This document shows positions 1-15,801 of a DNA stretch of 15,801 nucleotides, in pieces (positions within the stretch are counted from its first letter, which is position 1; every line of letters begins with the position of its first letter). The translations under genes were made by a program, and so were the position numbers. The stretch lies in contig JAWBTW010000017.1 in the NCBI GenBank assembly GCA_039000165.1, forward strand, positions 1 to 15,801, written 5' to 3'. Source of the stretch: Candidatus Aenigmatarchaeota archaeon. Its GTDB lineage: Archaea > Aenigmatarchaeota > Aenigmatarchaeia > CG10238-14 > SCSR01. Below the pieces are notes generated by a model. The model was not told the DNA's origin, ran no database searches, and saw only the letters and a list, made by a program, of their open reading frames with translations.

Positions 1-1
1 A

Positions 2-265
2 AGTTTAGTAGGGTTGCTCCTAGGTATAGCTATAGGGTTTTTGCTTTCACCAACGATTTCCAGACACTCTTTTGAGAAACTTATTCTACTACTTATGGTC
101 GTAATTCTTTGTAGGGGTCTTTTTATGTATGAAATGAGAGATCCGACTATAGGATGGTATAAGCCTGTTTTAAAAATAGCTGATAACATTTCATTACCGT
201 TTTCCTATTTCTTATTAGGAATACTTTCCTCCTTGTTTTATATGAATAGAAAAAAGTATTTTTAG
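2..265 (+). CDS. Hypothetical membrane protein, 5'-truncated by the window edge
   Basis: Frame is open from position 2 (SLVG-LLLGIAIG...). It has about three hydrophobic segments and a basic C-terminus (RKKYF), with stop TAG at 263-265. No family recognised. Confidence 0.65.
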   Translation, partial: SLVGLLLGIAIGFLLSPTISRHSFEKLILLLMVVILCRGLFMYEMRDPTIGWYKPVLKIADNISLPFSYFLLGILSSLFYMNRKKYF

Positions 266-330
266 TACGCCTAATGCTTCTTATACGAACTTTTAAGCCT
301 GAAAAGGCAATTTTGGCTTTATTTTTGAGG

Positions 331-707
331 AAAATGCGCCAACTATTAGGCTAGATTTTGCCTTTTTTGATATTGTTTCAATTTTTGGAATCCAAGGAAA
401 ATTGATACAATACCGATTAAAAATATAAGTATCTTTACCTATCCAAGGTTCAAAATTATTTTTATGCCGTTGATATTGCAGTTGCGCAGAAATTAATGGA
501 AACGATGTTTTATTTTTAAATGCGCCACATATTTTAAATAGACTGTGCAATTTGTGAATTTTATGAAAAATAGAGAGAATTTATGCCATTTTCTTTAGTT
601 AAAAAGCAAATTTAAACTTTTTAAAATCAAATAAAGAGATTTAAAATCAAATTTGATTAAAGAAAGTGGAAATTACTTGTTTTTTGAAAAAAATAAAATG
701 CGCCAAT
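331..707 (+). repeat. Dispersed AAATGCGCCA boxes (3 copies; TGCGCCA cores at 335, 521, 699)
   Basis: aaaatgcgccaac (331-343), aaatgcgccac (518-528) and aaaatgcgccaat (695-707), spaced 186 and 178 bp apart. An inverted core GGCGCA lies at 919-924 and another TGCGCCAACT at 2103-2112. Confidence 0.7.
600..658 (+). repeat. 20-bp-period direct repeat TTTAAAATCAAAT with a terminal 14-bp palindrome
   Basis: Identical 13-mers at 620-632 and 640-652, with a degenerate copy near 600-612. AATCAAATTTGATT (645-658) is a perfect palindrome. Confidence 0.55.
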
Positions 708-760
708 AAACTAAAAATAATTGAGCTTTTTTAAGATAGAGAAAAAGTGAGACTTAAAGT

Positions 761-880
761 ATATACTAAAAAATATTTGTTTAAGAAAATATTATTTAGT
801 ATATGTAATAAATTCAATGTTTTTATTTAAATATTTTATAAAAAATATAATTTTTTATATTTTTTGTAATTATTATTTTA
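761..880. other. Extreme AT-rich tract (candidate DNA-unwinding element)
   Basis: Only 8 G/C in 120 bp by manual count, and 820-865 is 46 bp of pure A/T. An 11-bp inverted repeat lies at 840-850/855-865. Confidence 0.5.
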
Positions 881-913
881 ACTCTATGATAGAAAGTGAG
901 AATTCATAGAAAA

Positions 914-932
914 AAGGAGGCGCACCCTCCTT
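914..932. repeat. GC-rich inverted repeat/hairpin AAGGAGG-cgcac-CCTCCTT
   Basis: Perfect 7-bp stem with a 5-nt loop. It contains the reverse complement of the TGCGCC box and stands out in A/T-rich surroundings. Confidence 0.6.
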
Positions 933-967
933 CAAAATAAAAAGTGAAGTTACTAGCCCTTATTTAA

Positions 968-985
968 AAAGTGAAAGTTTATAAG
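968..985 (+). promoter_or_regulatory. Putative BRE-TATA promoter for the 1008..1760 gene (probably leaderless)
   Basis: Purine-rich AAAGTGAAAG directly followed by TTTATAA (978-984), ending about 24 bp before the GTG start. No Shine-Dalgarno visible. Confidence 0.45.
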
Positions 986-1007
986 GAAGTAAATCATAAT
1001 ATTAATA

Positions 1008-1760
1008 GTGAGTTTAATTGATCGTATATTGCAGTTTTTTAGAAAAAAGCGCAGTCCTGAAGCGCTTCAAAGCGCTTCAAACGATTTAAAAGCGCTTCAA
1101 AGCGATGAAAAAGCGCTTCAAGAGCGCTTCAAAGCGCTTCAAATCGCTACTCCAGAGACTAAAATTCAAACAGAAACACCCCAACCAGAAACCCTGGAGC
1201 TTGAAAAAGAATCTCTTCAATTGGGTATAGCTGCCGGATATACTGGAAGAGCTCTAAAAGAAATCGAGGCTTCATTGAATAGAATAGAGACCCAAATGGT
1301 TTCAAAGGACTGGTTGTTATCCAAGTTCGAAATCCCTGTATTAACTATTAATGAGATAAAAGAAATTTTAAAACAGCATGATGAAAATATGTCCAGAAAA
1401 TTTGAAATAATTCAAAATTCTATAGAATCTCTTAAAAAAACAGCGGAAATTTCACCAGAACCTATTAAAACTGAAATAATGACTCAAATAGAAAAAATAG
1501 AATCTCAATTACCTTTAACACCAAAAATGGAAGAAGTTTTAGCTATTATAAGGGAGCATAAAGAAATAAGCTATAAGGATCTTGCGCAAAAACTAGGATG
1601 GAAAGATACCTCAGGGCTAAGGGGTTTACTTTCAAATATGGTTAAGAGAACTGATAAGATAGAAAGGTTTGAAAAAGATGGCCAAGGATGGGTAAGATAT
1701 CGCTTTGAAGCGCTTCAAAGCGGTTCTAATCCTTTTCCATCAAATTTAAAGGTTCAGTAA
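1008..1760 (+). CDS. Hypothetical coiled-coil protein with a C-terminal winged helix-turn-helix and an N-terminal amphipathic helix
   Basis: 250 aa with a GTG start. The C-terminal LTPKMEEVLAIIREHKEISYKDLAQKLGWKDTSGLRGLLSNMVKRTDKIERFEKDGQGWVRY fits a wHTH pattern. The central region is E/K/I/L-rich and helical. The N-terminus is MSLIDRILQFFRKK. Confidence 0.85.
   Translation: MSLIDRILQFFRKKRSPEALQSASNDLKALQSDEKALQERFKALQIATPETKIQTETPQPETLELEKESLQLGIAAGYTGRALKEIEASLNRIETQMVSKDWLLSKFEIPVLTINEIKEILKQHDENMSRKFEIIQNSIESLKKTAEISPEPIKTEIMTQIEKIESQLPLTPKMEEVLAIIREHKEISYKDLAQKLGWKDTSGLRGLLSNMVKRTDKIERFEKDGQGWVRYRFEALQSGSNPFPSNLKVQ
1048..1150 (+). repeat. Intragenic ~10-bp-period array of AGCGCTTCAA
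   Basis: Exact copies start at 1061, 1071, 1091, 1112, 1123 and 1133. Degenerate units lie at 1048, 1081, 1101 and 1143. TGAAGCGCTTCA (1058-1069) is palindromic. Confidence 0.95.
1701..1722. repeat. Perfect 22-bp palindrome CGCTTTGAAGCGCTTCAAAGCG
   Basis: The sequence equals its own reverse complement. It contains the same AGCGCTTCAA unit (1709-1718) as the 5' array of the same gene. Confidence 0.95.
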
Positions 1761-1812
1761 AATCAATAAATGAAAAAATCATGGACGATTTGAGGTTATA
1801 ACTGAATAGTAA

Positions 1813-2088
1813 TTATTTTTTGTCCGAGTTCAATTTATCCATTACAGTAAGGAATCTAAATATTCCATTTATGTCAGTTCCAGGTTTAAGTCTTACCATC
1901 TGAACATTAAAAGGTTCAAATTTCTGAATCTCTACGAACATCGTTAAATGAGTATTTATAAGTCTAGAAACAGTCTTGTGGTGTAGCTTTGTTCTTCTGG
2001 CTATTTCTCTTATCCAAAGCCACCCTTCTTCTGAGTGTTTTAAACATTTAACTATCTTTATAAGATTTTGAATCTTGTCTTTTCTCAT
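1813..2088 (-). CDS. Small helix-turn-helix DNA-binding protein
   Basis: 91 aa. IVKCLKHSEEGWLWIREIARRTKLHHKTVSRLIN is a classic HTH pattern. Confidence 0.85.
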   Translation of the reverse strand: MRKDKIQNLIKIVKCLKHSEEGWLWIREIARRTKLHHKTVSRLINTHLTMFVEIQKFEPFNVQMVRLKPGTDINGIFRFLTVMDKLNSDKK

Positions 2089-2184
2089 TTTTCCAGCCTA
2101 AGTGCGCCAACTGGAGTAATGGCTTTTAAATATTATTTAACTCTTAAAAAGATATAAATTTCTTTTTCTTTAAATCAAGAAAAG

Positions 2185-2235
2185 AAAATTTTCGTTTTTA
2201 TTTTTGGTTATAAAAAAATTTTCGTCTTTGTTTTT
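2185..2235 (+). repeat. 21-bp direct repeat (30-bp period) in the divergent promoter region
   Basis: AAAATTTTCGTTTTTATTTTT (2185-2205) versus AAAATTTTCGTCTTTGTTTTT (2215-2235), 19/21 identical. Low complexity. Confidence 0.5.
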
Positions 2236-2321
2236 TTCTTTCCATCTTTAATGTCTTTTTTCTTATCTAAATTTTCACTTAGGGTGTTAGCTTTTTTTAG
2301 TATAAAAACCATAAAAATATT

Positions 2322-2558
2322 ATGGCTAAGAGTAAGAATAGAGATAGTTCTTTAGGTCCTGCTATTTTAGAGGTTTTAAACGAGTCACCCGTACCTTTAA
2401 AAATACTTCCGATAAACTTTAAGGTTAACGAAAAGGTTAAAAGGATTGTTTCTCTAAATTCAATTAAAAATCAACTTAAAATTTTAGTCGAAGAGAAAAA
2501 AGTAGTACAAAAAAATAAGGCAGGATCTGTATATTATTGGACGAGAAGGATAAGATAA
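2322..2558 (+). CDS. Small winged-helix protein
   Basis: 78 aa. AILEVLNESPVPL...VSLNSIKNQLKILVEEKKVVQKNKAGSVYYW gives three helices plus a beta-hairpin wing. Confidence 0.8.
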   Translation: MAKSKNRDSSLGPAILEVLNESPVPLKILPINFKVNEKVKRIVSLNSIKNQLKILVEEKKVVQKNKAGSVYYWTRRIR

Positions 2559-2559
2559 T

Positions 2560-2718
2560 ATGCGTTCGCTCAAATGTCCTAAATGCGGAAAAAAAATTGT
2601 TAAAAAAGAATTAAGAAAAAATAAGGGGAAATGTGGCAATTGTGGCTTTCTACTTTCTGCTTTGATAGCAAAATTTTCTTCTGCAAGATCTCGAGTAAAA
2701 AGTAAGTATGCGAAGTAA
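2560..2718 (+). CDS. C4 zinc-finger microprotein (52 aa; not in the ORF track)
   Basis: Manual translation: MRSLKCPKCGKKIVKKELRKNKGKCGNCGFLLSALIAKFSSARSRVKSKYAK*, with C-x2-C-x15-C-x2-C. It starts 1 bp after the upstream stop and fills the gap to map. Confidence 0.85.
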   Translation: MRSLKCPKCGKKIVKKELRKNKGKCGNCGFLLSALIAKFSSARSRVKSKYAK

Positions 2719-2720
2719 AA

Positions 2721-3587
2721 TTACTCAACTAAAACTGTTTCTTCAGATTGTGCAACTAGACCGTTAGTTTCTTCTTTAAGTATCGGGTATTCTATCAAAG
2801 CATCTACTTCTACAAGCTGTCTAAGAGCTAGGTCAATTTTCAATGGGCTTATTATACCCCTAAGCCATCTCCTGGCAAAGGGTAACTTTTCAAACTTGGT
2901 TTTTGCAAGCTCTAAGATCCTCCTTCCTTCCAAAAGTCTAGTTGGTTTGTCTTGTTTGTACTTATAAATTAAGGTAGGGAAAGATTCTTTGACCCATCCA
3001 GACCCGTTTGTTACAAACACTTCCATTGCTATGGCTTGTCCTTCTTTTATTTCTTCTTTAATAGAATTTTTACCGTTTGGTATGGTTGGATGTGCATGTT
3101 GGTTAAACCTCTCTAAGCCATGACCACAAAGATTTCTTACAGGGTTAAAACCATTTTCAGTTATTACAGTTTCGACAACTTCAGAAATTTCACAAACCTT
3201 TGTGCCAGGTTTAATAAGTTTAAGAGCTTCTCTCAAAGCTTTTTCTGAAACTTCTATTAAAGGGTGAGTTTTCTCGTTTACACATACAGTGAAAGCGCTA
3301 TCCCATATATAGCCATCGATATGTATACCTATATCTATCTTAACCAAATCATTGTTTTTAATTACTGTAATGTCATTAGAATCAGGAGAATAATGAGCAC
3401 TTATTTCGTTTATGGAAATGTTAACAGGAAAGGCCGGTTTTCCACCCAATTCTTCTATCTTTCTCTCAATTTTTTCAGCAACTTCTAAAACTTTCTCACC
3501 TTCTTTAATCAAGCTTTTCGCATATTCTCTGACTTCTTGAGAAATCGAACAAGCCTTTTTGTACTTTTCTTTAATTTCCTTTTCCAT
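2721..3587 (-). CDS. map: Methionine aminopeptidase, type II
   Basis: Motifs AFPVNISINEISAHYSP, KIDIGIHIDGYIWDSAFT, NLCGHGL, AMEVF and AQSEET carry the D, D, H, E, E metal ligands. The type II helical insertion is present. Confidence 0.97.
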   Translation of the reverse strand: MEKEIKEKYKKACSISQEVREYAKSLIKEGEKVLEVAEKIERKIEELGGKPAFPVNISINEISAHYSPDSNDITVIKNNDLVKIDIGIHIDGYIWDSAFTVCVNEKTHPLIEVSEKALREALKLIKPGTKVCEISEVVETVITENGFNPVRNLCGHGLERFNQHAHPTIPNGKNSIKEEIKEGQAIAMEVFVTNGSGWVKESFPTLIYKYKQDKPTRLLEGRRILELAKTKFEKLPFARRWLRGIISPLKIDLALRQLVEVDALIEYPILKEETNGLVAQSEETVLVE

Positions 3588-3609
3588 AAAAGATTATAGC
3601 AGGTAAATA

Positions 3610-3774
3610 TTAATCAAGTTTTTTATTTCCGTTGTTTGCAAACCTTAGAATAGAAGAAGCAATTATATAGCCACAATGATTGCATCTCCCCTCAGTTAAT
3701 TTTAAAGTTTTGTATGGAATTGGTTTTTTGCATTTTGGACATTTAAGATTTTTTATGACTTTCATAGAATTCAT
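3610..3774 (-). CDS. C4 zinc-finger microprotein (54 aa; alternative ATG at 3765), paralogue of 2560..2718; not in the ORF track
   Basis: Manual translation: MNSMKVIKNLKCPKCKKPIPYKTLKLTEGRCNHCGYIIASSILRFANNGNKKLD*, with identical C-x2-C-x15-C-x2-C spacing. Confidence 0.85.
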   Translation of the reverse strand: MNSMKVIKNLKCPKCKKPIPYKTLKLTEGRCNHCGYIIASSILRFANNGNKKLD

Positions 3775-3880
3775 TTTATTTTTTGTGCAACTTTTTAAAG
3801 TAGTTTTCTATTCTTCTTTACATATTTTTTGAAATAACTAATGTTTTTTTATTTTCAAGAAGCTATAATTTTAATTAAAA

Positions 3881-4978
3881 ATGAGAAAAAAATTTTTAGC
3901 TCATCCAACCGAGCCCATAGAAGTTTGGCCTGAGAAAAAGATAAGTGAACTGACTAAAGAAATGCTTGCTATAGGTTTTCAAGGTAGAAAGTTAGCCGAA
4001 ATAATAGAGATTTGGTCAAGAATGCTCAAAAGAAAGAACTTAGTTATATGGTTTGGTTTGGCTGGAGCAATGGTTCCGGCAGGAATGAGGAAGATAATTT
4101 CTTATTTCATTAAAAGAAGGATGATAGATGTTTTAGTTACAACTGGAGCAAACATGTATCATGATTTTTGCGAAGCTATGGGGATGAAGCATTTCATCGG
4201 GACTCATCTAATAGATGATGAAAAACTAAGGAAGGTAAGAGTTGATAGAATATATGATGTTTTTGCTGATGAAAAAAAATTTTACAAACTTGACAATATT
4301 ATTTCAGGACCTTTTAGTATGATGTTGAAAGATAATTATCCTTATTCCTCGAGGGAAATTTTTGAACTTCTTGGTAAGTTTTTACTTAAGTATGGAAAAG
4401 AAAAGGACTCTATCATAATTTCAGCTTATAAAAATGGTGTACCAATTTTTTGCCCAGCGTTTGGTGATAGTTGCATTGGTTTTTCCTTAATGTTAGCAAA
4501 CAGGAGAAAAAAGGAAAAGACAATAAATTTTTGTGGTGAACTCATAACACTTCAAAAGAAAAAAATAATAGTTGATGCTCTTAAGGATGTGCATGAGACT
4601 GCAAGAATAAGGGAAAAAACAAAATATAGTGGGGTTATTTATATTGGTGGCGGCACACCAAAAAATTTCATTCAACAAACAGCAGTAATAGCAAGTTATC
4701 AAACTAGACACGAGAAACATCACAACTTTGCGATACAAATAACTACAGATTCACCTCAGTGGGGAGGTTTATCTGGGTGTACTTTTGAAGAAGCAATAAG
4801 CTGGGGTAAAGAATCAAGAAGTTCAAAAACAGCAACCTGCTACGTTGATGCTACTATAGCTTTACCTATAGTTTCTCACTCATTAAGCGAAAGATTTAAG
4901 AAATTAAGAAGAAATGTTCCTATATTTTCATGGGAAGAAAAAGATTTAAAGATAAAATTCGAAAGGATGACATTATGA
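3881..4978 (+). CDS. dys: Deoxyhypusine synthase family protein
   Basis: GFQGRKL, AGAMVPAGMR, VTTGANMYHD, GVPIFCPAFGDS, IGGGTPKNF and GGLSGCTFEEAISWGK (catalytic Lys in SWGK). Confidence 0.95.
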   Translation: MRKKFLAHPTEPIEVWPEKKISELTKEMLAIGFQGRKLAEIIEIWSRMLKRKNLVIWFGLAGAMVPAGMRKIISYFIKRRMIDVLVTTGANMYHDFCEAMGMKHFIGTHLIDDEKLRKVRVDRIYDVFADEKKFYKLDNIISGPFSMMLKDNYPYSSREIFELLGKFLLKYGKEKDSIIISAYKNGVPIFCPAFGDSCIGFSLMLANRRKKEKTINFCGELITLQKKKIIVDALKDVHETARIREKTKYSGVIYIGGGTPKNFIQQTAVIASYQTRHEKHHNFAIQITTDSPQWGGLSGCTFEEAISWGKESRSSKTATCYVDATIALPIVSHSLSERFKKLRRNVPIFSWEEKDLKIKFERMTL

Positions 4979-5097
4979 AAAAGAAAAAAAGAAGAATAAC
5001 TTCTCAGGAAAAATTGAGAAGATGGGCCTTGAAGGAATTAGAAAAATATATGAAACTTCATAAAGAGCACGAAAAAGATTTAAGATACATAGCTTAA
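4975..5097 (+). CDS. Putative 40-aa basic small protein coupled to dys
   Basis: ATGA overlap with the dys stop. MKKKKRRITSQEKLRRWALKELEKYMKLHKEHEKDLRYIA* exactly fills the gap, and its stop overlaps the stop of the convergent HTH gene. Confidence 0.5.
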   Translation: MKKKKRRITSQEKLRRWALKELEKYMKLHKEHEKDLRYIA

Positions 5098-5357
5098 ACT
5101 TTTATGTTTTTAAGCTGAGCTTTAATTTTTTTTGGAAGAAGTTCTATAGTACTTACTGGATAGGTGAGCTTTTTAATTCTTGGATTTTTCCTGTCAAACT
5201 TAAACCTAACTAATCCTTTCTCCTTAAGTCTGGAAAGAAAATACCTTACTCTTCCTCCACTCATCATCATTTTTTTTGAAATTTCATAAGTGCACAACCC
5301 AGGATTTTGACAAATAAACGTGTAAATTTTATATTCTGCTTCAGATTTCTTGGGCAT
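5094..5357 (-). CDS. Winged HTH transcriptional regulator (ArsR/MarR-like)
   Basis: KIYTFICQNPGLCTYEISKKMMMSGGRVRYFLSRLKEKGLVRF. Shine-Dalgarno AGGTGA at 5361-5366 on the minus strand. Confidence 0.9.
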   Translation of the reverse strand: MPKKSEAEYKIYTFICQNPGLCTYEISKKMMMSGGRVRYFLSRLKEKGLVRFKFDRKNPRIKKLTYPVSTIELLPKKIKAQLKNIKV

Positions 5358-5456
5358 TTTTCACCTTTCTTGATTTTTCAATTAATAGTTGGAGGAAGAA
5401 TTTAAATATTTAACTAGTCTTCTGAACCGAAAACTTTATTTACTCCTATACAACAT

Positions 5457-5720
5457 ATGTTGGATATGCTGACAGAATTTGAAAAGACAATATTATTATC
5501 ATTATTTGTGCTAGCAAAAGGTTCCACAAAAAAGTACGTCTCCTTAGAGGAATTGCTATCAAAATTTCCGATAAGACAAAGAAAAATTGTTAAAGAATAT
5601 CTGCTAAAACTTGATAAAGAAAAGTATTTGACAAGAGTTGACAATAAGTTAAGAATTGATAAGAAAGCATTACCCATCATTTCTCAATTTCTAGTTAAAG
5701 GACCAAAGTTAAGAGTTTAG
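5457..5720 (+). CDS. Small putative winged-helix protein
   Basis: LTEFEKTILLSLF...YVSLEELLSKF...IVKEYLLKLDKEKYLTRVDNKLRI fits a wHTH pattern. An alternative ATG lies three codons downstream. Confidence 0.75.
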   Translation: MLDMLTEFEKTILLSLFVLAKGSTKKYVSLEELLSKFPIRQRKIVKEYLLKLDKEKYLTRVDNKLRIDKKALPIISQFLVKGPKLRV

Positions 5721-6925
5721 CATACTGTATACTTTCCTTTTGCTAAATCCATACAAAACTTATCTATGTTGTCCAATCGCTCGTTTATAGTTTCCTCTAT
5801 TTCCTTATAGACATTTTTTAAATGGGTTTTTTCCTTTAAAATTACTTGAGTGGCTATCATTGTTGGCTGATCTATAGGCGCGCCTATTTTACTTACAAGC
5901 CATATGTAAACTTCTTTTAAGTCAGGAACCTTTTCATAAATTTCTTCAGCAAGTTTGTAAGCTAATACATTATAAATTTTTCCTACATGTGAAACAGGGT
6001 TTTTTCCGGCTGCTGCTTCTGAACTAGTAGGTCTTTTAAGAGGGATAACTCCGTTGACTCTATTGCCTCTTCCAACTTGGCCTGAATCAGCTCCATCTGC
6101 GCAAGTTCCTGTAACTGTTAAGAAAAGGCCGGATTCACCTTTTCCTCTTTTGTCAAGAGAATTTAGATTTATGTTTATCTTCTCAAAGGCATAATTAGAA
6201 TTCATGTATTCTCTAAGGTTTTCTTCCACTTCTTTCTTCCTTCTAAAATAAGTTTCTTCACAATCTATAAATTTGTCAACAAAAGCTAGGGCTATTGTTA
6301 AATCAAGGGTGTTGTCTTTTCTTATTCCCATAACCTTTACATCTTCTCCAGTTTCTGGAAATTCTCTCTTAAACTCTCTAGAATTAAGGTATCGTTCGGT
6401 GTTAAAGACTATCTCTTCTGTTTTACTTAGGGGAGCATAACCAACAGTAGCAGAAGTATCGTTTGCTCCTAATATCTTTTTCTTTCTTTCGAAAATGCTT
6501 GCTAGGGCTGATGAAACTTGTTTCAATTCTACCTGATACTTTACATGTTCCTCGGGGTCTACAAACCTTAAATTTCTTTTGAACCATTCCTTTGCTGTTG
6601 ATATTGCAATCTCGCTTACAGGAACCTCTTCTTTATCAACAAAGTAAGTTGCTCTATCACCAATAACAAGAAGCATTGGTTTTTTAATCTTTCCACCACC
6701 AAATTTATTTTCAACTTCTCCAGCAGCCAACAAAGCCTTGTCTATATTGTGATGAAGGATCGAACCAAAATTTTTAAGGTAGTATTTACTCAGGTTTATA
6801 GAGATTTGATTCATTATAGAATCACAAATATAGTCTGGATGCCCCAAACCTTTCCTCTCTACTATTTCGATTTTTTGTTCATTCATTGGAGGCTGTTTCA
6901 ATTCTTCTATTACTATGTTTCTCAT
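5717..6925 (-). CDS. mat: Archaeal-type S-adenosylmethionine synthetase
   Basis: EIVERKGLGHPDYICD, HHNIDK, ANDTS, GEDVKVMG, DSGQVGRGNRVNG and EAAAGKNPVSHVGKIYN are signature motifs of archaeal MAT. Confidence 0.97.
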   Translation of the reverse strand: MRNIVIEELKQPPMNEQKIEIVERKGLGHPDYICDSIMNQISINLSKYYLKNFGSILHHNIDKALLAAGEVENKFGGGKIKKPMLLVIGDRATYFVDKEEVPVSEIAISTAKEWFKRNLRFVDPEEHVKYQVELKQVSSALASIFERKKKILGANDTSATVGYAPLSKTEEIVFNTERYLNSREFKREFPETGEDVKVMGIRKDNTLDLTIALAFVDKFIDCEETYFRRKKEVEENLREYMNSNYAFEKININLNSLDKRGKGESGLFLTVTGTCADGADSGQVGRGNRVNGVIPLKRPTSSEAAAGKNPVSHVGKIYNVLAYKLAEEIYEKVPDLKEVYIWLVSKIGAPIDQPTMIATQVILKEKTHLKNVYKEIEETINERLDNIDKFCMDLAKGKYTVC

Positions 6926-6951
6926 TTTTATGAGTAGGACATTCTTTTATT

Positions 6952-6987
6952 AATATTTTTATGAAAAAAATATTCTTATAGGAATAT
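6952..6987. promoter_or_regulatory. Candidate operator inverted repeats between divergent mat and the HTH-CBS gene
   Basis: AATATTTTT-n5-AAAAATATT (6952-6974) and the near-perfect 18-bp palindrome ATATTCTTATAGGAATAT (6970-6987), which overlaps the regulator's start codon. Confidence 0.4.
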
Positions 6988-7555
6988 GTTGCCAGAAATA
7001 GAAGAAATAGAAAGAAGAAGGAAAAATTTGGGTTTAACACAAAAAAGTTTAGCAGCTTTTTGTGGTTTAAGTCAATCCTTAATAGCGAAAATTGAATCAA
7101 AAAAGGTTAATCCAAGTTATTCTTCAGTTAAGAAAATTTTTGACTGTCTTGAATCTTTAGAAAAAAAGAGTCAAATAACTGCAGATCAACTTTTAACACC
7201 TAGGGTGATTTGGATAAAGAAGAAGGAAAAAGTTTCCAAAGCTATAAAGCTTATGAGGAAGTATGGCTACTCTCAACTTCCTGTTTTCGACGGAAAAAGC
7301 TTTGTTGGAAGCATTTCCGAAAGAACTATTCTTGAAGAAATTTCAAAAGGTAAAAAACCGTCAGATTTCTTGAACAAAAAAGTCGAAGAAATAATGGAAG
7401 AGGCTTTTCCAGTAGTTACAGAAAAAGAACCTTTAACTTCAATATTAGCTTTGCTTCAAAACAACCATGCAATTTTGGTAAGCAGGAACGGAAAAGTTAT
7501 AGGAATAATAACAAAAGCGGATTTGCTCAAAGTTACAAATGTCAGGACTTCTTGA
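6986..7555 (+). CDS. Transcriptional regulator: XRE-type HTH plus CBS domain pair (COG3620-like)
   Basis: RRRKNLGLTQKSLAAFCGLSQSLIAKIESKKVNPSYS (HTH). MRKYGYSQLPVFDGKSFVGSISE and GKVIGIITKADLLK (CBS). Confidence 0.95.
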   Translation: MLPEIEEIERRRKNLGLTQKSLAAFCGLSQSLIAKIESKKVNPSYSSVKKIFDCLESLEKKSQITADQLLTPRVIWIKKKEKVSKAIKLMRKYGYSQLPVFDGKSFVGSISERTILEEISKGKKPSDFLNKKVEEIMEEAFPVVTEKEPLTSILALLQNNHAILVSRNGKVIGIITKADLLKVTNVRTS

Positions 7556-10022
7556 TAAATCTTTCCAAGCCTTTTTGTTCTTTTCCGCTTAAAATTTCTT
7601 TTTCGGTATAGCCTAAGGCTTTAAAAACTCTCATACTTGCAGGCAAAATCTGATGATGTATATAATATTCTGGGTCGTACTCGTTTGGCCTTACATCTTC
7701 TACAGGTTCAGCTCTCTCAGCAATACTTCCTTTCCCTTTTACTATAACAAAACCTATAACCATACCTTCACCTATGACCCTTCCTCTTAATTTTGCTTTT
7801 TGTGCAGCTCTTACATGAGGGCCAATCTGTTCGTATTGACTTAACGGTCTGGTAATTTGTTCATAAATCACTAAATCTTCTATGGAAACTTTCCCCTCCC
7901 TAATTCTTTTAATGGTTTCCCTAACTAACTCAATAGCTTTTAAGGGATCTTTGTTCCTAAGAATAATAGTTAAAACTTCACGTTGAATTTTTTTTGAAAG
8001 GTTGCACCAATCTCTTCTGACAGTTTCGAAACCACGAACTTCTAAATTTCCTTCATAATCAATCAAAGCATATCTTTTTTTAGCTCCGATTTCTCCACTT
8101 CTCCTTACTGTGAATATTCCTCCTTCATACAAATCTCTAAACTCGAGCTCGATTATTCCAGGCAAATCTTTATTTACTTTCTCTTCAAATTCCTCACCAA
8201 TTTTTCTCAGTTTGTCTGGGTTCAAATCTTGTGGTAATTTTACCATAAGAGAATCTGTATCCCCATAAATTATCTCAAAACCTTCTTCTTTTGCTTTCTC
8301 TATAACTTTACTGATGTAATATCTTCCAAAAGCTGCTGCCGAAGCTCCACATTCCCTTTTGTACCATCTTGCACTGAAAAAACCTAAATAACCGTAGGTT
8401 GCATTAGCAATTATTTTTAAAGCGTATTGTATGTTGTTAAGTTTTTTCCATTCTTCAGAATCTTTTTTAACTTTTTTCATTTCTTCCTTGAGTTTTTGTC
8501 TAGATTTGATAAGGTCTTCTAAGTTCTTAGGAATAAATCCTTTTGAGTTTATACAAAAGTGCCATTTTGTTTCTGGAACTCTGTTTTTTTCTCTACATTC
8601 TAAATGTTTGCAGTTAAACGTTTCCGGAGAAATGTTGTGAGTGACTATTATCGTAGGGTAGAGCGAACGAAAATCGAAAACTAAAATATTTGAATGGATA
8701 CCTTTTTTTGGTTCTATTACTATAGCTCCTTTATATACAGGAGCCATTTTTCTTCTTTCTATTTCTTCAGTTTTTGGTCTATTGGGTATTAAGATGTTAT
8801 CAAGAAAAGCTCTTCTCATAAAAAATGCTTCAACCAATTGGGAATAAGTATAACGAGAAACATCAAAAGGTAGCAAGCCTGTAAGCCTAGACAAAGCAAA
8901 TATTTGAGGAAGAAGCAATTCAGCTAACCTTAGAGTTAATTCAGAATCCCAAAGAGAATATTCTGTCAATCTTTCCAACTGCTCTTTCTTACTCCATATT
9001 TCCACCATTTCTTTATATTCCATTTTCTTTTTTCCTATCCCCAACAACTCTTGGGCAACCTCATCCAAGGTAAGAACTTCACTTTTCATGGAAGCTGATA
9101 AAATATGGCTAACGAAGTTGAACAAATCTATATGAATCCTGCCTTTTGCTTTTGCTGAGCTAATTCTTCCTCTTCTTACTACATGGATTGAGGTAGATTC
9201 CCTACCAAGATTTAGCTTAACTTTAAGCTCATTTGCTTTGTCTTTAAGTTTTGGTATGTCAAAACCATCAGAATTATAACCAACCAAAAAATCAGGATCT
9301 TCTTCTTTCACTATTTCCAAAAATTTCTTTATCATCTCTTCTTCATTATTTACTACTTTCACGTAACTCGGTTTTCTTTCCCATTCGTGACATGTTAAGA
9401 CTTTTTTAACACCATCACTGCATACTAAACTAATCATTATAAGTTTAGTTTTATTCTCCTCTTCAACCCATTCTGTGTCGAAAGCCATAATCTTGAATTT
9501 AACGTCTTTTTTAAACTCAACAGGCTTAACGGATTTTGCTTTGATTGCTTTGTCAACTTGATATTCTTCCGATTTTTCCATTTCATCTCCTTCTACAATT
9601 ACCCAACCCATCGGTTCAAGTTGTTTGTCTATTATATAACGTTTGTAGAAAGGGATGTCATACTCATAAGTTTCTTCAACCTCTTCCCAATCCTTGATAG
9701 CATCTCTTACGTCTGGAATTCTTCTTGGATTATCGATAACAATTTTAATTAGCTTTACTTTTTCTCCATTCCAAATTTTTTCAACAACTTCTGTTCTTAA
9801 AACCTTTACTCCTATTTTTTCCTTTTGTAATTCTTCAATTTTTTTCTTTAGTTCTTCTAGTTTCTCTTTTTTTGGCATGGCATAGAAATATGGTTCAAAA
9901 TTTTCATCTAACACTAATATTGTTTTTCCTTCTTCACTTTTACAGAAAAGTCTTACAATTCCTTTGTTTTCTTTTAAAACATAATCAGCATCTATCAAGA
10001 GCAATTTCTCTGTGTAACTCAT
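7542..10022 (-). CDS. polB: Family B DNA polymerase (PolB3-like) with 3'-5' exonuclease; alternative start at 10034
   Basis: ExoI AFDTEW, ExoII GYNSDGFD, ExoIII YSLWD. Polymerase motifs DFRSLYPTII, KIIANATYGY and YGDTDS. N-terminal uracil-pocket-like motifs DADY, FEPYFY and YEYDIPF. No intein. Confidence 0.97.
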   Translation of the reverse strand: MSYTEKLLLIDADYVLKENKGIVRLFCKSEEGKTILVLDENFEPYFYAMPKKEKLEELKKKIEELQKEKIGVKVLRTEVVEKIWNGEKVKLIKIVIDNPRRIPDVRDAIKDWEEVEETYEYDIPFYKRYIIDKQLEPMGWVIVEGDEMEKSEEYQVDKAIKAKSVKPVEFKKDVKFKIMAFDTEWVEEENKTKLIMISLVCSDGVKKVLTCHEWERKPSYVKVVNNEEEMIKKFLEIVKEEDPDFLVGYNSDGFDIPKLKDKANELKVKLNLGRESTSIHVVRRGRISSAKAKGRIHIDLFNFVSHILSASMKSEVLTLDEVAQELLGIGKKKMEYKEMVEIWSKKEQLERLTEYSLWDSELTLRLAELLLPQIFALSRLTGLLPFDVSRYTYSQLVEAFFMRRAFLDNILIPNRPKTEEIERRKMAPVYKGAIVIEPKKGIHSNILVFDFRSLYPTIIVTHNISPETFNCKHLECREKNRVPETKWHFCINSKGFIPKNLEDLIKSRQKLKEEMKKVKKDSEEWKKLNNIQYALKIIANATYGYLGFFSARWYKRECGASAAAFGRYYISKVIEKAKEEGFEIIYGDTDSLMVKLPQDLNPDKLRKIGEEFEEKVNKDLPGIIELEFRDLYEGGIFTVRRSGEIGAKKRYALIDYEGNLEVRGFETVRRDWCNLSKKIQREVLTIILRNKDPLKAIELVRETIKRIREGKVSIEDLVIYEQITRPLSQYEQIGPHVRAAQKAKLRGRVIGEGMVIGFVIVKGKGSIAERAEPVEDVRPNEYDPEYYIHHQILPASMRVFKALGYTEKEILSGKEQKGLERFIKKS

Positions 10023-10053
10023 ACTAATAAACATTTCTCTTTAAATATTTTTA

Positions 10054-10956
10054 CTATTCTTCCACAACCTTCTTTTTTGATTCGTATTTCATTTCTGGAT
10101 ATTTTTTATATAACTCTTTCCTTTTTGCTTCTAACATTTCTACAGGTTTGCCCAAAAATTCAGCTGCACATTGAACCTTAACTTTTTTTCTTTCTGCGAA
10201 TTCAAAAACTTTTGAAATTCTTTCCTTCCAGTTTAAATCTCTAAGGAAGTGATGCTCAACCACCAGACTTTCTAAAGGACAAGCTTCAATTATTTTCGTC
10301 ATATTTTGGACCGAGACTTCCAAATTTTCTAAACCAAATCTATAAATCATGTAAGATAAAGGTCCGTCAAGAAAAATTAGGTTCGGTTTATTTTTTATGA
10401 TAAAATCTACCTGTTCCTTTTGACTTGGTCCTTCAACATCAGAAGTATGAAGAAATTTATATTCCTTGTCTTCTATAAAAACTTCTACAACATAACCTAA
10501 ATTTGGGTTTGTTCCATGAAAAACCGGTTGGGAAAATTTTATTCTTGTTTCTCCAAACTTAAACTCCCTCCCGTCGCAAAACTCAAGTTTTTTTGGTAAG
10601 TTTTTTATTTGTTCCAAAAAATACTTTGCTCTACCTTTTTGAGAAAAGTTTATCTTTTCGGTAGGATGTTTAATAAAAACTGTTTTGCTCTTGTAAATTC
10701 CCAAATTTTCCCAAGGGTTGTGGTGGTCATAATGGTAATGAGTTATTATTAGAATATCTGAATCTTCCGCTAATCTAACTATTCTTTCCCAATGTTCGTC
10801 CAACCTTTTTAGCTCCAAAGCATGAGGAGGTAAACCATACCTTACAGGAGCTAGAGAAACACCAGGATCTATCAAAATTTTTACGTCTTTGGTTTCAACA
10901 AAAGTTGCCATGCTTCTTGTTCCTAAAGAATCAAAAGCTATGGGGACTATTTCCAT
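10054..10956 (-). CDS. Metallo-beta-lactamase-fold hydrolase (archaeal UPF0282/COG2248-like)
   Basis: AFDSLGTRSMATFVET, LIDPGVSLAPVRYGLPPH, THYHYDHH, HTSDVEGP and EHHFLRD. Confidence 0.9.
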   Translation of the reverse strand: MEIVPIAFDSLGTRSMATFVETKDVKILIDPGVSLAPVRYGLPPHALELKRLDEHWERIVRLAEDSDILIITHYHYDHHNPWENLGIYKSKTVFIKHPTEKINFSQKGRAKYFLEQIKNLPKKLEFCDGREFKFGETRIKFSQPVFHGTNPNLGYVVEVFIEDKEYKFLHTSDVEGPSQKEQVDFIIKNKPNLIFLDGPLSYMIYRFGLENLEVSVQNMTKIIEACPLESLVVEHHFLRDLNWKERISKVFEFAERKKVKVQCAAEFLGKPVEMLEAKRKELYKKYPEMKYESKKKVVEE

Positions 10957-10979
10957 ATTCTATATTTTGCGTTTTTAAA

Positions 10980-11531
10980 TTAAATCAAACCTTTGGATTT
11001 CATAAAATCTAAAATCTTATTTACTGTTTCCTCCAAAGTTAGGTTTGAAGTGTCTAGAACAAGGTCAGCATCTTTTTCCTGGTCAAAATAATCAAAACCA
11101 TAAATTTCTTTCCATCTTTTTCTTTCCATCCTTTCCCTTTCGCTTATTTGTCTCAAGGCTTCCTCAAAAGGAATGTTATCTCTTTGTGAAGTTCTACTTG
11201 CTCTTACTTCTACAGGGGCTTTCAACCAAACTTTTAAGTCTGCTAAATTCTTAAGAAAATAGATTGAAAGTTTGCCACAAATTACTATATTGCCTTTTTT
11301 TGCTTCTTCAATTTGGGTTTTGTCTAGCGCTTTATGTAATTTTTTACTTCTTCCAAATTCCGTCTTCCAAAATTCCAAAGCAGCCTTAGCTTCCTTTTCG
11401 TTCAAAAAGCTTTTATAAGTTTTTCCTGGTGAAAGATATCTTAGCTTTAATTTTTTTGCTATTTCCTTTGCTACACTTGAGGTTCCAACCCCAGGAGGAC
11501 CAGAAATGACTATTACCAATTTTTTTCTCAT
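10980..11531 (-). CDS. cmk: Cytidylate kinase, archaeal type
   Basis: IVISGPPGVGTSSVAKEIA (P-loop), ADLKVWLKAPVEVRASR, ERKRWKEIYGFD and DLVLDTS. Confidence 0.88.
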   Translation of the reverse strand: MRKKLVIVISGPPGVGTSSVAKEIAKKLKLRYLSPGKTYKSFLNEKEAKAALEFWKTEFGRSKKLHKALDKTQIEEAKKGNIVICGKLSIYFLKNLADLKVWLKAPVEVRASRTSQRDNIPFEEALRQISERERMERKRWKEIYGFDYFDQEKDADLVLDTSNLTLEETVNKILDFMKSKGLI

Positions 11532-11559
11532 AAGAAGAAGTTATTCTTTAAAAAATAAA

Positions 11560-11880
11560 TTAACCCAAGAGTTTTATTTCAATGTGAACGTTAGTAGGGA
11601 TATTAATCCTCATTATTTGTCTCAAAGCCCTTTCATCAGCTTTAACATCTATTAGACGCTTATGAATTCTCATCTCCCATCTATCAAAAGTAGCATTTCC
11701 ATGGCCTGTGCCGTCACCACAAGGAGTCTTCATAGTAACTACTTTCAATTTTTTTGTCGGTAAAGGAATCGGTCCTCTGTAGTCCACACCTAATTTTTTT
11801 GCTATTTCCTTTATCTCATTACAAATATTGTCTAATTCCTTTGGGTCTCTTCCCAAAAGCTTTATTCTTGCTATTTGCAT
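11560..11880 (-). CDS. rps10: 30S ribosomal protein S10 (uS10); ATG start at 11880 preferred
   Basis: [25 protein letters not shown] and [14 protein letters not shown], matching the archaeal S10 / eukaryotic S20 pattern. Confidence 0.97.
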
Positions 11881-11917
11881 GTAAACCACTTCTCTTGTGT
11901 TATTGAATTAAATTATT

Positions 11918-11950
11918 TAAGCTTTTTAGATTTTTAATTTAAAAAGCTTA
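11918..11950. promoter_or_regulatory. 11-bp inverted repeat, probably back-to-back BRE/TATA promoters
   Basis: TAAGCTTTTTA (11918-11928) and TAAAAAGCTTA (11940-11950), located between the divergent rps10 and isomerase genes. Confidence 0.4.
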
Positions 11951-11983
11951 TTTAAATATTTTGCGGGAATCAAAATTGATAAT

Positions 11984-13249
11984 ATGATTGGTTTAATTGT
12001 TGTTTCTTCAAAAGTTGGGAAACAAGAGGAAATAGGGAAAAAATTGATAAAGAAAGTTTCAGTTCTTGAAAGGAAAAATAAAAATTTAAAGTTGCTTGGC
12101 TTAATTAACGATACAAAGCTTGCAAAAAAATTTTCATGTAAAGTTAAGGATAAAGTTTCTGGTTGTATAATTGTAGTTGCAACAGGTGGTACAGAAAAAA
12201 TTATAAGGGCAATTTCTTCGCGCTTAAAAAAGCCAACGCTTCTATGGGCCAATCCTTTCAACAACTCGCTCCCTTCTGCTCTTGAAGCTTTTTCAAAGTT
12301 AAAAGATAAATTTCCTGTAAAAATTCTCTATTCTACGATAAATGATAAAGCTTTTAGCAAAATAGAATCTTTTATTAAAGTTTGTGAAGCTATAGAGAAA
12401 CTTAAAAAGTATAGTATTGGTTGTTTAGGTAAGCCAACAAAGTGGCCGCTCACAACTAAAAATAAAAGATTGATAAAAAAACTAGGGCCAAGTATAACTT
12501 TATTAAAACTAGAAGAACTAATTGAAGAATCAAAAAAAGTTGAAAATAAAGAAGTAGAAAAATTCTGTACTTTACTTAGGAAAAAATTTAAAAGGAGAGA
12601 AGTTAGAGAAAAAGATTTTATTTCGGCTGTAAAAATTTACTTGGCGACAAAAAAATTATCCTTGAAACATAAGACAAACGTGTTAGCTGTAAAATGTTTT
12701 GATTTGTTAAGTTATGGTTGTACCTTATGTCTAGCTAATAGTTTATGCAATGATGAAGGTTTAATAGTAGGGTGTGAGGCAGATCTTCAGGCAACTCTTA
12801 CTATGATAATAGTTTATTTGCTCACACAAAAACCATGCTGGATGGCAAATTTATGCAGAATTGATATGGAAAAAAACACAATCACTTTAGCGCATTGTAC
12901 TGTACCAACTGGATTAATTTCAAATTTAAATAAGGCAAGTTTAACCTCGCATATGGAATCTGGAAAGTATGTTGCCATAAGAGGTCCTCTACAAAAAAAG
13001 GAAGTTACTTTGGTTAGATTGGGTGGTGATTTAAATAAGATGTTAATAGGAAGAGGGAAGATAGTCAAAAGCAATATGAAGGACCCAAACCTTTGCAGAA
13101 CACAAGTTGAAATTAAACTTAAAGGTGAAGTAGAGGAATTAATCGATACTTCTTTGGGGAATCATATTATCTTAACCTACGGTAATTTGAAACAAGAATT
13201 GATAGATTTCTGCAGGTTTAAGAACATAGAACCGATTGTGGTAAGTTGA
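11984..13249 (+). CDS. L-fucose/L-arabinose isomerase family protein
   Basis: VATGGTE, NNSLPSALE, AVKCFDL, GCEAD, TLAHCTVP, SHMESG, NLCRTQV and GNHIILTYG are typical of the FucI/AraA-like family. Substrate unknown. Confidence 0.85.
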   Translation: MIGLIVVSSKVGKQEEIGKKLIKKVSVLERKNKNLKLLGLINDTKLAKKFSCKVKDKVSGCIIVVATGGTEKIIRAISSRLKKPTLLWANPFNNSLPSALEAFSKLKDKFPVKILYSTINDKAFSKIESFIKVCEAIEKLKKYSIGCLGKPTKWPLTTKNKRLIKKLGPSITLLKLEELIEESKKVENKEVEKFCTLLRKKFKRREVREKDFISAVKIYLATKKLSLKHKTNVLAVKCFDLLSYGCTLCLANSLCNDEGLIVGCEADLQATLTMIIVYLLTQKPCWMANLCRIDMEKNTITLAHCTVPTGLISNLNKASLTSHMESGKYVAIRGPLQKKEVTLVRLGGDLNKMLIGRGKIVKSNMKDPNLCRTQVEIKLKGEVEELIDTSLGNHIILTYGNLKQELIDFCRFKNIEPIVVS

Positions 13250-13657
13250 ATTCTTTTATTTTGTTGGGTCAAGCAAGCTTAAAAAATACAAAAATAAATC
13301 AGCCAAGATGATAAGAAAAATATAATCATTGATGTAAGGTTTGGCTAACAATATTTTCATTCAAGCACCGAGTATAAGATATATTCATGCGTTTGTCGCA
13401 TAGCCATTACAAAAGTGGATAATACCCTAGAGAAATATGGAAATTGTTGGATTAAAAAGCTGTGACGAAAATGAGAATTAATATTTAATGAGCTTGCTTC
13501 TTAAAGAGAACTGAAAAAGTCTTGAATTTTGGTATTGATACGATTCTCGATAGAATAAAAGAGAACTAATTTAAGTAAACTTACTTCTATAGAGTTTAAC
13601 TGCATTTAAAAAACCTTAGCTTAATAATTAAAAAACCAGGGAAATAATACTAAATAA

Positions 13658-14935
13658 CTACTTGGCTTTTACTACATCCAAGCAAACTCCAGCAGCTACT
13701 GTAATTCCCATGTCACGAATAGCAAACCTTGCTAACTCAGGAAAGTCTGACTGCTTTTCAATAACCATAGGCTTGGTAGGAACAACTCTAATCTTTGCTG
13801 CATCCCCAGTTTTTATAAAATCAGGTTTTTCTTGAATTACTACACCAGTTCTTGGGTCAATCTTTGCAATTATTTCAGCGATAGTACAAGCAACGCTTGC
13901 TGTGTGACAATGAAATACAGGAGTATAACCTGCACTAATTACTGTTGGATGTTGCAAAACAACGATTTGTGCGATAAATTCCTTTGCTACAGTTGGAGGA
14001 TTGTCAGGATGGCCTGCTACATCTCCTCTTTTTATATCAGTTTTACTCACTCCTCTTACATTAAACCCAACATTATCTCCTGGCTTAGCCTCTTGAATTG
14101 GTTGATGGTGAATTTCTATAGATTTAACTTCACCTTTTACTCCTGGCGGTTCAAAAACTAAGGTATCACCAACTCTTAAAACTCCTGTTTCAACTCTTCC
14201 TACAGGAACAGTACCAACTCCTGTTATACTGTAAACATCTTGAATCGGAATTCTTAAGGGTTTTCCAACAGGTTTTTCAGGTTCTTTTATGTAAATGTCT
14301 AAAGCCTCAACTAGGGTAGGACCTTTATACCAAGGCATTTTGTCAGATTTCTTAGTAACATTATCTCCGTGGTAGGCTGAGATTGGAATGAAAGGAATTT
14401 CTTCAACTTTATAACCAATAGTTTTAAGCAACTTTATAGCTTCCTCTTTTACTTCGTTAAACCTTTTTTCGTCATAGTTTACAGTATCCATTTTATTCAA
14501 AACAACAATTACTTGTTTAACTCCAAGAACTTTCATAAGCCAAGCATGCTCTTTTGTTTGTTCTTGCACACCTTCTCCTTCTTTTGCTGAAATAACAAAA
14601 ATGGCAGCATCTGCTTGGCTTGCTCCAGTTATCATGTTTTTAACAAAATCTCTATGCCCAGGACAATCGATTATAGTGAAAAACCATTTTTGTGTTTCAA
14701 AGGGGCGATGCATTATATCTATTGTTAAACCTCTTTCTCTTTCCTCTTTAAGTTTGTCCATAACAAAAGCATACTCAAAAGTTTCTTTCTTAAGTTGAGT
14801 GGCTAATTCCTTTAACTTTCTTAATTCTTCATCTCTTATAGCTCCTGTTTCATATAGCAATCTTCCTATAAGAGTTGATTTGCCAGCATCAACATGTCCT
14901 GCAGTCATTATGTTTATGTGTGGTTTTGCAGGCAT
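13658..14935 (-). CDS. tuf: Translation elongation factor EF-1alpha
   Basis: [42 protein letters not shown] and RFAIRDMG. Shine-Dalgarno GGGGTGA upstream of the ATG at 14935. Confidence 0.99.
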
Positions 14936-14939
14936 CAAT

Positions 14940-14995
14940 TCACCCCCACTAACTTAAATTTAAATTGAGTATTTAAATATATTTAAACTTTTTCA
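14940..14995 (-). promoter_or_regulatory. Shine-Dalgarno (GGGGTGA) and probable BRE-TATA upstream of tuf
   Basis: The minus strand reads GAAAAAG-TTTAAATATATTTAAA (about 14994-14972), then GGGGGTGA (14947-14940) 4 nt before the ATG. Confidence 0.55.
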
Positions 14996-15021
14996 CTTTA
15001 AGCTATGAAATTAACAAAATA

Positions 15022-15801
15022 TTACACCTCAGGTTTGGGAATTTCTTCTGGTAGGCCTTTCCTCTTTCTTATTCCTTTTATTACTTCATCTCTTAACTCA
15101 TTTGGTAATTTCTCAAAAACTGTTTCTATCAAGCTATAGAATCCTCTTCCAGAAGTTGCAGATTTTAGGCTAGCATCAAACCCAAACATGTCAGAAACAG
15201 GAATTTTTGCTATTACAACGCTTGCTCCCCTCTCTTCTTTCATATCCAAGATTTGCCCTCTTCTGTTTTCAACTTCTCTTGTAGCTTCACCCATTAGCTC
15301 AGTAGGAACATCAATCCTTATTATCTGTTTAGGTTCAAGCAAGGTAGCGTTAGCTTTAAGCATTGCTTGCCTTATAGCATACCTTACAGCAGGCATTATC
15401 TGTCCTGGGCCTCTATGCACAGGGTCTTCGTGAAGCTCAGCATCTATTAGCTTGACCTTTACTTTAGTACAAGGCTCTCTTGCTAATGGTCCGTCATCCA
15501 TAACTTCTTTAAAAGCATCTTTAACCATTTCTATAACTTCGTTCATAAATTGTACTCCTTTTGTTAAATCGATAAACATGTTTTTATTATAAATAACAAC
15601 CACTCTTTTTGCTTCGTCATAGTCCATTCCTAAACCTGAAAGTTTTTTGAACAAGTCTAACATTTTAGTTTTAACCTCTATCGTGCTTGGGATTTCACCT
15701 TCCTTCATAGCCTGGTATATTTTTTCTTCTAAAGGTTCAACCATTATGTAGAACTTATTGTGTTTGTTTGGACTCTTCCCTTCAATAACAGGTGACTTCT
15801 C
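15022..15801 (-). CDS. fusA: Translation elongation factor EF-2, C-terminal part (5'-truncated by the window edge)
   Basis: Frame is open to 15801 (EKSPVIEGKSPNKHNKFYIMVEPL...). GPLAREP, diphthamide loop LHEDPVHRGPGQ, LLEP and SATSGRG. Confidence 0.98.
   Translation of the reverse strand, partial: EKSPVIEGKSPNKHNKFYIMVEPLEEKIYQAMKEGEIPSTIEVKTKMLDLFKKLSGLGMDYDEAKRVVVIYNKNMFIDLTKGVQFMNEVIEMVKDAFKEVMDDGPLAREPCTKVKVKLIDAELHEDPVHRGPGQIMPAVRYAIRQAMLKANATLLEPKQIIRIDVPTELMGEATREVENRRGQILDMKEERGASVVIAKIPVSDMFGFDASLKSATSGRGFYSLIETVFEKLPNELRDEVIKGIRKRKGLPEEIPKPEV

Follow-up and report, generated by a model that had tools for sequence, protein, structure and literature searches.

The window analysed here is a stretch of 15,801 nucleotides from a Candidatus Aenigmatarchaeota archaeon. 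A gene that we call X occupies 1008..1760 of its forward strand; according to the list of open reading frames and their translations, it starts with the GTG codon at 1008 and encodes 250 amino acids. Its convergent neighbour, gene Y (1813..2088 on the reverse strand), encodes a small winged helix–turn–helix (wHTH) protein of 91 amino acids, and a 78-aa protein and a methionine aminopeptidase are encoded nearby. Upstream of X lies an AT-rich non-coding region (266..1007, forward strand), in which positions 551–1007 have a GC content of only 19.3%; a reverse-strand ORF at 293–550 matches no family and may be spurious. Neither Rfam nor tRNA scans, run on the window and on five loci, found anything at the X locus.

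Two repeat elements are embedded in X. The 5′ intragenic array (1058..1148, forward strand), which encodes residues 17–47, contains six exact forward-strand copies of the unit AGCGCTTCAA starting at 1061, 1071, 1091, 1112, 1123 and 1133, at spacings of 10/20/21/11/10 nt. Degenerate units with three mismatches each to AGCGCTTCAA are found in the gaps at 1081–1090 and 1101–1110, an inverted pair TGAAGCGCTTCA is present at 1058–1069 and the other end carries a trailing ATCGCT. The 3′ site (1701..1722, not assigned to a strand) is a perfect 22-bp palindrome, CGCTTTGAAGCGCTTCAAAGCG, made up of two opposed units and encoding RFEALQS of the disordered tail; the seventh AGCGCTTCAA starts within it at 1709 and is overlapped by a reverse copy at 1705–1714. 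A sequence-only reading of this DNA had described six phased copies, gap-filling degenerate units and a seventh copy in a 22-bp palindrome, and its coordinates, spacing and palindrome were all reproduced. At up to one mismatch AGCGCTTCAA gives nine matches against 0.98 expected, and nine were reached in 0/200 shuffles. The statement that no full copy occurs elsewhere in the window can be extended to the whole 783,037-base assembly (genome G000), in which 7/7 copies lie inside ORF 1008–1760 and TGAAGCGCTTCA occurs at 1058 and 1706 only. An assembly artefact had been named as a possible refutation. The array is not an artefact, as it was recovered in contigs of a second study (X5 record 18, covering 529–1151 with one difference, and X6 record 26, spanning 966–1151 with no differences from the window) and homologous loci also carry arrays.

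The X protein begins with an N-terminal amphipathic basic helix, which is followed by a repeat-encoded linker, a conserved helical core (residues 62–167), a C-terminal wHTH and a tail that is again encoded by repeats. The first of these (residues 3–13, LIDRILQFFRK; codons 1014..1046, forward strand), modelled by AF2 as a helix over residues 3–13, follows the family-wide pattern MG-[ILF]-[FL]-x-x-[IL]-x-x-[IL]-F-x-K-K, and the N-terminal peptide and start column are common to alignment A1. Its hydrophobic moment of 0.67 (shuffled mean 0.38) is modestly unusual, 6.75% of shuffles being equally high, and it may bind membrane. The most conserved core codons (1212..1313, forward strand) encode S69–W102, with the pattern SLQLGIAAGYTGR..IE.SL.RIE.Q..SKDW and the invariant columns G73, A75, A76, G77, Y78, R92, E94 and W102 among 92 sequences; whole-protein searches returned no Pfam or PDB match to this core. 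The wHTH domain (residues 172–231; 1521..1700, forward strand) has its recognition helix at residues 202–214 (nt 1611–1649). AF2 assigned pLDDT values above 90 to the wHTH and low confidence to the repeat-encoded residues 14–61 and 238–250, in agreement with the proposal that the repeat zones fall outside the predicted folded domains.

When the whole X model was searched with Foldseek against the PDB and by a wide VIA search, the wHTH alone was matched. Its top Foldseek matches were MarR, MecI/BlaI and ArsR/SmtB, and VIA-align of residues 169–236 gave Z scores of 10.3, 10.2 and 10.1, the best being 2nyx_A at 10.3; the MarR–operator complex 5h3r_A was aligned with a Z score of 10.1 and an r.m.s.d. 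of 2.3 over 65 residues. In searches with the X sequence, no Pfam family reached its cut-off (DUF3489 alone appeared, with 19 bits versus the 29.5 needed) and nothing came near the NCBIfam cut-offs, while a PDB profile search gave MarR at an E value of 0.011 and the ESM Atlas gave weak leads (≤0.85) to MarR/TrmB-type archaeal proteins. Judging from the model, the X wHTH is a DNA-binding domain of the MarR/ArsR type.

Gene X is conserved in tiny DPANN archaea and, by its sequence, encodes a DNA-binding-type protein; 154 homologues were collected at E ≤ 0.01. A 5′ intragenic array, called when at least three copies of a 7-mer occur in the 5′ zone, is present in 83 of 94 scorable homologous loci of the Aenigmarchaeota order, 14 loci in which the pattern missed X being excluded from all counts. 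Some metagenome loci duplicate genome loci, and the 83 arrayed loci correspond to 75 unique arrays. The unit differs by lineage (AGCGCTTCAA, TCAATCA, CGATACGAATC and TGAATCGA), and the spacing follows the helical turn: 184 of 235 spacings are 10–11 nt (92), 20–22 nt (70) or 30–32 nt (22). The 10/20/21/11/10 pattern is identical in L003, L004 and L115 and one unit longer in L006 and L116, and the spacing pattern is stable across genes that are 68–94% identical. Confinement to a single locus is also seen in another family, where 10/10 copies of CGATACGAA on a 481-kb contig lie at X. Arrays are short and partly microsatellite-like in genus g5 (G045 and G083), and an array-less clade accounts for 8/85 unique X sequences.

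At a place equivalent to that of the window's palindrome, the array word recurs at the 3′ end in 57/83 arrayed loci, within the ORF tail in 31 and solely after the stop codon (within 120 nt) in 26. In the remaining 26/83 a 3′ copy was undetected; mid-gene copies occur in 21/83, and neither a 3′ nor a mid-gene copy was found in 17/83. The flanks hold 29 word copies in 179,804 nt, and the placement of the copies does not depend on coding. In L014 TTGAAGCGCTTCAA comes after the TAG codon, in L017 a repeat unit contains the stop codon and in L020 there are three intergenic unit copies. The position of the 3′ copy is constant, 475–505 nt downstream of the AAGY codon regardless of the unit, and its orientation is mixed (direct in 19, inverted in 11, both in 20). 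Homologues were expected to have a 5′ phased array and a 3′ palindrome; the array and a 3′ copy were borne out, but the palindrome is particular to the window's unit because its core AAGCGCTT is self-complementary, and in lineages with other units the 3′ copies are direct and not palindromic.

It had been suggested that the repeat is kept at the level of DNA and not of peptide, and three kinds of evidence, reading frame, codon choice and codon identity, support this. The window's units use all three frames, giving ALQ, SAS and ERFK; among the 75 unique arrays the copies fall in three frames in 42, in two in 28 and in one in 5 (two or three in 70/75). In the long ORFs of this genome the share of GCG among Ala codons is 5.3%, that of CGC among Arg codons 1.4% and that of CTT among Leu codons 25.8%, and despite the rarity of GCG 37 of 40 ALQ tripeptides (15 genes) are encoded by GCGCTTCAA. 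The use of two or three reading frames together with rare codons therefore indicates that it is the DNA that is conserved. Under a unit mask derived from the window alone, the same-residue aligned codons of L003 and L006 are identical at 24/24 positions inside units versus 75/131 outside (Fisher p = 6.7e-6), and in other pairs the corresponding values are 17/17 versus 63/104, 17/18 versus 106/169, 13/16 versus 60/115 and 27/27 versus 160/197. Concerted evolution alone could hold copies identical within one genome. Taken with the family-wide data, the results show that selection acts on the DNA of the repeats and that their placement is conserved, with units that are lineage-specific, covary with wHTH residues and are confined to a single locus.

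The arrays are probably sites for the gene's own product, since the unit covaries with the protein. The three columns of highest mutual information with unit class, 190, 210 and 201, are all in the X wHTH (K190, 1575–1577; T201, 1608–1610; N210, 1635–1637; forward strand); covariation of the motif with the recognition helix had been proposed as a check in the sequence-only reading. The association of unit and residue is confounded by descent, because the unit classes cluster on a quick tree that is poorly resolved (31/82 inner branches open), and with this reservation residue 201 is E or Q in 18/18 TCAATCA-class versus 2/45 AGCGCT-class sequences, residue 210 is N in 34/45 class A and 4/4 class A2 sequences, K in 3/3 of class C and R in 4/4 of class C2, and residue 214 is R in 45/45 of class A versus I or V in 7/7 of classes C and C2. 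On the same tree the TCAATCA class needs seven changes, at least two of which are forced by well-supported branches. This covariation suggests that X binds its arrays.

On balance, we find it somewhat probable that the X product cooperatively binds its own gene at the embedded double-stranded-DNA sites. In the scheme that we infer, which includes X as the binder, cooperativity, looping, autoregulation and membrane tethering, X would be helical, would probably form oligomers and would carry a MarR-like winged helix, and one wHTH would occupy each unit of ∼10.5 bp. Over ∼90 bp near the gene's 5′ end the units would all be on the same side of the DNA helix, and with the extra copies in mid-gene (in some lineages) and at the 3′ end they would give rise to a cooperative nucleoprotein complex, possibly with a loop, at the gene's own locus. 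Feedback on X synthesis would be the most direct effect, with transcription through the gene being blocked, and the membrane might be where the locus is tethered, by way of the conserved amphipathic helix at the N-terminus.

The arrays could instead be real DNA sites read by another protein, such as Y, Orc1/Cdc6 or a chromatin protein, with X as a mere host, but we consider this unlikely. In favour of such a reader, Y is tightly linked to X, being found by phmmer in 67 of the 80 loci that have at least 700 nt downstream, convergent in 66 of them, and its 137 homologues are 62–100% identical; in addition, the array-less X clade retains an unchanged A-type recognition helix (N210/R214/T215). The recognition helix of Y, (K/E)LHHKTVSRLI, is however the same across the AGCGCTTCAA, TCAATCA, CGATTCAATC and TTACATCG lineages, and Y therefore cannot track a unit that changes, whereas the best unit-tracking columns sit in X's own wHTH. 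X is thus the better candidate reader.

The AT-rich region upstream of X raises the question of replication. The 500-nt windows directly upstream of X rank 1–3 of 7,719 for low GC in the G000 assembly, and the lowest-GC window of the assembly or contig lies at this place in 5/5 cases (G000, G045, G083, G024 and G092), with rank 1 of 2,573 in G024 and rank 1 of 4,810 in G092, the latter being tied with windows at three other places. The region carries same-strand A[AT]AGTGA[GA] words at 744, 893, 941, 968 and 1005, the only cluster in the genome, and 3/3 genome copies of AAATGCGCCA at 332, 518 and 696; phased AAAGTGAGAGTT words are enriched upstream of X family-wide. Elsewhere in G000, AAAGTGAG is often found 2–5 nt ahead of an ATG. 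A Shine–Dalgarno reading of the upstream copies was rejected because they are spaced in quantised steps (27, 37, 48, 58 nt and so on) and no start codons follow them, features from which we argue that these copies are DNA sites. The 3′ end of the 16S rRNA was not located with a short universal word.

An iteron-type replication origin, with the AT-rich region as its unwinding element and X as an initiator or origin-specific accessory factor, in the manner of ori-lambda in the O gene, is nevertheless rather unlikely. The position of the most AT-rich 500 nt fits such an origin, as does the adjacency of arrays and AT-rich tract, which resembles ori-lambda (PMC5043065). In G000, orc1/cdc6 is part of a tight operon with no long AT-rich spacer next to it, and many X homologues lie within ∼1 kb of a contig end. 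Against this, the switch points of GC skew or gene orientation on four long contigs are 33–81 kb away from X, skew being a weak guide in archaea. The cumulative V-minimum of G092 is at 206 kb with X at 288 kb, the cumulative minimum of G024 is at 247 kb with X at 208 kb, and the orientation minima of G045 and G083, which are not independent because they belong to one genus, are at 401 and 300 kb with X at 360 and 267 kb, respectively. A local skew peak at X arises because a 33–40-kb block of minus-strand genes comes next. In the Pfam scan and fold search, X showed a single MarR-like wHTH and nothing resembling Rep or Orc. An origin at orc1/cdc6 itself (G000 contig C3, 36,541–37,623) was also considered and rejected, with no AT-rich spacer alongside and no AAAGTGAG clusters. 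Of the two modules proposed by the sequence-only reading, the initiator–iteron type thus finds no support in strand bias, and orc1/cdc6 is on another contig, although the AT-rich upstream region is present; for the partition type, the Pfam scan identified none of the window's 18 ORFs as a ParA/ParM/TubZ-type motor.

It is improbable that the repeats lack a nucleic-acid function altogether, as slippage repeats tolerated by a disordered linker and tail and homogenised by gene conversion, with peptides such as ALQS acting as short linear motifs or filler. The repeat-encoded parts are indeed predicted to be disordered or modelled with low confidence, microsatellite-like tracts ((AAAC)n, (CGAA)n and (TCAA)n) occur in some lineages and many homologues also have RFEALQ-like peptides in their folded helical part. 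Filler of this kind does not account for the 3′ copies that are solely outside the ORF in 26 loci or overlap the stop codon in L017, for a 3′ place that is constant whatever the unit, for phasing that follows 10–11 nt and not codons or for a spacing pattern that persists between genes just 68% identical.

Action of the repeats in the mRNA, as a platform for an RNA-binding protein or through 5′–3′ pairing for translational control, appears quite improbable. All 5′ arrays are inside the ORF and hence transcribed, the arms 1058–1074 and 1701–1717 are 100% complementary over 17 nt, so that pairing is possible with the self-complementary AGCGCT unit, and SelB is among the fold matches of X; some winged-helix folds bind RNA. 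In several lineages, however, non-palindromic units are direct only, for example CGATACGA without reverse copies in L025 and L026, and the mixed orientation of the 3′ copies fits neither a single RNA motif nor obligatory pairing; the period of 10–11 nt with multiples of 20–22 and 30–32 is that of B-DNA. A contingency locus that switches X on and off through slipped-strand mispairing, for which a 10-nt unit not divisible by three and contigs of other runs that break at 1121/1122 and 1151 could be cited, is highly improbable given that degenerate units interrupt the exact ones, that the spacing pattern is kept or extended by one unit between loci, that contigs of four runs have no indel within 1058–1148 and that the reading frame is open through the array in 83/83 arrayed genes.

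Binding by X of sites within its own gene would have partial precedents. The binding sites of lambda O lie within its own gene, where they are read through as a linker, beside an A+T-rich tract (PMC5043065). X likewise hosts its own candidate sites, which encode a linker and adjoin an AT-rich tract. Lambda O, however, is a phage gene, whereas X is present in single copy on the chromosomes of an archaeal order; ori-lambda has 19-bp inverted repeats, the X locus ∼10-bp units at one-turn spacing in two or three clusters (5′, middle and 3′); and the tract lies upstream of the X gene, unlike in ori-lambda, with an origin function unsupported by strand bias. The plasmid centromeres parC (bound by ParR; R1 and pSK41) and tubC (bound by the winged-helix protein TubR; pBtoxis) are helically phased 10–12-bp direct repeats that are cooperatively bound by a small dimeric DNA-binding protein encoded adjacent to them. 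They lie upstream of the operon, over the promoter, where they also autoregulate, and a partner motor, ParM, ParA or TubZ, is encoded adjacently. The X arrays share the helical phasing, but begin 50 nt inside the ORF, past the conserved N-terminal helix, and not over a promoter; no motor NTPase gene is among the 18 ORFs of the window in the Pfam scan, and X is larger than ParR or TubR, with the helical core and N-terminal amphipathic helix in addition.

A chromosome-organizer site within its own gene is also known from the chromosomal parS inside spo0J/parB; Noc and RacA of Bacillus subtilis tether DNA to the membrane or to the pole, sequence-specific DNA binding being paired in Noc with an amphipathic membrane helix at the N-terminus, and a coiled coil in RacA with an HTH. 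Apart from a generic HTH, X has no sequence or fold in common with ParB, Noc or RacA, and these proteins have many sites across the chromosome, whereas the X word is found at one locus only. The autoregulated MarR/ArsR repressors share the wHTH fold, and self-regulation of X is likely; the sites of X differ from theirs in being in coding sequence, numbering 6–10 and being phased, and X has an extra, unmatched conserved helical part of 100 residues. The abstracts covered by a literature search held nothing on the X family or on intragenic arrays in DPANN archaea, and at this level a description of intragenic self-site arrays in archaeal chromosomes was found nowhere.

The address is found once per genome and changes in concert with the reading head, so X may do more than bind its own gene and may also mark one place on the chromosome. 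We tentatively propose, as a possibility of modest weight, that the X locus serves these reduced archaea as an architectural element found at one place on the chromosome, either a centromere-like or membrane-attachment site or an Orc-independent origin, whose unit and winged helix co-evolve as a private pair. Such an element would be layered, with lineage-specific arrays in X, a phased AAAGTGAGAGTT array shared family-wide in the genome's most AT-rich DNA, and Y as an invariant partner. The locus may or may not act as an origin or centromere, the switch points being 33–81 kb off and no motor gene being in the window.

To our knowledge, little is known of chromosome organization, segregation and replication in DPANN archaea, and we know of no centromere-like element described in them. 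The X locus offers a testable handle on these processes, with a single site per genome and a candidate reader. Several times, the specificity of that candidate reader has apparently changed along with its site, which would amount to a natural swap experiment in protein–DNA recognition. The locus also illustrates that strong selection on DNA sites can mould protein sequence: the linker and tail peptides of X appear to be by-products of the sites, and annotation and evolutionary-rate analyses would otherwise misread them as conserved motifs.

The 15.8-kb window is an entire contig (C17) of a 783-kb assembly (G000; 25 contigs, 33% GC) that carries the archaeal markers family-B DNA polymerase, aEF-1alpha, aEF-2, archaeal SAM synthetase and deoxyhypusine synthase. 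The repeat-bearing gene, termed X, is a plus-strand open reading frame (1008–1760; 250 amino acids) whose homologues are labelled Aenigmarchaeota or Aenigmatarchaeota in public records. The peptide preceding the array, SLIDRILQFFRKKR, follows a family-wide pattern, MG-[ILF]-[FL]-..-[IL]-..-[IL]-F-.-KK, and its start column is common to the family; GTG 1008 is therefore the likely start. Scans of Pfam and NCBIfam returned no model for X at cut-off. The AF2 model, built from an alignment of 92 sequences, comprises a short N-terminal helix (residues 3–13), a low-confidence stretch (14–61), long helices (62–96, 114–148 and 153–167), a confident winged helix-turn-helix (wHTH) domain (172–231; pLDDT above 90) and a disordered C-terminal tail. 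The wHTH aligns structurally with MarR/ArsR-type domains (VIA-align Z of 10.3 for 2nyx_A and 10.1 for the MarR–operator complex 5h3r_A), with Foldseek matches to MarR, MecI/BlaI and ArsR/SmtB. The N-terminal helix is amphipathic and basic (hydrophobic moment 0.67, with 6.75% of shuffles equally high).

X has 154 homologues at E ≤ 0.01 in a 90%-identity collection. A search of 1.84 billion proteins yielded 120 representative clusters at E ≤ 0.001 (82 at E ≤ 1e-30), among which there was no distant named relative, and a literature search at listing and abstract level found no publications on the family. Within the phylum, X is present in 42 of 201 sampled genomes: 33/41 of its own family and 5/9, 1/12, 1/1 and 1/1 of other families of the same order, with none found in the remaining families searched. 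Longer forms of about 340 amino acids, with an extra C-terminal domain ending ...GIKV.ILS...L.EL, occur at loci L009, L011, L121, L123, L124, L126, L127, L131–L133, L153 and L154.

The 5′ array (nt 1058–1148) lies inside the coding sequence and supplies the codons for residues 17–47. Its six exact AGCGCTTCAA units (starts 1061, 1071, 1091, 1112, 1123 and 1133) were confirmed base for base, as was a seventh within the perfect palindrome at 1701–1722, the 3′ site. With at most one mismatch there are 9 matches versus 0.98 expected, a number reached in 0 of 200 shuffles. All seven copies of the 10-mer in the whole assembly fall inside X, and TGAAGCGCTTCA has just two copies, at 1058 and 1706. An assembly artefact, a possibility raised by the sequence-only reading, is contradicted by reproduction of the array in contigs of a second, independent study; the contig of sequencing run X5 spans 529–1151 with one difference from the window and that of run X6 spans 966–1151 with none. 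The hot-spring samples also hold a second, related organism with its own version of the array (window 1007–1121; runs X1, X5, X6 and X10), whose records show 9–10 differences as well as loose ends, for example AGCGCTTCAAAAGCGCTCGAAAGCGCTCAA. In several runs contigs break within the array or at its end.

The key result is that every lineage carries its own unit at corresponding places. Counts of 8-mers in the first 30 genomic loci, positioned relative to a conserved AAGY codon, define three zones: the 5′ array (−230 to −60), a pair present in some lineages (+157 to +200) and a single or paired copy at +475 to +505. Most lineages have AGCGCTTCAA as their unit; others are CGATTCAAT in L013, TCAATCAATCAC in L015, L016, L018, L024 and L032, CGATACGAATC in L025–L027, GCTGAATCGA in L022 and TTACATCG in L028. 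Addition of 80 metagenome loci gave 110, in 96 of which the search pattern found X (the 14 misses were dropped), and 94 were scorable, having at least 90 nt of the 5′ zone. The expectation that each homologue has both a 5′ phased array and a 3′ element held largely for the former, at least three copies of one 7-mer being present in 83 of the 94 (75 unique arrays), and in part for the latter: the 7-mer recurs in the ORF tail in 31 of the 83 and only within 120 nt past the stop codon in 26, and a 3′ copy is absent in 26. A mid-gene copy occurs in 21/83, and 17/83 lack copies at mid-gene and 3′ positions alike; in the flanks, 179,804 nt contain 29 copies when the two strands are counted together. 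Unit spacings (n = 235, omitting the TCAATCA class with its period of 12) are 10–11 nt in 92 instances, 20–22 nt in 70 and 30–32 nt in 22.

Four agreeing lines of evidence bear out the earlier suggestion that the repeats are conserved as DNA rather than as peptide. Firstly, copies of one unit are read in three frames in 42, two in 28 and one in five of the 75 unique arrays. Secondly, when codons for identical aligned residues were compared inside and outside units (masked from the window alone), they were identical at 24/24 versus 75/131 positions in L006 (p = 6.7e-6), 17/17 versus 63/104 in L007, 17/18 versus 106/169 in L005, 13/16 versus 60/115 in L008 and 27/27 versus 160/197 in L004. Thirdly, 15 genes together contain 40 ALQ tripeptides, 37 of them encoded as GCGCTTCAA; GCG makes up 5.3% of Ala codons and CGC 1.4% of Arg codons. 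Finally, the genomic position of the 3′ copy is constant, coding or not: the window's copy is in frame, that of L014 follows TAG immediately (as TTGAAGCGCTTCAA), that of L017 overlaps the stop codon, and those of L020 (three copies) and L007 are intergenic. The linker peptides, like the tail peptide RFEALQS, thus seem to be incidental products of sites in the DNA.

The predicted covariation of motif and reader was also recovered, in that unit class tracks wHTH residues of X. On a quick, poorly resolved tree of the X core, classes cluster (15 changes versus a shuffled mean of 37.2), and the TCAATCA class requires seven changes, at least two of them forced by well-supported branches. In 74 unique sequences labelled by class, the three columns that carry most information on unit class, residues 190, 210 and 201, all lie in the wHTH; the next-ranked are scattered over the tail, the remaining wHTH and the helical core, and include tail columns 233 and 234, which the 3′ site itself encodes. 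Residue 201 is E in 2/45 sequences of class A (AGCGCT) and E or Q in 18/18 of class B (TCAATCA). Residue 210 is N in 34/45 A, 4/4 A2 and 2/18 B, K in 3/3 C and R in 4/4 C2; residue 214 is R in 45/45 A, 4/4 A2 and 16/18 B, I in 3/3 C and V or I in 4/4 C2. As the leading class-tracking columns lie in the wHTH of X and the recognition helix of the neighbouring protein Y, (K/E)LHHKTVSRLI, is unchanged across classes, we infer that X is the better candidate reader. It is put forward only as a candidate because descent confounds the association and an array-less clade (8 of 85 unique sequences) retains an A-type recognition helix.

Y (1813–2088, minus strand) is a 91-residue wHTH protein with no Pfam or NCBIfam model above cut-off. 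Among the 67 loci with Y, its gene converges on X in 66, and Y is far more conserved than X (62–100% identity, 137 homologues); in L007 and L020 its tail reads the 3′ unit from the opposite strand (...AIKALQS and ...IEAL). Y may recognize a strand-specific 12-mer, aaAGTGAGaGTT, present upstream of X family-wide in 2–6 copies independently of the intragenic unit (window 744–1012; starts 744, 893, 941, 968 and 1005); mean copy number is 2.57 in loci with Y versus 1.40 without. Across the upstream zones of L003–L032 and L115–L194, AGTGAG occurs 190 times on the plus and nine times on the minus strand in 44,556 nt, versus 29 and 49 times in 156,178 nt outside them. Word spacings are quantized at half-integer helical turns (25–28 nt 46 times, 36–37 nt 29, 47–48 nt 11, 57–59 nt nine, 67–69 nt seven and 79–80 nt six), and in 21 loci the final copy lies 53 nt ahead of the ORF's first start codon. 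The cluster is the only one in G000, where the word elsewhere often stands 2–5 nt ahead of ATG, resembling a ribosome-binding site. A second conserved upstream word is AAATGCGCCA, whose three copies in the 783-kb assembly all lie upstream of X (332–341, 518–527 and 696–705, plus strand; separated by 186 and 178 nt); ATGCGCCA is found 80 times in the 110 homologous loci (329,695 nt) versus seven times in all of G000. An inverted TGCGCCA lies at 2103, close to the start of Y. A hairpin at 914–932 (AAGGAGG-cgcac-CCTCCTT), flanked by A- and T-runs and situated between two AAAGTGA words, could be a bidirectional terminator-like element.

The sequence-only reading proposed an initiator–iteron or a centromere/partition module. 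In favour of a replication origin, X is directly preceded by the 500-nt stretch of lowest GC content in the entire assembly or contig in five of five cases, two of them (G045 and G083) from one genus and one tied: G000 (within 401–1100; rank 1 of 7,719), G045 (786 kb; C2, about 359,900), G083 (791 kb; C1, about 266,500), G024 (258 kb; C1, about 207,000; rank 1 of 2,573) and G092 (481 kb; C1, about 288,000; rank 1 of 4,810, tied with three other places). The GC content upstream of X is 19.3%, versus at least 28.9% in other ORF-free gaps of at least 500 nt in G000, and orc1/cdc6 of G000 adjoins no AT-rich spacer. An origin is nevertheless improbable: strand-bias switch points lie 33–81 kb from X on all four long contigs, and the local skew peak at X arises because a minus-strand gene block follows it. 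A plasmid-type partition module is likewise of low probability. The closest precedents for phased 10–12-bp arrays are the plasmid centromeres of parC–ParR and tubC–TubR, to which X does not belong, as no motor gene exists among the 18 ORFs of the window and the array does not lie over a promoter. For sites located within their reader's own gene, the closest precedent is ori-lambda within O (PMC5043065); X is not a member of this kind either, as the strand-bias switches lie away from the locus.

Action of the repeats at the RNA level is disfavoured by the direct-only orientation of non-palindromic units in some lineages, the mixed orientation of 3′ copies and a repeat period equal to that of B-DNA. 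Against neutral slippage coupled to gene conversion stand the 3′ copies outside the ORF, their fixed place and the retention of spacing patterns between X genes only 68% identical. Phase variation of X is made unlikely by the stability of those patterns and by an array free of insertions and deletions in the contigs of four runs.

For X as the reader, one wHTH is predicted to bind each unit, and units one helical turn apart would present a single DNA face over about 90 bp. The helical core would supply oligomerization, looping would be made possible by the sites in mid-gene and at the 3′ end, some 650 bp distant, and binding across the coding region would exert feedback on synthesis of X. Because the unit word is confined to the X locus, the complex would mark a single chromosomal place; besides the G000 unit, all 10 CGATACGAA copies in G092 (481 kb) are at X, as are 7 of 11 copies of a low-complexity word in G024. 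In the least secure step, the N-terminal amphipathic helix may contact the membrane. A well-supported clade of X from metagenome loci (L175, L178, L179, L184, L185 and L191) has no 5′ array and an altered wing (GQRMVRI instead of GKGWVRY), and constitutes a natural control group for array function.
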